64,000 nucleotides of DNA from an uncultured delta proteobacterium (GTDB taxonomy: Bacteria > Desulfobacterota > Binatia > Binatales > Binataceae). How positions within the stretch are numbered: position 1 is the stretch's first letter; every line of letters starts with the position of its first letter. This document shows, in pieces, positions 1 through 64,000 of this stretch. Location: positions 1,056,001 through 1,120,000 of the forward strand of contig CAVXXK010000001.1 in assembly GCA_963765675.1 (NCBI GenBank). Reading direction: 5' to 3'. Both the position numbers and the translations under genes were made by a program. The notes under the pieces were generated by a model. That model searched no databases and was not told where the DNA came from. It saw only the letters and a program-made list of their open reading frames with translations.

Positions 1-912
1 GAAACCAGTCACCTTGCCGGCGGCGTTCTTGCGGCGAATCGTCACGCTGTCCATCGGGGCGCGGCGATGCACCAGCGATTCGGCGGGAGTCTTTCCGATC
101 ACGAGCGGCGGGCCGTCGAAAAACAATTTGCGCCGCGCCGGCGCGATCTCGTCAAGCGAGCCGGCGCTGCGGAAGCGCGATTCGTCGTGGTCGCGCATGA
201 TTCCGAGCTCGCTGCCGGACTGGACCGAGAACTTCGTGGCATGGCCCTCGCCGGAGAGGTCGTAGTGACGATAGCCGAGAAAAACGAAGCCACCCTGCAC
301 CAGCCAGCGCAGGAAATCGCGCACCTCTACGAGCTCGCGATTGGCGGCGGTCTCCTCGCAAATCTGCAGCGCGCGCGAGACCATCGGCTCGAAATCGCCG
401 GTTGCCTGCTGAACCTCGACCAAAACGGCGCGGACCTCGCGCGCGATTCGTTCGGCATCAGCCGGTGAAGCGGTAAGTTCCAGTTCGGTGTAGGTCAGCG
501 ATTCGCCCTGCTCGGCCGACGACGCCTGCTCGAATGAGACGATGGTTCCCTGGGCGTCGCGAGCGAGCTTGTAAACCGGATGCAGCATCGCGAGCACGGG
601 AGCGCCGAGCTGATGAAAGTAGGCGAGCAGGCTATCGACGATGAACGGACGATCCAGCATTGCGGTTTGGACTACCGTGACGCCGCCGGGTTCCGGCGCG
701 GGCACCACGGAGACCGCGATCGGCTCCGTGCGCGTGAGGAAAAAAGCGTGGGCCGACTTGAGCGCCGCCAGGTAGTGGTCGGGCGCGGAATGATCGAGGC
801 GGTCATGCGGCTCGCGCGCGAAAAGCCGCTCCGCGAAAAGCTTGAGGCGCTTCGCCTCGTCACCGGGAAAGTTACGCTCGATAATTTCGGACAGGGCACC
901 TGCTCTCGCCAA
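1..912 (-). CDS. NAD-specific glutamate dehydrogenase (large type), N-terminal part, runs off window
   Basis: Not in ORF track. Manual minus-strand translation gives ...FVFLGYRHYDL...ELGIMR...LVIGKTPAESLVHRRAPMDSVTIRRKNAAGKVTGF, typical of large NAD-GDH. TTG start 912 (or GTG 921) after GGAAAGGTG. Confidence 0.8.
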   Translation of the reverse strand, partial: MARAGALSEIIERNFPGDEAKRLKLFAERLFAREPHDRLDHSAPDHYLAALKSAHAFFLTRTEPIAVSVVPAPEPGGVTVVQTAMLDRPFIVDSLLAYFHQLGAPVLAMLHPVYKLARDAQGTIVSFEQASSAEQGESLTYTELELTASPADAERIAREVRAVLVEVQQATGDFEPMVSRALQICEETAANRELVEVRDFLRWLVQGGFVFLGYRHYDLSGEGHATKFSVQSGSELGIMRDHDESRFRSAGSLDEIAPARRKLFFDGPPLVIGKTPAESLVHRRAPMDSVTIRRKNAAGKVTGF

Positions 913-1034
913 GACGATCACCTTTCCATAACGAGGAACTCAACGCCGCGACTGAACCCACTCGATCAATTATATTGGTTCTCGGCCCGGCACTCATAGC
1001 GCAATATCTGTCCACGAAAGCGAGACTCTCGACG

Positions 1035-2289
1035 ATGCCAGAGATCGAAATCACCGCGATGACGCTTGGGCCCTATGGCGTTGGGCATCGAGATGGCAAG
1101 ACGGTGATGGTGCCCGGCGTGGCGCCGGGAGATCGGATCGAGGTCGCGATCCGGTCCGAGCGGCGCGACTACAACGTCGGTGCGATCGAGCGAATCATCG
1201 CGGCTGGCGCCGAGCGTCGCGCCACGCCATGTCCGTATCTGCCGCGCTGCGGAGGATGCGACTGGCAACAAATCGAGTATCCGGCGCAGGTACGGCTCAA
1301 GTCTGAGCTGATCGCGCAGGAGCTTGGCCGCGCGCTCGGAGTCGAGATCGATCCGGCAGGTTTGGTCGAGCCCGCGCCCGCCGAGTTCGGGTATCGCGCC
1401 CGGATTCGGCTTAAGGTCGGGCGTGGCGGCGCGCTCGGATTCCACGAGCTCGGCAGCAATGAACTGATCGCGATTGAGCATTGCCTCGTCGCGGAAGACA
1501 GCCTCGCGATGCCCTCGGTACTGGCGCGGGTGCTCGCGCGCGATCTGAGCGAGATCGAGGCGGTTGCGGCCGGCGGCAATCTCACGGTGCTGGTCGGATA
1601 TCTGAAGAAGCCGGCGGGAGCGGAACAGATCGAACGCGCGCGCCGAGCGCTTGAGGCTGACTCGAGGATCGCGGGAATCGTGCTGCGAGCGGGCGAGTCT
1701 CGCGTGATTTTGGGCGAGGTAGAGATCGAAGCGGAAATCGAGCCGGGCGTCGTGCTGCGCGCTGGCGCGGATTTGTTCAGCCAGGTGAATCGTGCGCAGA
1801 ACCTGCGGCTGGTCGCGGAGGTGATGGCGATGGCGTCGCCGGCGGCGGGCGCGAAGCTGCTCGATCTGTTTTGCGGCGCCGGAAATTTCAGCCTTCCAGC
1901 CGCGCGGCGCGGCGCACGCGTGACCGGGGTCGATTCGGATCCGCACGCGGTCGCGGCTGCCGCGCGCAACGCGGAGCGGATGAGACTTGGCGAGGCGCAA
2001 TTCGCCGCGATGCAGGCGCACGAGCTCGCGGCGTTCCTGCAGCGCGCGAGATTTCGGCCCGACGTCGTGATTCTCGATCCGCCGCGCACCGGAGCGGCCG
2101 CGCTGATCGAGCCGATCGCAAAGCTTGGCCCCGCGCGCGTTGTTTACGTTTCTTGCGACGCGGCAACTTTGGCGCGGGATTTGCGCGCGCTCGCGGCGCG
2201 TGGTTACAAATTATCGCGCGTGCGCGCATTCGATTTTTTTCCCGAACACGCATCATGCCGAGATCGCGGCGGAAGCGGTATTGACTTAA
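1035..2289 (+). CDS. rlmD: 23S rRNA (uracil-C5)-methyltransferase RlmD, with +1 indel near 2240
   Basis: TRAM-like N-terminus, CPYLPRCGGC Fe-S motif, LDLFCGAGNF, LDPPRTG, YVSCD. Removing one base at the T7/C3 run (2234-2243) restores the canonical DFFPNTHHAE...VLT* end at TAA 2289. Confidence 0.9.
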
Positions 2290-2355
2290 ATCACGGGGCA
2301 TCCTTAATGTAGGTCAGTCGGTTCGTACCTTCCCGCCAGAGGGTCATTCAGAACG

Positions 2356-2607
2356 ATGCCCAAGCAGGAAAAGGAAAAGATCGCCCGCCCAAAGATCACC
2401 ATTATCCCCGGGCGGGGCGTGGCCCAAACCATCAATTATTTGCTCGAAGATCGCGACGATCTCGAGTGGATAATCGCCGTAGGCCGCACCAAGAACGGCG
2501 AGCTGTTCTTTTATGACACCGGCGGGGATATCGTCGAAGACCTTGGCACCCTCGAGTATCTGAAGGCGCGGATCGTTCGCGCCCATTTCGGCGACGAGTA
2601 CGAATAG
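2356..2607 (+). CDS. small hypothetical protein
   Basis: 83 aa ORF with host-like codon usage; fills the intergenic space. Confidence 0.7.
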   Translation: MPKQEKEKIARPKITIIPGRGVAQTINYLLEDRDDLEWIIAVGRTKNGELFFYDTGGDIVEDLGTLEYLKARIVRAHFGDEYE

Positions 2608-2619
2608 GCACGGGTTCTG

Positions 2620-3051
2620 TCAGTCGTCGAATTCCTGCTCGGGAGCGCGCGCATAAATCATCCCGTCTTCGATTTCGATCGGCACTCGATACAGAAATTT
2701 TCCGCACGCGGACTCCGGACCGGCGATACATTCGCCTGAGCCGGGTTCGTAGTAGGCGTTGTGCGTCTGGCACATCAGGTAGCGCCCTTCTTCGGCAAAA
2801 AACTGGTTGTCGACCCAGTCCATCGCCATCGGCACATGACGGCATCGATTGACGTAGGCGTGAAACTCGCCGGCGAAATTGATCACGAAGCATTCTTCGT
2901 CGGCGCCGCGAATCGGCAGCATGAATTTAAGCGACTCGCCCTGCGCCAGGTCCTGCGCGCGTGCCACCCGGTAGCGCCGATTCGCCGGCGCGAGCGTCGC
3001 TCGCGGACGGCCGCGCGTCAGCGGGGCGCGGCGACGATGCTCCGAAGACAT
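2620..3051 (-). CDS. Rieske [2Fe-2S] domain protein (start uncertain)
   Basis: NRCRH and MCQTH Rieske ligand boxes; G.CI.GP motif. Confidence 0.85.
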   Translation of the reverse strand: MSSEHRRRAPLTRGRPRATLAPANRRYRVARAQDLAQGESLKFMLPIRGADEECFVINFAGEFHAYVNRCRHVPMAMDWVDNQFFAEEGRYLMCQTHNAYYEPGSGECIAGPESACGKFLYRVPIEIEDGMIYARAPEQEFDD

Positions 3052-3788
3052 CCGATCTGCTCGATCTCGACTTCAACTGTGTCGCCCGGCTTCATCTCGC
3101 CGACACCAGACGGCGTGCCGGTCGAGATCACGTCGCCCGGCAGCAGCGTCATGATGTGGGAAATGTAGCTGACCAGGAAGTCGCACTTGAAGATGAGATT
3201 CGAAGTGCGGCTATTTTGCCGAACCTCGCCGTTCAGGCGCGTGGTTATCGCCAAATCGTCGGGGTTGGCGATCGCGGTTTCGATTACAGGGCCAAGCGGT
3301 GCGAAGCTGTCGAAACCCTTGCCGCGCGTGAACTGCACGTCCTTGCGCTGCAGGTCGCGGGCGGTCACGTCATTCATGCAGGTGTATCCGAGCACATAGT
3401 CGCGGGTGTTCGCCGCCGCGATTTTCGTCGCGGTGCGCGAAATCACGATCGCGAGCTCGCCCTCGTAATGCATCAGTTTCGATTGCGGCGGATAGATGAT
3501 CGCTTCGCCCGGCGCGATCACGCAGGTCGAGGGCTTGATGAAGAGCAGTGGCTCTTCGGGGAGCTGGCGACCCATCTCCTGCGCATGGTCGCGATAGTTG
3601 ACGCCGACCGCGACGATTTTGCCGGGCGCGATCGGCGCAAGCATCGCAACCGACGTGGCAGCAATTGGTGCCGCTCCCGCGGCGGCTGGTTTGAGCGCGT
3701 CGAGCGCGCCCGCAAGCGGGGTGATCGCCGCACCGTCGAGCCTGCCGAAACTGACTTTGCCATTCGAACTGTAACGAACGATTTTCAT
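3018..3788 (-). CDS. fumarylacetoacetate hydrolase family protein
   Basis: GVNYRDH, FIKP, HYEGELAIVI, NDVTARD, GKGFDSF, TGTPSGVG motifs. Confidence 0.95.
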   Translation of the reverse strand: MKIVRYSSNGKVSFGRLDGAAITPLAGALDALKPAAAGAAPIAATSVAMLAPIAPGKIVAVGVNYRDHAQEMGRQLPEEPLLFIKPSTCVIAPGEAIIYPPQSKLMHYEGELAIVISRTATKIAAANTRDYVLGYTCMNDVTARDLQRKDVQFTRGKGFDSFAPLGPVIETAIANPDDLAITTRLNGEVRQNSRTSNLIFKCDFLVSYISHIMTLLPGDVISTGTPSGVGEMKPGDTVEVEIEQIGCLRSIVAAPR

Positions 3789-3952
3789 AGTTCCACTTTC
3801 ACTGAATTCTCACGCATCGTGGGGCGCGGGTAAACCGGCGCTTGCCGGGGTGTGCCAAAGGCCATAGCATCTTTCACGCGCTTGCGGCACTGGATGCGGG
3901 ATGGGCCTGCGGTAGCGCGCGAAGCGGAACAGATTTTCGAGAAACCTTTCGA

Positions 3953-5182
3953 ATGGACAAACCGATACTTCGTGGAGTCGAAGCCTTTCCAGTCGATCAG
4001 GACGGGCAGACTTATATATGCCTGCGCGATCCGACCGGCCTTGCGCCCGAGTCGATCGTGCTCGGGATGGGCGCCTATTTCATCATCTCGCTGTTCGACG
4101 GACGCAACGATTTACGCGAGGTGCAAGCCGCGTTTACCAAGCGATTCGGCGAAATTCTGGAACTCGAAAAGTTAAGCGAGCTGGTTCGCACCCTCGATCG
4201 GGCGCGCTTTCTCGACTCGCCCGCGTTTCATGAGCACGAGCTTCGCGTGCGTGAGGAATTTCGCGCGCAAACCGATCGGCCGGCAGCGCTCGCTGGAGTT
4301 TGCTACCCGCCGGAACCCGCGCAACTCCGAATGGAGCTCGCGGGGTTTTTCGATCCTCCCGAGGGACCCGGGCGCACGCCCGCGCGCAAAAACGGTTCGG
4401 CGCTGCGCGGGCTTATCGCGCCGCATATCGATCCGCGCCGCGGAGCGGCAGCCTATGCGCACGCGTACGCCGAGCTGATGGCGCATGAGCCGCCGGAGCT
4501 GGTGATCATCCTTGGTACATCGCACTACGGTGCGGGGCCGTCACTATTCAGCGCGACACGCAAGAATTATGTCACGCCGCTCGGACTGGTCGAGACCGAT
4601 CGCGAGTTCGTGGACAAGCTTGCAGGCCGCTACTCGGGCGGCGATCTGTTCGCCGACGAGTTTTTGCATCGCGGCGAGCATTCGATCGAATTTCAGGCGT
4701 TGTTCCTGGCCTATGCGATGGGCGTGCGCGGCTACCAGGTGGTCCCGATTCTCGTAAGCTCGTTCCACGAAATGATCCTGTCCGGAAAGATGCCGGCGGA
4801 GGATCCGCGCGTGGGTTCGTTTCTCGAAGCGGTGGGCGCGATGATAGCGGCCGAAAAGCGCAACGTGCTGGTCCTCGCGGGAGTGGATTTCGCGCACGTC
4901 GGCAGAAAATTTGGCGACGCTTTTGCCGCCGATCAAGCGGTGGCCGAGCGGGTCGAGCGCGAAGACCTTGCGCTGATCGAAAACCTCAAGCGCGGCGATC
5001 CGGCCGGGTTCTTTGCCGCGATTGCCGCGGACCACGACGCGCGGAAAATCTGCGGCGTAGCGCCGATGTACACCCAGCTCGAGCTTTTGCGCGGACGCAG
5101 CGCGCGACTGCTCAAGTATGGAATCGCGATGGAGCCGCAAACCGAGTCGTGCGTTTCGTTCGCGAGTCTTGCGATCGATTGA
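3953..5182 (+). CDS. AmmeMemoRadiSam system protein B (MEMO1 family) with N-terminal extension
   Basis: RPAALAG.CYP, IAPHID, LGTSH, EHSIEFQ, DFAHVG, ICG motifs. Confidence 0.88.
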   Translation: MDKPILRGVEAFPVDQDGQTYICLRDPTGLAPESIVLGMGAYFIISLFDGRNDLREVQAAFTKRFGEILELEKLSELVRTLDRARFLDSPAFHEHELRVREEFRAQTDRPAALAGVCYPPEPAQLRMELAGFFDPPEGPGRTPARKNGSALRGLIAPHIDPRRGAAAYAHAYAELMAHEPPELVIILGTSHYGAGPSLFSATRKNYVTPLGLVETDREFVDKLAGRYSGGDLFADEFLHRGEHSIEFQALFLAYAMGVRGYQVVPILVSSFHEMILSGKMPAEDPRVGSFLEAVGAMIAAEKRNVLVLAGVDFAHVGRKFGDAFAADQAVAERVEREDLALIENLKRGDPAGFFAAIAADHDARKICGVAPMYTQLELLRGRSARLLKYGIAMEPQTESCVSFASLAID

Positions 5183-5248
5183 GGGGCGCGGTTTGTCGCC
5201 TTGAGCGCACGCCTGCTAAGAAACGCGGCGATGGGAGGATTGCTACGA

Positions 5249-5677
5249 ATGAAGCGCGCAATTCGATTCGGAGTGATCGCGGCGAGTTTGATCATCGCGG
5301 TGGCTGCCGGAGTCCGAGCCGACGAAAAGGCAAACGAAGCCGCCGCGCAAACCGTCGCGCTTGGATGGTTGCACGTAATCGATGCAGGCCAATACGCGCA
5401 GGCCTGGCGCGAGACCGCGGCGCCGGTAAAGGCAGCGTTCAACGCGGATGAATTCACGAGGAAGATGAACGAAACGCGCAAGCTGCTCGGAGTAGTGAAC
5501 TCGCGCAAGCTCGAATCCGCCACCTACGAGACCTCGCTTCCGGGTGCCCCGCCGGGAAAATACGTGGTCCTGGTTTACGCCACCGATTTCGCCGGCCGAC
5601 ACGCCGGTAAAGAGATCGTCACGCCGATGCTCGAGAAGGACGGGCAGTGGCGTGTCTCGGGCTACTACATCCGTTAG
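5249..5677 (+). CDS. DUF4019-like exported protein
   Basis: Signal peptide; WL..ID.G.Y..AW, LPGAP.G.Y and E.DG.WRV.GY.I pattern. Confidence 0.8.
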   Translation: MKRAIRFGVIAASLIIAVAAGVRADEKANEAAAQTVALGWLHVIDAGQYAQAWRETAAPVKAAFNADEFTRKMNETRKLLGVVNSRKLESATYETSLPGAPPGKYVVLVYATDFAGRHAGKEIVTPMLEKDGQWRVSGYYIR

Positions 5678-5694
5678 CCGCGGCGCGTGCGCGA

Positions 5695-7041
5695 TCACTC
5701 GATTCCGTAGCGTTTGCGTTTGCGCCACAGGGTGGTGACGTTTATCCCGAGTGCAGCGGCCGCTTCGTCCAGGGTTGCGCTTTCGGCGAGCACCCGGCGA
5801 ATATGCTCGCGCTCAAGATCTTCGAGACTCGGGGAATGCGCGCCCGCCGATTGCGCGGCGCTGGATGGGAGATCGGCGGCCTCGCGAAAAAGCGAGTCCG
5901 GCAGATCCTCGCGCGTGATCTCGTCGCTGCGCGAGAGGACCGCCGCGCGCTCGAGTGCGTTGCGCAATTCGCGCACATTACCGGGCCACCGATATTTCGA
6001 GATTGCCGCGGATGCTTCCGGCGTCAGGCTCATTGCGGGCCGCTGATGCCGGATCGCGGCGGCCTTGAGCATCCACTGCGCCAGGGCCGGCACGTCCTCG
6101 CGCCGCTCACGCAGTGGCGGAACCCGAATCGTGATGACGTTCAGGCGGTAATACAGATCCTCGCGAAAGCGGTGAGCCGCGACCTCGGCTTCGAGATCGC
6201 GATTGGAGGCGGCGATGATCCGCGCGTTGACGCGAATCGTCTTGTCGCCGCCTATGCGCTCGAAGCTCTGCTCCTGCACGAAGCGCAAAAACTTGGTCTG
6301 CAGCGTGGGCGTCAGGTCGGCGATCTCGTCTAGAAAGACCGAGCCATTGTCGGCCGCTTCGAGCCGTCCGGGCTTGTCCTTCACCGCTCCGGTGAACGAC
6401 CCCCGCATGTGTCCAAATAGTTCGCTTTCGAGCAGCTCATCGGACAAGGTGGTGCAGTTGACGACGACGAACGGTCCTTCCTTGCGCCGGCTCCATCGAT
6501 GCATCTGCCGCGCGAGCACGTTCTTGCCGGTCCCACTTTCGCCGGTCAGCAGAATAGTCGCGTCGCTGGCGGCGGCCTGGCGCGCGAGTTCGAGCTGGTG
6601 CGTCATTGTGGCACTGTGCGTTTCGAGCAGCGGAGCCTCATCGATCGTATCGCGCAGCGCTCGATTCTCGGCCTGCAAGCCGCGCAACTCCAGCGCTCGC
6701 TCGACGATATGCTGGATCTGTTCGAGCGAGAACGGCTTGGTCACGTAGTCGTACGCCCCGGCCTTCATCGCGGAGACCGCGTTCTCGACCGTCGCGTACG
6801 CGGTCATCAGGATGATCAGGCAATCGGGCTGGCGGCGGCGGACTTCGCCGATCAGTTCGAGGCCGTTCATCTCCGCCATCCGAAAATCGGTCAACACCAG
6901 ATCGAACGAGTGGCCTGCGAGCATCCCGGTGGCCTCGCGCCCACTCTCAGCGGATGCGACCGAATATCCGATCGACTCGAAGAAGGTGACAAGGCTGCGT
7001 CGGATATTTTTTTCGTCGTCAACGATTAGCAGCGATGCCAT
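5695..7041 (-). CDS. sigma54-dependent response regulator (REC-AAA+-Fis HTH, AlgB/AtoC-like)
   Basis: REC domain (VDDE, TDFRM), GESGTGK, ESELFGH..GSFTGA, FLDEI, WPGNVREL, C-terminal TTLWRKRKRYG helix-turn-helix. Confidence 0.95.
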   Translation of the reverse strand: MASLLIVDDEKNIRRSLVTFFESIGYSVASAESGREATGMLAGHSFDLVLTDFRMAEMNGLELIGEVRRRQPDCLIILMTAYATVENAVSAMKAGAYDYVTKPFSLEQIQHIVERALELRGLQAENRALRDTIDEAPLLETHSATMTHQLELARQAAASDATILLTGESGTGKNVLARQMHRWSRRKEGPFVVVNCTTLSDELLESELFGHMRGSFTGAVKDKPGRLEAADNGSVFLDEIADLTPTLQTKFLRFVQEQSFERIGGDKTIRVNARIIAASNRDLEAEVAAHRFREDLYYRLNVITIRVPPLRERREDVPALAQWMLKAAAIRHQRPAMSLTPEASAAISKYRWPGNVRELRNALERAAVLSRSDEITREDLPDSLFREAADLPSSAAQSAGAHSPSLEDLEREHIRRVLAESATLDEAAAALGINVTTLWRKRKRYGIE

Positions 7042-8828
7042 TACAGGTTTCCTCCCGCCGGCAGTTCGACTACGAAGCGGCTGCCCGCGCCCGCGTTGTT
7101 ATCGACGAAAATCCGGCCGCCGTGCGCCGCGACGATGTCCTTTGCGATCGCTAGGCCGAGCCCCGCAGATCCTTTCTCGACTCCGCCGCGTCCATACTGC
7201 GCGAAGCGCTCGAAAATATGTTCGCGAATCTCGGTCGGGATTCCTGGGCCGGAATCCGAGACCTCGAACCGCACCTTGGTATCGACCGGGCGCGCCGCGA
7301 CTTCGATCTGGCCGCCCTCGGGCGTATAGCGGAGCGCGTTGCCGATCAGGTTTGAAACCACCCACGAGAGTTTAACCGCGTCGCCCGAAATCTCGGGAAC
7401 AGGCTCAAGATGCTCGGTCAGGTGCACGTGTTTTTCCTCGGCCTGAAGTCCGAAGCGGCGGACGACCTCCTCGATAATCTGCCTGAGATCGAGCCGCTCG
7501 CGCTGCACTGAGATTGAGGCGAGTTCGCCACGCGCGAGGTTGAGCAGATTGTCGCTGAGCGCCTTCATCCGCGCGCATTCTTCGAGGATCGCTTCGAGCA
7601 GCTCGCGCTGCTTGGAATCGAGGGCCGCGCTGTCGCGGCGCAAAAGCTCGGCCGACAGCGCGAGCGAGGTAAGCGGAGTGCGCAATTCGTGGGACAGCGT
7701 AGCGATCAGGTTTGCGCGCGCGCGATCCTGATCGCGCAAATAAGTCACGTCCTGAAGGATCAACAGCGTGCCGAGCGGCGCGCCTTCATCGTGATGCAGC
7801 GGCACGGGCTTCAGAACGTAGGTGTGGTCGCGGCCGCGCACGTGAAGTTGCACTTCGATTCGCTGGCTGTTGGGATCGACCTTGCGCAGATTGCGCAGCG
7901 CGTCGCGGACGCGCAGATAGTGTGGATGATTGCTGCTCAGGTCCTCGAACGGACTGCCGAGCGCGTCTTTCGGTTCCACTCCGATGATCAGCGCGGCAAT
8001 CTCGTTGATATGCGCGACCATCCCCTCGGAATCGATCAACACCACGCCGTCTTCCAGGCTTTCGATGATCGCCTCGGTCTTGCTCTTCTCGTACACCAGC
8101 CGATCGACGTTGAGCTTTTCGAAGCGTTCAAGCCGCTCCGCCATCTGGTTGAACTCGCGTGCGACCGCATCAAGCTCGGCGAACTTCTGCGGCCCCAGCC
8201 TGACCTGCCCGCGGCGTTGGCCGACGCCGCGCAGCCGCTCCGCAACTTCGATAAGCGGCTGCGAAATCGACCATCCGAGGCCCCATGAGATCGCGGCACC
8301 GAAGATCAACACCAGCGCAAGGCTCGCGGCGAATTGGTAGGTGAGGCGCCGCCCGAGCTCCGCGGAGCGGCTGTCGGCGCGAAACATCGCGGCCCGATTC
8401 ATCGCGATCAAATCGTTAAGGCGCGCGTGCAGCGCGTCGAATTGCGCGTCTTGGCGGGCGCCGACCGGAGCGACCGCGATCTGGCTGAACAGTTCGTCGG
8501 CGCCCGCGCGTATTGTATGCGCGAGCTCCGGCTCGCCAACTTCGGTGTAATCGTGATCCTCCGTGTCCATCCAGCGCATGAACTCGGCACGCTCGGGCGC
8601 AAGCGCTTCCTTTGCGCGGCCGTCGCGTTCCGCTAGTTCGAGGCGCGCCAGTGCCGCGTGCATATGCTGCGCCGCCTCGATGCTGATGTAGTTGCGGTAC
8701 AGGGTCTGGCGAATCGCGCCGCCCAGGCTGTACACGCGCGGGAGCGTGAACGCGCCGAGCAGCACAACCAATACCAGCAGCAGCAAGGTGCCGTTTCGAA
8801 TCCGATGTCGAAGTGAAGGCGTCCTCAT
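7041..8828 (-). CDS. membrane sensor histidine kinase (KinB-like: TM-sensor-TM-HAMP-PAS-HisKA-HATPase)
   Basis: Two TM helices, SHELRTPLT H-box, NLIGNALRYT, DSGPGI, GLGLAI. Overlaps both neighbours. Confidence 0.92.
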   Translation of the reverse strand: MRTPSLRHRIRNGTLLLLVLVVLLGAFTLPRVYSLGGAIRQTLYRNYISIEAAQHMHAALARLELAERDGRAKEALAPERAEFMRWMDTEDHDYTEVGEPELAHTIRAGADELFSQIAVAPVGARQDAQFDALHARLNDLIAMNRAAMFRADSRSAELGRRLTYQFAASLALVLIFGAAISWGLGWSISQPLIEVAERLRGVGQRRGQVRLGPQKFAELDAVAREFNQMAERLERFEKLNVDRLVYEKSKTEAIIESLEDGVVLIDSEGMVAHINEIAALIIGVEPKDALGSPFEDLSSNHPHYLRVRDALRNLRKVDPNSQRIEVQLHVRGRDHTYVLKPVPLHHDEGAPLGTLLILQDVTYLRDQDRARANLIATLSHELRTPLTSLALSAELLRRDSAALDSKQRELLEAILEECARMKALSDNLLNLARGELASISVQRERLDLRQIIEEVVRRFGLQAEEKHVHLTEHLEPVPEISGDAVKLSWVVSNLIGNALRYTPEGGQIEVAARPVDTKVRFEVSDSGPGIPTEIREHIFERFAQYGRGGVEKGSAGLGLAIAKDIVAAHGGRIFVDNNAGAGSRFVVELPAGGNL

Positions 8829-10000
8829 TTTTCGGTACCGCTGTCGTCGCCCAGGATTTCAACGTCTATATCCGGTGCGCTCGCGATGATTCGCGCGGTG
8901 ACGTCGCGACGCAGCACACGGCGCCATCGCGGCTGATGCGACCTTCCGAGGATGATTTTCGAGATGCAATTGTCACGCGCGTACCCAAGCATTCCAGTGA
9001 CCGGATCGGCCGCCTTGAGCCACACGGTTTCAGCGCCGAGGTCGCTTGCGAGGTTGATGTTGTCGAGCAGCGCGACGAAATCTCCGGTGCGGATCTTTTT
9101 GACCGACTCGGCCGGAGTCTCGATATGCACGGCGTACCAGTCGGCGCTGAGTTGGGTGGCGACCCTGCACGCTTTGCGCAACAGCTTGGCGCCCTCGTCG
9201 GGATTCGAGGATAGTCCGACCATAATTTTTTCAACGACTCGCGCGCGGCGGCCGCCCTCGCGTTTAAGCGTCTCGGCGTCGTGGCGCTGACGGGTAAGCC
9301 CACGTGCGACCTCGCGCAGCGCTAACTCGCGCAATGACGCGAGATTGGCAGGGGTGAAAAAATTGCGCAGCGCCTGCTCGACCTGCTGCGCGGGATAAAT
9401 CTTTCCCTCGCGCAAGCGCTCGCGCAGCGCTTCGACCGTAACGTCAACATTCACAACCTGATCGGCGCGGGTGAGGATCGAATCGGGCACGGTCTCGCGC
9501 ACGTCGATTCCCGTGATCCGCCGGATGACGGAGTTGAGGCTCTCAATATGCTGGATATTGACCGCGGTAATCACGTTGATGCCGGCCTGAGTGAGCTCTT
9601 CGACATCCTGCCAGCGCTTTTCATGCTTTGCGCCGACCGCGTTGGTATGCGCCAGCTCATCAACGATCGCGATCTCCGGGTTACGCGCAAGAACCGCGTC
9701 AAGATCCATCTCCGAAAGCTCGACGCCCTTGTGCGGATATATTTTGCGTGGGATGACTTCGAGGCCGGCGAGCTTCTCTTCGGTCTCTGCGCGCCGATGA
9801 GTTTCCACCACCGCCACGACTACATCGACGCCCTTGGCGCGCAACTGCTGCGCTTCCTCGAGCATCTTCCAGGTTTTGCCGACGCCAGCCGCCGCGCCGA
9901 GGTAGACTTTCAGGCGGCCCTTCTGCGATCGCGCAACCAGGTCGAGGAACGACTCCGGATCGGGTCGCTCCTCATCCTTCAGGTTACGCGATCGTTCCAT
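8825..10000 (-). CDS. kdpD: stand-alone KdpD N-terminal domain + USP domain (no TM, no kinase)
   Basis: GRLKVYLGAAAGVGKT, VDELAHTN, KRWQDVEEL, NIQHIESLN, LRELAL; C-terminal USP domain; only 391 aa. Confidence 0.92.
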   Translation of the reverse strand: MERSRNLKDEERPDPESFLDLVARSQKGRLKVYLGAAAGVGKTWKMLEEAQQLRAKGVDVVVAVVETHRRAETEEKLAGLEVIPRKIYPHKGVELSEMDLDAVLARNPEIAIVDELAHTNAVGAKHEKRWQDVEELTQAGINVITAVNIQHIESLNSVIRRITGIDVRETVPDSILTRADQVVNVDVTVEALRERLREGKIYPAQQVEQALRNFFTPANLASLRELALREVARGLTRQRHDAETLKREGGRRARVVEKIMVGLSSNPDEGAKLLRKACRVATQLSADWYAVHIETPAESVKKIRTGDFVALLDNINLASDLGAETVWLKAADPVTGMLGYARDNCISKIILGRSHQPRWRRVLRRDVTARIIASAPDIDVEILGDDSGTEK

Positions 10001-10002
10001 CG

Positions 10003-10314
10003 CTACCGCTCACTGCCCGGCTCGGATGGTGCCGTGGACGGCTTGCGCGTGAGGTCGACATAGCGCGTGATCTGAACACTCTGGATTCGCTTGCGGGCGG
10101 CACGTCTGCGTCGAGCGCGAGCCAAAGCGAAGTACGCGCCGATCACGATGGACCAAGCGACGATCGCGCCCAGCGCCCACAGCAACTCGCTCAGCGGTAT
10201 CGGCTCCCTGTGCTCCGCAACCGCAACGCGTGCGATCGGCACGGCGGCTAACGCCGCGCATGGCGCACTGAGCTTGAAAAATCCGCCGAAATTTTCCTTT
10301 CCCGGAAACTTCAT
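10003..10314 (-). CDS. small membrane protein inside kdp operon
   Basis: 103 aa; hydrophobic segment followed by Arg-rich stretch; tightly packed between kdpC and kdpD. Confidence 0.55.
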   Translation of the reverse strand: MKFPGKENFGGFFKLSAPCAALAAVPIARVAVAEHREPIPLSELLWALGAIVAWSIVIGAYFALARARRRRAARKRIQSVQITRYVDLTRKPSTAPSEPGSER

Positions 10315-10347
10315 GTTGGGGCGACGATGCTCCTCGGAGGAGGCGGT

Positions 10348-10938
10348 TCATCGTCGGGCACCCGGCAAATCGTCCAGCGCCAGATTCAGTTCCAGCACGT
10401 TAACTCCGGGCTCGCCCAGCACGCCCGCCCATCTCTGCCGAGTATTCTGACGCACGAGCGCGCGAACCGCATCCTCTCCGATTCCCCGTGCGCGAGCCAC
10501 TCGCGCCACCTGGAGTGCGGCGGCGGCGGGGCTGATTTCAGGATCCAGTCCGCTGCCGGACGCGGTCACCAGATCGGCGGGGACACCATCGGGCGCAATC
10601 GGACCATCCTCTTTCGATACTGCGGACACTCGCGCGCGCACCGCGTCGATCAGCGCCTTGTTGGTGGGACCAAGATTTGACCCGCCGGAATTCGACGCGT
10701 CGTAACCCTTGTCGCCGGCGGCAGAAGGACGTGGATGAAAATACTTGTCCTGCGAAAAATTCTGGCCGATCAGAGTCGAGCCGATTGGACGGCCGTCGCG
10801 TATTACCAGGCTGCCATTCGCCTGACTCGGAAACACGATTTGTGCGATCCCCCATACCACGACGGGGTAGATAAACCCGAGCAGAACGGTCATGACGATC
10901 GTCATGATGATCGCGGGTTTGATTTGGTTGCGTATCAC
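10348..10938 (-). CDS. kdpC: K+-transporting ATPase subunit C
   Basis: QANGSL, LIGQNF, YFHPRPSA, SGGSNLGP, VTASGSGLDP, VNVLELNLALD. Confidence 0.97.
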   Translation of the reverse strand: MIRNQIKPAIIMTIVMTVLLGFIYPVVVWGIAQIVFPSQANGSLVIRDGRPIGSTLIGQNFSQDKYFHPRPSAAGDKGYDASNSGGSNLGPTNKALIDAVRARVSAVSKEDGPIAPDGVPADLVTASGSGLDPEISPAAAALQVARVARARGIGEDAVRALVRQNTRQRWAGVLGEPGVNVLELNLALDDLPGARR

Positions 10939-10947
10939 AGGATCACC

Positions 10948-12990
10948 TCATGCCAAATGCATCGCTGCGACGGCCATGTCGATCGCCTTGATTCCGATGA
11001 ACGGAATAATCACGCCGCCCAGGCCATAGATGAGCAGATTGCGAGTCAGGATCGCCGCCGCGCCCACTGGACGATAGGCCACGCCGCGGAGCGCAAGCGG
11101 AATCAACGCGATAATGATCAGTGCGTTGAAAATGACGGCTGACAGGATCGCACTCTGCGGCGTGGACAAATGCATCACGTTGAGCGCCTGGAGCTGCGGA
11201 TAGCCCAGCACGAACATCGCGGGGATGATCGCGAAATACTTCGCCACGTCGTTGGCGATCGAGAATGTGGTGAGCGCTCCTCGCGTGATCAGCAATTGCT
11301 TGCCGATCTCGACCACTTCCATAATCTTGGTCGGATTCGAATCGAGGTCGATCATGTTGCCGGCTTCGCGCGCGGCCTGCGTGCCCGCGTTCATCGCGAC
11401 GCCGACATCGGCTTGCGCGAGCGCGGGCGCGTCGTTGGTGCCGTCGCCGATCATCGCGACCAGCTTGCCCTGCGCCTGCTCCTCGCGAATCAGGCGTAGC
11501 TTGGTCTCGGGGGTCGCCTCGGCGCGAAAGTCGTCAACCCCGGCTTCGCGCGCTATCGCGGCGGCGGTCAGCGGGTTGTCGCCGGTGATCATCACCGTGC
11601 GCAGGCCCATCGCGCGCAGCCGCTCGAAACGTTCGCGGATTCCGTCCTTGACGACGTCCTTCAGATGGATGACGCCGAGCACGCGCCCGCGATCGGCGAC
11701 AGCAAGCGGGGTTCCACCCGCCTTTGCGATCTCCTCAACGATCGCCGTGAGCTCTGCGGGCGGAGTGCCGCCGTTTTGCCGAGCGAACTCGAGCACCTGG
11801 TCGCTCGCGCCTTTGCGAATCATCCGGTCGTCGATATCGACGCCGCTCATTCGGGTTTGAGCCGAGAACGCGATGAAGGTCGCGTTGCGCTCGGCCAGAT
11901 CGTGTCCACGCAGATTGAATTCCCGTTTCGCGAGCACCGTGATCGAGCGGCCCTCGGGAGTTTCGTCGGCGAGCGATGCGAGCTGAGCCGCCTCGGCCAA
12001 TTCCGCGACCGCGACGCCTGGCACCGGCAGGAACTCGGTGGCCATCCGGTTGCCGAGCGTGATGGTTCCGGTTTTGTCGAGCAGCAGCGTGTCCACATCG
12101 CCGGCCGCTTCGACTGCGCGGCCGGACATCGCGAGCACATTGTGCTGCACCAGCCGATCCATCCCGGCGATTCCGATTGCAGAGAGCAAACCGCCAATCG
12201 TTGTCGGAATCAGGCACACCAGCAGCGCGACGATGACCGGCAGAGACAGAATCGTTCCGCCATACAGCGCGTATGGATACAGCGTCACGCAGACGAGCAG
12301 AAAAATAACGGTCAGGCCGGCGAGCAGAATGCTCAGCGCGATCTCGTTGGGCGTTTTCTGGCGCTGCGCACCCTCGACCAGCCCGATCATGCGGTCCATA
12401 AAAGTCTCGCCCGGGTTCGCCGTGATCTTGACCTTGATAAAATCCGAGATCACGGTGGTGCCTCCCGTCACGGCGCTGCGATCGCCGCCGCTCTCGCGGA
12501 TAACGGGCGCGGATTCGCCGGTGATGGCCGCCTCGTTGACCGCGGCGACGCCTTCGATAACTTCGCCGTCGCCGGGAATTACGTCGCCAGCTTCGACCAT
12601 CACTACGTCGCCGCGCCGCAGGTTGGTGGCGGGCACGGTCGAGATCGAGCCGTCGGCGGTGACCAGCTTCGCGAAGGTCTCGGTGCGGGTCTTGCGCAGG
12701 TTGTCGGCCTGCGCCTTGCCGCGTCCTTCCGCCATCGCCTCCGCGAAGTTTGCGAACACGACGGTGAACCACAGCCACAGCGCGATTTGCAGTTCGAACT
12801 TGGCCAGCGCTCCACGCGCGGCAAACCAGTCGCGAAACAGAATGATCGTGACCGCGAGCGCGGTGACCTCGACCACGAACATCACGGGGTTGCGCAACTG
12901 GACCCTAGGGTCGAGCTTGCGAAGAGAATCAACCAGGGCGCGCCCGACGATGTCGCGGTCCCAGAGTACGGGCGCTTTTCGTTCAGCCAT
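10948..12990 (-). CDS. kdpB: K+-transporting ATPase subunit B
   Basis: [18 protein letters not shown] phosphorylation site, GDGTNDAP. Confidence 0.98.
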
Positions 12991-13022
12991 TCGAGCATTC
13001 CTCCCTTAACAACCGGCGCGGC

Positions 13023-14756
13023 TCAGTAAAGTTTGCCTGAGATCATCGATAGGTGTTCGACGATCGGGCCGAGCGCATCCGCCGGGAAAAAAGTCAGCGC
13101 GGCGACGATCAGGATCACGCCAACCAGCAGGATGACGAAGACCGCTCCGGTGGTTGGAAAAGTACCCGCGCTCTGCGGCACCACGCGCTTGCCCGAGAGC
13201 GATCCCGCCAGCGCGAGCGCGGGAACCTTCATCATGAAGCGCCCGAATAGCATCGAGAGCGCGATCGTGACGTTGAAAAAGGCGGTATTAGCGTTGAGTC
13301 CGGCAAACGCCGAGCCATTGTTCGCCGCGCCTTCCGTGTACGCATAGAGGATTTGTGAAAATCCATGCGGTCCGGGATTCGAGATTCCAGCCAGTCCGGC
13401 CTTGGTCGCGATCGCAACGGCAGCGGGCAGAAGAATCGCCGCCGGAAAGATCAGCACGTAAAACATCGCGAGCTTCATCTCGCGCGATTCGATCTTCTTG
13501 CCCAGATATTCCGGCGTTCGCCCGACCATCAGTCCCGCGATAAACACCGACAGCACCGCCATTACCAGCATCCCGTAAAGTCCCGAGCCGACGCCGCCAA
13601 AAATGATCTCGCCGATCTGCATGTTGACCAGCGGCACCAATCCGCCGAGCGGCGTGTAACTGTCATGCATCGAATTCACCGCGCCGCAGGAAGTGTCGGT
13701 CGTGACCGTCGCCCACAGCGCGGAGTTGATAATCCCGAAGCGGACTTCCTTGCCTTCCATATTGCCGCCGGACTGACCGGCGCTGGCGTGCTGATTCACG
13801 CCAATCCGCGCCAGGTCGGGATTGCCGCGTTGCTCGGCCCATATCGAGGAGGTCGCGCCGACGATGAACAGCAAAGCCATCGCGGTAAACAGCGCCCACC
13901 CCTGCCGTGTGTCGCCTGCCATCAAACCGAAGACATGAGTCAGTCCGGCGGCGATCGCGAAAATCGCCAGCATCTCGAGCAGATTAGTCAGTGGCGTTGG
14001 ATTCTCGTACGGATGCGAGGAGTTGGCGTTGAAGAATCCGCCGCCGTTGGTCCCGAGTTCCTTGATCACCTCCTGCGACGCGACCGGGCCTTCGGCAATA
14101 ATCTGCGTGGCGCCCTCGACCGTCTGTGCGTGAATGTAGGGCTCGAAATTGTCCGGTACCCCCTGCCACACCAGCACCAGGGCCAGCACGATCGAAATTG
14201 GGAGCAGTATCCACAGGGTGGCGCGAGTCAGATCGAACCAGAAGTTTCCAAGCGTCCGCGCGCTGCGCCGGACGAAGCCGCGGATAACCGCGATTGCGAC
14301 CGCGATTCCGGCGGCCGCCGACACGAAATTGTGGAAGGCCAGACCCGCCATCTGCGTCAGGTAGCTCATGGTCGATTCACCGCCGTAAGCCTGCCAGTTA
14401 GTATTGGTGGTGAAGCTTGCGGCGGTGTTGAATGCGAGCGACGGCCCCACCGCGCCGAGCGCCTGCGGGTTTAGCGGCAAGAGGCCCTGCAGCCGCTCGA
14501 TTCCATAGAGCAGAAGCATCCCGGCCATGCTGAACATCAGCATCGCGATCGCATACTCGGCCCAACCCATTTCGGTGGCGGGATTGATCCGGCAGACGCG
14601 GTAGATGATCCGCTCGACGGGCCGCAGGATTGGATCCAGAAAGGTCCGTTCCCCCGAGAAGACGTGCTTCATGTAACGTCCCAGAGGGATCGTCAGGAGC
14701 ACGACGAGGAGGCAGAAAATTCCCAATTGCAATACTTCATTCGAAAGCATTGTCAT
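13023..14756 (-). CDS. kdpA: K+-transporting ATPase subunit A
   Basis: SFTTNTNWQ, LGTNGGGFF, SCGAVNSMHDS, NNGSAFAG selectivity motifs. Confidence 0.98.
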   Translation of the reverse strand: MTMLSNEVLQLGIFCLLVVLLTIPLGRYMKHVFSGERTFLDPILRPVERIIYRVCRINPATEMGWAEYAIAMLMFSMAGMLLLYGIERLQGLLPLNPQALGAVGPSLAFNTAASFTTNTNWQAYGGESTMSYLTQMAGLAFHNFVSAAAGIAVAIAVIRGFVRRSARTLGNFWFDLTRATLWILLPISIVLALVLVWQGVPDNFEPYIHAQTVEGATQIIAEGPVASQEVIKELGTNGGGFFNANSSHPYENPTPLTNLLEMLAIFAIAAGLTHVFGLMAGDTRQGWALFTAMALLFIVGATSSIWAEQRGNPDLARIGVNQHASAGQSGGNMEGKEVRFGIINSALWATVTTDTSCGAVNSMHDSYTPLGGLVPLVNMQIGEIIFGGVGSGLYGMLVMAVLSVFIAGLMVGRTPEYLGKKIESREMKLAMFYVLIFPAAILLPAAVAIATKAGLAGISNPGPHGFSQILYAYTEGAANNGSAFAGLNANTAFFNVTIALSMLFGRFMMKVPALALAGSLSGKRVVPQSAGTFPTTGAVFVILLVGVILIVAALTFFPADALGPIVEHLSMISGKLY

Positions 14757-14773
14757 TACTCAGTCGAGTGAGG

Positions 14774-14866
14774 TTAGAACTTTTCGGGATTGATCAGCGC
14801 GTAGATCAGATAGACGCAGAGAACGACGGCGATCGTCGCACCCATGGCCAGATCAAGGGTGCTCAT
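14774..14866 (-). CDS. kdpF: KdpF subunit, 30 aa (MSTLDLAMGATIAVVLCVYLIYALINPEKF)
   Basis: Below the ORF-track cutoff; YL.YAL..PEKF signature directly upstream of kdpA. Confidence 0.92.
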   Translation of the reverse strand: MSTLDLAMGATIAVVLCVYLIYALINPEKF

Positions 14867-14946
14867 AGCCTTTGGCATCCTGCGACGTAGGCAACGCAGA
14901 CAATGAAGAATGCGATAGTTCCGAAGATGGACAGCAAGTCGTACAT
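14863..14946 (-). CDS. 27-aa hydrophobic peptide upstream of kdpF (MYDLLSIFGTIAFFIVCVAYVAGCQRL)
   Basis: Single TM helix; its stop overlaps the kdpF ATG (ATGA). Confidence 0.75.
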   Translation of the reverse strand: MYDLLSIFGTIAFFIVCVAYVAGCQRL

Positions 14947-14958
14947 GCAGACCTATCG

Positions 14959-14974
14959 TGCACTCACCGTGCCA
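14959..14974 (-). promoter_or_regulatory. sigma54 (-24/-12) promoter of kdp operon
   Basis: Minus strand TGGCACGGTGAGTGCA, with GG-N10-GC spacing; a sigma54 activator is encoded in the same operon. Confidence 0.8.
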
Positions 14975-15028
14975 TCTGCAACCTGACCGCCGATACTCGC
15001 ACTATTTTCCGGCGAGCTTGTGCGAGAT

Positions 15029-15061
15029 TTCATTTTGCAATGCGAGACGATGCAACATGCA
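15029..15061. promoter_or_regulatory. putative enhancer (UAS) pair for the sigma54 activator
   Basis: TTCATTTTGCA (15029) and TGCAACATGCA (15051): TGCA-N3-TGCA-like sites 22 bp apart, ~80-110 bp upstream of the predicted start site. Confidence 0.5.
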
Positions 15062-15154
15062 GGCTATCGGAAATGGTGCCGGTACCGAGGTGGAGCGCGA
15101 CCGAGTGCGCGCGGTTTTTGATTCCGGCATACGGAAATCTCTCTTCGCCGGCGC

Positions 15155-16577
<1,423 letters not shown>

Positions 16578-16578
<1 letters not shown>

Positions 16579-18239
16579 TACACTCGCCTCGGATCGAACT
16601 CGGGCCGGCGCCCGGTTCCGTAAAGTTTGAGCGCGCCTTTTTCACCGATCGCGTTGGGCCGCTGGAAGATCCAGTTCTGCCACGCTGACAGGCGCGCGAA
16701 AATTTTCGATTCGATAGTCTCGGGTCCCGCGAAGCGCAGCGACGCTTCCAGTCCGCTGAGCGCGTCGGAGGAAAACGCGGCGCGCTCCTCGATCGCGAGC
16801 CGGGTCTCGTCGTCCCAATCGATATCGTCGGGAGTGAAGCCGACCAGCCCGAGCGCGTCGGCGGCTTCGGCATCAAGCTCCTCGCCGATTCGAGCTCGCA
16901 GCGCTTCGACCTGTTCGGGAGCCGCTAGAAAGCGCGTCTGCAGTCGCGCGAGGCCGTTGCACATCGGCAGCGCGCCGAAATTCATTTTCGACAGCGCGAT
17001 TCGCGCCGGAGCAAGCTCGTCGTCGTCGCGTTTTCCGCGCATCATGTATGCGCGGTCGGCGGCGAGCGCGATTTCCGTCAGGAATCCGCCAAAACACGAA
17101 CCCGGCTCGATCAACGCAAACATCGAGCGCGAGCTTACGTCGAGCCGCTTCAAGGTGCGCTTCAGGTAGAGAACGATCTCGCGGAAGAGCCAGTCGCCGG
17201 CGTGCGTCGCCAGGAAATCGTCGTGAGACTTTACCCGCGCGAGGTCGCCCACGGTTTGGAAGATCCAGGTATGGATCGTGTCTTCGTTAAAGCGCAGATG
17301 AAGGATCGCGTCCTCGAGCTCGCGCGCGAACGCCAGCGGCCAGAACTCGCATCCGAGCGCGATCGCCTGGTCGATTCGCGTCGGCGCCGGCTCGGACGGA
17401 CCCTCGATACGGAAGACAGCGGCGGAGCGCGCGCGATCGAGCTCAACCGTCATGTGCGGATACACAATCCGGTCGCCTTCGATCGTGCGCGCGAGCGGGC
17501 GTAGCGCGATCCCGCTGTGAGCGGAGGCGCTGCGATCCGAGCGCGCCGCGAACTCGGCCGCCTTGCGCGCCGCGATCTCCGCAAGCGCGGAGCGTGGCGC
17601 GACTTGATCGACCAGCCGCCAATCGACAGCGCGCGCGCCCTTGATTCCTTCCTCGGTGGTGCAGAAAAAGTCCGCGTGGTCGCGCCGCACGTGCCGCTTG
17701 TCCACCAGCCGCGTCAGCCCTCCGGTTCCCGGCAACACCGCGAGGAGAGGCAGCTCGGGCAGCGAGACGCTGGTCGAGCCGTCATCGGCCATGATGATGT
17801 AATCCGTCGCGAGCGCGAGCTCGTAGCCTCCGCCCGCGCACGGACCGCCGATCGCGGTCATATAGAACTGCCGCGAATTCTGCGTCGCGTCCTCGATCGC
17901 GATACGGGTCTCATTGGTGAACTTGCAGAAATTCACTTTGAACGGATGGCTCGACTGCGCGAGCATCCTGATGTTCGCGCCGGCGGAGAACACGCGCTCC
18001 CGCGCCGAGGTGATCATCACGCATCCGACCTCCGGATGCTCGAAGCGCAGGCGCTGGATCGCGTCGTTGAGTTCGATATCGACGCCCAGGTCATAGGAAT
18101 TGAGCTTCAGCTCGTAGCCTGGAACCAGGCCGGCGGTTTCGTCCACGTCCATCGCGAGCGTGGCGACCGCTCCCGCGATCGAAAGCTTCCAGTGCCGGTA
18201 GCGCGAAGGCTCGGTGCGAAAATCAATGATTGGAGTCAT
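16578..18239 (-). CDS. boxC: 2,3-epoxybenzoyl-CoA dihydrolase BoxC
   Basis: Y.HWKL, LKLNSYDLGVDIEL, KVNFCKFTNETR, LSAWQNWIFQRPNA; adjacent to boxB. Confidence 0.93.
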
Positions 18240-18255
18240 TGGGTTCGTTTCCAGT

Positions 18256-20235
18256 TTAGCGCCGGCGCAGCGCGATGCGAACCTCACCCGCACCTCGAGC
18301 GGTGACGAGCAGGCGTTGATGCTCGGCATCGGATCGAGCTTCGCCGCCGGAGATCTCGAAATCGTATCCGCGTGGATATTGCAGCCGCGGCACGAAGATC
18401 TCGGTCTCGCCCGGATGATCCCGATCGGTGTCGAAGACGAACTCGAAGGTGCCCGACAGCCGATCGAACTTCATCATTCGCGGCGTCCCCTGCGTGGCGT
18501 GCGCGAAAGGACGAACGAACCCAGCAAGCGCGCGTCCGCCGCTGTCGAGGTCCGTGGGGTCGGTCTGCTGATCACGGGAGAAGATGCTTAAGTCCTCCTG
18601 GTTCCATCCGTCGCCGATCGCCAGATCGTTGCGATTGGACGCGGTGTAGTTCCAGTGCGTGCTGTTGATCAGCAGCGCGTCGAGCGCGTTGTACATCAGG
18701 TCGAGTGCGACGATATGCGGAGTCCACGGAGCTAAGGAGCGGTCGCCGTCGCGGAAGGCGCGATAAGCCTCGGCGCCGTTTAAGTCGAACGGAATTCCGA
18801 ACTCGCCGACCATCGTCGGCACTCCGTCGCCGATGCGCTCCGAGGTTTTGGCAAGCCGTCCGAGCTGCTGCTCGTAGCGAGTCTGAATCTGCGCGGCAAT
18901 GGCGGCCGTCTCGCCGCTCATCGCGCCGAGAGTTAAATCGGTGCGGAAGGTTTTCGTGCCCAACGTCACGATATCGTACCAGTGTCCCGCATTGACGCTG
19001 TTTTCGGGAGTCTCGGCGGGAAAACCGGGTCCGAGGAATCCGGAGAGTGGATCGAGTTCCGCGAACAGGATCCAGTCCGGATTAATCGCGCGCATGTTCT
19101 CGGCCACGCGGGTGAAAAACGGACCCATGTAGTCCTCGATGAAGTTGACCTTGCGATCGCCGACGCGCTGAAAAAAATCGTCGCGCAAAATCTCGTAGCT
19201 GCCGCCGGCGCCGCGCCGCCACGCGCCCGCTTGCTCGAACGGATCGGCGCGACCCTCCTGCCAGATCGATACGCCGCGCTCGTTGATCGCGCGTTCGCGC
19301 CGCTCGACCGTTCGCTTGAGCGCTTTGTCGTATCCGAGCACCGGTATTTTGCGGATCACGCCGTGCGACACCAGCAGCCCGTCGATCGGCGACCACGCGA
19401 GGCCCGCGCCGGCGGGAAACGGATTCTCTTCGCTAGGACCGAGATGGCGATAGCTGAGCGAGTGCCCTATCCATCCTTCGTGCGGCTCGTTCAAGGTGTC
19501 GAAGCCCATCACGTTTGGAAGATCGCGCACGCGTCGGGCGATCTCGGCCTGCGAGGCCAGATAATGCTCCTGCATGTAGTCCTGGATGTTGAGCCCGTCG
19601 ATAACGAGGCCGGGCGCGAAGTCACTGCCCGCGAAAAACAGCGTCCACATGATTCCGTTGGCCGGCCAATGCGCGTTCTGCGACCAGCTCATCGTCGGGT
19701 AACGATCCTCCTGCCTCCCGCCGCGCGCGTAGTCGTAGAGATTTTGCATCACATGCGCCGATTCCGACTCGCCCAGCCGCCGATAGTCGATTCCGACCTT
19801 CTCGAACATCCAGCCCGGAGCGCCGTCGCCGCCACTCATCCGGCTCCATACGTCCTGATGAAAATCGACGAAGACATAGAGCCCAAACTCGCCCGCGCGC
19901 CGGCATAGCTCGGCGTAGTAGTCGAGGTACTCGGCGTCGAATTCGCCCGGCCCGCGATGCTCGACGGCTTCCCACGTCGTCAGCATCCGCACGCAGTTGA
20001 ACCCCCAATGGCGCAGACGCGCGAAATGCTCGGCGGCTTCGTTTAGTGGAAACGGACGCCCAATGAACGAAACCTCGCGATGGTCCGAGAAATCGGAAGG
20101 AAAGTTGGTGCCGCCGTCCGGATAAGGGACCTTGCAGTCGCCGCCCAGGTTGACGCCGCGCAGAATCACGCGGCGTCCCGATTCGTCAACGAACCATCGC
20201 CCCTCGAGATGCAGCCGCGGCATTGTTGTTGCCAT
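18256..20235 (-). CDS. GH5 glycoside hydrolase (endoglycoceramidase/steryl-glucosidase-like)
   Basis: LRGVNLGG, DFHQDVWSR, TLNEP acid/base, VGEFG nucleophile, WNQEDLSI; no signal peptide. Confidence 0.88.
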   Translation of the reverse strand: MATTMPRLHLEGRWFVDESGRRVILRGVNLGGDCKVPYPDGGTNFPSDFSDHREVSFIGRPFPLNEAAEHFARLRHWGFNCVRMLTTWEAVEHRGPGEFDAEYLDYYAELCRRAGEFGLYVFVDFHQDVWSRMSGGDGAPGWMFEKVGIDYRRLGESESAHVMQNLYDYARGGRQEDRYPTMSWSQNAHWPANGIMWTLFFAGSDFAPGLVIDGLNIQDYMQEHYLASQAEIARRVRDLPNVMGFDTLNEPHEGWIGHSLSYRHLGPSEENPFPAGAGLAWSPIDGLLVSHGVIRKIPVLGYDKALKRTVERRERAINERGVSIWQEGRADPFEQAGAWRRGAGGSYEILRDDFFQRVGDRKVNFIEDYMGPFFTRVAENMRAINPDWILFAELDPLSGFLGPGFPAETPENSVNAGHWYDIVTLGTKTFRTDLTLGAMSGETAAIAAQIQTRYEQQLGRLAKTSERIGDGVPTMVGEFGIPFDLNGAEAYRAFRDGDRSLAPWTPHIVALDLMYNALDALLINSTHWNYTASNRNDLAIGDGWNQEDLSIFSRDQQTDPTDLDSGGRALAGFVRPFAHATQGTPRMMKFDRLSGTFEFVFDTDRDHPGETEIFVPRLQYPRGYDFEISGGEARSDAEHQRLLVTARGAGEVRIALRRR

Positions 20236-20322
20236 TTATTCGCTCTTCGCCCCGTGATGTTCTCTTGAATCTATACTAGAGAGAAGGGATACAGCGCCAA
20301 GCGCGAGCACACGAGGTGAATC

Positions 20323-21474
20323 ATGGGAGTGTTGTCAGGCTACAAGATAATCGAACTTGCCGGGATCGGTCCGGGACCGATGTGCGCGATGTTGCTGTCG
20401 GACATGGGCGCGGACGTGTTGCGCATCGACCGCACCGCGGACGCGGCGCTGGGCATTGCGATGGAGACCAAATACAGCCTGCTTAATCGCGGGCGCCGTT
20501 CGGTCGCGCTCGACCTCAAACGTCCCGAGGCGATCGAGGCGGTGCTGAAGCTGATCGAGAAGGCGGACGCGCTTATAGAGGGCTTTCGGCCCGGCGTGAC
20601 CGAACGGCTCGGACTCGGTCCCGACGATTGCCTCAAACGCAATCCTCGCCTGATTTACGGACGCATGACCGGATGGGGTCAGGAGGGTCCGCTCGCGCAT
20701 GCCGCCGGCCACGATATCAATTACATCGCGCTGTCAGGCGCGCTCGCCAGTATCGGCCGCAAGGGCGACGCTCCGCTTCCTCCGCTGAACCTGGTGGGAG
20801 ACTTTGGCGGAGGCGCACTGTATCTCGCGCTCGGCGTGGTCGCGGGACTGCTCGAGGCGCAGAAGTCGGGCAAGGGCCAGGTGGTCGATGCGGCGATGGT
20901 CGATGGAGCGGCGTCGCTGATGACCGCGATCTACGGCCTGCGGTTGTCGGGAGTATGGAACGACAAGCGCGGCGAAAATATTCTCGACACGGGCGCGCAC
21001 TACTACGAGGTTTACGAAACCAAGGACGCCAAGCACGTCGCGATCGGATCGATCGAAGCCAAATTTTATGATGAGCTGCTGCGCCTGTCGGGCCTCAAGG
21101 GACAGGAGCTGCCGCGCCAGAACGACCGCGCGTCGTGGCCGAAAATGAAGGAGCGGCTGAAGGCGCTGTTCCTGACCAAGACGCGCGACGAGTGGTGCGC
21201 GATCATGGAGGGCAGCGACATCTGCTTCGCGCCGGTGCTCAGCATGGACGAGGCTCCGCATCATCCGCACAACCGGCATCGCGGCACCTTCGTCGAAAGC
21301 GGCGGCGTTCTCCAGCCGGGTCCGGCTCCTCGTTTCAGCCGCACCCCCAGCAAAATCCAGCGTCCGCCTGCGCGGCCGGGCGAGCATACGGAGGCCGCGC
21401 TCGGCGATTGGGGTTTCAGCGCCGGCGACCTCGAGCGGCTGCGCAAATCCGGCGCGATCGCTGGTAAGCAATAG
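20323..21474 (+). CDS. CaiB/BaiF family III CoA-transferase / alpha-methylacyl-CoA racemase
   Basis: GIGPGP, LNRGRRS, EGFRPGV.ERLG, GHDINY, NLVGDFGGG. Confidence 0.93.
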   Translation: MGVLSGYKIIELAGIGPGPMCAMLLSDMGADVLRIDRTADAALGIAMETKYSLLNRGRRSVALDLKRPEAIEAVLKLIEKADALIEGFRPGVTERLGLGPDDCLKRNPRLIYGRMTGWGQEGPLAHAAGHDINYIALSGALASIGRKGDAPLPPLNLVGDFGGGALYLALGVVAGLLEAQKSGKGQVVDAAMVDGAASLMTAIYGLRLSGVWNDKRGENILDTGAHYYEVYETKDAKHVAIGSIEAKFYDELLRLSGLKGQELPRQNDRASWPKMKERLKALFLTKTRDEWCAIMEGSDICFAPVLSMDEAPHHPHNRHRGTFVESGGVLQPGPAPRFSRTPSKIQRPPARPGEHTEAALGDWGFSAGDLERLRKSGAIAGKQ

Positions 21475-21615
21475 CCGGTATTTGCATATCCGCTGGATGC
21501 GCCGGGCGTGCCGATTGCCGCGCCAAACTGACCGTTTGCGAGTACTCGCTTGCGGCGCGGCGCGACTCTGACCACATGATATCTGCCGACTTAGCGTCGT
21601 CGCATTGGTCGAGGT

Positions 21616-23346
21616 GTGATCTTGAATTCAATGGAAAGGTTTGATCGGGTCTTCTGGCGGCGGCTGTGGCGGCTTGCGAAACCGTTTTGGGTTTCGGATC
21701 AGAAACGCAAAGCGCGCACCCTTCTGGCCGTAATACTCGTGATGATTCTACTGTTCGTCGGCTTCTCGGCGGTCTTCAGCTATATCAGCCGCGACGTGGT
21801 CGACGCGTTGCAGAAATACAATCAGAAGCGATTTGACTTCCTGCTGATAGTCTCTTTCATTTGGATCTGTTTCGTCATGGTGGTTTATCCATTCCTGCCC
21901 TACCTCATTGGCAGGCTTCAGATTCTCTGGCGCGAATGGATGACCGAGTGGTTCGTCGGCGCGGGATTCCGCCATCATGCCTTTTACCAGATGAACCTGG
22001 ACGGCAAGATCGACAATCCCGACCAGCGCATCCAGCAGGACCTCAACTCGTTCACCAGCTCGACGCTCAACTATATCAACAGCCTGGTGGGTTCGCTCGT
22101 GATGGCGGGCGCTTTCTTCGGAATCCTGTGGACGATCTCGCACTGGCTGGCGATCTCGCTGATCGCTTATTCGGTTATCGGCACCTACGTCGCCGTTATC
22201 GTGGGCCGCCGCCTGATCGTGATCAATTTCAATCAGGAACGCTACGAAGCGGACTTCCGCTTCGACCTGGTCCACGTGCGCGACAACGCCGAATCGATCG
22301 CGATGTACGGTGGCGAAGCGCAGGAGCATCGCGAGCTGAGCCGCCGCTTCGGATGGGTGGTCTCGAACTTCAAGCTGCTGCTTCAGTGGCAGCTATATCT
22401 TGGCTTCGTTCAGACCGCGTACGACAACTCGGTCAACGTGGTGCCGTGGGTCGTGCTGGCTGGCGTCTATTTCTCGCACAAGATCCAGATGGGACAAATC
22501 TTTCAGGCGGTGGCCGCCTTTGGCGCGGTCAAGGGCACCCTCGCCCTCGTGATCAGTTCCTTTCAGGACCTGACCAGTTACGCCACGGTGGTGAATCGGC
22601 TCGCAACCTATATCGAGGAGTGCGATGCGGCCCGTGTGGCCGAAGGCAGCCCCGGAATCGAGATCGCCGAGGAGCAGCGTATCGCTCTAGAAGATGTCTC
22701 GCTCGAGACTCCGGACGGACAAAGCCAACTCGTCGAGAATTTGTCGGTCGATGTCAAAGACGGTGAGCGGTTACTGATCACGGGCGCGAGCGGTGTCGGA
22801 AAGACCTCGCTGACCCGCGCGATCGCGGGTATCTGGCGCACAGGCAGCGGACGAATCGTGCGGCCGCCGCTCGAGGACATGATGTTCCTGCCGCAGCGGC
22901 CCTACATGATTCTGGGTTCGTTGCGGGCGCAGCTATGCTATCCGCGCGCGAAAGACGCCGGCGACGATGATCTGCACCGCGTCCTCGCCGAGGTCAATCT
23001 TGCCGATCTGCCCGCGCGCGTCGGCGGTCTGGACGCTGAGCGCAACTGGTCCGAGATCCTGTCGCAGGGCGAGCAGCAGCGTCTCGCGTTCGCGCGCTTG
23101 ATCCTCAACCTGCCGCGGTTTGCGTTTCTGGACGAGGCGACCAGCGCGCTCGACCCGGCCAACGAAACGATGCTCTATCGGCGCCTAATCGAAAGTCCAA
23201 TCGTCCTGGTCAGCGTCGGCCATCGCACGAGCCTCGCACAGTATCACGATACGAATTTAGAGCTGAAAGAAAACGGCAAATGGGAGATTCACGTGCTCGG
23301 CGATTCCGGCCAATCCGGACCAGCCGCCGCGACCGCCCGCGATTAA
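21616..23346 (+). CDS. ABCD/YddA-type ABC transporter (fused permease-ATPase)
   Basis: IDNPDQRI, EADFR...NAESIA, GASGVGKT, LSQGEQQR, LDEATSALD. Confidence 0.92.
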   Translation: MILNSMERFDRVFWRRLWRLAKPFWVSDQKRKARTLLAVILVMILLFVGFSAVFSYISRDVVDALQKYNQKRFDFLLIVSFIWICFVMVVYPFLPYLIGRLQILWREWMTEWFVGAGFRHHAFYQMNLDGKIDNPDQRIQQDLNSFTSSTLNYINSLVGSLVMAGAFFGILWTISHWLAISLIAYSVIGTYVAVIVGRRLIVINFNQERYEADFRFDLVHVRDNAESIAMYGGEAQEHRELSRRFGWVVSNFKLLLQWQLYLGFVQTAYDNSVNVVPWVVLAGVYFSHKIQMGQIFQAVAAFGAVKGTLALVISSFQDLTSYATVVNRLATYIEECDAARVAEGSPGIEIAEEQRIALEDVSLETPDGQSQLVENLSVDVKDGERLLITGASGVGKTSLTRAIAGIWRTGSGRIVRPPLEDMMFLPQRPYMILGSLRAQLCYPRAKDAGDDDLHRVLAEVNLADLPARVGGLDAERNWSEILSQGEQQRLAFARLILNLPRFAFLDEATSALDPANETMLYRRLIESPIVLVSVGHRTSLAQYHDTNLELKENGKWEIHVLGDSGQSGPAAATARD

Positions 23347-23412
23347 CATGCAGCGTGGTTCGCTCCGCCGGCCCAATGGTCAATGCGAACGTAGCGACCC
23401 GTGAGCCATCGC

Positions 23413-25419
23413 TTACGGGATGGCGACAGTTCCGGAAGTCGCGATTTGCAGCTTCCAGTTTGCAATCTCCTGATACTTCTGAGTATCCAGCAGGCTTGCA
23501 AACTTGATGAGCCGCGCAGTATCGGGTCCATGTCCCTCTTCTGAGCGCTGGCGCAGGTAGTAGGGTGGAATGCTCTGGTAATACAGCGTCGCCTGAATTG
23601 CGGCCGGAGTACCCGCAATCTGAGCGAGTGGTATTTCATACCGGACCGTGCTGCAACCGCATTCCCCCTGATAGCTCGGATCCGCGCCAGTGCCGACCGG
23701 GGCCGTTATTTCCGCGTTTGGCCCCTCGGGATCGCGTCCTTTAGGTTGGAGCCGGTTATCTTTGAGCTTATGGTCCAGACTGAGAAAACTGGTGGTCAAC
23801 ATGCCTTGCGGATCAACCATCAGCTCCTCATAGATCTGTACCTGCTTGTCACTGGAGATAGGCGCGCCCTGCCAGAAGTGCGGTTGAAACGTCTGTTGAG
23901 AAGGGCTGAAAAACTCGGTTTTCAAGGGTGTTCCCGAATTATCGACGATCACGCCAGCGGCGTTGGTGTTGCCCGAAGCCCACAACACATTTCCCGTCGC
24001 ATCCAGCACCTGGAAGTTGAGAAACGCGCGGCGGAAGCTCACCCCGCTGGGGAAGTTGTGGCCCGCCAGATTCTGGACCATCACATCGGCGATGAGATTG
24101 CCGGCATCTTCGGCGATCGAGGCAACCTGGACCGTGGCGGTGGCGGTCTGAGCCTGTTGGACACTTCCGGCTACTGCGCTTCGTCGTGCAGAAATTTGGT
24201 CTCTCAGATCGCCAGGAAGATTGGGGTCGAACTTGAACAGGCCAAGATCGGTCCGAAACTGATCGAACATCTCGAGCGCGAAGAGATTGATTCCGAGCAG
24301 TTGATGGCGGCTATAGGGCGTCCGATCTTGCAGGATCAGGTCTATGTCCGGCAAGCGCGTTGACGGTCCGGTCTCAGGAACCGCCGGAAACGTCGAGTCC
24401 TCGATATTCGCGATTTTGAACTGGAGATCGGTGCCCTGATATTGGGTTGGCATGTGGCATTCCTGGCACGGTACGGATGCGAAATCGCTGTTCAACCATT
24501 CCAGAAAGGTCGTCTGTTCGTATTCGGTTTTGGGTTCGCCATTTTCGATGACCTGACGCCCGTTTGCGTCAAAAACGGGCAAGATAATCACGTGGCACGA
24601 CGCGCAGATCGCCGCGGACTCGACCTGTGGCCCCATTTTGGGAAGCACGCCCAGTGCATTCGCCATCGGCAGCGGGATAACACTTTCGTCAATCTTCCCA
24701 CCGTCCGGGTCGTAGTTGGACGGAAACGGGCCATAAACCTCATTGGCCGGTCCGATGTTGAAGAGGCCCGTGTAGGTCGAAGCCTCGCCCAGGTCTTGTG
24801 CGGACATGTGATGGCATACGGTACACGACACACCGTCGCGAGCGAGTGCGCCGTACTCGGAACGCGGATCTGACAGCATCTTTCTGGTGAAGAGCTTGTC
24901 GGGCTGATTAGCGTGGTCCATATGGAACTGGCGCTGGCCCATCACTCCGTGGCACCGAAAGCAGAAATCCTGGACGAACGCGGCGCCATCTGGTTTGCCC
25001 TCGAGATGTCGATGCAGTGTGGATTCGGTGTCGAGCTGGGCGAAGAAGATCGGATCGCGGCCCGAAAGCGCCATCATCGAGTAACGCCACTCGCCATACT
25101 GCGAGAGATTCACGGGGACATTGTCGGCGCCGCTGTAGATCATATTGGGGACAAAACCGGCGAGCGTCCCGGTCGCATCGTGGCAACTGGCGCACTGGTC
25201 GGAAGTCAGGAATTCCTGCGGTCCTCCGTTATGGGCGCTGGGAGACCACACGTGGTCGAACGCCTCGGAAACCATGCACGGCACCTTCGTGTTCGCCAAA
25301 GGCCTGAGATTGGCGAACACTAAACTCGACAGGAGCGGAGAAGACGAAGGCGCGAGTCTCGCCTCCTGATCGCGCGTATCTTCAATCTGAAATGGATGGT
25401 GCATATCCAAGCCCGGCAA
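23413..25419 (-). pseudogene. multiheme (5x CxxCH) cytochrome c, N-terminally truncated
   Basis: CASCH, CFRCH, CTVCH, CASCH, CQECH; no signal peptide; in-frame TAA at 25435-25437 just upstream. Confidence 0.75.
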
Positions 25420-25496
25420 CCGACGATCTGCGCCTTAAGGGAAACTAGCCCCTCCCGCTTTTACTCGCCCTAGGCCTCGCTGCCACAGGACCAAGA

Positions 25497-25868
25497 TTAG
25501 AAACTGTTGCTGGTACAGTTCAAAGACGGCCCTACGCCCGTGCAGTGGGTCATAGTCTGACTGGGAACAGAATGATTACTCTCCCCGCCACCAAGCACTA
25601 CAGCCGGATGTGGATGCCGGGCCTGATACTCCGCAAGGTCAGCTTCGTAGATCGCCTTTTGACTATCACACTTCGCCGGGTTGTCGGCGGAACGCAGGCA
25701 GGCTTCATATGCCACTTTTGAAGTTTGTAGGTCCTCTGAAGATTGGGAAGCCGCCTTTTGAGCCTGAACAAGTTCGTGTGTTTGTCGTACCAGACCACAA
25801 CCGGCAAGTAAGATTGTAAACAAAAGAGCAAGAAACGTCATTTGCGTTATTCTACCCGCAACATACAT
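25497..25868 (-). CDS. putative lipoprotein (island cargo)
   Basis: LLAGC lipobox; Cys pairs; AT-richer DNA than flanking core genes. Confidence 0.65.
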   Translation of the reverse strand: MYVAGRITQMTFLALLFTILLAGCGLVRQTHELVQAQKAASQSSEDLQTSKVAYEACLRSADNPAKCDSQKAIYEADLAEYQARHPHPAVVLGGGESNHSVPSQTMTHCTGVGPSLNCTSNSF

Positions 25869-26436
25869 CGGGTCAAAGAAATCCGTGCGGGAAGACCGCT
25901 TAGAAAAGGCGAACCGCGCCGGTATTGAGGGCTAAAGAGGAGGCTGTGCCGGGAAACCTAGAACATAATCAGCGGAGTAAAGAACGGAAAGAACAAGATC
26001 GCGAAAAAGCCCTAGATTTCCTACAGCTTCTGACAGGACTTCGGAGAGGGGAAGTGTTCGGCTTGGAGTGGCGGGACGTGGATTTGCCGACTGCGATCAT
26101 CACAGTCCGCGATCCGAAGGAAGGCGAGACTAAGCGGCTGCCGATTTCGGACGCCGTTCGCGATCTGTTGATGGCTCAGAATCCGCAGGAAGCAGGGCGA
26201 GTGTTTCCTTGGGATGCGCACAACTTCATCAACCGGGTGTTCATCCCGGCGGTGCGCAAGGCGGAGATTCGGGACTTCCGATTCCACGATCTCCGGCACA
26301 CGTTCGCCTCAAGACTCGCCATGCGTGGCGTGGACTTGTTCACGGTTGGAAAGCTTATGGGGCATCATGGCACGCGGATGACCGAACGCTATGCGCACCT
26401 GAGCAATCAGCATCTTCGGGACGCGGTGCAGGCGCT

Positions 26437-26458
26437 AGGTGCCACTACAGGTGCCACT
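26437..26458 (+). repeat. AGGTGCCACT direct repeat, putative arm-type integrase sites
   Basis: Two 10-mers separated by 2 nt, ~25 bp from the att copy. Confidence 0.55.
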
Positions 26459-26482
26459 CGACTGTATGAGGAAACAAAAAGA

Positions 26483-26527
26483 TGGTGGACGCAGCAGGAT
26501 TTGAACCTGCGACCCCATGCATGTGAG
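26483..26527 (-). repeat. att site: 45-bp duplicate of tRNA-Val 3' half
   Basis: Identical to 34137-34181; identity starts exactly at the 7-nt anticodon loop CTCACAT and runs through CCA. Confidence 0.95.
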
Positions 26528-26658
26528 TAGTGGAAACGGCCATTTCGCCGGTATCTCTTGGTAGCGTTCAATATGCTTCAAACCCCTGTCGGTTAAGGGC
26601 TTTCTCGCTTTCTGGAGGGACCGCGATAGCTGCCGAGTGATACCGAAATTCACTGAGG

Positions 26659-26680
26659 GTACCCACAAAATCCCCCACAG
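26659..26680 (+). repeat. arm-type site pair GTACCCACAAAATCCCCCACAG
   Basis: Matches GTCCCCACAAAAGTCCCCACAG at 34046-34067 at the other end of the element. Confidence 0.7.
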
Positions 26681-27339
26681 CACAGCGTGTACGGATGGTA
26701 ATACACCGAGTAGGACAGGCGTCATCTCGCACTGGCCTGCCGGGCCATCCCAAAGTCCGAGCCACCCTCGAGCATCGAGAGCGCGCTACGATCTGGATAG
26801 GACCGCAAAGGCATCGGACATTTCAAGGTTGTACCTACGACATTGGGGGTGCTGCGAGGCGTTCCGGGTCGGGCGGAGCGGACCGCCCGGGCTCCCGATT
26901 GGCAGGATGATGATAGGCCGGTAGTCTTATCCCCGACGTATGGCGTTCGATCACGAATCAGCGATCCGCGCTCGCGCACGTTCACACGGGCTGCGCCGGG
27001 CGCGTTTCTGGCGGGCGCTGGGGTTCCCAAACCTGGTGCGCGCGCGAGCGGCGCGGTGGGGGAAAGCCGCGCCTGCGCAATCAGATCGGGACGGTTTACA
27101 AATGCCCAAACCGCCCGAGTGAACCTAATCGGGCGCTTCCGGGAAGCAGTCGATAAGCTTGGCGCCGGGTTCCCCGGCGTCCGGCCCGATCGAGGTTTGC
27201 CCGCTTCAGTACCGTGCCGCGCGCCTAGCAATACCCAGTAGACTCCTTTGTCGGGATTTCATACATATTGTAGCGTATGAAGCTCCTATTTAGCCGTCGC
27301 TTGCTCGGCCGTCAAAAAAAGCGCGAGGAGGAGCGCGCG

Positions 27340-28245
27340 ATGAGAATCGGCGTTAGCCAGCTCCTTGCCCGGATCGCGTTGTGCGTTGCGGTGATCGGTG
27401 TTTGCCCCGCGTGCGTCGATCGGGCGCTTCAAGCGCAGGTAACGCCAGCGCAGGAGCAGGCGGCTGAACAGGCTATTGAGGCTCAGTGGGCAGCGCAGGC
27501 CGCGCAGCGCCACCAGCAAGCCGAGGAGCAAGCCGATAAGGATAAGCGCGAGCTTGCAGCGGACCTCGCCAGCGAGCGCGCCAATTGCTCAAAGGGCGGC
27601 CCACGGAACCCGGACGTGATCGCCGCCTGCGCACATTACGCGGCGGACAAGGAGGTTGCCGCCAATCGCCCCGATCCCGACCTCGGCCACGACGCCTATT
27701 CGGCGTACCGCGACAAGCTGCGAGACCAGGCCCTGGTGGAGGCGTTTCGCCTTGCTTGCTCGAAAAGCAGCGGGCAGAGCAGCGACTCGTGCATTGCTTA
27801 TCGGGCATCAAAGCTGATCGCAGAGCAGTGCCCCGATCCGAACCAAGACTCCACGGCCCATGAATCTTGCCGGCGCGACCTTACACTATTGGCCAAAGCG
27901 ATGATGACATGCATGAATCACCACGATCAGAGCGCGTGCATAGATATCCAGGATGCAATCGCCACTGCCAAGCGCCAGCAGAAGGAGCAAGCCGCACAGC
28001 AAAAGCAGGCCGCACAGATGGTCCAGGCCATACAGCAAGAACAGGCCCTACAGATTCAGGAGCAGGCCGCGGTCGCGTTACAAGCGCAAGCTCAAGCGCA
28101 ACAGGAACAGGCGCGGACACTCTGCTATCAACAAATGACGGCGCCCGACTCGTTTCAGATCGAATCGACGGGGACAGGCTTCCAGGTGACGCCATATAAC
28201 CGTAATCTGGCCGCTCCCATCACCGCCTATTGGAGCTGTCGCTAA
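27340..28245 (+). CDS. exported Cys-rich / Gln-Ala-rich protein, possible lipoprotein
   Basis: Hydrophobic N-terminus ending CPAC; several Cys pairs; Q/A-rich coiled-coil stretches. Confidence 0.65.
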   Translation: MRIGVSQLLARIALCVAVIGVCPACVDRALQAQVTPAQEQAAEQAIEAQWAAQAAQRHQQAEEQADKDKRELAADLASERANCSKGGPRNPDVIAACAHYAADKEVAANRPDPDLGHDAYSAYRDKLRDQALVEAFRLACSKSSGQSSDSCIAYRASKLIAEQCPDPNQDSTAHESCRRDLTLLAKAMMTCMNHHDQSACIDIQDAIATAKRQQKEQAAQQKQAAQMVQAIQQEQALQIQEQAAVALQAQAQAQQEQARTLCYQQMTAPDSFQIESTGTGFQVTPYNRNLAAPITAYWSCR

Positions 28246-28260
28246 AAGGAGGAACGCGGA

Positions 28261-28788
28261 ATGATGAAGCTCTTAAAGACACTCGCCAGTGGTGCAGCCG
28301 CCGCGGTTCTGATCACGGGAGTAATCGCGGTATCGGCGCGATACGTGCCCGCTCAAGAAGCCGACGACACCCCGCAGGTGACCTATGGCCCCCCAATTGC
28401 CCAGCCGGAAGCGAGGCAGCCGTTTAATTTCTACGGATGCTGGAACGGGGAAATTGACGTTGATGCTGGCGGCTCCGGCACTGGGTATCTGTATCTCCTT
28501 CAGAGCGGGAAAAAGTTCACTCAGGGCACGAACGCCGAACTCAACTTACCCGATGGATCGACCGTAGACGGGGAGCTCACCGGTAGCGCGGGCCCGGTAT
28601 CCTTTCACCTAAAGTATCCAAAACACGTTTACAGTAAGTCCTGTCATGGGAGGTTCGACGGCAGAATAGAGTCGGGTAATCTGGTTGGGACTTTTGATCT
28701 CAAAGGGTGTGGTGTCAACGTTGCCGGAACGTTCGACTTTACTTTCGCCGTCGAACCGTTCGGGGGCTGCTCGGCGATCACGGATTGA
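28261..28788 (+). CDS. secreted beta-rich hypothetical protein
   Basis: AAAGGAGG SD, signal peptide, G.W.G beta-strand pattern, four Cys. Confidence 0.7.
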   Translation: MMKLLKTLASGAAAAVLITGVIAVSARYVPAQEADDTPQVTYGPPIAQPEARQPFNFYGCWNGEIDVDAGGSGTGYLYLLQSGKKFTQGTNAELNLPDGSTVDGELTGSAGPVSFHLKYPKHVYSKSCHGRFDGRIESGNLVGTFDLKGCGVNVAGTFDFTFAVEPFGGCSAITD

Positions 28789-28964
28789 AATCCGCGCGAA
28801 GGCGGAGCGGCGCTGATTTTCCCCCGCGCCGCGGCGGTTTAGAATTGCCTGGACGTGAAGCCGCGCACGCGCGGGAAAAGCGCGGACAGGCGCTCCAGGT
28901 GCGACGGGGCATAGGCGGACGCGCGTGGACGCGGTATGCTACCGATGATGCTGGAGCGATACCC

Positions 28965-29145
28965 ATGAATCTGAAGTTTTCCGGTTACATTGGAGACCGA
29001 CGAAGATGGCTGGCTCGTCGCTGAGTGTCCAGCGCTTCCAGGCTGCGTCAGCCAAGGGCGCGAAGCGATCATCGCATCGCTCGAAACCCGCCGGTTCCTC
29101 GGGCTTCCAAATGGAATCCAGGTGGCCGAGGGTGAACCGCCATGA
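28965..29145 (+). pseudogene. degenerate HicB-like antitoxin
   Basis: After a +1 shift at the T run near 28980: PVTLETDEDGWLVAECPALPGCVSQGR/EAII; the usual T.EEAL.N segment is missing. Confidence 0.75.
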
Positions 29146-29366
29146 ACGCGGATGAAATCCGGCTCGAAATCGAAATCGATCGCGAAGTGGACGGCCGCTG
29201 GATCGCAGAAATTCGCGCGCTGCCCGGAGTGATGGCCTACGGCCCATCACGTGAAGCCGCGATCGCGGGCGTTAAGGTGCTGGCCTTGCGCGTCATCGCC
29301 GATGAAATCGAACATGGCGAGCGCCCGCGCGATCCCGCCAGCGTGCTTTTCGACCTTGCCGCGTGA
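29142..29366 (+). CDS. hicB: HicB family antitoxin (short form)
   Basis: DGRWIAEI.ALPGVMAYG.SREAA motif. Confidence 0.88.
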   Translation: MNADEIRLEIEIDREVDGRWIAEIRALPGVMAYGPSREAAIAGVKVLALRVIADEIEHGERPRDPASVLFDLAA

Positions 29367-29575
29367 GCCAGTGGCCGGCCGCCAAGGCCAGGCGCGTGCT
29401 GGCCGCGCTCCTACGCATCGGCTGGCGAATTAAGCGCCAGTCTGGTTCCCATCGCCGCCTATCCCGGCCCGGTTGGCCTGACTACACTTTCGCGTTTCAC
29501 GATGATGCCGAAATCGGCCCCGCAATGCTCACGCGCATGGCGGAGCAAACCGGGCTTAAGCCGCAGGACCTGTGA
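29363..29575 (+). CDS. hicA: HicA family mRNase toxin
   Basis: GW...RQSGSH motif, FAFHD.EIGP..L; GTGA overlap with hicB. Confidence 0.9.
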   Translation: MSQWPAAKARRVLAALLRIGWRIKRQSGSHRRLSRPGWPDYTFAFHDDAEIGPAMLTRMAEQTGLKPQDL

Positions 29576-29589
29576 CAGCACTACTGCGC

Positions 29590-30048
29590 TCATTGCGGGA
29601 GCAACTCCGTGATTTCGCGCGGGAGCCGGTCCAGGCGTGCGGCGATTTCGTAGGCGCTTTGATAGTCGCGATGCTCGATTGCGACGGCGATCCGATCCTG
29701 AAGTTCACGGCAATGCAAAAGCGCGACGGTATGCGCGGCCGGGGGAAGCCCATACATCGCGGCTTCGGCGGAGAGCGCGGCTTTGGCGATCGTGGCAATC
29801 GCCAGATCGTTCAGAAAGGGCGAGCGCGGCTGGCGGGCGATGGCGTCGGCGATCCTGCCCAGATCGATCGGCAGCGTCCGCTCGGGGTCGGGCGCCAGCA
29901 GGCGGAGCAAGTCAGCTTTCGCCTCACGGATGGCGAGACGGTCGGCGGCGCTTAGCTTGCTCGCGGGCTCCACGATCAGGCGGCCGTCTTCGATAAGGAA
30001 CCGGATGCCACGCGGGGCCAGTCGCTCGACTATCTCTTGAGCGGTCAT
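29590..30048 (-). CDS. primase-associated hypothetical protein (TubC-N-like N-terminus)
   Basis: L..RGI.F.IEDGRL........L....I...K..LL..L pattern; overlaps the helicase stop. Confidence 0.6.
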   Translation of the reverse strand: MTAQEIVERLAPRGIRFLIEDGRLIVEPASKLSAADRLAIREAKADLLRLLAPDPERTLPIDLGRIADAIARQPRSPFLNDLAIATIAKAALSAEAAMYGLPPAAHTVALLHCRELQDRIAVAIEHRDYQSAYEIAARLDRLPREITELLPQ

Positions 30049-31889
30049 GGTTCGTACCTATCCGTTTCCGGCCCCCTTTCCGCCGCCCCCAGCCGGTTAC
30101 TTACCTGACCGGTCGGCAAGGAAATGCGATCATCAAATCCCTTCTCTGCGTGAGACTTTAAGGTGAGCGTTTCCTGCCGGTCCTCTGCCCCAAGGGAGGC
30201 AGGAAACGCAGTTGTTGAAGACCCTCTCCCCGTTGCAGTCTGAGAGTCGTTATTTCCTGCCGGTGGTCTTAGGATGTAGGGGTGTTTGCTAGTACCCGCG
30301 CCATCCATGATCCAGTCCCGGTCGGCCCGATCGTCGATCAGCCGGCGTGCGGCGGCACGGCTCAGCCCCGCGTTAGTAAGTAAGGTGATGGCATCGGGGT
30401 TCTTCGCGATCGGCAGCGCCAGCTTGAGCTTACCGACCGCAAGATCGACCTTCATCTGGTCTGAGTCCTTCGCCTTGCGCTTCACATCTTCGAGCTGCTG
30501 CTCGACCTCGCGCGTAACATCGAGAACGCTCCACGGATCGGTGTCGTGGCGGACCTCGAAACAGAGTGGGTCCGGTTCCTCACCCAACCTGAATTTCGAC
30601 GGCACGAGTGCGAGGCGGTACGCATCCCGCCGCCGTCGGCGTTGGGCGCGTTCACTCCAGGTGTGCTCACCGCTATCTGGCAGAGCATCCCACCACACCC
30701 TATGCTGTGACTCGATTTTTAACTCTGTTGCGTCTCTGACCTCGAATACAATGTCCGCGCGATCGCCTAGGATTCCCGATCCTCTAATTTTTAATGCGAG
30801 CTTGTCGGTATTCGCGAGGAGGAGAATTGCCGGGCCGCGCCTCGCCGCATCGAGCAGAGGGGCCAATCCCGCGCCCGCTTTCCCGCCATCTTTTTCTTCG
30901 ATGCCTTCGGTCGCGGCACTGACCGAATCAAGAATCACAATATCGTAGTCAGCATAAGGGAAAGCTGCCCATGCGTTCTTATCTGTCAGCGCCGGGGCTT
31001 CGTCGCGGGCAATGACCTTAAGCATATCTCCCAGCCCACTCGCACCCCACGCTTTCAATCGACGCTTTATTTCTCTCTTCGGATTATCTCTGTCGATTAT
31101 AAGAATGCGAAGGCCGCGCCGCGCTGCTGCGATTACGAGCCAGTACGCTAAGTTGGTTTTGCCTAAACCTCTCGGGCTGGCGATGATCGTAACTGACTCT
31201 TTTGCAAGTACGCTTTTTTCCAGCCATTGCGCCTCAGGATCAATCGAAGTGAGAAACTTATCTATCTGTATTGCCCGCGCCCACGGCGTCTCAGCGCGCG
31301 CATCCTGCCCGGCCGCTGGCAGCGCCTTTTCCAGGTCTATCGCTGCGACCGCCGGGAGAAATTCATCCAGCGCGCCGCGCGCAACCGTATCCAGCTCTTC
31401 CGTCGATCTCAGTCGCCGACAAGTTGCCGGGCGGCTGGTAGCGTGCCTGCCCGGTCCTCATCGCGACGCGTAAATCCTCGATCAGCGATTCGCGAGCTGC
31501 ATCCCTATCCATTCCTGGTCCCCACTTCTTCGCGCCGGGATTTTGCAGCGCCGCTTTCGCGACTTCCAACAGCTCGAGTTTCCAACTCGTCAGATCGCGG
31601 GCTATATGCCTGCGCGCCATCGGAAGCAGCACCGGGCGACGCCGACTCGGCGTTATCGGATCGATCGACTCCGAGATTGGCGAGCGCCGCGAAAATCTTC
31701 TCTTTGCTTGCATCCGCCCGCGCAGTGTGTCGCCGCGCTGGCCCCCGATCAGCGCGATCTTGAGCATCACTTGCGGCACAGCGGACATTCCCGGCTGAAA
31801 ACCTTGCCCGGTGTGCCCCACGCGAATTGTGGCGCTGATTCCGACGCCTTGGCCAGCGTGGCGAAGTCGGGCGCCGCCACTGCGCTCAT
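30045..31889 (-). pseudogene. Zn-finger primase-like / AAA (RecA-type) helicase replication protein, several frameshifts
   Basis: ATG 31889; CPLC then (shifted) HCAGGC and KIFAAL; a continuous frame below ~31457 has Walker A SPRGLGKT, IIDRDNP, Walker B VILDS and IRGSG. Confidence 0.75.
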
Positions 31890-32086
31890 CGCGGACGGTC
31901 CGGCAGGGCGGGGATCAGCGACTCCGCTACGATCCGATCGATCTCGACTTGAGGGATGCGGACGGCGCGCCCGATTTTGCAACGCGCGATCTTGCGGCGG
32001 CTTGCCCACATTCGCAGTGTGACGACCTTCATGCCGAGCCGCTGCGCGGCCTGTTCCAAGGTGAGGAGATTTTCTCCGGTATTCAT
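31886..32086 (-). CDS. excisionase / HTH_17 DNA-binding protein
   Basis: LLTLEQAAQRLG....TLR.W.....I...KIGR.VRI. Confidence 0.88.
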   Translation of the reverse strand: MNTGENLLTLEQAAQRLGMKVVTLRMWASRRKIARCKIGRAVRIPQVEIDRIVAESLIPALPDRPR

Positions 32087-32096
32087 GCGGTAAGTT

Positions 32097-32114
32097 TAGC
32101 GATGCCAATCGCTA
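32097..32114. promoter_or_regulatory. palindromic operator between divergent xis and regulator-int units
   Basis: TAGCGAT-GCCA-ATCGCTA perfect 7-bp inverted repeat. Confidence 0.55.
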
Positions 32115-32171
32115 TCGACAACGTTCCTATAAAAGATTAAAGTAGTACCGACATGAGGCTTCAATCCTGAA

Positions 32172-32938
32172 ATGAATGTTGTGCCAAAGATGCTGATCGG
32201 CCACTCGCTTCGGGAGATAAAGTTGCTTCCGCTGGCCCACCAGCTTGCGGAAACAAACCGGCTGGCGCGGAAGCGGGTCGGCGACACCGCGATCGCGCGG
32301 CTGCGCTGGCTGCTCCGGTTCTGCGCAGCTTCGCCTCGGAAGGTTTCAAGCGGCTCTCCGGTCCCGCTCTGCGCGATCTCGAAGCTGAGGCTTACAGCTT
32401 TAGCTGTTGGAGCGGGATGCACCCGGAGCACGGCTGGATCGCGCTAACCAGCCCGGCTCCGATGAGATAGGCCAAGTGGCCGAGCACAAGCTCACGCCTA
32501 AAGAGATGGGCGATCTTGCAGGCCAGCTAAACACGGCGATTCGCGGGTTGCTCGAAGGCCAACCGTGGATGTTGATGGTAGGTAAATCCGGGCTTGTGTG
32601 GCGCGCCATCAGCCAAAGTTTTATGCCTCCTGGGGCGGTGATCGCCGCGAGATTTTCTTGATGGCGGCATTGGACCTTCTCGTCGCTGAAGGTTCGCGCA
32701 TTTCGCGATGCGCTTGGGAGCCGTGCGGAAAATTGTTTGTCCGCCGCAAGCGCGGGGCCTATTGCTCGCGTTCGTGCTCTCAGAAGGCCAGAACGGCGAA
32801 ATATCGGGAACGGATCGGAGAGGAAAAGTGGCGCGAGAAGCGCCACGAGATTTATCGAGCAGCGAATCAGAAAGTTGACCCGCAAGCCAAAGCTGCGGGT
32901 TCCGAGGCGCAAACGGAGAAAGGGAGCATAGGCGATGA
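32172..32938 (+). pseudogene. CGNR-like C4 Zn-finger regulator, frameshifted (end approximate)
   Basis: RCAWEPCGKLF...AYCSRSC...R; N-terminal part spread over several frames. Confidence 0.65.
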
Positions 32939-34100
32939 GTACTTTCAAACGCGGAGAGGTTTACTGGTACGAATTTCAATTCAACGGCTCGCGCATCCGT
33001 GAGAGCGCGCATACGCCATCGAAAACGATCGCGAAGCAGGCGGAACAGCAACGCCGCCGCGACCTGGAGCGCGCGATAAATCGAATCCCGAAGCCCGCGA
33101 CTATGCCGCTGTTCAAACTCGCGGCGGAGCGCGTAATCGAAGACAAGCGCGCGCGCAGGGCATGGAACACAGGCGAGCTCTACCGCTACGCACTCAAGCC
33201 GGTGATCGAGGAATTCGGCGGCCGGTTGGTTTGCGACATTTCGCCCGAAGACATCGCCGCCTACCAGACGAAGAGACTTGCCTTCGGCATGTCGCCCGGA
33301 CGGTCAATCTCGAAGTCGGCGCGCTCCGGGCGGTACTGAAGGCGCATCGTCTGTGGGGTCCGATCGCCGATGCGGTCGAAATGCTGCGAGAACGGAAAGA
33401 CGTCGGCCGGGCAGTCAGCTATGAAGACGAACAGAAACTCATCGACGCGGCTGGAAAGAGTCGATCGCCCGCGCTTCTGCCGCTGCTCGTCCTGACTCTC
33501 GATAGCGGTCTTCGTGCGGCGGAGATTCGCGCATTGCATCGCGAAGACTTAAGCGTGGTCTGGAAGGATGGCGTCGTCGAGCACGGTCGGCTGACGGTCC
33601 GTAAATCGAAGACGGAAGCCGGAGCGGGGCGCACAATCCCGCTGACACGGCGCGCGTGCGCTGTCCTTACCATCTGGCTCGCACGATTCCCGCAGGCAAC
33701 GCCAGAGTCGTTCCTGTTCCCGCGCCACAGCGTCGGGCTGATCGGTAACAACAGAATTCCCGGCCTCCACGGTATCGAGATGGACGAGCCGATTGGATCA
33801 TGGAAGAAGGCTTGGAGGGTTTGCTGCGACGCCGCAGGCGCCCGGTATCGGTGGCACGATCTCAGGCACACGTTCATCACGCGCCTTGCGGAGCGGCCGG
33901 AAGTCTCGGAGCAGACAATCATGAGCCTCGCGGGGCATGTGTCTCGCTCGATGCTCGCGCGGTACAGCCACATTCGCTCGCAGGCGAAGCAGGCCGCGAT
34001 CACGGCACTGGAGCAAGCAGGAGAAACGGCCGCTTTTGAGGCACGGTCCCCACAAAAGTCCCCACAGTCGATCGCCGCGTCGAAGCCCGTCCTGAACTGA
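32935..34100 (+). CDS. int: tyrosine integrase, 1-nt deletion near 33296
   Basis: N-terminal FKRGEVYWYEF arm-binding domain; R (GLRAAE), K (KSKT), HDLR, GH, RYSH catalytic residues all present. Confidence 0.9.
34046..34067 (+). repeat. arm-type site pair GTCCCCACAAAAGTCCCCACAG inside int 3' end
   Basis: Direct repeat matching 26659-26680. Confidence 0.7.
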
Positions 34101-34136
34101 ATCTCCGAAAACGCGAGGATAGGAAAGGGATTTTAT

Positions 34137-34214
34137 TGGTGGACGCAGCAGGATTTGAACCTGCGACCCCATGCATGTGAGGCATGTGCTCTAACCGAGC
34201 TGAGCTATGCGTCC
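34137..34214 (-). tRNA. tRNA-Val (anticodon CAC)
   Basis: Acceptor GGACGCA/TGCGTCC, D arm, anticodon CATGC-CTCACAT-GCATG, T arm GCAGG-TTCAAAT-CCTGC, encoded ACCA. Confidence 0.97.
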
Positions 34215-34346
34215 ACCGGGAATCGCGATTATCGCGCCGGCGCATCAGCCTAGCAAGCCCGTTCGTCGCGCTCGCGCTTGACTCCGCCCCGGTGCTCGGA
34301 CAGCTATTCTAGCGCGGGCCATGCCGGTCCGTATTTGGTTCCCAAA

Positions 34347-35744
34347 GTGCGCAGAATAGCTATTATCGGCGCCGGCTTCAGCGGATCGATCCTCGCGGTA
34401 CAACTGCTGCGCCGGCTCGGGACCGACGCTGCCGCCGATCTGCATATCGATTTGATCGGCAAACGCGGATTCGCCCGCGGACTGGCTTATTCGACCACCA
34501 GCGAACGCCATCTGCTCAACGTTCCCGCCGGCAAGATGAGCGCGTTTCCCGCCGAGCCTGACCACTTTCTCAATTGGCTGCGAAGCCACGCGGAGTTGGT
34601 TGGCGATTCTCAAATCAAACCCACCAGCTTCGTTCCGCGGCTTATCTATGGGCGCTATCTCGAAGATCTGCTCGCGCAGGCGAGCCGAGCGAATCCTGAA
34701 CGAATCACGGCGCATCGCGAGACCGCGATCGCGGTCAAGGCGCTCGGCGACGGATTGCGAGTCAGCTTTGCGGACGGCAAAAATCTGGACGACGATTTCG
34801 TGGTGCTCGCGCCGGGAAATTTCGCGCCCGCGGATCCTCCGGTGGCCGATCCGGCCTTCTACAAGTCCTCTTTCTATCGACGCGATCCTTGGGCCGACGG
34901 CGCACTCGATCAAATCGAACCCAACGCGCCGGTTCTGTTGATCGGTGCAGCTCTGACCACGGTCGATATTGCGATTTCGCTTATCGAGCGCGGCCACATC
35001 GGCGTGATTCACGCGATCTCGCGTCATGGATTGCTGCCGCGCCGCCATCTGGCGGCTTCTGCGGCTCCCGCGATCGCGCCGTTCGAGCTCGACGCGCTGC
35101 CGGCGTCGGCGCGGGCGATGCTGCGTGCGGTTCGCACGCGAATCGGTGCCGAATCGGCGCGCGGAGTTCCGTGGCAATCTGTAATCGACGCGTTGCGTCC
35201 TGTCACGCAGGACTTATGGCGCCGCGCGGCGATGGCCGAACGTACGCGCTTCCTGCGCCATCTGCGGCCGTGGTGGGACGTCCACCGGCATCGCGTCGCG
35301 CCGGGGATTGGTGCGCGTATCGATGCGGCCCAGGCCTCCGGCCAGCTTGTCTTCCATGCCGGGCGGATTGAGCGTTACCGAATCGAAGGCTCGACGGTGC
35401 GCGTCGAATATCGAAGTCGCGAGTCGGCCGAGCTCGAATCTCTGCGAGTCGCACGGGTGATCAATTGCTCGGGACCGTCCTCGGATTATCGCAAGATCGA
35501 CGATCCGCTGATTCAGTCGATGCTCCGAAGCGGGATCGTCCGCACCGACCAGTCGCGCCTGGGACTCGAAGTCACCGCCGATCTTCGTCTGGTCGCCGCT
35601 GACGGCGCTGCGAATCCACGTTTGTTCGCACTCGGCTCGATAACCAAGGGTGCATATTGGGAAATTATCGCCGTGCCTGATTTGCGCGTGCAGTGCGAAG
35701 CTCTCGCCGAGCGCATCGCGCGCGAGGCGGGCGAGATTGCGTAA
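34347..35744 (+). CDS. FAD/NAD(P)-binding oxidoreductase
   Basis: IAIIGAGFSG, GLAYST..HLLNV, WWDVHRHR.AP, WEIIAVPDLR.Q. Confidence 0.85.
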   Translation: MRRIAIIGAGFSGSILAVQLLRRLGTDAAADLHIDLIGKRGFARGLAYSTTSERHLLNVPAGKMSAFPAEPDHFLNWLRSHAELVGDSQIKPTSFVPRLIYGRYLEDLLAQASRANPERITAHRETAIAVKALGDGLRVSFADGKNLDDDFVVLAPGNFAPADPPVADPAFYKSSFYRRDPWADGALDQIEPNAPVLLIGAALTTVDIAISLIERGHIGVIHAISRHGLLPRRHLAASAAPAIAPFELDALPASARAMLRAVRTRIGAESARGVPWQSVIDALRPVTQDLWRRAAMAERTRFLRHLRPWWDVHRHRVAPGIGARIDAAQASGQLVFHAGRIERYRIEGSTVRVEYRSRESAELESLRVARVINCSGPSSDYRKIDDPLIQSMLRSGIVRTDQSRLGLEVTADLRLVAADGAANPRLFALGSITKGAYWEIIAVPDLRVQCEALAERIAREAGEIA

Positions 35745-35831
35745 TCCGCGCGGCTGCATTTGACCTGAGCGTTGCGCCTGCGCGAAGGTTGCGAAAGCCG
35801 GCGCGCCACGGCGCGCCACAGGAGGACGGCT

Positions 35832-36440
35832 ATGGGGCGACTCAAGCAAGTGAGCCTCGGCGAGGCTTCGCCCGAGGTCAAGGAACTCTACAAACAGTTT
35901 TTCGGCGACCGCGATCCGGTTAAGCATCCGGGCACCGCAACCGGCACTCCCGGCGACTACTGGACCACTTTCGCGCTGGTGCCGGATCTACTTTTCCAGG
36001 CCCGAAATTCCCTGATGGCCCTGATGCAGCCCGGGCGCAAGCTGCCGGCCAAGCTGCGCGAGCTCGCGATCTTGCGCACCGGAATCGTCGGCGATTCGAG
36101 GTTCGAGTATTCGCAGCATCTGAAAGTCGCACGGATGGTCGGTGTCTCCGACGACAAACTCGCCGCGATCAAGAGCTGGCCGCTGTCCGATAAATTCAGT
36201 CCGGCCGAGCGCGCCGTGATGCAGGTGACTGACGAAATCGTGGGGCGTAATCTGGTCGAAGATGAGTCATTCGCCGCGCTCAAGGAGCATCTCGAGGACG
36301 CGCAGATCATGGAGCTGTTCTACGTCATCGGGCTATGGCGGATGCACGGGATGATCGTGCGCGCGTTGCATCTCGAATTCGACGGCGATACCACCGCGCG
36401 GATGAAGGAAGTGCCGGCGCCCGCACCGGCCAAAGGTTAA
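35832..36440 (+). CDS. carboxymuconolactone decarboxylase/AhpD family protein
   Basis: LRELAILR......FEYSQH motif; GGAGG SD. Confidence 0.8.
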   Translation: MGRLKQVSLGEASPEVKELYKQFFGDRDPVKHPGTATGTPGDYWTTFALVPDLLFQARNSLMALMQPGRKLPAKLRELAILRTGIVGDSRFEYSQHLKVARMVGVSDDKLAAIKSWPLSDKFSPAERAVMQVTDEIVGRNLVEDESFAALKEHLEDAQIMELFYVIGLWRMHGMIVRALHLEFDGDTTARMKEVPAPAPAKG

Positions 36441-36469
36441 CGGCGACGGAAAATCCGGAGGCGATGACG

Positions 36470-36700
36470 ATGAAGATCGTGGTTTATACGCAGGACCGCT
36501 GCCCCGCGTGCCATCAGGCGATGGAATATCTTTCGCGCAACCAGGTTGCGTTCACTGAAAAGAACATCACGCATGATTCCGTGGCGCGCGACGAGTTGAT
36601 CGCCAAGGGCTTTCGCGCGACGCCGGTCACGATGTTCGACGATCAACCGATCCTCGGCTTCAGCCTCCCGCAATTCAGAAAAGCCCTCGGCCTTAACTGA
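36470..36700 (+). CDS. glutaredoxin-like (NrdH-type) protein
   Basis: VYT...CPAC, TPV, ILGF; GGAGG SD. Confidence 0.88.
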   Translation: MKIVVYTQDRCPACHQAMEYLSRNQVAFTEKNITHDSVARDELIAKGFRATPVTMFDDQPILGFSLPQFRKALGLN

Positions 36701-36752
36701 TCTATCGGATTAGGGAAGATACGCTTTTCGTGGTTGATTTATTTAGGTGATT

Positions 36753-36771
36753 TGACTAGTCTGTCTAGTCA
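36753..36771. promoter_or_regulatory. operator palindrome of TA operon
   Basis: TGACTAG-N5-CTAGTCA, 25 bp upstream of the antitoxin ATG. Confidence 0.65.
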
Positions 36772-36796
36772 GAAGCGATTCTAACGCGGATTTTCG

Positions 36797-37036
36797 ATGA
36801 AGTGGCAGATCCAGCAGGCCAAGGCACGGTTCAGCGAGTTCGTTGATCGCACGCTGAAAGAAGGACCGCAAACCGTTACGCGTCGCGGGAAAGCGGTCGC
36901 CGTGCTGGTTCCTGCTGACGAATATCGCCGCCTTCGAGCTGGCGGTAAAAGCCTCAAGGCGTTATTGGCGGCGGCTCCGCTTGAGGGCGTCGAGATCATT
37001 CGGCCGAGGGACACCGGTCGAGTCGTGGATCTCTAG
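36797..37036 (+). CDS. Phd/YefM family antitoxin
   Basis: WQIQQAKARFSE.V.....GPQ.VTRRG...AV. Confidence 0.92.
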   Translation: MKWQIQQAKARFSEFVDRTLKEGPQTVTRRGKAVAVLVPADEYRRLRAGGKSLKALLAAAPLEGVEIIRPRDTGRVVDL

Positions 37037-37052
37037 AATACTTCCGTTTTCC

Positions 37053-37469
37053 GTGTACCTGATCGACACCAACGTTATCTCCGAGATCCGTAAGGGCATC
37101 CGCTGCGATACGAAAGTTGCGGCGTGGTTCCGGCAGGTGCGGGACGATGACCTCTACCTGAGCGTGTTGGTAATTGGCGAAATTCGGCAAGGGATCGAAC
37201 GGGTCCGCGCGCGAGACCCCAGCCAGGCTCGAGCGCTGGAGGATTGGCTCGAAGAACTACTCGCCGGCTTCGCGGAGCGCATTCTGAAGATTGACAATCG
37301 CGTCGCTCAAACTTGGGGACGCCTTAGCCCACTCGGTAGCTTCCCGGTCGTCGATGCATTGCTCGCTGCGACCGCGCTGACGCACGGTTTGACGCTGGTG
37401 ACCCGCAACCTCAACGACGTGGAGCGATCCGGCGTGCGATGCCTCAATCCGTTCGAGTTCGAAACCTGA
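37053..37469 (+). CDS. vapC: VapC PIN-domain toxin
   Basis: YLIDTNVISE, GEI..G, DALLAATA, VTRN..D. Confidence 0.92.
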   Translation: MYLIDTNVISEIRKGIRCDTKVAAWFRQVRDDDLYLSVLVIGEIRQGIERVRARDPSQARALEDWLEELLAGFAERILKIDNRVAQTWGRLSPLGSFPVVDALLAATALTHGLTLVTRNLNDVERSGVRCLNPFEFET

Positions 37470-37895
37470 TCAGACGGCGTTCATCAGGCGGATAACTTCG
37501 GCGCGGCCCCATTCCACTTCGGCGCGATGATGATTCGCCATCGCGGAGAGAAAATCGTGGATCGGGCCGCTCGGCGGCGCGACCGCGAGCGCGTCCTCGC
37601 TCTTGCGTGCGGCCCATTCCTGCCCGCGCGACAGCAGGCTCAGACGCTCGCGAACCGTCGGCAGCGCGGCGACCTTGGCGGCGAACGGTCCAGTCTTGTC
37701 CGACGGTGCGCCGCCGTTCGTGCGAATCAGCGCCTCGAGTTCGCGGACGTTGCGCGCTTCTTCTTCGCTCGCGCCGCGCAGAAAGACGCGCAACTGCTCC
37801 TGCTCGACCTCGCGGATCAGCTCCTCGAGCGCGAGCGTTCCGGCCCGCTCGGATTCGAGCAGCAAATTGAGGGCATCCTGAAGCCGCGGGTCCAC
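37470..37895 (-). CDS. ferritin-like four-helix hypothetical protein
   Basis: LLESERAG, EE..N, RGQ.W, M...H pattern. Confidence 0.65.
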   Translation of the reverse strand: MDPRLQDALNLLLESERAGTLALEELIREVEQEQLRVFLRGASEEEARNVRELEALIRTNGGAPSDKTGPFAAKVAALPTVRERLSLLSRGQEWAARKSEDALAVAPPSGPIHDFLSAMANHHRAEVEWGRAEVIRLMNAV

Positions 37896-37964
37896 GGCGC
37901 GAATCTAGTAAGGGTGACGCGCAGGCGCAAGCCGCAGCCGTCGATTGGACGGGCAGTCGGCGGA

Positions 37965-38324
37965 CTACTTCATAAGCATCCGGATCGAGACCGCTATCAG
38001 GAAGATCGCAAACGCGCGGCGCAGGAGGACCGGCGCGATGCCGACCGCGACCTTTCCTCCGAGGTATCCTCCGAAGATGAGCCCGAGCGCCAGCATCGCG
38101 GCGAATCCGATGTTCACGTTGCCGGTCTTGTAATACTCGTACGCGCCGAGAATCCCGACCGGCGGCAGCAGCGCCGCCAGCGAGGTGCCGACCGCCGCAT
38201 GCATCGGCATCGCAAGCAGCACCACCAGCGTCGGAACGATCAAGACTCCGCCGCCGACTCCGAAAAAGCCGCTCAGAACGCCGGCAATAAGTCCGATTGC
38301 CAGAACGATCAGCATCTCGCTCAT
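37965..38324 (-). CDS. TauE/SafE (TSUP) family half-size transporter
   Basis: AG.LSG.FGVGGG..IVP, A.GTSLA. Confidence 0.88.
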   Translation of the reverse strand: MSEMLIVLAIGLIAGVLSGFFGVGGGVLIVPTLVVLLAMPMHAAVGTSLAALLPPVGILGAYEYYKTGNVNIGFAAMLALGLIFGGYLGGKVAVGIAPVLLRRAFAIFLIAVSIRMLMK

Positions 38325-38422
38325 GTAGGATCTCGTCTCGATGGCCGTGTTTGATTGCATCGCAATTCCGTCAGGATGCGGACAGTAGCAGAGCCGCGCA
38401 ATCGGATCGAAGAGCGCCGGAG

Positions 38423-39406
38423 CTAGCGTTCGACGGCGGACTTCGCGAGCTTGTCGCTCAGCAGTTCGGCCAGGCGTTCGGCGGGCAGGCGGCGAAGATC
38501 CGCGATCGCGAAGCCTGACGCGGCGGCGTGTCCGCCTCCGCCAAAACCCTCGGCCAGCAGCGCAAGGTTGATGTCGCAATCCGCGCTGCGGCGCAGGCTG
38601 ACTCCCTGGCTGCGAAGGTCGAACAGCGCGACGACCGTGCGATGCTGCCCTTCGTAGAGGTGCGAGGCCACTTCGCTGCTGTAGCCGAAGCAACACGCGG
38701 TGCGTACCTTGATTCCGTTGGCGAGCTTCCGATCAACCATCGTGGCGCGTGCGAGCTCGAGGCTTTTTTGCATCCCCTCTTTCCCGGCTTCCAGGGCGGA
38801 GCGAAGCCGCCGCGTCATCACCGGCTCGTGCAGGCGAAGAATTTCGCGATATGAATTCCTTCCGCCCAGGGTCTGCACAGCGAGTGCCCAATCGGCGGAC
38901 TCGGGAATCTTGTGGATCCAGCGATCGTGATCGTCGGCGATCGCGGCGAAGGGCGCGAACGCTTCGAACTCTTCGCGCCGCCTGGCCGGCATAGAATCGC
39001 GAGCCAGCTTGCGCAGATAATTGAAGGTCAGGCGCGCGGCCGAGTATTGCTCGGAAAGAATCTTGACGGTGAATGGAACCTTGAACTCTGGCGCGCCCGC
39101 GCGGGACACTGCGGTGCGATGATGATCGATCCAGAAGACCCGCGCCCCGCGTTCGATCAGCGAAGTCAGATGCGCGCCGGTCTCGGGCAGGGTCCACGAC
39201 AGATCGGTGATCCAGATTTCGTCGTTTTTAGCGTTCGACGACTTGAGCTCGAGACCGCGAATCGTCCGGTCGGCTTCGTTGTTGCCGGCCAGCGTCGCGA
39301 TCACATGCTCGCCATCATAAAAGCGGGCGACCGCCGCGGCCGCCATCACGCCGTCGAGGCATGAGGGTCCGTGGCTGACGATCTGGATAGTGCGCGATTC
39401 GGGCAT
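38423..39406 (-). CDS. DHH/DHHA1 phosphoesterase
   Basis: SH..CLDG, ITDLS, IDHH, D.D.W, GGGGHAAASG. Confidence 0.88.
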   Translation of the reverse strand: MPESRTIQIVSHGPSCLDGVMAAAAVARFYDGEHVIATLAGNNEADRTIRGLELKSSNAKNDEIWITDLSWTLPETGAHLTSLIERGARVFWIDHHRTAVSRAGAPEFKVPFTVKILSEQYSAARLTFNYLRKLARDSMPARRREEFEAFAPFAAIADDHDRWIHKIPESADWALAVQTLGGRNSYREILRLHEPVMTRRLRSALEAGKEGMQKSLELARATMVDRKLANGIKVRTACCFGYSSEVASHLYEGQHRTVVALFDLRSQGVSLRRSADCDINLALLAEGFGGGGHAAASGFAIADLRRLPAERLAELLSDKLAKSAVER

Positions 39407-39985
39407 GGGGATGCGACTATAAGGAAAAGCGCGTCGGCAAGCGAACGGGAGCGCCCACCGCTTCGCGCGCAGGCGGCCAACGCGTTGACGATCGCGCGTT
39501 TCGGACTGGCCGCGGCATGGATCGCGATCTATCTGGCAGCGCCCGCGGCGCGGCTTGCGTTTGCTGTGATCGCGATCGCGGCGGCGGCCAGCGATTTCCT
39601 TGACGGCCGGCTCGCGCGACGCCTCGGAGTCGGCGGCGGAGCGGGACGATGGCTCGATCCGGTGGCCGACGTCACCTTTGTGCTGGCCGCGCTCGGTTGC
39701 GCCGCGGCGGCAGGCGCGATTCCACTCTATATTCCGATTCTTATCGTCGCTTCGTTTTCACAATACGCGATCGATTCGAGAATACTGCAGCGAGCGGACG
39801 GTCCCATCCGAAGCCGGCTCGGACACTACGGAGGCGTCGTCAACTATGCGCTAGTGCTGGTGCTCGCGCTGACGCCGCCGGGAGGGGCTGCGGGCGCCGC
39901 GATCAAAACCGCGGCGCCCGCGATTGCGCTGTTCTATGTCGCGGCGATTATCGAGCGCGCGCTGGCCTATCGGTCGCACGGCTGA
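39371..39985 (+). CDS. CDP-alcohol phosphatidyltransferase (start uncertain)
   Basis: N.LT..R and DFLDG.LARR...G..LDP.AD signature. Confidence 0.88.
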   Translation: MADDLDSARFGHGDATIRKSASASERERPPLRAQAANALTIARFGLAAAWIAIYLAAPAARLAFAVIAIAAAASDFLDGRLARRLGVGGGAGRWLDPVADVTFVLAALGCAAAAGAIPLYIPILIVASFSQYAIDSRILQRADGPIRSRLGHYGGVVNYALVLVLALTPPGGAAGAAIKTAAPAIALFYVAAIIERALAYRSHG

Positions 39986-40013
39986 GTGGCGCTTCGCAGC
40001 AATCAGCCTGTTC

Positions 40014-40544
40014 TCAGGAAATCTTCGCCAGCAGATTCTTCATATCGTCGGCGTGCTCTTCTTCCACCTTCAGAATCTGCTCGATCAGGATTCGCGTGGT
40101 CGGGTCCTTATCGCTGAGCCATCGCACGATGTCCGAATACGATTCGATCGCGATTCGCTCGGCCACCAGGTCTTCCTTGATCATGTCGGTCAGAGAAGCG
40201 CTTTCGTCGTATTGGGAATGCGAGCGCTCGGCCATGCCCTCGGGGCTGTAGTTCGGCTTTCCGCCGAGCTGGCTGATGCGCTCGGCGATCCAGTCGGCAT
40301 GCTGCTGCTCCTCGCCGGCGTGCTGCAGGAATTCCTGGCGCGCGGGGTCGGCGTAGATGCCGTCGGCGGTGTAGTAGTGGCGCTTGTAGCGCAGCACGCA
40401 GACGATCTCGGTCGCCAGGACGTCGTTGAGCACCTTGACGACTTCCTTGCGGTCGGCCTTGTAGCCGTCGGTTACAGGACCTTCCTCCATATGCTTGCGC
40501 GCGCGCTCGCGGATTTTCTTAACGTCGGTGACAAATTTTGCCAT
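40014..40544 (-). CDS. bacterioferritin/Dps-like ferritin family protein
   Basis: LATE, EE..HAD, DLVAERIAI, EEEHADD ferroxidase residues. Confidence 0.88.
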   Translation of the reverse strand: MAKFVTDVKKIRERARKHMEEGPVTDGYKADRKEVVKVLNDVLATEIVCVLRYKRHYYTADGIYADPARQEFLQHAGEEQQHADWIAERISQLGGKPNYSPEGMAERSHSQYDESASLTDMIKEDLVAERIAIESYSDIVRWLSDKDPTTRILIEQILKVEEEHADDMKNLLAKIS

Positions 40545-40734
40545 GCGATGAGGCTCCTTTCAGGTGTGGTGCAATCGTACCGCGTTTTGGACTCAGGATG
40601 CACGGTTTTTCCTACTACGCGTCCGGCTGCATCGGCAACAATCGCGCCGCCCGGAAAGCGCCTTTGGGGGGCGATGAAGAGCGGCGAGCGTCGTGCTAGG
40701 TTCTTGAGCGGCGGTTGGGGAGGACGAAGGGGGC

Positions 40735-42147
40735 GTGACTCCGGCCGCAAGGTCACCGGAATTGGAACCGCGCACTATTGTCCGCTCAGAGCATCCGATC
40801 TCGCGCCGCGATATCGATCCCAACGTATTGAAGGTCCTGTACCGCTTGGGCGCTGCCGGCCACGTCGCCTATTTGGTCGGCGGATCGGTGCGGGACCTGA
40901 TGCTGGGGCGGCGGCCCAAGGACTTCGACGTCGCGACCTCGGCGCACCCGCAGCAGGTCCGCGATCTGTTTCGCAACTCGCGCCTGATCGGGCGGCGCTT
41001 TCGGCTGGTCCACGTCTTTTTCGGGCCGCAAAATATCGAGGTCGCGACTTTTCGCCGCCAGAGCGAAGAGGTCGCCACCGAGGGCGACCCGCTGATTCGC
41101 GCCGACAATACTTTCGGTACTCCAGAGGAGGACGCGTTTCGCCGCGACTTCACCGTCAACTCGCTGTTTTACGACCCGCAGACATTTAACGTAATTGATT
41201 ATGCGGGCGGCGCAGACGACCTGCGGGCGCGGCTCATCCGGACTATCGGCGCGCCCGAACTGCGGATGCGCGAGGATCCGGTGCGGATGATGCGTGCTGT
41301 GCGCTTCGCCGCAAAACTCGGCTTCGAGATCGAACCGGCCACCCGCGCCGCAATCGAAACGCATCGTGGCGATCTCGCAAAGGCTTCCGTCCCACGTCTG
41401 GTTGAAGAGACCTACCGCACATTGGGCCAGCCTGCCGCTGCGCGCGCCGCCGCCTTGATGGACGAGATCGGCCTGCTCGAGGCGCTGATTCCATTTCTCT
41501 CGGAGCATCTCAAGCGGCATCCGGGCGATCCGGCCGATGCACCGACGATCCGCAACCTGGCGGCTCTCGGAAAGATGTTCGAGGGAGTCGCCACGCCCGA
41601 TCACGCTTTTGTGCTCGCCGCGATGATGCTTGATCTGGCGCGCCGCGATACCACCAGCCGGGGCGACTTCGATTTGCTCGGCGAGTTGCGCGCGCGCGGG
41701 TTTGCCCGCGGAGACACCGAGCGGATGCGCCTGATCCACGACGCGTTCGAGAACATGGCCACGCCCTCGCGCCGCACGCGGCGCCTGATGCGCCGGCCGT
41801 ACTTCGCCTCGGCGCGCCAGTTTTTCGAGGCGATGGCGCCGACCTACGGAATCGACACCCGAGTGCTTGCCCGCTATCTCGAAAATCCCGACGGAGTTGT
41901 TGCACGCTCGCAGCCGCAAGCCAACTCCGAAGCTCCGGCGGGCGGCGGCCACCGGCGCCGGAGACGACGCCGCCGTGGCGGCAGAATGCATCGGCGCAAC
42001 GGTTCTCCCGACAGGGTCACATCCGCCGCGCAAGTCCTCGACGGCCCGCACGCCATCAAGGCGGACGTCAACGGCGACGTACGCGTTGAAGCGTCGGTCG
42101 AATCTTCGCCGCCGTCCGGCACCCCGCACTCCGAACCTCGCAGCTAA
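40735..42147 (+). CDS. pcnB: poly(A) polymerase I
   Basis: VGGSVRD, KDFDVAT, PAP signature LIGRRFRLVHV, RRDFTVN, EDPVRM.RA; Arg-rich tail. Confidence 0.9.
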   Translation: MTPAARSPELEPRTIVRSEHPISRRDIDPNVLKVLYRLGAAGHVAYLVGGSVRDLMLGRRPKDFDVATSAHPQQVRDLFRNSRLIGRRFRLVHVFFGPQNIEVATFRRQSEEVATEGDPLIRADNTFGTPEEDAFRRDFTVNSLFYDPQTFNVIDYAGGADDLRARLIRTIGAPELRMREDPVRMMRAVRFAAKLGFEIEPATRAAIETHRGDLAKASVPRLVEETYRTLGQPAAARAAALMDEIGLLEALIPFLSEHLKRHPGDPADAPTIRNLAALGKMFEGVATPDHAFVLAAMMLDLARRDTTSRGDFDLLGELRARGFARGDTERMRLIHDAFENMATPSRRTRRLMRRPYFASARQFFEAMAPTYGIDTRVLARYLENPDGVVARSQPQANSEAPAGGGHRRRRRRRRGGRMHRRNGSPDRVTSAAQVLDGPHAIKADVNGDVRVEASVESSPPSGTPHSEPRS

Positions 42148-42181
42148 ACCCAGATCGTCACTTCGAGCTCTGGGCGAGCGG

Positions 42182-42592
42182 CTAGGCGCCGTCAGCCGCC
42201 TCTTGTAGGCGCTCGTCGGCGGTCAGGAGTTCCAAGCCTGCAATCTTCTCCCGCGCCAATACAAAAGTCGCCAGATGCAGCGCGTCCAGTGTTCGGAGCG
42301 CTTTTCCGGGTGAAACCCGCCGCGCCATCTCACACACCGACGCGGTTAATTCCCAAATGTCGCATCGTGCCCAGACCACATCGATCTCACGTTGCGCGTC
42401 GGCAAGTTGCGTTTCGCTCACTTGGCCGAGTTGGCGCAGGCGATGAATCGCGCGCGATGACTCCACGATCGAGAGCCGCGATGTAATGAGCGCCGGCGCT
42501 GCCGCGATTCGCGATTCGAGCGCGGGACTGGTCCCGTTTTCGACGACCGCTCGCAGAACGGCTGAGGTGTCCAGATAGAGGCAATTCGCCAT
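42182..42592 (-). CDS. vapC: VapC PIN-domain toxin
   Basis: LYLDTSA, LRTLDALHLAT, TAD.RL. Confidence 0.9.
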   Translation of the reverse strand: MANCLYLDTSAVLRAVVENGTSPALESRIAAAPALITSRLSIVESSRAIHRLRQLGQVSETQLADAQREIDVVWARCDIWELTASVCEMARRVSPGKALRTLDALHLATFVLAREKIAGLELLTADERLQEAADGA

Positions 42593-42601
42593 GGTTCGAG
42601 G

Positions 42602-42901
42602 TCAACGGTCGCCGCGAATTTCATCGAGAGCACCTGCAGCGGCGCCGCTCGGGAGTCCGAGCCCTCTGGCCTTCCACTTCCACCGTCCCTTCGGTTCTCT
42701 GGCGCGGGTCAGGTCGCCACGTTCGGACAGCGAATCCAGAAGATCGCCGAGCGACTCAGGCGTGCCGGGCTGTCTGCGCGAGGGGCGCAGCTCGGCCACC
42801 ACCTCGTCGCGGTCGGTCACCAATACGGTCTCGCCACCGCGCACTATCCGCAGGTATTCCGACAACCTCGACTTCAGCAGTTTTACGCCCACCGATTTCA
42901 C
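42602..42901 (-). CDS. Phd/YefM family antitoxin
   Basis: VG.K.LK.RLSEYL..V..GE.V.VTDR...VAEL. Confidence 0.88.
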   Translation of the reverse strand: MKSVGVKLLKSRLSEYLRIVRGGETVLVTDRDEVVAELRPSRRQPGTPESLGDLLDSLSERGDLTRAREPKGRWKWKARGLGLPSGAAAGALDEIRGDR

Positions 42902-43042
42902 TCTTTTATAGTAGTCACCGGTGGTCACGTAATCAACAGACCGCGGTGCATGCGTGCGGCTTGTCCGCCGATTACCCATCGACTAACTTCTAGCGGTGGA
43001 AGGCGCCCTGACGGCGCCGATTCTTTCCCTAGAGGTTTTCCC

Positions 43043-43969
43043 TTGGCGGCGACCAATCTGCGTACAGACAAGATCTGGATGGACGGAACCCTGGTGCCCT
43101 ACGACGAGGCCAACGTCCATGTCCTGACTCACAGCCTGCACTACGGGCTCGCGGTATTCGAAGGGATGCGCTGCTACAAGCTCGACGCGGGAGGCTCGGC
43201 GATTTTCCGCGGCAAGGAGCATATTCGCCGCCTGCTCGAATCGGCGCATATAGTCGAGATGCCGATGCATCACAGCTCCGAGGAGCTGCTTAAGGCCTGC
43301 GCCGATGTGGTCCGCGTGAACAAGCTCGCGGAGTGCTACCTGCGCCCGATCGCTTTTTACGGCGAGGGCGAGATGGGGCTTGCGGCGCGGGGCAACAAGA
43401 CTCGGGTCGCGATCGCGGCGTGGCCGTGGGGCGCGTACCTGGGCGAAGACGGCCTCAACAAGGGAGTCAGGCTCAAGACTTCATCGTTCGTGCGGTTTCA
43501 TCACAACTCGATGATGCCGGCGGCGAAGGCGTCGGGGAATTATATCAACTCGATCCTCGCCGGCTACGAAGCGCGCCGCGGCGGCTACGACGAGGCTCTC
43601 CTGCTCGACACCCAGGGCTTCGTGGCCGAGGGCAGTGGTGAGAACGTGTTCGTGATTCGGGACGGAATCGTGCGCACGCCGACACTGAGCTCGATCCTGC
43701 CGGGCATCACGCGCGACTCAGTCATAAGGATCCTGCACGACAATTCGATCGAGGTGCGCGAGGAGCTTTTCGCGCGCGACGCCTTCTATGTCGCCGATGA
43801 GGCGTTCATGACCGGCACCGCCGCCGAGGTTACTCCGGTGGTCGAGCTCGACGATCGCCGCATCGGGAGCGGCACGCCAGGACCGATCACGCGCATCGTG
43901 CAAAAGGCGTTTCAGGACGCGCTGCACGGCCGCGGTGGAAAATATCCCGAGTGGCTCTATCGGATCTGA
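43043..43969 (+). CDS. ilvE: branched-chain amino acid aminotransferase
   Basis: HSLHYG..VFEG, AKASGNY, EGSGEN.F, ILPGIT, TGTAAEV. Confidence 0.96.
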   Translation: MAATNLRTDKIWMDGTLVPYDEANVHVLTHSLHYGLAVFEGMRCYKLDAGGSAIFRGKEHIRRLLESAHIVEMPMHHSSEELLKACADVVRVNKLAECYLRPIAFYGEGEMGLAARGNKTRVAIAAWPWGAYLGEDGLNKGVRLKTSSFVRFHHNSMMPAAKASGNYINSILAGYEARRGGYDEALLLDTQGFVAEGSGENVFVIRDGIVRTPTLSSILPGITRDSVIRILHDNSIEVREELFARDAFYVADEAFMTGTAAEVTPVVELDDRRIGSGTPGPITRIVQKAFQDALHGRGGKYPEWLYRI

Positions 43970-43978
43970 GGAGTCGAT

Positions 43979-44587
43979 ATGAAGATGCTCGCAACCGGAT
44001 TGGTCATTGCCGCGGTGGTGATCCTCGCGGTGGTAGCGCTCAGGCCGCGCGTCGCGCGCGCCGAGCTACTCAAGCAAGGGCAAGTCGCGCCCGGCTTCTC
44101 GACCCAGATGGTGGAGGGCGATCAGACAGTTCCGATCTCGCTGGCCGATCTGCGCGGCAAAACGGTGGTGCTGTATTTCTACCCCAAGGATGACACGCCA
44201 GGATGCACCAAAGAAGCGTGCGCCTTCCGCGACGGCTTCGCGCGCTTTCAGTCGGCGGGATTGGTGGTGCTCGGATGCAGCGTGCAGGACTCCGACCAGC
44301 ATCGCGCGTTTATCAAGAAGTACAATATCCCGTTTCCGTTGCTGCTCGACCCGGATAAGAAAATCGCAACCGAGTACGGCGCCGCCAACGGAATTCCGAT
44401 CCTCGGGCTGGACCGGCGCATTACCTACGTGATCGATGGCGACGGCCGAATCGCTAAGGTTTATCCGAGCGTCGATCCGTCGGTGCACGCAACTCAGATT
44501 CTGACCGACCTGAAAATTCCGGAGCATCCCGCCGCCGCGCCCTCGCCGGCTGACGCCGTCCCCGGACCGGGTGCCTCCGCTGATTAG
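43979..44587 (+). CDS. exported BCP/PrxQ peroxiredoxin
   Basis: YFYPKDDTPGCTKEAC; N-terminal signal/TM segment. Confidence 0.92.
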   Translation: MKMLATGLVIAAVVILAVVALRPRVARAELLKQGQVAPGFSTQMVEGDQTVPISLADLRGKTVVLYFYPKDDTPGCTKEACAFRDGFARFQSAGLVVLGCSVQDSDQHRAFIKKYNIPFPLLLDPDKKIATEYGAANGIPILGLDRRITYVIDGDGRIAKVYPSVDPSVHATQILTDLKIPEHPAAAPSPADAVPGPGASAD

Positions 44588-45318
44588 CTTGCGGTAGCCT
44601 CGACGGGCGAGTAGCCGAGGCTGACTGCCAGCATCACCGACGCCGCGGCCAGCACCGCGGCGTCGTTGATCTTGCTTATGCGCACCGCGAGGGCCGCCAG
44701 ATGCACGAACATCTCGGTTTCCTCATCGTCGCGGCGGCCTACCAGTCCGTCGAGGTCGAACATCGCGTCGATTAACGGATTAGGATCATAGCCCGACTCG
44801 GCCAGCGCCTCGCGCGTGGCGACGCGCCAGAATTCGCGCGGCTCGATTTTCTCGAAGTCGACCAGCTCGGCGATTCGCGCGCGAATCCGCGGAATCAGGC
44901 GCCGGTAGCGATCGTTTGCGTCCAGATATTCGGCAACATCCTGCCCCTCGAGAAAATCTCCGACCGTGCCGTCGTCGCCATAGACGCCGAGCGAGCCGGG
45001 CGCCGGTTCGAGCCGGACGAATCTCTCGCCGCGTCCGTCGGGAGCACGCTCGAGACCGAGCGGATAGAGCCGGCAGGAGAGAGGACGGCCCTCGTGGATC
45101 CGGCATCGCACGCCGTCGAGCATCGAGCATGCGCCGCCCGCCTCGAATCTGAGAATCGATCCGCGCCGCAGCGTGAAGCGCGCGATCGCCTCGCGCGTCG
45201 AAACTCCGGCAGCCCGCGCGATACGCAACACGTCATACGGCGCGAGCGTGATCACTTTGTCGCGGCAGCATTTTCCGCACGCCTTGCAATCGTAGGAGAA
45301 TGGTGTAGCGCGGTTCAC
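44584..45318 (-). CDS. YkgJ-family cysteine-cluster protein
   Basis: C..CGKCC and C..L...RC.IH..RP..CR.YP. Confidence 0.85.
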   Translation of the reverse strand: MNRATPFSYDCKACGKCCRDKVITLAPYDVLRIARAAGVSTREAIARFTLRRGSILRFEAGGACSMLDGVRCRIHEGRPLSCRLYPLGLERAPDGRGERFVRLEPAPGSLGVYGDDGTVGDFLEGQDVAEYLDANDRYRRLIPRIRARIAELVDFEKIEPREFWRVATREALAESGYDPNPLIDAMFDLDGLVGRRDDEETEMFVHLAALAVRISKINDAAVLAAASVMLAVSLGYSPVEATAS

Positions 45319-45749
45319 GACTTGGTGGCGGAGGCTAAATCTCCGGGAACGAAGCCCGGCACCCATTTCTCGTACTTCGGTAAATCGTCGTCGAGGTTCA
45401 CCCACGCGGCCTTTGACGACGTGAACACATGCATCGAAGGGCGTACGCCCGGGTCGTCCTCCAATACGCCGGCCGGAACGCTAACCATACCAGTCGCGTC
45501 GACGAACTTCGGAGCGGGCGAGCCGCATCGGCTACAGAAGCTCCGCGCATGGCCGGGGGTCCATTCGTATCCCGGGTTGATCAAATCTTCGCCGCTCAGG
45601 AGCTTGAACCTTTCGGAACGCACATGCGCAAACGTTGCGACTGAGGCCCCGGTGGTCTTGCGACAGACCGAGCAATGACAGTAGGTCATCGCGCGCACCT
45701 TTTCGATTTCGAACCTGATTCCTCCGCACATGCAGCTTCCGTGGATCAT
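45315..45749 (-). CDS. GFA (glutathione-dependent formaldehyde-activating) family protein
   Basis: GSCMCG, CHCSVCRK, FCSRCGS. Confidence 0.9.
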   Translation of the reverse strand: MIHGSCMCGGIRFEIEKVRAMTYCHCSVCRKTTGASVATFAHVRSERFKLLSGEDLINPGYEWTPGHARSFCSRCGSPAPKFVDATGMVSVPAGVLEDDPGVRPSMHVFTSSKAAWVNLDDDLPKYEKWVPGFVPGDLASATKS

Positions 45750-46014
45750 GGCTACCTCCCGATCGATTTTGCACTGGATCTGCTTCAAGAGATCGGAGTA
45801 ATCGTTCTGTACTCCAGTCTGAATTTTTCTCGTTTTGATTTCACATGCAACCATCGCCTGATCGCGCCGATTCAGCGCGATTATCCAATTCCATTGAACG
45901 ATCGGTATTTTTTCGCTTCGCCGGCGCTTGCAGGAGGCTTCGTGGCGCGCTACCCAAACGGGGCCGGCTTCGATAGCATCGGAATGCGGAATCAAACAGG
46001 AAGGTTAGCTCGCG

Positions 46015-47199
46015 ATGGATTTTAACTGGTCGCCCGAACAAGAATCCTACCGAATGGAAGTCAGAAAGTGGCTCGAGGCCAATCAGCCTCCGCCGCTTGC
46101 GCAGATCGACGAAGAAAACAGCGGCGATGATGTTGTTTGGAATCGCCTCAAGGCCTGGCACACCAAGCTCTACGAGGCGGGATGGGCCGGGCTCACGTGG
46201 CCCAAAGAATACGGCGGCCGCGGCGCAACCTTTATCGAGCAGGTCATCTTTCAGCAGGAGCTCGGGCGGCTCGGACTGCCGATGGGATGCAACGTGCTGG
46301 GCGTGATCATGAACGGCCCTGCGCTGATGCAGTGGGGCACCGAAGAACAGAAAAAACGCTACCTGCAGCCGATCCTCGCCGGCGAAGAAATCTGGTGCGA
46401 AGGGATGTCGGAGCCGGGCGCCGGCTCGGACCTGGCCGCGATCCAGTGCCGCGCCGAGTTGAAGGGCGACGACTTCGTCGTCAACGGGCAGAAGGTTTGG
46501 ACCACGATCGCGCATCGCTCGCACTTCTGCCAGCTTTTCGTCCGCACCGATCCCGACGCACCCAAGCATAAGGGGATGAGCGCGCTGATCGTCGATATGA
46601 AAAGTCCGGGAGTCACCGTGCGTCCGCTCAAGCAGATCACCGGCGATTCCGAGTTCAACGAAATTTTCTTCGAGGACGTAAAGGTTCCCAAGGAAAATCT
46701 GCTCGGACCGATGAATCAGGGATGGCAAGTGCTCGTCGCCACGCTGATGCACGAGCGGTTCGGAATCGGCGAGACGATCGGAGGCACCGAGCAGACCCTG
46801 CACGCGCTGGTCGAGTTGGCCAAGCGCGCGCAGATTAACGGGCGTCCCGCGATCGAAGAGGACGATATCCGCCAGCAACTCGCGCAATTCGCAATCGAGG
46901 TCGCGGCGAAGAAGTACAACGGATTGCGTTCGCTCTCGCGGCGGCTCAAGGGCCTCCAGCCCGGCTCCGAGGCGTCGATCTCGAAGCTGGTCTCGACCGA
47001 TCTCGGCCAGCGGATGGTCAAGTTCACGACGCGGCTGCTCGGCGAATACGCGATGCTCGAGTCGCATACGCCGTTCGCCCCGCGCGGCGATTGGATGAAG
47101 CGCATCCTCCAATCCGAGTCGATGACGATTGCGGGCGGCACCTCGATGGTGCAGCGCAACATGATCGGCGAGCGAATCCTCGGACTGCCGAAGGGCTGA
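46015..47199 (+). CDS. acyl-CoA dehydrogenase
   Basis: WPKEYGG, SEPGAGSDLA, NGQKVWT, FNE.FF, TIAGGT...QRN.I.ER.LGLP. Confidence 0.95.
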   Translation: MDFNWSPEQESYRMEVRKWLEANQPPPLAQIDEENSGDDVVWNRLKAWHTKLYEAGWAGLTWPKEYGGRGATFIEQVIFQQELGRLGLPMGCNVLGVIMNGPALMQWGTEEQKKRYLQPILAGEEIWCEGMSEPGAGSDLAAIQCRAELKGDDFVVNGQKVWTTIAHRSHFCQLFVRTDPDAPKHKGMSALIVDMKSPGVTVRPLKQITGDSEFNEIFFEDVKVPKENLLGPMNQGWQVLVATLMHERFGIGETIGGTEQTLHALVELAKRAQINGRPAIEEDDIRQQLAQFAIEVAAKKYNGLRSLSRRLKGLQPGSEASISKLVSTDLGQRMVKFTTRLLGEYAMLESHTPFAPRGDWMKRILQSESMTIAGGTSMVQRNMIGERILGLPKG

Positions 47200-47225
47200 G
47201 TCTCCCGCGAATACGTCGAAGCAAC

Positions 47226-47261
47226 GAAGGGCGGTTCGTCATGAGCCGCCCTTCTTTTTTT
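47226..47261 (+). terminator. intrinsic terminator
   Basis: GAAGGGCGGTTC-GTCAT-GAGCCGCCCTTC hairpin followed by T7. Confidence 0.85.
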
Positions 47262-47281
47262 GATTGGGAACCTCGCCGTAG

Positions 47282-47297
47282 AGGCATCGATTTTGCT
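47282..47297 (+). promoter_or_regulatory. putative sigma54 promoter of amtB
   Basis: AGGCATCGATTTTGCT (GG-N10-GC) just after the terminator, ~130 bp before amtB. Confidence 0.55.
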
Positions 47298-47424
47298 CGA
47301 TTCCTCGGCAACGGCATAAACCGCGTTGGCGACGGGGGTTACTGCCGAATCGTTGGGCGACTGCTGCTCATACGGGCGGCATCGGTGTATCTGGCGCTTT
47401 TGACGCCATTATCGGAGGCTCCTG

Positions 47425-48786
47425 ATGGCTCGCAGGGATGCGCTCGCGCGTAGTTCCGTCCTTTTCACAACCTTTCTCGTAATTGCCGCCGCGTCATTGT
47501 TCGTGATCGCAGGCGCGTCCTCGGCGCACGCAGCGATTCCGGGCGCGCCGAAGATCAACGGCGCCGATACCGCATGGGTTCTGCTCTCAGCGGTGCTGGT
47601 CCTGATGATGACGATTCCCGGCCTCGCGCTGTTTTACGGCGGGATGGTGCGGCGCAAAAACGTGCTCTCAACGCTGATGCAGAGCTTCATCCTTGCGGGG
47701 CTCGTGTCGATTCAGTGGGTGCTCTTCGGCTACAGCATCGCGTTTGCGCCCGGCAGCGGATTCGCCGGCGCGCTCTCGTGGGCCGGCCTTGCGGGCGTCA
47801 GCGCGACACAGCCGTACGCCGCATATTCCGCGACGATCCCGCATCAGGCCTACATGATCTATCAGTGCATGTTCGCGATTATCACCCCGGCGCTGATTAC
47901 CGGCGCGATCGCGGAGCGGATGACGTTCAGGGGATTCGTGATCTTCAGCCTGCTCTGGACGACGCTAATTTACGATCCGCTGGCGCATTGGGTGTGGGGC
48001 TCCGACGGATGGATCCACGCGATGGGCGCGCTGGATTTCGCGGGCGGCACGGTGGTGCACATCTCGTCGGGTGCTGCCGCGCTGGCCGGCGCGCTGCTGG
48101 TCGGCAAGCGGCGCGGGTATCTGAAGGAGCACATGGCGCCGCATAATCTGACGCTGACGATCACCGGCGCGGGCCTCTTGTGGGTCGGATGGTTCGGGTT
48201 CAACGCGGGCAGCTCGCTTGCGGCCGACGGCCTGGCGGTCTCGGCGTTCGTCGCGACGCATCTGGGCGCGGCGGCCGCGATGCTCTCGTGGGTTGCGGTG
48301 GAATGGTTCGTCGCAGGCAAGCCGACCACGCTCGGCGCGGCTTCGGGAGCGGTCGCGGGACTGGTCGCGATTACGCCCGCCTCGGGCTACGTGGGACCGA
48401 TGCCGGCGATAGTCATCGGAGTAGTCGCCGGAGGGCTATGCTTTGGCGCGGTGCGGATGAAATCGCTCTTCGGCTACGACGACGCGCTCGACGTGGTGGG
48501 CGTGCACATGATTGGCGGAATCTGGGGTGCGCTCGCGACCGGAATTTTCGCCAGCCTCGCAATCAATGCGGCCGGCGGCAACGGACTAATCGAGGGAAAT
48601 CCGCATCAGCTCCTGGTGCAGGCGATCGCGGTGGTCGCGAGCGTCGCGTTCTCATTCGTCGGCAGCGCGGTGCTGTTCAAGGTGACCGACGCGCTGGTCG
48701 GAATCCGCGTCGACGACGAAGGCCAGTACATGGGCCTCGACCTAAGCGAGCACGAGGAGAACGCCTACGCCTTCGTCGAGGGCTGA
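47425..48786 (+). CDS. amtB: ammonium transporter
   Basis: PGLALFYGG, DFAGGTVVH, GWFGFN, DD.LDV.GVH. Confidence 0.97.
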   Translation: MARRDALARSSVLFTTFLVIAAASLFVIAGASSAHAAIPGAPKINGADTAWVLLSAVLVLMMTIPGLALFYGGMVRRKNVLSTLMQSFILAGLVSIQWVLFGYSIAFAPGSGFAGALSWAGLAGVSATQPYAAYSATIPHQAYMIYQCMFAIITPALITGAIAERMTFRGFVIFSLLWTTLIYDPLAHWVWGSDGWIHAMGALDFAGGTVVHISSGAAALAGALLVGKRRGYLKEHMAPHNLTLTITGAGLLWVGWFGFNAGSSLAADGLAVSAFVATHLGAAAAMLSWVAVEWFVAGKPTTLGAASGAVAGLVAITPASGYVGPMPAIVIGVVAGGLCFGAVRMKSLFGYDDALDVVGVHMIGGIWGALATGIFASLAINAAGGNGLIEGNPHQLLVQAIAVVASVAFSFVGSAVLFKVTDALVGIRVDDEGQYMGLDLSEHEENAYAFVEG

Positions 48787-48912
48787 CAGCGGCCTTCCAC
48801 CGGCAAGCGCCGCATCCACGGGAAGCGCGGTCCCATCGGTATCTTGGTCTCCGTTTGTCGGGGTATCGGCACGGCCGTCCACAGGCTTATGTATTGCTAG
48901 GTCATAGGAGAG

Positions 48913-48941
48913 TTGGAATTTAAGGCCACTATAACTATAAT
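48913..48941 (+). promoter_or_regulatory. sigma70-type promoter of the three-gene insert
   Basis: TTGGAA-N17-TATAAT in AT-rich DNA, 95 bp before ATG 49036. Confidence 0.6.
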
Positions 48942-49035
48942 CTCTTAAGAATATGGACAACGCCGGGTATTGTGTTTAGCTTTGTTTCGAGGGGTTGATA
49001 CTCGGTTTTGACCTTTAAGGTAAACCGCTCAAAGT

Positions 49036-49839
49036 ATGAGAATTTCCTTTCTTCGCGCACCTTTGGTAGAGATTATCGCAGAATTGCGCTGGGAACCATC
49101 AATATCGCCTCTCCCTCAGGCCGGCCCGCAACCCCTTCCGGCTCTATATCTGGGGGCCAATCAGGTCGAGAACTTCCTACATCGGTTTGGCGGCGAGATC
49201 TACTCACAGGGTTTTGATCGCACGGAGCGGCTCCTTCCCAGCGGTGTTCCCGTGCCTCAAGGCCAAGTCATGGCGCGTTTCAAACGCAAGATGACAGATG
49301 ACGCCAACGTCCTCTATCAGGCTGGAATCGGCGTCTTTTCAGCAAATGCAACTCCTCCTTACCATTCTTGGGAAGCGTTCGCCCCGGTCGTCAAAGTGGG
49401 GGTGGAAGCGCTTTTGCGGTCGCGCGAAGATGAGGAAAAATCGACTAAGTTCAGCTCGGTTAGCTTAAGATATATCGATGCATTCGGGGCAGACTTGAGA
49501 GGCGGTCGCGAGCCTCTGGAATTCTTGACCAGCGTTCTTCAGATAAATGTTGGTCTTCCTAGGGTGGTGCTCGATCACTCGATAAAAGGGCAGCCACCAA
49601 AGCCCTTTGTGATGGCTGCGATTTCAGTGCCTGAGGGGGTACTTCGGATCAATGCTGGTGAGGCAACTGTCAGCGGTACAAATGCTGTATTGCTCGATAT
49701 GACGCTCTCGACGAAAGAACCAGTAGATCCTGTTTTAGAAGCTGTGATGGATTCACTGGAACGGGAGCATTCGATCATCCACGACATATTCATGGGGCTT
49801 ACTGAACCCATTCGGGAGTTGATGCTGCCGGCTCATTGA
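49036..49839 (+). CDS. TIGR04255-like protein
   Basis: APLVEIIAELRW, N..PPY.SWE.F, SLRYID.F, LLDM, H..I..IF pattern; 267 aa. Confidence 0.75.
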   Translation: MRISFLRAPLVEIIAELRWEPSISPLPQAGPQPLPALYLGANQVENFLHRFGGEIYSQGFDRTERLLPSGVPVPQGQVMARFKRKMTDDANVLYQAGIGVFSANATPPYHSWEAFAPVVKVGVEALLRSREDEEKSTKFSSVSLRYIDAFGADLRGGREPLEFLTSVLQINVGLPRVVLDHSIKGQPPKPFVMAAISVPEGVLRINAGEATVSGTNAVLLDMTLSTKEPVDPVLEAVMDSLEREHSIIHDIFMGLTEPIRELMLPAH

Positions 49840-49868
49840 AGACAGTTCAAAGAGGATAGTAGGAAGAG

Positions 49869-50420
49869 ATGAGTATCTGGTTACCTCCCCGCGACTTGGC
49901 GCTGATGGTTTCGGTCGATGTTTACGAGTCAATTGGTATCTCATCCGCCAATTATTTTCTGCAACCCCAGGTCGAGTATCGCGTTTCGGCGCATCATGAT
50001 TTCGAGTTCGAACGAGCGAAAGGCGAAATCAGAGAAATAGCAAAACTAGAATCGAACTGGGACGGTTACGGCGCTGCCCCAATTCAAAACCAGACGAAGC
50101 AAAATGCATTGGAGGCCGCCGATCTGATATTTGGCACAGCTCCAATTCCGGAAATCGCGCCGAATCCCAATGGGACGATCTCCATGGAGTGGGAGTCTGA
50201 GGCAGGCATAGCCCAGCTAGAAATTGGACTTTCGCGGTGGAGCTTTTTTATAGAACGGAAAGGCGGTGCGCCAATTTTGGAGGATGGACCAGCAAATCGG
50301 ATTCTACCGCAATTGGGGCTACTAGTTTCTGCGAATCTATTCCCCGCGTTACCTGCGACGACCACCTCTACGACCATTGAATCAAATGTGCAACCTGCCG
50401 ATCCACGTAGCGAACTCTGA
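49869..50420 (+). CDS. uncharacterised NWDGYGA-motif protein, putative antitoxin
   Basis: L..NWDGYGA.PI....A...P.I.P.PNG.I..EW...LEI; acidic; overlaps the next gene by 35 nt. Confidence 0.7.
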   Translation: MSIWLPPRDLALMVSVDVYESIGISSANYFLQPQVEYRVSAHHDFEFERAKGEIREIAKLESNWDGYGAAPIQNQTKQNALEAADLIFGTAPIPEIAPNPNGTISMEWESEAGIAQLEIGLSRWSFFIERKGGAPILEDGPANRILPQLGLLVSANLFPALPATTTSTTIESNVQPADPRSEL

Positions 50421-50846
50421 AAAAATCGTTCGGGCTATCATGAGCCCGTACCATGTCGACAGGAAGGGGAGGTTGAGACCCCGCGCGTTCCGGCCGGCAT
50501 CGGGTACAGACGAAGTTTCGGTTATTCGGCAATCTCACATGGGATCCGATTTCTGCAAGGACAAGGCGAAGGAAATCGCAGAACGCATTCCAGGAAAAAC
50601 ATATATTGGGTTGGCATCGGTCAGCGCCAACAGATTCGTAGCACGGGAGCCCAGATTGTTGATTCGCGAGCTGAGTTCTGCGGACACGCGCACATAAGCT
50701 ACGGAATCGTTGTTCAAAGGGACGAACCGCAGCAATCTGAACTCAATCGCCGATTAACGGAGTTTGCGCGCAAGATCCTTGACCTCGCGATCTTTCGCAT
50801 AGATCCCGACCCAAGCGCACCGACGTGGACTGGTGAAGCTCTCTGA
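50386..50846 (+). CDS. putative ART/RES-like toxin (~153 aa), 1-nt deletion at ~50629
   Basis: IVRAI...AF....EVSV.R...GLA.V, then in the shifted frame QIRSTGAQIVDSRAEFCGHAHISY...DPDPSAPTWTGEAL*. Confidence 0.6.
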
Positions 50847-50974
50847 TTTCGCACTTCTCTGTGGTCATATCTTCCTCATTCTGAAAGCCTGAAGGCTCAT
50901 CGACAGTCTGGAGCGCATTTTGCCTTCGCAAACCTCGCGTTGACTAACGGATCAATTCAAGTGCCGCGACTCCG

Positions 50975-51299
50975 CTAGAAACGACGCCCTATCGGATGTC
51001 CGCGGAGCGCGGTGAGGAGCGTGCAGGTGCCTTGCATCAGATGGCCGAGGCCGCCGGCTACTTGCGCGGTCGTGCGCCACGCCTGGTTGCTCTGATTGCG
51101 AGAGATGGTCTTCGAGATGCATTTTCTGTTGCGGTGTTAGCGAGTTGTATCCGCCTTCGTAGTAGAGCGGGGCGTAGTTCTGCGCGGCGGTCTGCGGATA
51201 CATCGCGGTGCATCCGGTTGCGCCGGTCAGAACCGCAAGAAAAAGCGCGAGCGCTACCGAGCGCGTCGCGCGGAATTCCAGGTTGCTGTCGGGCTTCAT
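50975..51299 (-). CDS. small lipoprotein paralog B (frameshift ~51098)
   Basis: ATGC lipobox; SLTPQQKMHLEDHLS then shifted NQSNQAWRTTAQVAGGLG.L.QGT matches its neighbour. Confidence 0.65.
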
Positions 51300-51330
51300 C
51301 GCGAGTACTCCGGCGATGAGCTGGATTAGT

Positions 51331-51669
51331 TCATCGCTTGACCGCCCACAGCAGGACGCCCGTTCCCTGGGTCAGCGTACCGAGGCCGCCGGCGACCGAT
51401 GCGGTCGTGCGCCACGCGGCGTTGCTCTCGTTGGAGAGATGGTCCTCTAGCTGCATCTTCTGCTCGGGCGAGAGCGAGCTGTACTGCTGGCCGTTGTAAT
51501 AGCTCGGCGTGGCCTGCTCCGCCGCGCCCTGCGGATTGAACGCGGCGCATCCGCCGAACGACAGGATCGCGGCGACGCCGATCAGAAAAACCAGCACGGC
51601 GGGCCATCGCATCTGGATCCGGTCCACCCCCGGTGCGGTTGAGAATCGAGGCTCATCGATGCTGGCCAT
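51331..51669 (-). CDS. small lipoprotein paralog A
   Basis: FGGC lipobox; SLSPEQKMQLEDHLSNESNAAWRTTASVAGGLGTLTQGTGVLLW. Confidence 0.72.
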   Translation of the reverse strand: MASIDEPRFSTAPGVDRIQMRWPAVLVFLIGVAAILSFGGCAAFNPQGAAEQATPSYYNGQQYSSLSPEQKMQLEDHLSNESNAAWRTTASVAGGLGTLTQGTGVLLWAVKR

Positions 51670-51935
51670 TGTGGTACCGCTCCTCAGCGGAAACTCAGCT
51701 TCCGCGGTTTCTCAGAGCGACGATCGTGCCATCGAGCCGCGGCGCGGCGAGCATCGTGGATGCTGCTGATTCTGGCGTGCGGATTAACACCTCGTCAGGA
51801 TTGAGGCACGCGCGCCGTGGCCCGATTTGCGAGATCGTCACGACCCTTTGACGCAATCGTGCACGCGCCCGTTTCAAGCAAAATGATGACAGTACGTTAA
51901 GGCGCGGCGCGGTTACGCGCCTGCACAGATGCCGA

Positions 51936-52184
51936 TTAGCGCTGCATCGCCTGGAAGATGAATGGCCCGGCTTCGGCCATCACCTCGCCGACGATTTCGG
52001 ACAGCGGCTTGGACGGGATCGCTAGCTTCTCGGTCAGGTTGGTCATCACGGTCAGATAACGCTGCTTCATCTCGGGGCTGATGGTTTCGAGTCGGACTGA
52101 TTCCATCACCTCGACGAAGCGCCGATGAACCTCGACGATTGCTATATCGGCGGGATCAGTGAACTTCTTCGACGAACGCGCCAT
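51936..52184 (-). CDS. small hypothetical protein
   Basis: 82 aa, helical, host-like codons, GAGGG SD. Confidence 0.7.
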   Translation of the reverse strand: MARSSKKFTDPADIAIVEVHRRFVEVMESVRLETISPEMKQRYLTVMTNLTEKLAIPSKPLSEIVGEVMAEAGPFIFQAMQR

Positions 52185-52275
52185 AACGCTACCCTCGCGC
52201 AGAGAAATCGGGCTGAGACTTGATCATATCACGCGCGCTGTCCCTTCGATGCGATGCCAGCGGAGCCGGAGATCA

Positions 52276-54583
52276 CTATGACGCAGCGCGGGCCGGCTCC
52301 GGTTGAACGTCTATCGACAGAGCCGGACCTCTTCGGAGATTCGCGTAGGTTTTGAGCGCGGCGATCACGAGTGGAGCGACGCCCAGCACGATGAAGATCA
52401 GATCGCCCGGCAGCCGCGCCCATTCGAGCGAGTGCATCAGGGTGCTGTGCCCGAACGCTTCGCTGCGCGCGTGCCAATATCCGTTCTGCAGCACGTCATA
52501 GAGTTGCAGCACGCCGCCGGGGAATAGATTGGTCACGATCATCAGCACCAGTCCCAAGTTGAGTCCGAAGAACGAAACCCGGATATATTTTTCCGTGTCG
52601 CGCCATTGCTCGTCGGAAGAGACCTGCCGAAAGGCAAAAACCATCAGCGCGACCGCGAGCATCCCGAACACGCCCATAAACGCGGCGTGCGCGTGATTTG
52701 GCGTGAGCATGGTGCCGACCTCGAAGTAGCTGACGATCGGCATGTTGATGAGGAAGCCGAAGACGCCGGCGCCGACGAAATTCCACACTCCGACCGCCAT
52801 CAGGAAGTAAAACGTCCATCGATGCGGCACCGAAATTTCCTCGCCGCAGGTATCGCATCGCCCCTGGGTCAGTGCGATAAAATCCCACGCGTCGAGCGTC
52901 AGCAGCGTCAGCGGGACGACCTCCATCGCGGAGAAAACCGAGCTCAGCGCCATCGCGATCTGTCCCTGACCGGTGAAGTACCAATGATGCCCGGTGCCGA
53001 TGATCCCGGCGCCGAGATAGAGGAGAGCGTCGAGATAGACGACACGCGAGGCGGTCGTGCTCGAGACGATTCCGAGCTGGTAGAAAATGATCGCAACGGC
53101 GCAGGTGACGAATAGCTCGAGAAAGTTCTCGACCCACAGATGGATTATCCAGAATCGCCAGAGATCGACGATCGTGAAGTTGGTCGCGGTGTTGTAGAAG
53201 AACGCGGGCACGTAAAACACCGGAATCGTGACGGCGGCCGCGATAAAAAGCCACGAAAGTTCGCTCGATTCGTGGCCGCTCAGCCGCGGCGCGATCGCGC
53301 GGTAGAGCAGCACCACCCACAGGACCAGGCCTGCCGCGAGCATCATCTGCCACGCGCGTCCGAGGTCCAGGTATTCCCATCCCTGATCGCCGAACCAGCT
53401 CCAGAACCTGCCGAACCACTGATGCACTCCGGCGAATTCGCCGAGCAGGCTCCCGACGACGACCAGCACCAGCGCGGCGAACAGGACATTCACCCACAAA
53501 GCTTGTGCGCGCGGCTCGGCGCCGCCGATGACGGGAGCCAGGAACAGTCCGCCGGCGACGTAGGACGCCGCGATCCAGAAAATCGCGAGTTGCAGATGCC
53601 AGGTGCGCAGAATTTGACTGGGCAAAATCGCCGAGAGATTGATTCCATAGAAGCTGCCCGAGTTCGCGCGGTAGTGCGCAGTGCCGCCGCCGACCAGCGC
53701 CTGAGCAAGGAACAGCAGCGCGATCAGCGCGAAATATTTGATCGTCGCCCGCTGGCTCGGCGTCGTCACGCCGGGGAGCATCCTCGGATGCACATGCCCG
53801 CGTTGCCGCCGCCATCCGAGGAAATCGAAGCGGCCGAATGCGAACAGCACCGCCGCGGTAGCACCGAGCAGCGTGATCACGCTGAGCGCGCTCCATAGCA
53901 CCGCGCCGCTGGTCGGCAGATTGCCGGCCGAAGGATCATAAGGAAAGTTGCTGGTGTACGAGTAATTCAATCCGGGCCGATTCGCGACCGAAGCCCACGC
54001 CGCCCATGCGAAAAACGAGGTCAGCTCGCGCAGTTGCGTCGGGTCGTTGATATAATCGCGCGGAAGGCCGGCGTCCTGCGATGGATTCGTGAAGTAAGCG
54101 GTCCATAGAGCGATCTGATGCTGGTAAGAGGCGGCCTCCGCTTCGGTGAATGTCAGAGTTTTGGTGACGGGATCGTAGCGGTTGCGCTTGAGCATCCGTG
54201 TGACTTCAGCGTTGACGACAAGGCGCTGGCGCGGCGCAAGCTGCGCCGGCATCACGAAGCCGTGACGCTCGGTGATACTCTTTTCAGTGTCGATTGCGAG
54301 CGTGTGCAGGTACTGGGCGGAAAAGTCGGGACCCAGGTATGCGCCGTGTCCCCAGATGGTGCCGTTCTCCATCAATCCGTAGCGCAGAAAGACCTGTTGA
54401 CCGGCAGTGACATCGGCGGCGGTGAACAACACGGCACCGTCCGGACTGACGACGCGTTCAGGAATCGGCGGCGCGTCGGTGTAGGTCAGCTTCGCGAGCC
54501 ATCCGAGCACGCAGAAACACACGACGATCGTGGCGATCGCAGCAGCGTCGCCACCAAGGTGAGAGGGCTTGATCCTCGGGCAT
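52276..54583 (-). CDS. norZ: quinol-dependent nitric oxide reductase (qNOR), indel near 54544
   Basis: GTIWGHGAYLGPDF, HLWVE..LE, GTGHH, NHAH, R.PGD. Probable true start MPEDQALSPWWRR at 54583 behind AAGGAG is out of frame by one base. Confidence 0.92.
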
Positions 54584-54680
54584 CGCAACTCCTTGTTCAC
54601 CGGCGGTCACGAGATACCGAACACCTTTGCGCTCGCACGATCAAGCACGTCGGCGCGGTTTGTAACCCTTTCTCGATAGG

Positions 54681-54813
54681 ACCAGGCATCAGGCGGCCAC
54701 TAAGACACAAAGACACAAAGAAGAAATTATTTGAAAGTGCCCGGGTCCTTATTTTGGAGCCGGTGCTTTCTTCTTGGTGTCCTCGTGTCTTAGTGGCCGC
54801 TTGGTGCCTTGGT
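54681..54813. repeat. ~46-bp imperfect inverted repeat with 8-nt internal periodicity (MITE/REP-like hairpin)
   Basis: GCGGCCACTAAGACACAAAGACACAAAGAAGAAA pairs with TTTCTTCTTGGTGTCCTCGTGTCTTAGTGGCCGC across a 40-nt spacer. Confidence 0.8.
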
Positions 54814-54827
54814 GTTTACCTCAAGTC

Positions 54828-55934
54828 TCAGAACAGGAAGCGGCGCGTGTTGATGCTAATTAGCAGGCCCATCGCACCCATCATCAGGATCAGCGACGAG
54901 CCGCCGTAACTCACCAGCGGCAGTGTGATTCCGACGACCGGCAGCATCCCGGTCGCCATCCCGATATTTATTGCCACCTGCCAGAACACGATCGAGACCA
55001 GGCCGATCGCGAGCAGCGCGCCGAAGCGATCTCGCGCGTGGCGCGCGATCCATGCGCCGCGCAGGATCAGCGCCGCGTACATCGCGAGCAGCGTCAGCGT
55101 GCCGGTCAGCCCGAACTCTTCGGCGAAGACCGCGAAGATAAAATCCGTGCTCTGTTCCGGCAGAAAATTGAGCCGCGCCTGTGTGCCCTTCAGAAATCCC
55201 TTGCCAGTCGGGCCGCCGGCGCCGATCGCGATTTCGCTCTGGATGATGTGATAGCCCGAGCCGAGCGGATCGGCCTGCGGATTGATGAAGCTGACCAGGC
55301 GCTGGCGCTGATATGGCTTCAGGTAATGCCAGCCGAGAGGAGCCGCGCACATCGCCGCTAGCGCTAGCACCACCATCATGCGCCAGTTGAGTCCGCTCAC
55401 GAACACCAGCGTCACGGTGATCAGAACCAGAATCAGCCCAGTCCCGAGGTCTGGTTGCTTGAGCACCAGCACGACCGGAACCGCCAGGAGGAGCGCCGGG
55501 ATGATCATCTGGCGCAGGCTCCAACCCCCCTTGGGCGGCTCCTCGCGAAAATACCGGACCATCGTGAAAACCACCGCGAGCTTCGCGAACTCGGAAGGTT
55601 CGAGATGAAAGAAGCCGAGGTTGATCCAGCGCCGCGAGCCGCCGGTCGAGTGGCCGATCACCTGCACCGCGATCAGCAGAGCGATCGCGATCGCATAGAT
55701 CGGATAGGCATAGGTTTGGAGCGCGCGATAGTCGAACAGCACCGCCGCGATCAGGATTACGACGCCGACCGCGATCCAGATCATCTGCCGAATGACCAGT
55801 GGATCGAGATGCTTGTGCGGACCGGCGTACGACGCGCTCATCACACTCAAGAGCCCGATCACGGCCAGCGCGATCACCAGCCAGAAGACGGTCCAATCGA
55901 AATGCAGAACCAGACGGCGATCGATCGCGGCCAC
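54828..55934 (-). CDS. rodA: rod shape-determining protein RodA
   Basis: RWI, PSEFAK, QPDLGT, GYHIIQS, LPEQSTDFIF, LPLVSYGGSS. Confidence 0.97.
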   Translation of the reverse strand: MAAIDRRLVLHFDWTVFWLVIALAVIGLLSVMSASYAGPHKHLDPLVIRQMIWIAVGVVILIAAVLFDYRALQTYAYPIYAIAIALLIAVQVIGHSTGGSRRWINLGFFHLEPSEFAKLAVVFTMVRYFREEPPKGGWSLRQMIIPALLLAVPVVLVLKQPDLGTGLILVLITVTLVFVSGLNWRMMVVLALAAMCAAPLGWHYLKPYQRQRLVSFINPQADPLGSGYHIIQSEIAIGAGGPTGKGFLKGTQARLNFLPEQSTDFIFAVFAEEFGLTGTLTLLAMYAALILRGAWIARHARDRFGALLAIGLVSIVFWQVAINIGMATGMLPVVGITLPLVSYGGSSLILMMGAMGLLISINTRRFLF

Positions 55935-55938
55935 GGGT

Positions 55939-57867
55939 CTAGCGTTCGCCGCCGTCGGAATCGTCGTCCAACACGCGCGCGATTGCGGTCTTGGGCGCGG
56001 AATCGTCGTCGCGCGTCAGGTCGGGTGCGGCGGGCGGCGGATAGAGTTGAAAGAAACGTTTCATCACCGCCGCGACTTCCGGCGCGGCCGCGCTGCCGCC
56101 GTGGCCTCCATGCTCGACCAGGCAGGCGATCGCGATCTGCGGATGCTCCTTGGGCGCGAACGCGATGAACCATGCGTTGTCGCGGTATTTCTCGGGCATC
56201 TTGGATTCGTCTTCGCCCGCGGTCAGGCTGCCCTTGTCGCCGACGACCTGCGCGGTTCCGCTCTTGCCGCACACCGTGATTCCGTCCAGGGCAGCCTTGT
56301 GTCCCGTGCCGCCGGGGCCGTTTACCACGTCGGCCATCGCGTCCTTCACTATCTCGAGATTATCCGGCGAGATCGGTACGCGCTCTTCAACGACCGGCGG
56401 GTAGGCCCTTGCGACTCCGCCGTCGAGTCCTTCGACTTCCTTGACGAACTGCGGGCGATAGCGCGTGCCGCCGTTGGCGACCTCTGCCGCAAGCTGTGCA
56501 AGTTGGAGCGGAGTTGCGGCGACATAACCCTGCCCGATCGCGACCGAGAGCGTCTCGGCGGGGTACCATCGCTCGTGATAGCGTTTTTCCTTCCACGCCG
56601 ACGAGGGCATCAGGCCGGGTTTTTCATTGTCCAATCCGATGCCGGATTTCACGCCGAATCCGAGCAGTTTGGCCCAATGCGCGAGCTTGTCGATTCCGAG
56701 ATGCTCGCCGACTTCATAAAAATAGACGTCGCACGAACGCACGATCGCGTTATGCAGTCCGATTTCGCCGTGACCCTGTTTACGCCAGCAATGATATTCG
56801 CGGCCGCCAAACCATAGCCCGCCCGGACAATCATAAACCGTGTCTTCGGTGAGGGTGCCTTCCTGAAGGCCCGCGATTGAATCGACAATCTTGAAGGTTG
56901 AGCCCGGCGCGTAAGTTCCCTGGATTGCACGATCTTCGAGTGGATGATCCGGGTCGGTCATCAGCGCGCGCCACTCCGCGGGCTTGACTCCGGCGCCGAA
57001 GACGTCGGGATCGAACGCCGGATGTGAAACCATCGCGATGATGTCGCCGTTATTTGGATCGATCGCGACCATCGCGCCGTTCTTGCCCTGCATTGCCTGC
57101 TCCGCCGCCTGCTGCACGTCAAGGTCGATAGACAGGACGACGCTGTCTCCGGGAGTGTCGGGGATCTCCTTGAGTACCCGCAGCCGCCGACCGACCGCGT
57201 CGACCTCCACCTCCTGGCCTCCCGCTTCGCCGCGCAGATACGGTTCCCATCCGCGCTCGAGGCCAAATTTGCCGATCTCGTCGCCCATGTGATACGCAGT
57301 GAGCCGCCGCAGATCATCAACACTGACCTCGCCGACGTAACCGAGCAGATGCGCTGCCAGCTCGCCGTACAGGTAATGGCGTCCGGGTGTGATTTCCAGG
57401 CTGACACCCGGAAGCTCGAGCTGATGGGTTTCGAGCGCGACGACTTGTTGCCAATCCAGGCGCTCGGCGACGATCACCGGTTCGTAGGGCGGCCGGCCTT
57501 CCTCCTCGGCGGAGGCGATCTTGTCGGCTACATCAGTCACGCCTAGATAGTGCTCGAGCTTCTCGATCGTGGCGGACAGATTGTCCGAGTCTTCGGGCAC
57601 CATCTCGGCATCAAAGGTCGGGCGCGTATCGACCAGCGGGCGATGACGCCGGTCGAAGACCAGTCCGCGCGGAGCGGGCACACGCCGGATTCGGATCCGG
57701 TTGCGATCGGCCAGTTCGGCCATCTCCGAATGATGAATCACCTGCAGGTAGTAAAGGCGCGCGCCGACGACCGCGAAGACCAGCGCCATCAGGGCGGTCA
57801 ACACGGCGACCCGGGGCTCAAGCTTCGGGATCGGACGATTTCGGGTTTTGGGGCGGAACTTCGCCAC
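55939..57867 (-). CDS. mrdA: penicillin-binding protein 2
   Basis: PRG...DR, PGSTFK, SCDVYFY, KSGTAQ. Confidence 0.96.
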   Translation of the reverse strand: MAKFRPKTRNRPIPKLEPRVAVLTALMALVFAVVGARLYYLQVIHHSEMAELADRNRIRIRRVPAPRGLVFDRRHRPLVDTRPTFDAEMVPEDSDNLSATIEKLEHYLGVTDVADKIASAEEEGRPPYEPVIVAERLDWQQVVALETHQLELPGVSLEITPGRHYLYGELAAHLLGYVGEVSVDDLRRLTAYHMGDEIGKFGLERGWEPYLRGEAGGQEVEVDAVGRRLRVLKEIPDTPGDSVVLSIDLDVQQAAEQAMQGKNGAMVAIDPNNGDIIAMVSHPAFDPDVFGAGVKPAEWRALMTDPDHPLEDRAIQGTYAPGSTFKIVDSIAGLQEGTLTEDTVYDCPGGLWFGGREYHCWRKQGHGEIGLHNAIVRSCDVYFYEVGEHLGIDKLAHWAKLLGFGVKSGIGLDNEKPGLMPSSAWKEKRYHERWYPAETLSVAIGQGYVAATPLQLAQLAAEVANGGTRYRPQFVKEVEGLDGGVARAYPPVVEERVPISPDNLEIVKDAMADVVNGPGGTGHKAALDGITVCGKSGTAQVVGDKGSLTAGEDESKMPEKYRDNAWFIAFAPKEHPQIAIACLVEHGGHGGSAAAPEVAAVMKRFFQLYPPPAAPDLTRDDDSAPKTAIARVLDDDSDGGER

Positions 57868-57891
57868 TGAAGGGTTCCTGTCTATATCTAT

Positions 57892-58398
57892 CTATTCACG
57901 CGCGAGCGCGACAGGCAATCCGGCGATTCGTTTGAGCAATGCGACAAGCCCAAACACCAACGGTGCAACGATCGCTGAAATGGCAGCCTGCGTCGCAATT
58001 CCCGGCAGCATCGGGCCGACAGCCGCGAGCCCGGCGGCGCCGTCGGCGAGCAGAAGCGCTCCAATCGAGGTGACGATCACGCCCAGAAAGACAAACGTCG
58101 CGCCGACCGCCGCGTTGGTTACCAGCAGCCGGCTCGAAATTTCGTAGGTCAACAAAAAGACCATCGTGATCAGGAACGCATTGACGCCGAGCGTCGAGCC
58201 GGAAAACGCATCGGTCGCATAACCCATCCCAAAGGCCAGAATTGCCGGAACCACGCCGTGATTGCGCAGGCCCAAGTCCACCGCGAGGATTACGATCAGG
58301 TTTGGAATCAGGATCCGGGTCTGGATCCAATAGGGCACCGAGGTCTCAATGGCGAGCGCGAGATAGGTTAAAGTCGCGAACAGGATCACCAGCCGCAC
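57892..58398 (-). CDS. mreD: rod shape-determining protein MreD
   Basis: Polytopic membrane protein with G...D.FSG motif, between mreC and mrdA. Confidence 0.88.
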   Translation of the reverse strand: MRLVILFATLTYLALAIETSVPYWIQTRILIPNLIVILAVDLGLRNHGVVPAILAFGMGYATDAFSGSTLGVNAFLITMVFLLTYEISSRLLVTNAAVGATFVFLGVIVTSIGALLLADGAAGLAAVGPMLPGIATQAAISAIVAPLVFGLVALLKRIAGLPVALARE

Positions 58399-58403
58399 GC
58401 CGG

Positions 58404-59285
58404 TCAGCCTCGAATGTCGGGCGGCGCGGGAGGTGCCTGCTGGGTGACGATCAGCACCTGTTCGAGCGCGTGGAAATCGACCGCAGGACGCACCTGCACC
58501 AGAAGAAACAGGCCGGGGCCTTCGCGATGGACGCTCGCGACGGTGCCGACCAGGAGTCCGCGCGGAAAAATTCCATCGAGTCCCGAGGTCACGATCGTGT
58601 CGCCCGGTTTTAGATCCTCCGAGCGATCGACGTATTTCATGATGATACCGTCATCGACCACGCCCGCAACAATCCCCCGCGCGCGCGAGCGCTCGTCGAA
58701 GCCGTCAAGGGCGGAGTTATGATCGTCGATAAGCAGCACGCGCGCGGCGTTCTGGCTGGTATCGATAATCCGGCCGACGACGCCGCGGTTCGACAACACC
58801 GCCATCCCGGGCCGCAGCCCGCTCGACGATCCCTGGCCGAGCACGAGGGTATGCGCAAGTCCGGTCGCGTCGCTGCCGATTACGCTGGCGGCAACCGCGT
58901 CTAGTCCGAGCGCGTCGCGGAGTTCGAGCAGGCTGGCGAGGTGCTGATTTTCCGTCTCGAGTTCGGTGATCTGCGTGCCTTCGCCCTTAAGCTCGGCGAT
59001 CTGCGCGCGCAGCCGCTTATTCTCTTCACGCACGCCGACCAGGTCCAGATAGTTGTGTACGATTGCCGACGCGCCGTCGCCCAGCCGCGCCGTGGCAGCC
59101 TGCACTGGGCGCATAATTTCGAGCATCGCGAAGGCGGGCGCCGCCGCGTAATCGGCGCGGCTCAAGCCTCCCGTCAGCAGATGCAGCGAAATCAAAAGCA
59201 ACGCGCCGGCGGTCAGCACCACGCGGTTGCGCCACAAAAATGTACCCGTGATTTTGCCCCGAGCCGCAGGCACACTCTGCCTCAT
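58404..59285 (-). CDS. mreC: rod shape-determining protein MreC
   Basis: EN..L coiled coil, GVVGRI, VTSGLDGIFPRG. Confidence 0.95.
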   Translation of the reverse strand: MRQSVPAARGKITGTFLWRNRVVLTAGALLLISLHLLTGGLSRADYAAAPAFAMLEIMRPVQAATARLGDGASAIVHNYLDLVGVREENKRLRAQIAELKGEGTQITELETENQHLASLLELRDALGLDAVAASVIGSDATGLAHTLVLGQGSSSGLRPGMAVLSNRGVVGRIIDTSQNAARVLLIDDHNSALDGFDERSRARGIVAGVVDDGIIMKYVDRSEDLKPGDTIVTSGLDGIFPRGLLVGTVASVHREGPGLFLLVQVRPAVDFHALEQVLIVTQQAPPAPPDIRG

Positions 59286-59303
59286 CGCGGGACGCGCGAA
59301 CGC

Positions 59304-60395
<1,092 letters not shown>

Positions 60396-60592
60396 TTATC
60401 GAATCTTCGTCGCTTAGGTATCCCTTGGACGAAGCCGAAGTTGCTCAGGATAAAGACCTGGATCAGGGGGAGAAACCGGCTCCTCGTCCACCCATCCTCT
60501 GGGCGATGAAGCTAACAGATGGCCGACGGGTGGAGCAAGCGAGTGCCCTCCAATTGCGCGCCGAAAGGCCGCTTGGATATGATTGGGGCGCC

Positions 60593-62512
60593 ATGCTCGA
60601 TTTGATGCGCCGCCACGCCTACTCGTGGGTAACGCGGACAATACTAATTCTGATCACTATTATCTTCGGCTTCTGGGGAATCGGCACCGGGTTCTTCGCC
60701 CAGGTTCATCCGGTGGCAACCGTGAACGGCAACCGGATTCTTGCGGTCGAGGTGGATAAGGAATCCCAGCAACTGCAGGAGCTCATCCAGCAGATGTACG
60801 GCGCGAATGCCGCCGCGGTGATAAAGAACATGAACATGCGCCAGGAGGCGCTCGACCGGATTATCGAGAACCGGCTCATCGCCACCGAGGCGCGGCATCT
60901 CGGACTGCATGTGAGCGACGCCGAGCTGCAGCAGAAGATCGCGACCCTGCCGGGGTTTCAGTCAAACGGCCAGTTCGATTTTGATCAATACCAGGAAGTC
61001 CTGCGCGAGCGCGGGATGATGCCGGCCGAGTTCGAGTCCTCGATGCGCACGGAGATGACGCAGGACACGCTTCAGCAGATGGTCGATCAAGGTGTGCAGG
61101 CAAGCGATCGCGAAGTCCGCCACGCATTCAACCTGCGCAACCAGAAGGTCGGGCTGGCTTACGTCGAGTTTCCGTGGAACGACTTCACCGCCTCGATAAA
61201 TCCAACCGACAAGCAGGTCGCGGATTTCTACAACGCCCACGTCCAGGACTTCCGCGAACCCGAGCGCGTCCAGATCATGTTCATTCACTACGAACCGCTC
61301 ACGCTCGCAGCTAAGTTCACGCCCTCAGATAAAGACATTGAGTACTACTACAAGACCAATCTGAAGAGCCATTTCACGCATCCCGACACGGTTCACGCCC
61401 AGCACATCCTGGTCGCCGTTCCGGAACACGCAACCGACAAGGAAAATGCGGCGGCCAAGGCGAAGGCCGAAGACATCCTGAAGCAGGCGCAAGCCAAGGG
61501 CGCGGATTTCGACAAACTCGCCGAGAAGTATTCCGATGATCCCTCGAACAAGGATCATGGCGGCGATTTGGGCTCGTTTGGACGCGGTCAGATGATCAAG
61601 CCGTTCGAAGATGCCGTGTTCTCGATGAAGCCCGGCGAGATTCGCATCGTCGAGACCAAGTTCGGTTACCACGTGGTCAAGCTCGAATCGTTCACGCCCG
61701 CGCATACCGACACTCTCGCCGAAGCGCGGCCCAAGATTATCAGCGACCTGCGCCAGCAGACCGGAACCCGGCTCGCGCGCCAGGCGATCGACGAAGACTT
61801 GACCGCCGCCCTCGGTGGTGCCGATTTGGCGGACCTCGCGAAGAAACGCGGAATCGACGCGGTCATGTCGACGCCCTTCGCCAAGGGCGAGTCGATAGCG
61901 GGTGTCGGCCAGGATTCGAAGCTCACCGACGCGGCGCTCGCGCTCGACAAGGGACAGGTTCGCGCGGTTCCCGAACAGGACGCGCCCTACCTTATCAAGG
62001 TGATCAACAAAACGCCCTCGCATGTTCCTCCGCTGAAGGATATCGCCTCGACCGTGCGACAAGCCTATATCCGGGCATACGCGGAAATTGCGGCGCACCA
62101 TCAGGCTCAGAAGCTGATGGCGCAGATAAAGACGCCCGCCGATTTGCAGAAAGTCGCGACCGCCAACAAGCTCACGATTCATAATGTCGATCCCTTCGAG
62201 CGCGCGAGCCATGCGATATCCGGAATCGGCCAGTTTCCAGAAGTCACCGACGCCGCTGGAATTGTTGCGACCGTCCCAGGGTTGATTCCGAACGTGATGG
62301 AACAGGACGGCAACGCCTTTATCTTCGAAGTAACCTCGCGCTCCGATCCCGACGATGAGCAATGGGAGAGCGCGAAGCAGGAGTTCACCGATAATTACCT
62401 CGCGCAGCGCAGAGCGCAGGTCTGGAACCAGTTCCTCGACCAGCTGCGCGCCCAGGCCAATATCGTGATTCATGCCGACGAACTGGGTGCCTCGTCCGAT
62501 TCCGGGATGTAG
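60593..62512 (+). CDS. ppiD: PpiD / SurA-N parvulin chaperone
   Basis: MLDLMR N-terminal anchor, SurA-N domain, HIL...F..LA.KYS.D..GGDLG.F...T.FGYH. Confidence 0.9.
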   Translation: MLDLMRRHAYSWVTRTILILITIIFGFWGIGTGFFAQVHPVATVNGNRILAVEVDKESQQLQELIQQMYGANAAAVIKNMNMRQEALDRIIENRLIATEARHLGLHVSDAELQQKIATLPGFQSNGQFDFDQYQEVLRERGMMPAEFESSMRTEMTQDTLQQMVDQGVQASDREVRHAFNLRNQKVGLAYVEFPWNDFTASINPTDKQVADFYNAHVQDFREPERVQIMFIHYEPLTLAAKFTPSDKDIEYYYKTNLKSHFTHPDTVHAQHILVAVPEHATDKENAAAKAKAEDILKQAQAKGADFDKLAEKYSDDPSNKDHGGDLGSFGRGQMIKPFEDAVFSMKPGEIRIVETKFGYHVVKLESFTPAHTDTLAEARPKIISDLRQQTGTRLARQAIDEDLTAALGGADLADLAKKRGIDAVMSTPFAKGESIAGVGQDSKLTDAALALDKGQVRAVPEQDAPYLIKVINKTPSHVPPLKDIASTVRQAYIRAYAEIAAHHQAQKLMAQIKTPADLQKVATANKLTIHNVDPFERASHAISGIGQFPEVTDAAGIVATVPGLIPNVMEQDGNAFIFEVTSRSDPDDEQWESAKQEFTDNYLAQRRAQVWNQFLDQLRAQANIVIHADELGASSDSGM

Positions 62513-62533
62513 CGCGGCGTGAGGGCCGCATCG

Positions 62534-63436
62534 ATGCGAAACGAAACGGTGATCGACTCTTCCGGGCGGAATCCTTCGGACGCTTCCGGGATGAAATCTT
62601 CTGACGACGAACCTCCGTCGCAGATTGCGCACGGTCGTCCTGCCGCAGGAGTTGACAAGCGCGAGTTCTTTTTCCCCGGTCAAGGATTGAGCGCACTGCT
62701 GATCCACGGACTGACCGGCACTCCGTATGAAATGCGATGGCTGGGCGAGCGGATGGCGGCGGCTGGAATCCGCGTACGCGGCGTCCGTCTTGCCGGACAC
62801 GCGGGCGCGCCCGAAGAGCTGGGTGCCGCGAACTACGACAACTGGTACGAAAGCGTAGTGCGGGGTTTCGAGGATCTGCGCCAGTACGGCGACCCGAATA
62901 TCGTGGTAGGCCTGTCGGCAGGCGCGGTCTTGGCCGCGCGGCTGGCGATAGACCAGCGCGAGGCGGTGGCGGGAATCGCGATGCTGGCGCCGGCATTTTA
63001 TCTGCCGCGCTCGACGATGCTGCTGCTCAGGATGGTGCAGAAGCTCGGTCGCTTCTCGCGCCAGCTATATCTTAACAGCCCTGGCGACTCCGATATCCAC
63101 GACGCGGCCGCGCGCCGGATTCATCCGACCACCCATCTGTTCCCGATCCTGGCGCCGATCAATCTACTCGATATGTCGAAGATCGTGCGCCGCCGCCTTC
63201 AGCGCATAACTCAGCCCGCACTCGTGATCCATTCGCGGCTCGATCACACCTGTCCGTTCGAGCGCAACGTGAAGTTCGTGATGAAGCATCTCGGCAGCGC
63301 GGAGAAACGCTGCGTCGTTCTGGAAGAGAGCTACCACGTAATTACGGTCGATACCGAAAAGGAGCGGGTTGCGGACGAGGTGCTGAACTTTGCCGCGCAG
63401 TTCCGCCAGCAAGCGCCCAAAGCGGCCAGCGGATGA
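62534..63436 (+). CDS. alpha/beta-fold carboxylesterase (start uncertain)
   Basis: IHGLTG, GLSAG nucleophile elbow, D and SYH triad residues. Confidence 0.88.
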   Translation: MRNETVIDSSGRNPSDASGMKSSDDEPPSQIAHGRPAAGVDKREFFFPGQGLSALLIHGLTGTPYEMRWLGERMAAAGIRVRGVRLAGHAGAPEELGAANYDNWYESVVRGFEDLRQYGDPNIVVGLSAGAVLAARLAIDQREAVAGIAMLAPAFYLPRSTMLLLRMVQKLGRFSRQLYLNSPGDSDIHDAAARRIHPTTHLFPILAPINLLDMSKIVRRRLQRITQPALVIHSRLDHTCPFERNVKFVMKHLGSAEKRCVVLEESYHVITVDTEKERVADEVLNFAAQFRQQAPKAASG

Positions 63437-63442
63437 TCGAGG

Positions 63443-63766
63443 CTACTGGCGCGCGGAATCGTAGAATTCTTCGAGCAGGTATTTCACGTCGGGGCGCCCC
63501 AGCACCTCGACGAAGCAGATCTCGTTGCGATCGTTTAAATCGATGATGAGCTGCCCTTCCATCGAGGCAAGCTCGACGTAGTTGGCGACCTTCACTTCCG
63601 GCGCCGTCGCAAAGCTCGCACAATTCTCGTCGCCGCAGTCGCATACCGACTCGATCGTGAGCGCGCGCAGGGGCGCTTCGAGCGGATCGGCACCCTGCTG
63701 CTTGAGCAGAAACACCATCTCCTCGAGCAGATCGGGAAGCACGTCATTCAGCATCGGTCCGGGCAT
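63443..63766 (-). CDS. hypothetical protein with CDCGDENC motif
   Basis: Acidic 107 aa ORF from MPGPML; Cys cluster; convergent with the esterase. Confidence 0.7.
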   Translation of the reverse strand: MPGPMLNDVLPDLLEEMVFLLKQQGADPLEAPLRALTIESVCDCGDENCASFATAPEVKVANYVELASMEGQLIIDLNDRNEICFVEVLGRPDVKYLLEEFYDSARQ

Positions 63767-63854
63767 AACGTCCAAGCCTAGTCGATCCGCCTCGCCGATC
63801 AAATCCCGGCGCGCGCGGGTGATGTGCCGGATCAATTGATGATAAGTTAGGGCA

Positions 63855-64000
63855 ATGGCAGACGCACTCGATGACGTTCTGGTGGTGACCACCAACGACG
63901 TGCCGGGTTACGAGATAGTTTCGGTGTACGGCGAGGTTTTCGGGCTGATCGTGCGCGCCCGCAACGTGTTCTCGAACGTCGGCGCGAGCCTGCGCACACT
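63855..64000 (+). CDS. YbjQ/UPF0145 family protein, partial
   Basis: Not in ORF track: MADALDDVLVVTTNDVPGYEIVSVYGEVFGLIVRARNVFSNVGASLR. Confidence 0.88.
   Translation, partial: MADALDDVLVVTTNDVPGYEIVSVYGEVFGLIVRARNVFSNVGASLRT

Follow-up and report, generated by a model that had tools for sequence, protein, structure and literature searches.

Several described systems can be compared with the locus studied here. RES-Xre (MbcT, P. putida RES toxin), ParT-ParS and DarT-DarG each pair a small toxin with a neighbouring protein that neutralises it. CmdTAC, one of the toxin-antitoxin-chaperone (TAC) systems, is composed of an ADP-ribosyltransferase (ART) toxin, an antitoxin and a SecB-like chaperone (PMC11618068). 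PDC-M32, with genes A and B, is an untested PADLOC phage-defence candidate defined by guilt-by-embedding (bioRxiv 10.1101/2024.01.29.577857). [quoted passage not shown]

In the window, meaning the whole stretch of 64,000 nucleotides analysed, three genes lie on a short foreign insert, and no named and tested system matches this trio. We read it, with a probability of roughly 60%, as a mobile three-gene module of the toxin-antitoxin type, in which gene 3 would be an ART-fold toxin, gene 2 its antitoxin and gene 1 an accessory. The features are listed below; P0001 is an intact 153-aa database protein, the twin of gene 3 after repair of its reading frame.

48787-50993 (approximate, ~2.2 kb), no strand: horizontally acquired insert, with the amtB stop codon on one side and the downstream minus-strand gene on the other
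48819-48831 (left copy, plus strand) and 51001-51013 (right copy): imperfect 13-nt direct repeat, 85% alike, bracketing the insert
48913-48941, plus strand: promoter-like TTGGAA-N17-TATAAT, matching 10/12 consensus positions, ~95 nt upstream of gene 1
49036-49839, plus strand: gene 1, 267 aa, a member of the TIGR04255 family, conserved at the head of the operon
49869-50420, plus strand: gene 2, NWDGYGA-motif protein, 183 aa, putative antitoxin
50386-50628, plus strand: 5' part of gene 3, codons 1-81, ART-like putative toxin, identical to residues 1-81 of P0001
50629-50846, plus strand: 3' part of gene 3, rest of codon 82, codons 83-153 and the stop codon, in the frame one base back

The 2.2-kb stretch is a horizontally acquired insert that is missing from genomes of the same genus. 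Its GC content is 0.50-0.54 over 48800-50999, compared to 0.58-0.71 on either side, and in three same-genus genomes (G009, G005 and G006) both flanks stand just 23-31 nt apart, with 31 nt from the amtB stop to the downstream gene in G009 and 26 nt in G005. The inner 2.2 kb had no match among the 40 relatives searched. The GC drop and the closed gap in related genomes bear out a preliminary description of the locus, which had pointed to an AT-richer insert of ~2 kb among host-like genes. The bracketing repeat pair may represent a decayed target duplication or may have arisen by chance, while Rfam and tRNA scans detected nothing in the insert or its flanks. As for the promoter that the same description assigned to the insert, a consensus-like site is indeed present, and it is the sole one of its kind in 48600-51200, but shuffled sequence yields 1.5 +/- 1.2 such sites, so that it is a consensus match only and, taken alone, not significant.

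The three genes are tightly packed, as had been noted, with 29 nt separating genes 1 and 2 and a 35-nt overlap between gene 2 and gene 3, which starts at ATG 50386. The initial reading frame of gene 3 holds until about 50628; from there the coding sequence lies one base back and ends with the stop codon at 50844-50846. Since P0001 is identical to both frames either side, the translation from 50631 being letter-identical to its residues 83-153, one base is missing at codon 82; the earlier suggestion of a gene masked by a 1-nt deletion, with ~153 aa when repaired, agrees with this, and intact relatives are likewise ~153 aa long.

In regard to the nature of gene 3, the AlphaFold2 model of P0001 reached a pLDDT of 94.3 and shows, as a prediction, the ART core fold. 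In structural alignments, all 21 matches with Z of at least 4.1 belong to the ART superfamily, followed by the next match at Z 2.9. Among these, the NAD+ lobe of KptA/Tpt1 ranks first (Z 8.5, rmsd 2.5 A over 93 residues, 12% identity), and others include AvrPphF ORF2, CC0527, TreTu, PltA, Arr and RES toxins. A search of 48,161 chains that did not depend on Foldseek placed the same ART families on top; Foldseek against PDB and viral models returned nothing at E <= 0.001, the best weak match having E 0.17. The modelled fold therefore supports membership in the ADP-ribosyltransferase superfamily, in line with the ART-like character first proposed for gene 3. The RES-like part of that proposal stands at the level of fold (Z 4.3-4.5) but not of sequence, as none of 35 gene 3 family members matched the RES Pfam family at E <= 1; more generally, these 35 members gave no Pfam match above a curated cut-off and none to a Pfam ART family. 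Similarly, RES-Xre, ParT-ParS and DarT-DarG resemble gene 3 in superfamily fold (Z 3.4-4.9), and differ from it in that gene 3 does not match their Pfam families and that its putative antitoxin, gene 2, belongs neither to the Xre/DUF2384 proteins nor to the macrodomains.

The conserved residues of gene 3 set it further apart. Catalytic triads of ARTs are R-S-E or H-Y-E, located on strands 1, 2 and 5, with the catalytic R and S placed on strands 1 and 2, and a set R-E-S has also been named; in the R-S-E and H-Y-E enzymes, the glutamate catalyses ADP-ribose transfer. The pattern R...F...SV.R...G...D...HAHI, recognised in gene 3 from the start, is present and conserved: of 140 sequences, 92% retain E12, 96% R16, 98% S45, 100% R48, 98% G75 and 99% H101. 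In the model, R16 lies on strand 1, S45 on strand 2 and H101 on strand 5, where no glutamate is conserved, and E114, nearly invariant in the close family only, is situated in a loop. The resulting set, R-S-R-H, differs from the R-E-S, R-S-E or H-Y-E of the toxins compared above. Because the catalytic glutamate is not conserved and H101 occupies strand 5, the chemistry of gene 3 may differ from that of usual ARTs, or may be absent. Tse2 and AvrPphF ORF2 also share the ART fold, and we know of no proven ART activity for either. The branch to which gene 3 belongs comprises 611 clusters at 50% identity, which defines a sizeable unnamed branch of the superfamily with an unusual set of conserved residues.

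Gene 2 has no Pfam or NCBIfam family. Its model consists of a folded core (residues 40-163) with both tails disordered, and resembles many small alpha+beta proteins, the best being Mediator Med17C at Z 7.3, a likeness that says little on function; Foldseek against PDB and viral models gave no match at E <= 0.001. The predicted complex of genes 2 and 3 scored 0.84 in each of three runs, against 0.01 for the best control; the mark it reached was also reached by 116 of 157 solved complexes and by 2 of 215 mismatched pairs. Contacts agreed between runs by at least 96% and partner pLDDT was at least 90. The predicted interface is formed by gene 2 residues 63-70 and 97-103 and by gene 3 residues 36-40, 45 and 110-119, and its gene 2 side coincides with the invariant motifs of that protein. 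The prediction speaks in favour of an interaction between the products of genes 2 and 3.

Gene 1 is a member of TIGR04255, as the preliminary description supposed: it matches the NCBIfam profile with 70.4 bits (curated cut-off 30; E 2.1e-19) over positions 4-251 of 252, practically the full length of the model. A six-frame genome search led to the same result, and homologues of gene 1 carry the source name 'TIGR04255 family protein'. No Pfam family, SecB-like ones included, matched gene 1 at E <= 1. Neither Pfam nor NCBIfam revealed a helix-turn-helix or any further DNA-binding family in it, and no enzymatic motif was detectable. Sequence searches of all three genes against solved structures gave nothing meaningful, and no paper on TIGR04255 was found in the literature searched. 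A sensor or chaperone role for gene 1 could be proposed by analogy only, since it shows no detectable enzymatic or DNA-binding motif. The analogy is with TAC systems. Like CmdTAC, the trio has three genes on mobile DNA, with ART-type toxin, antitoxin and controller as its putative functions. It differs in that gene 1 is a TIGR04255 protein with no SecB-like match, in the order accessory-antitoxin-toxin, and in that gene 3 shares no sequence similarity with any Pfam ART family in the 35 members searched.

The three families travel together. Among 47 related loci with at least 1500 nt of upstream DNA, gene 2 was present in 44 and gene 1 in 43, in the same order and on the same strand. Metagenome-assembled hosts of the trio are labelled as Betaproteobacteria, Actinomycetota, Acidobacteriota, Limnocylindrales and Cytophagales, so that the fixed order in 43/47 loci extends over several phyla and into prophages, answering the question of co-occurrence raised at the outset. 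Within the phylum, a same-strand ORF directly follows TIGR04255 in all 29 assessable loci and a second one in 26 of the 29. The third gene varies: it was PemK/MazF in 2 loci, PIN in 2, HEPN in 1, weakly HicA-like in 1, DUF7689 in 2, and gene-3-like in 5 of 30 TIGR04255 loci. Because TIGR04255 heads three-gene operons with differing third genes, it looks like a common accessory of swappable antitoxin-toxin pairs.

These counts also bear on the strongest alternative, namely that the toxin-antitoxin system proper is a conventional pair made up of genes 2 and 3, and that gene 1 merely regulates transcription or is carried along without any relation to them. The predicted binding involves genes 2 and 3 alone, gene 1 has no chaperone-like family match, and three PDC-M32-like loci (L087, L089 and L091) are devoid of a detectable TIGR04255 gene. 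However, of the 44 loci with gene 2 and enough upstream DNA, all but one (43) retain gene 1. TIGR04255 proteins also head tight operons in which the third gene is of at least five further types, suggesting a functional link to antitoxin-toxin pairs, and the lack of a DNA-binding family in gene 1 argues against a regulator. We consider such a plain pair unlikely.

The comparison with PDC-M32 qualifies the suggestion that the trio is an undescribed system: no named and tested system corresponds to it, but genes 2 and 3 partly match this candidate. The core of gene 2 resembles positions 261-331 of the 375 of PDC-M32A in 23 of 35 members (best E 1.2e-8), and gene 2 of this locus matches that C-terminal part with E 7e-7. 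Marginally, gene 3 resembles PDC-M32B, whose model has 123-131 positions, in 7 of 35 members (best E 9e-4; P0001, E 1.3e-3). In an hhalign comparison, the third gene of L087 is in register with E12-x3-R16, AF[RK] and S45-x2-R48 of gene 3, and the H-A-x-I motifs of the two line up by eye. Judged by such profile similarities, genes 2 and 3 would be distant relatives of PDC-M32. The 255-residue N-terminal domain of PDC-M32A is not found in gene 2, and the TIGR04255 protein, which the trio encodes separately, has no match among the PDC-M32 models; in PADLOC, gene 1 had a single marginal match, obtained with 1 of 35 members and pointing to a type I specificity subunit (E 0.046). Profile comparison revealed no kinship with gene 1 for the proteins upstream of the PDC-M32-like L087 and L092. 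A 307-aa protein in L083, similar to the N-domain of PDC-M32A, belongs to a different module, beside a PIN-like gene in a type I restriction locus.

Mobility of the module is evident from its genomic settings. A TIGR04255 trio is situated between the lysis genes and the terminase of a Pantoea prophage, and in another locus (L132) the trio adjoins a prophage integrase. In all 11 viral contigs with a relative of gene 1, an ORF follows it; by HMM, this ORF resembles gene 2 in 10 contigs, and the one after it resembles gene 3 in 5. The neighbours in the Pantoea prophage had no relatives in the 11 viral loci. Neither 50,697 phage records nor 72,556 plasmid records yielded a tblastn match to gene 3, and the phage records yielded none to gene 1. 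A scan of viral contigs for the gene 3 pattern was also empty, and was too strict, since the scan based on gene 1 did recover gene-3-like ORFs. Defence genes are found nearby: PADLOC models matched 17 of the 127 ORFs in the neighbourhood, spread over 11 of 26 loci (a raw count with no background control), and AbiE, Septu and two type II restriction-modification systems are among those lying directly alongside.

Alternatively, gene 3 could be an NAD+-dependent enzyme that modifies or repairs nucleic-acid ends, akin to Tpt1/KptA, with gene 2 as a substrate-binding or regulatory partner. The NAD+ lobes of these RNA 2'-phosphotransferases are the best structural matches of gene 3 (Z 6.2-8.5), yet the alignment covers chain residues ~84-183, the NAD+ lobe only, and leaves out the winged-helix RNA lobe, the bearer of three of the four tetrad residues. 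Accordingly, the two-lobe architecture was not found in gene 3, nor were the tetrad and the HGT motif identified in it, and it has no Pfam match. Its context, too, is that of a toxin-antitoxin locus rather than of RNA processing: PIN, MazF and HEPN toxins fill the same operon position elsewhere, and the module has the sporadic occurrence of a mobile insert, turning up in prophages and beside defence systems. We regard a repair enzyme as distinctly improbable. Hardly credible is an interbacterial effector-immunity pair, with gene 3 as polymorphic toxin domain and gene 2 as immunity protein, for although the ART-fold Rhs/T6SS toxins TreX, TreTu, Tse2 and Tne2 are among the structural matches of gene 3, and gene 2 shows a middling structural resemblance to the TriTu immunity protein (Z 5.8, 76 residues), gene 3 is a stand-alone protein of 153 aa, none of the 150 relatives listed (92-229 aa) has a long N-terminal delivery domain, no secretion-system family occurs among the 127 neighbouring ORFs scanned, and the antitoxin-first order, together with TIGR04255 operons holding classic intracellular toxins, favours a toxin-antitoxin module.

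Under the preferred reading of a mobile toxin-antitoxin-type module, gene 3 would be a small stand-alone ART-fold enzyme that probably acts with NAD+ on an essential component of the cell, modifying or depleting it. Nucleic-acid ends are the leading guess for its target because the KptA/Tpt1 NAD+ lobe is its nearest structural neighbour. Gene 2, presumably translated just ahead of gene 3 from the overlapping reading frame, would bind it through its NWDGYGA and PNPNGT motifs and cover part of the presumed active cleft, acting as antitoxin. Gene 1 would be an accessory common to many other antitoxin-toxin pairs, most likely controlling antitoxin stability or sensing a trigger such as phage infection, as a TAC chaperone does. 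The analysis shows the anatomy of the locus, the predicted fold, the co-occurrence of the genes and their presence in prophages and close to defence genes; in this scheme we infer the binding, from the model, as well as the toxicity and NAD+ chemistry of gene 3, the defence function and the role of gene 1.

A wider proposal can be put forward tentatively, with the odds somewhat against it. TIGR04255 might be an unrecognised and widespread third component of tripartite toxin-antitoxin/defence cassettes, a sensor or chaperone-like controller of antitoxins, spread by prophages and combined with at least six unrelated types of third gene (the R-S-R-H ART-fold clade, PIN, MazF, HEPN, HicA-like and DUF7689), the ART-like clade using NAD+ with a histidine in place of glutamate and possibly tagging nucleic-acid ends. 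If true, DUF7689 and several unnamed families would be marked as likely toxins, and if gene 1 is a sensor or chaperone, the control logic of TAC defence would have been solved a second time by an unrelated route. In any case, the orphan family TIGR04255 now has a context that can be tested, namely its constant place at the start of three-gene operons with exchangeable antitoxin-toxin pairs.

It is also possible that the gene 3 copy in the window is inactive, because one base is missing, unless this is an assembly error rather than a true mutation. One public DNA run contained 7% of the sampled words, and its contigs covered only 48700-48784 and 50274-50445, outside the place of the frameshift. 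The frameshift is also present in one other distinct copy of gene 3 (L015 and L016, which are one sequence).

The inserted DNA harbours a three-gene cassette of toxin-antitoxin type, with a putative toxin of ART (ADP-ribosyltransferase) fold, and the copy present here is frameshifted. The reading offered in the preliminary description is largely borne out, the underlying observation being real.

Features of the insert and its operon (positions in the window)
about 48787-50993, no strand: insert; its flanks lie 23-31 nt apart in same-genus genomes
48819-48831 and 51001-51013: 13-nt imperfect direct repeat bracketing the insert
48913-48941, + strand: sigma-70-like site TTGGAA-N17-TATAAT, 10/12 matches
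49036-49839, + strand: gene 1, ORF of 267 aa
49869-50420, + strand: gene 2, ORF of 183 aa
from ATG 50386, + strand: gene 3; frame ends early at 50697, other frame open to 50846

In a search of 40 relatives with window positions 47400-52300, three genomes of the same genus (G009, G005 and G006) had the end of amtB and its downstream neighbour on a single contig at this 23-31 nt spacing, while the inner 2.2 kb was matched in none of the 40. Because the flanks adjoin in these genomes and the inner part has no counterpart in the relatives, we regard the DNA between them as inserted; the unpublished genome G010 shows the same arrangement, and the claim rests on the other three. GC content is 0.50-0.54 across 48800-50999 versus 0.58-0.71 in the flanks, so both the GC drop and the empty site agree with the AT-richer insert among host-like genes reported from the sequence. 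ORF, tRNA and Rfam scans of the insert detected no integrase, tRNA or Rfam match, and the bracketing repeat may be due to chance. To the right lie two small tandem ORFs on the minus strand (50952-51299, 115 aa; 51331-51669, 112 aa), both with a signal- or lipoprotein-like start followed by a YY.G..Y.SL.P.QKM.LEDHLS-type motif, and this common motif makes them probable paralogues. Within the first, 51044-51128 has a further match elsewhere in the relatives' loci.

The three genes are as tightly packed as described, with a 29-nt gap and a 35-nt overlap. The proposed promoter of their own is present and is the sole sigma-70-like site in the scanned 48600-51200, but it does not exceed expectation: shuffled sequence gives 1.5 +/- 1.2 such sites, and it is therefore merely plausible. 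Residues 1-81 of P0001, an intact 153-aa database twin of gene 3, correspond to the first frame of gene 3 and residues 83-153 to the second. Since P0001 joins both frames, one base is missing at codon 82, near 50628/50629, in agreement with the suggested 1-nt deletion and repaired length of about 153 aa. The missing base is either a real mutation or an assembly error; the one public read run found contained 7% of words, with coverage elsewhere than the frameshift place. A second gene 3 copy, a single sequence in L015 and L016, is likewise broken into two ORFs; frameshifts of the toxin gene are thus recurrent in the family.

Pattern scans for gene 3 yielded 11 loci from species-representative genomes plus 61 from metagenomes, representing 60 distinct gene 3 sequences. 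Gene 2 was found in 55 of 60 loci with at least 600 nt upstream; with at least 1500 nt upstream, gene 2 was present in 44/47 and gene 1 in 43/47, order and strand being constant in all such loci, as the proposed three-gene unit implied. The exceptions are one sequence in L012, L071 and L073 matching residues 58-108 alone (also in L072, left out of the upstream counts as its upstream DNA is too short), the partial matches L066 and L069, and L011, where gene 2 is present and gene 1 was undetected by phmmer. Host labels comprise Betaproteobacteria, Alphaproteobacteria, Actinomycetota, Acidobacteriota, Limnocylindrales and Cytophagales.

Gene 3 has nine word-sharing relatives, and an exhaustive profile search recovered 611 clusters (50% identity) at E <= 0.001, 410 of them at E <= 1e-10; none of the 35 members scanned had a Pfam match above the curated cut-off. 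The P0001 model (pLDDT 94.3, from an 8-row alignment) gave weak rows alone in Foldseek, with KptA/Tpt1 on top (E 0.17). An independent aligner run over 48,161 chains placed the ART superfamily in nearly all top rows (KptA Z 7.0, AvrPphF ORF2 6.7, Tse2 6.7, Tpt1 6.5, Scabin 5.2), with TreX, PltA, DarT, heat-labile enterotoxin, CC0527, RES toxins, Arr, ParT and MbcT in lower rows. In a second-look alignment, all 21 rows with Z >= 4.1 belonged to this superfamily and the next row had Z 2.9; it is mainly this gap that leads us to accept an ART fold for the predicted structure, in line with the suspected ART/RES-like toxin. The best second-look match is the NAD+ lobe of KptA (Z 8.5, rmsd 2.5 A, 93 residues). 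Among 140 sequences (P0001, 132 of the 150 listed representatives at 135-230 aa, and seven distant third genes), E12, R16, S45, R48, G75 and H101 are near-universal. ARTs place R and S on strands 1 and 2, where R16 and S45 stand in the model, respectively; on strand 5, H101 takes the place of glutamate, so the chemistry may differ. We rejected gene 3 as a Tpt1, because it aligns solely to the Tpt1 NAD+ lobe (chain residues ~84-183) and lacks the winged-helix RNA lobe, where, according to PMC6333775, all but one of the four residues of the tetrad lie.

Gene 2 fell into no Pfam or NCBIfam family. In its model a confidently predicted core (40-163) lies between disordered tails (1-39, 164-183), and the core resembles small alpha+beta sandwiches such as Med17C (Z 7.3) and the MotA C-terminal domain (6.8), as well as the TriTu immunity protein (5.8) and frataxins; at such Z values these likenesses reflect only a common arrangement. 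When residues 40-165 were modelled with gene 3 from 35-row alignments of trio loci, all three runs gave the complex a score of 0.84, while the best control reached 0.01. The 0.84 mark was reached by 116/157 solved complexes and 2/215 mismatched pairs, counts that hold roughly since our own alignments were used. The runs agreed in at least 96% of contacts, with partner pLDDT of at least 90. On the gene 2 side the interface involves the invariant NWDGYGA (63-70) and PNPNGT (97-103), and on the gene 3 side residues 36-40, S45 and the loop 110-119, with R16, R48 and H101 outside. The prediction supports binding of gene 3 by gene 2, as expected of the putative antitoxin.

Gene 1 matches the TIGR04255 profile with 70.4 bits (cut-off 30; positions 4-251 of 252), which settles its proposed affiliation; the Pfam scan gave no family, and its relatives are named "TIGR04255 family protein". 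It is without a described role, and the literature search found no paper mentioning TIGR04255. The family occurs in 43/401 sampled genomes of the phylum. Of 30 loci listed, 29 had room downstream, and in every one of these an ORF on the same strand comes directly 3' (25 within 35 nt); a second ORF follows in 26/29, a raw count in which some ORFs of GC-rich DNA may be spurious. HMMs detected gene-2-like and gene-3-like genes in 5/30, and elsewhere the following were found.

Other genes in TIGR04255 operons
PemK/MazF: third gene in L103; first detectable downstream ORF in L122
PIN: third gene in L110; first detectable downstream ORF in L114
HEPN: third gene in L108
weakly HicA-like, below cut-off: third gene in L120
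DUF7689: third gene, in toxin position, at L095:2630-3097 and L102:593-1033

By comparison with these third genes, gene 3 occupies a toxin slot and gene 2 an antitoxin slot, and the position of DUF7689 suggests that it is a toxin domain. Judged by gene content, TIGR04255 appears to be a conserved accessory of swappable pairs. In six loci (L099, L100, L119, L121, L123, L124) the last gene belongs to a recurring unnamed family whose proteins measure ~190-270 aa, share a conserved [ST]-[QN]-[STD]-C-D motif and lack a Pfam match. In L097 and L101, TIGR04255 is followed by a gene for an Xre-type helix-turn-helix protein of ~210 aa (HTH_31, E 5.5e-4, below cut-off), with no third gene discernible; this protein is reminiscent of the antitoxins of RES toxins.

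The suggestion of a system absent from current catalogues holds in part. None of the PDC-M32 models of the defence catalogue PADLOC matched gene 1 across 35 members scanned, its sole PADLOC match being a marginal type I specificity subunit in 1/35, whereas gene 2 matches PDC-M32A at C-terminal positions 261-331 of 375 in 23/35 members, and gene 3 matches PDC-M32B in 7/35 (best E 9e-4). Genes 2 and 3 would accordingly be distant relatives of PDC-M32. PDC systems are untested candidates from guilt-by-embedding (bioRxiv 10.1101/2024.01.29.577857), and another paper merely lists PDC-M32 in Sinorhizobium prophages (PMC12429752). PDC-M32A was matched in 13/401 sampled phylum genomes, by the N-terminal domain alone in 4/13 and the C-terminal domain alone in most others. 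In G348, a PDC-M32B-like gene lies directly 3' of a PDC-M32A C-terminal-domain gene, and similar small modules occur in L089, L091 and L092. L083 encodes a 307-aa protein (1339-2262, minus strand) matching the N-terminal domain alone, so the model joins two domains also found apart; next comes a 141-aa protein (917-1342, minus strand), PIN-like by eye, and the 307-aa protein adjoins a long ORF that by eye resembles a type I restriction specificity subunit.

Related trios also occur in mobile DNA. In a prophage on a Pantoea megaplasmid, the interval from the lysis genes to the small terminase contains a TIGR04255 gene (E 1e-66 against the gene 1 profile) and two small genes; the latter show the motifs of genes 2 and 3 by eye only, since the HMMs missed both. 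Relatives of gene 1 were detected on 11 viral contigs; the ORF after them is gene-2-like by HMM in 10, and a further ORF, present in 10/11, is gene-3-like by HMM in 5. Within a prophage of Pseudomonas type, the trio at L132:4677-8000 adjoins a tyrosine integrase; on either side of the trio the DNA is matched by related Pseudomonas phages, the trio itself being unmatched, and the site may be a variable cargo spot. In one of these phages, Sirocco, a Doc-family toxin is annotated within the stretch matching L132. The surroundings of the trio were scanned at 26 distinct loci (duplicates L001, L016, L019, L020, L030, L045, L046, L055, L058, L059, L064 and L071-L073 dropped, and L068 excluded because it copies L067). 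Of the 127 flanking ORFs, 17 in 11 loci had PADLOC matches at E <= 1e-8, as a raw count, among them adjacent AbiE and Septu systems and two type II restriction-modification systems. Further families recognised by Pfam are integrases, a resolvase, a protein with a Panacea domain and a phage portal.
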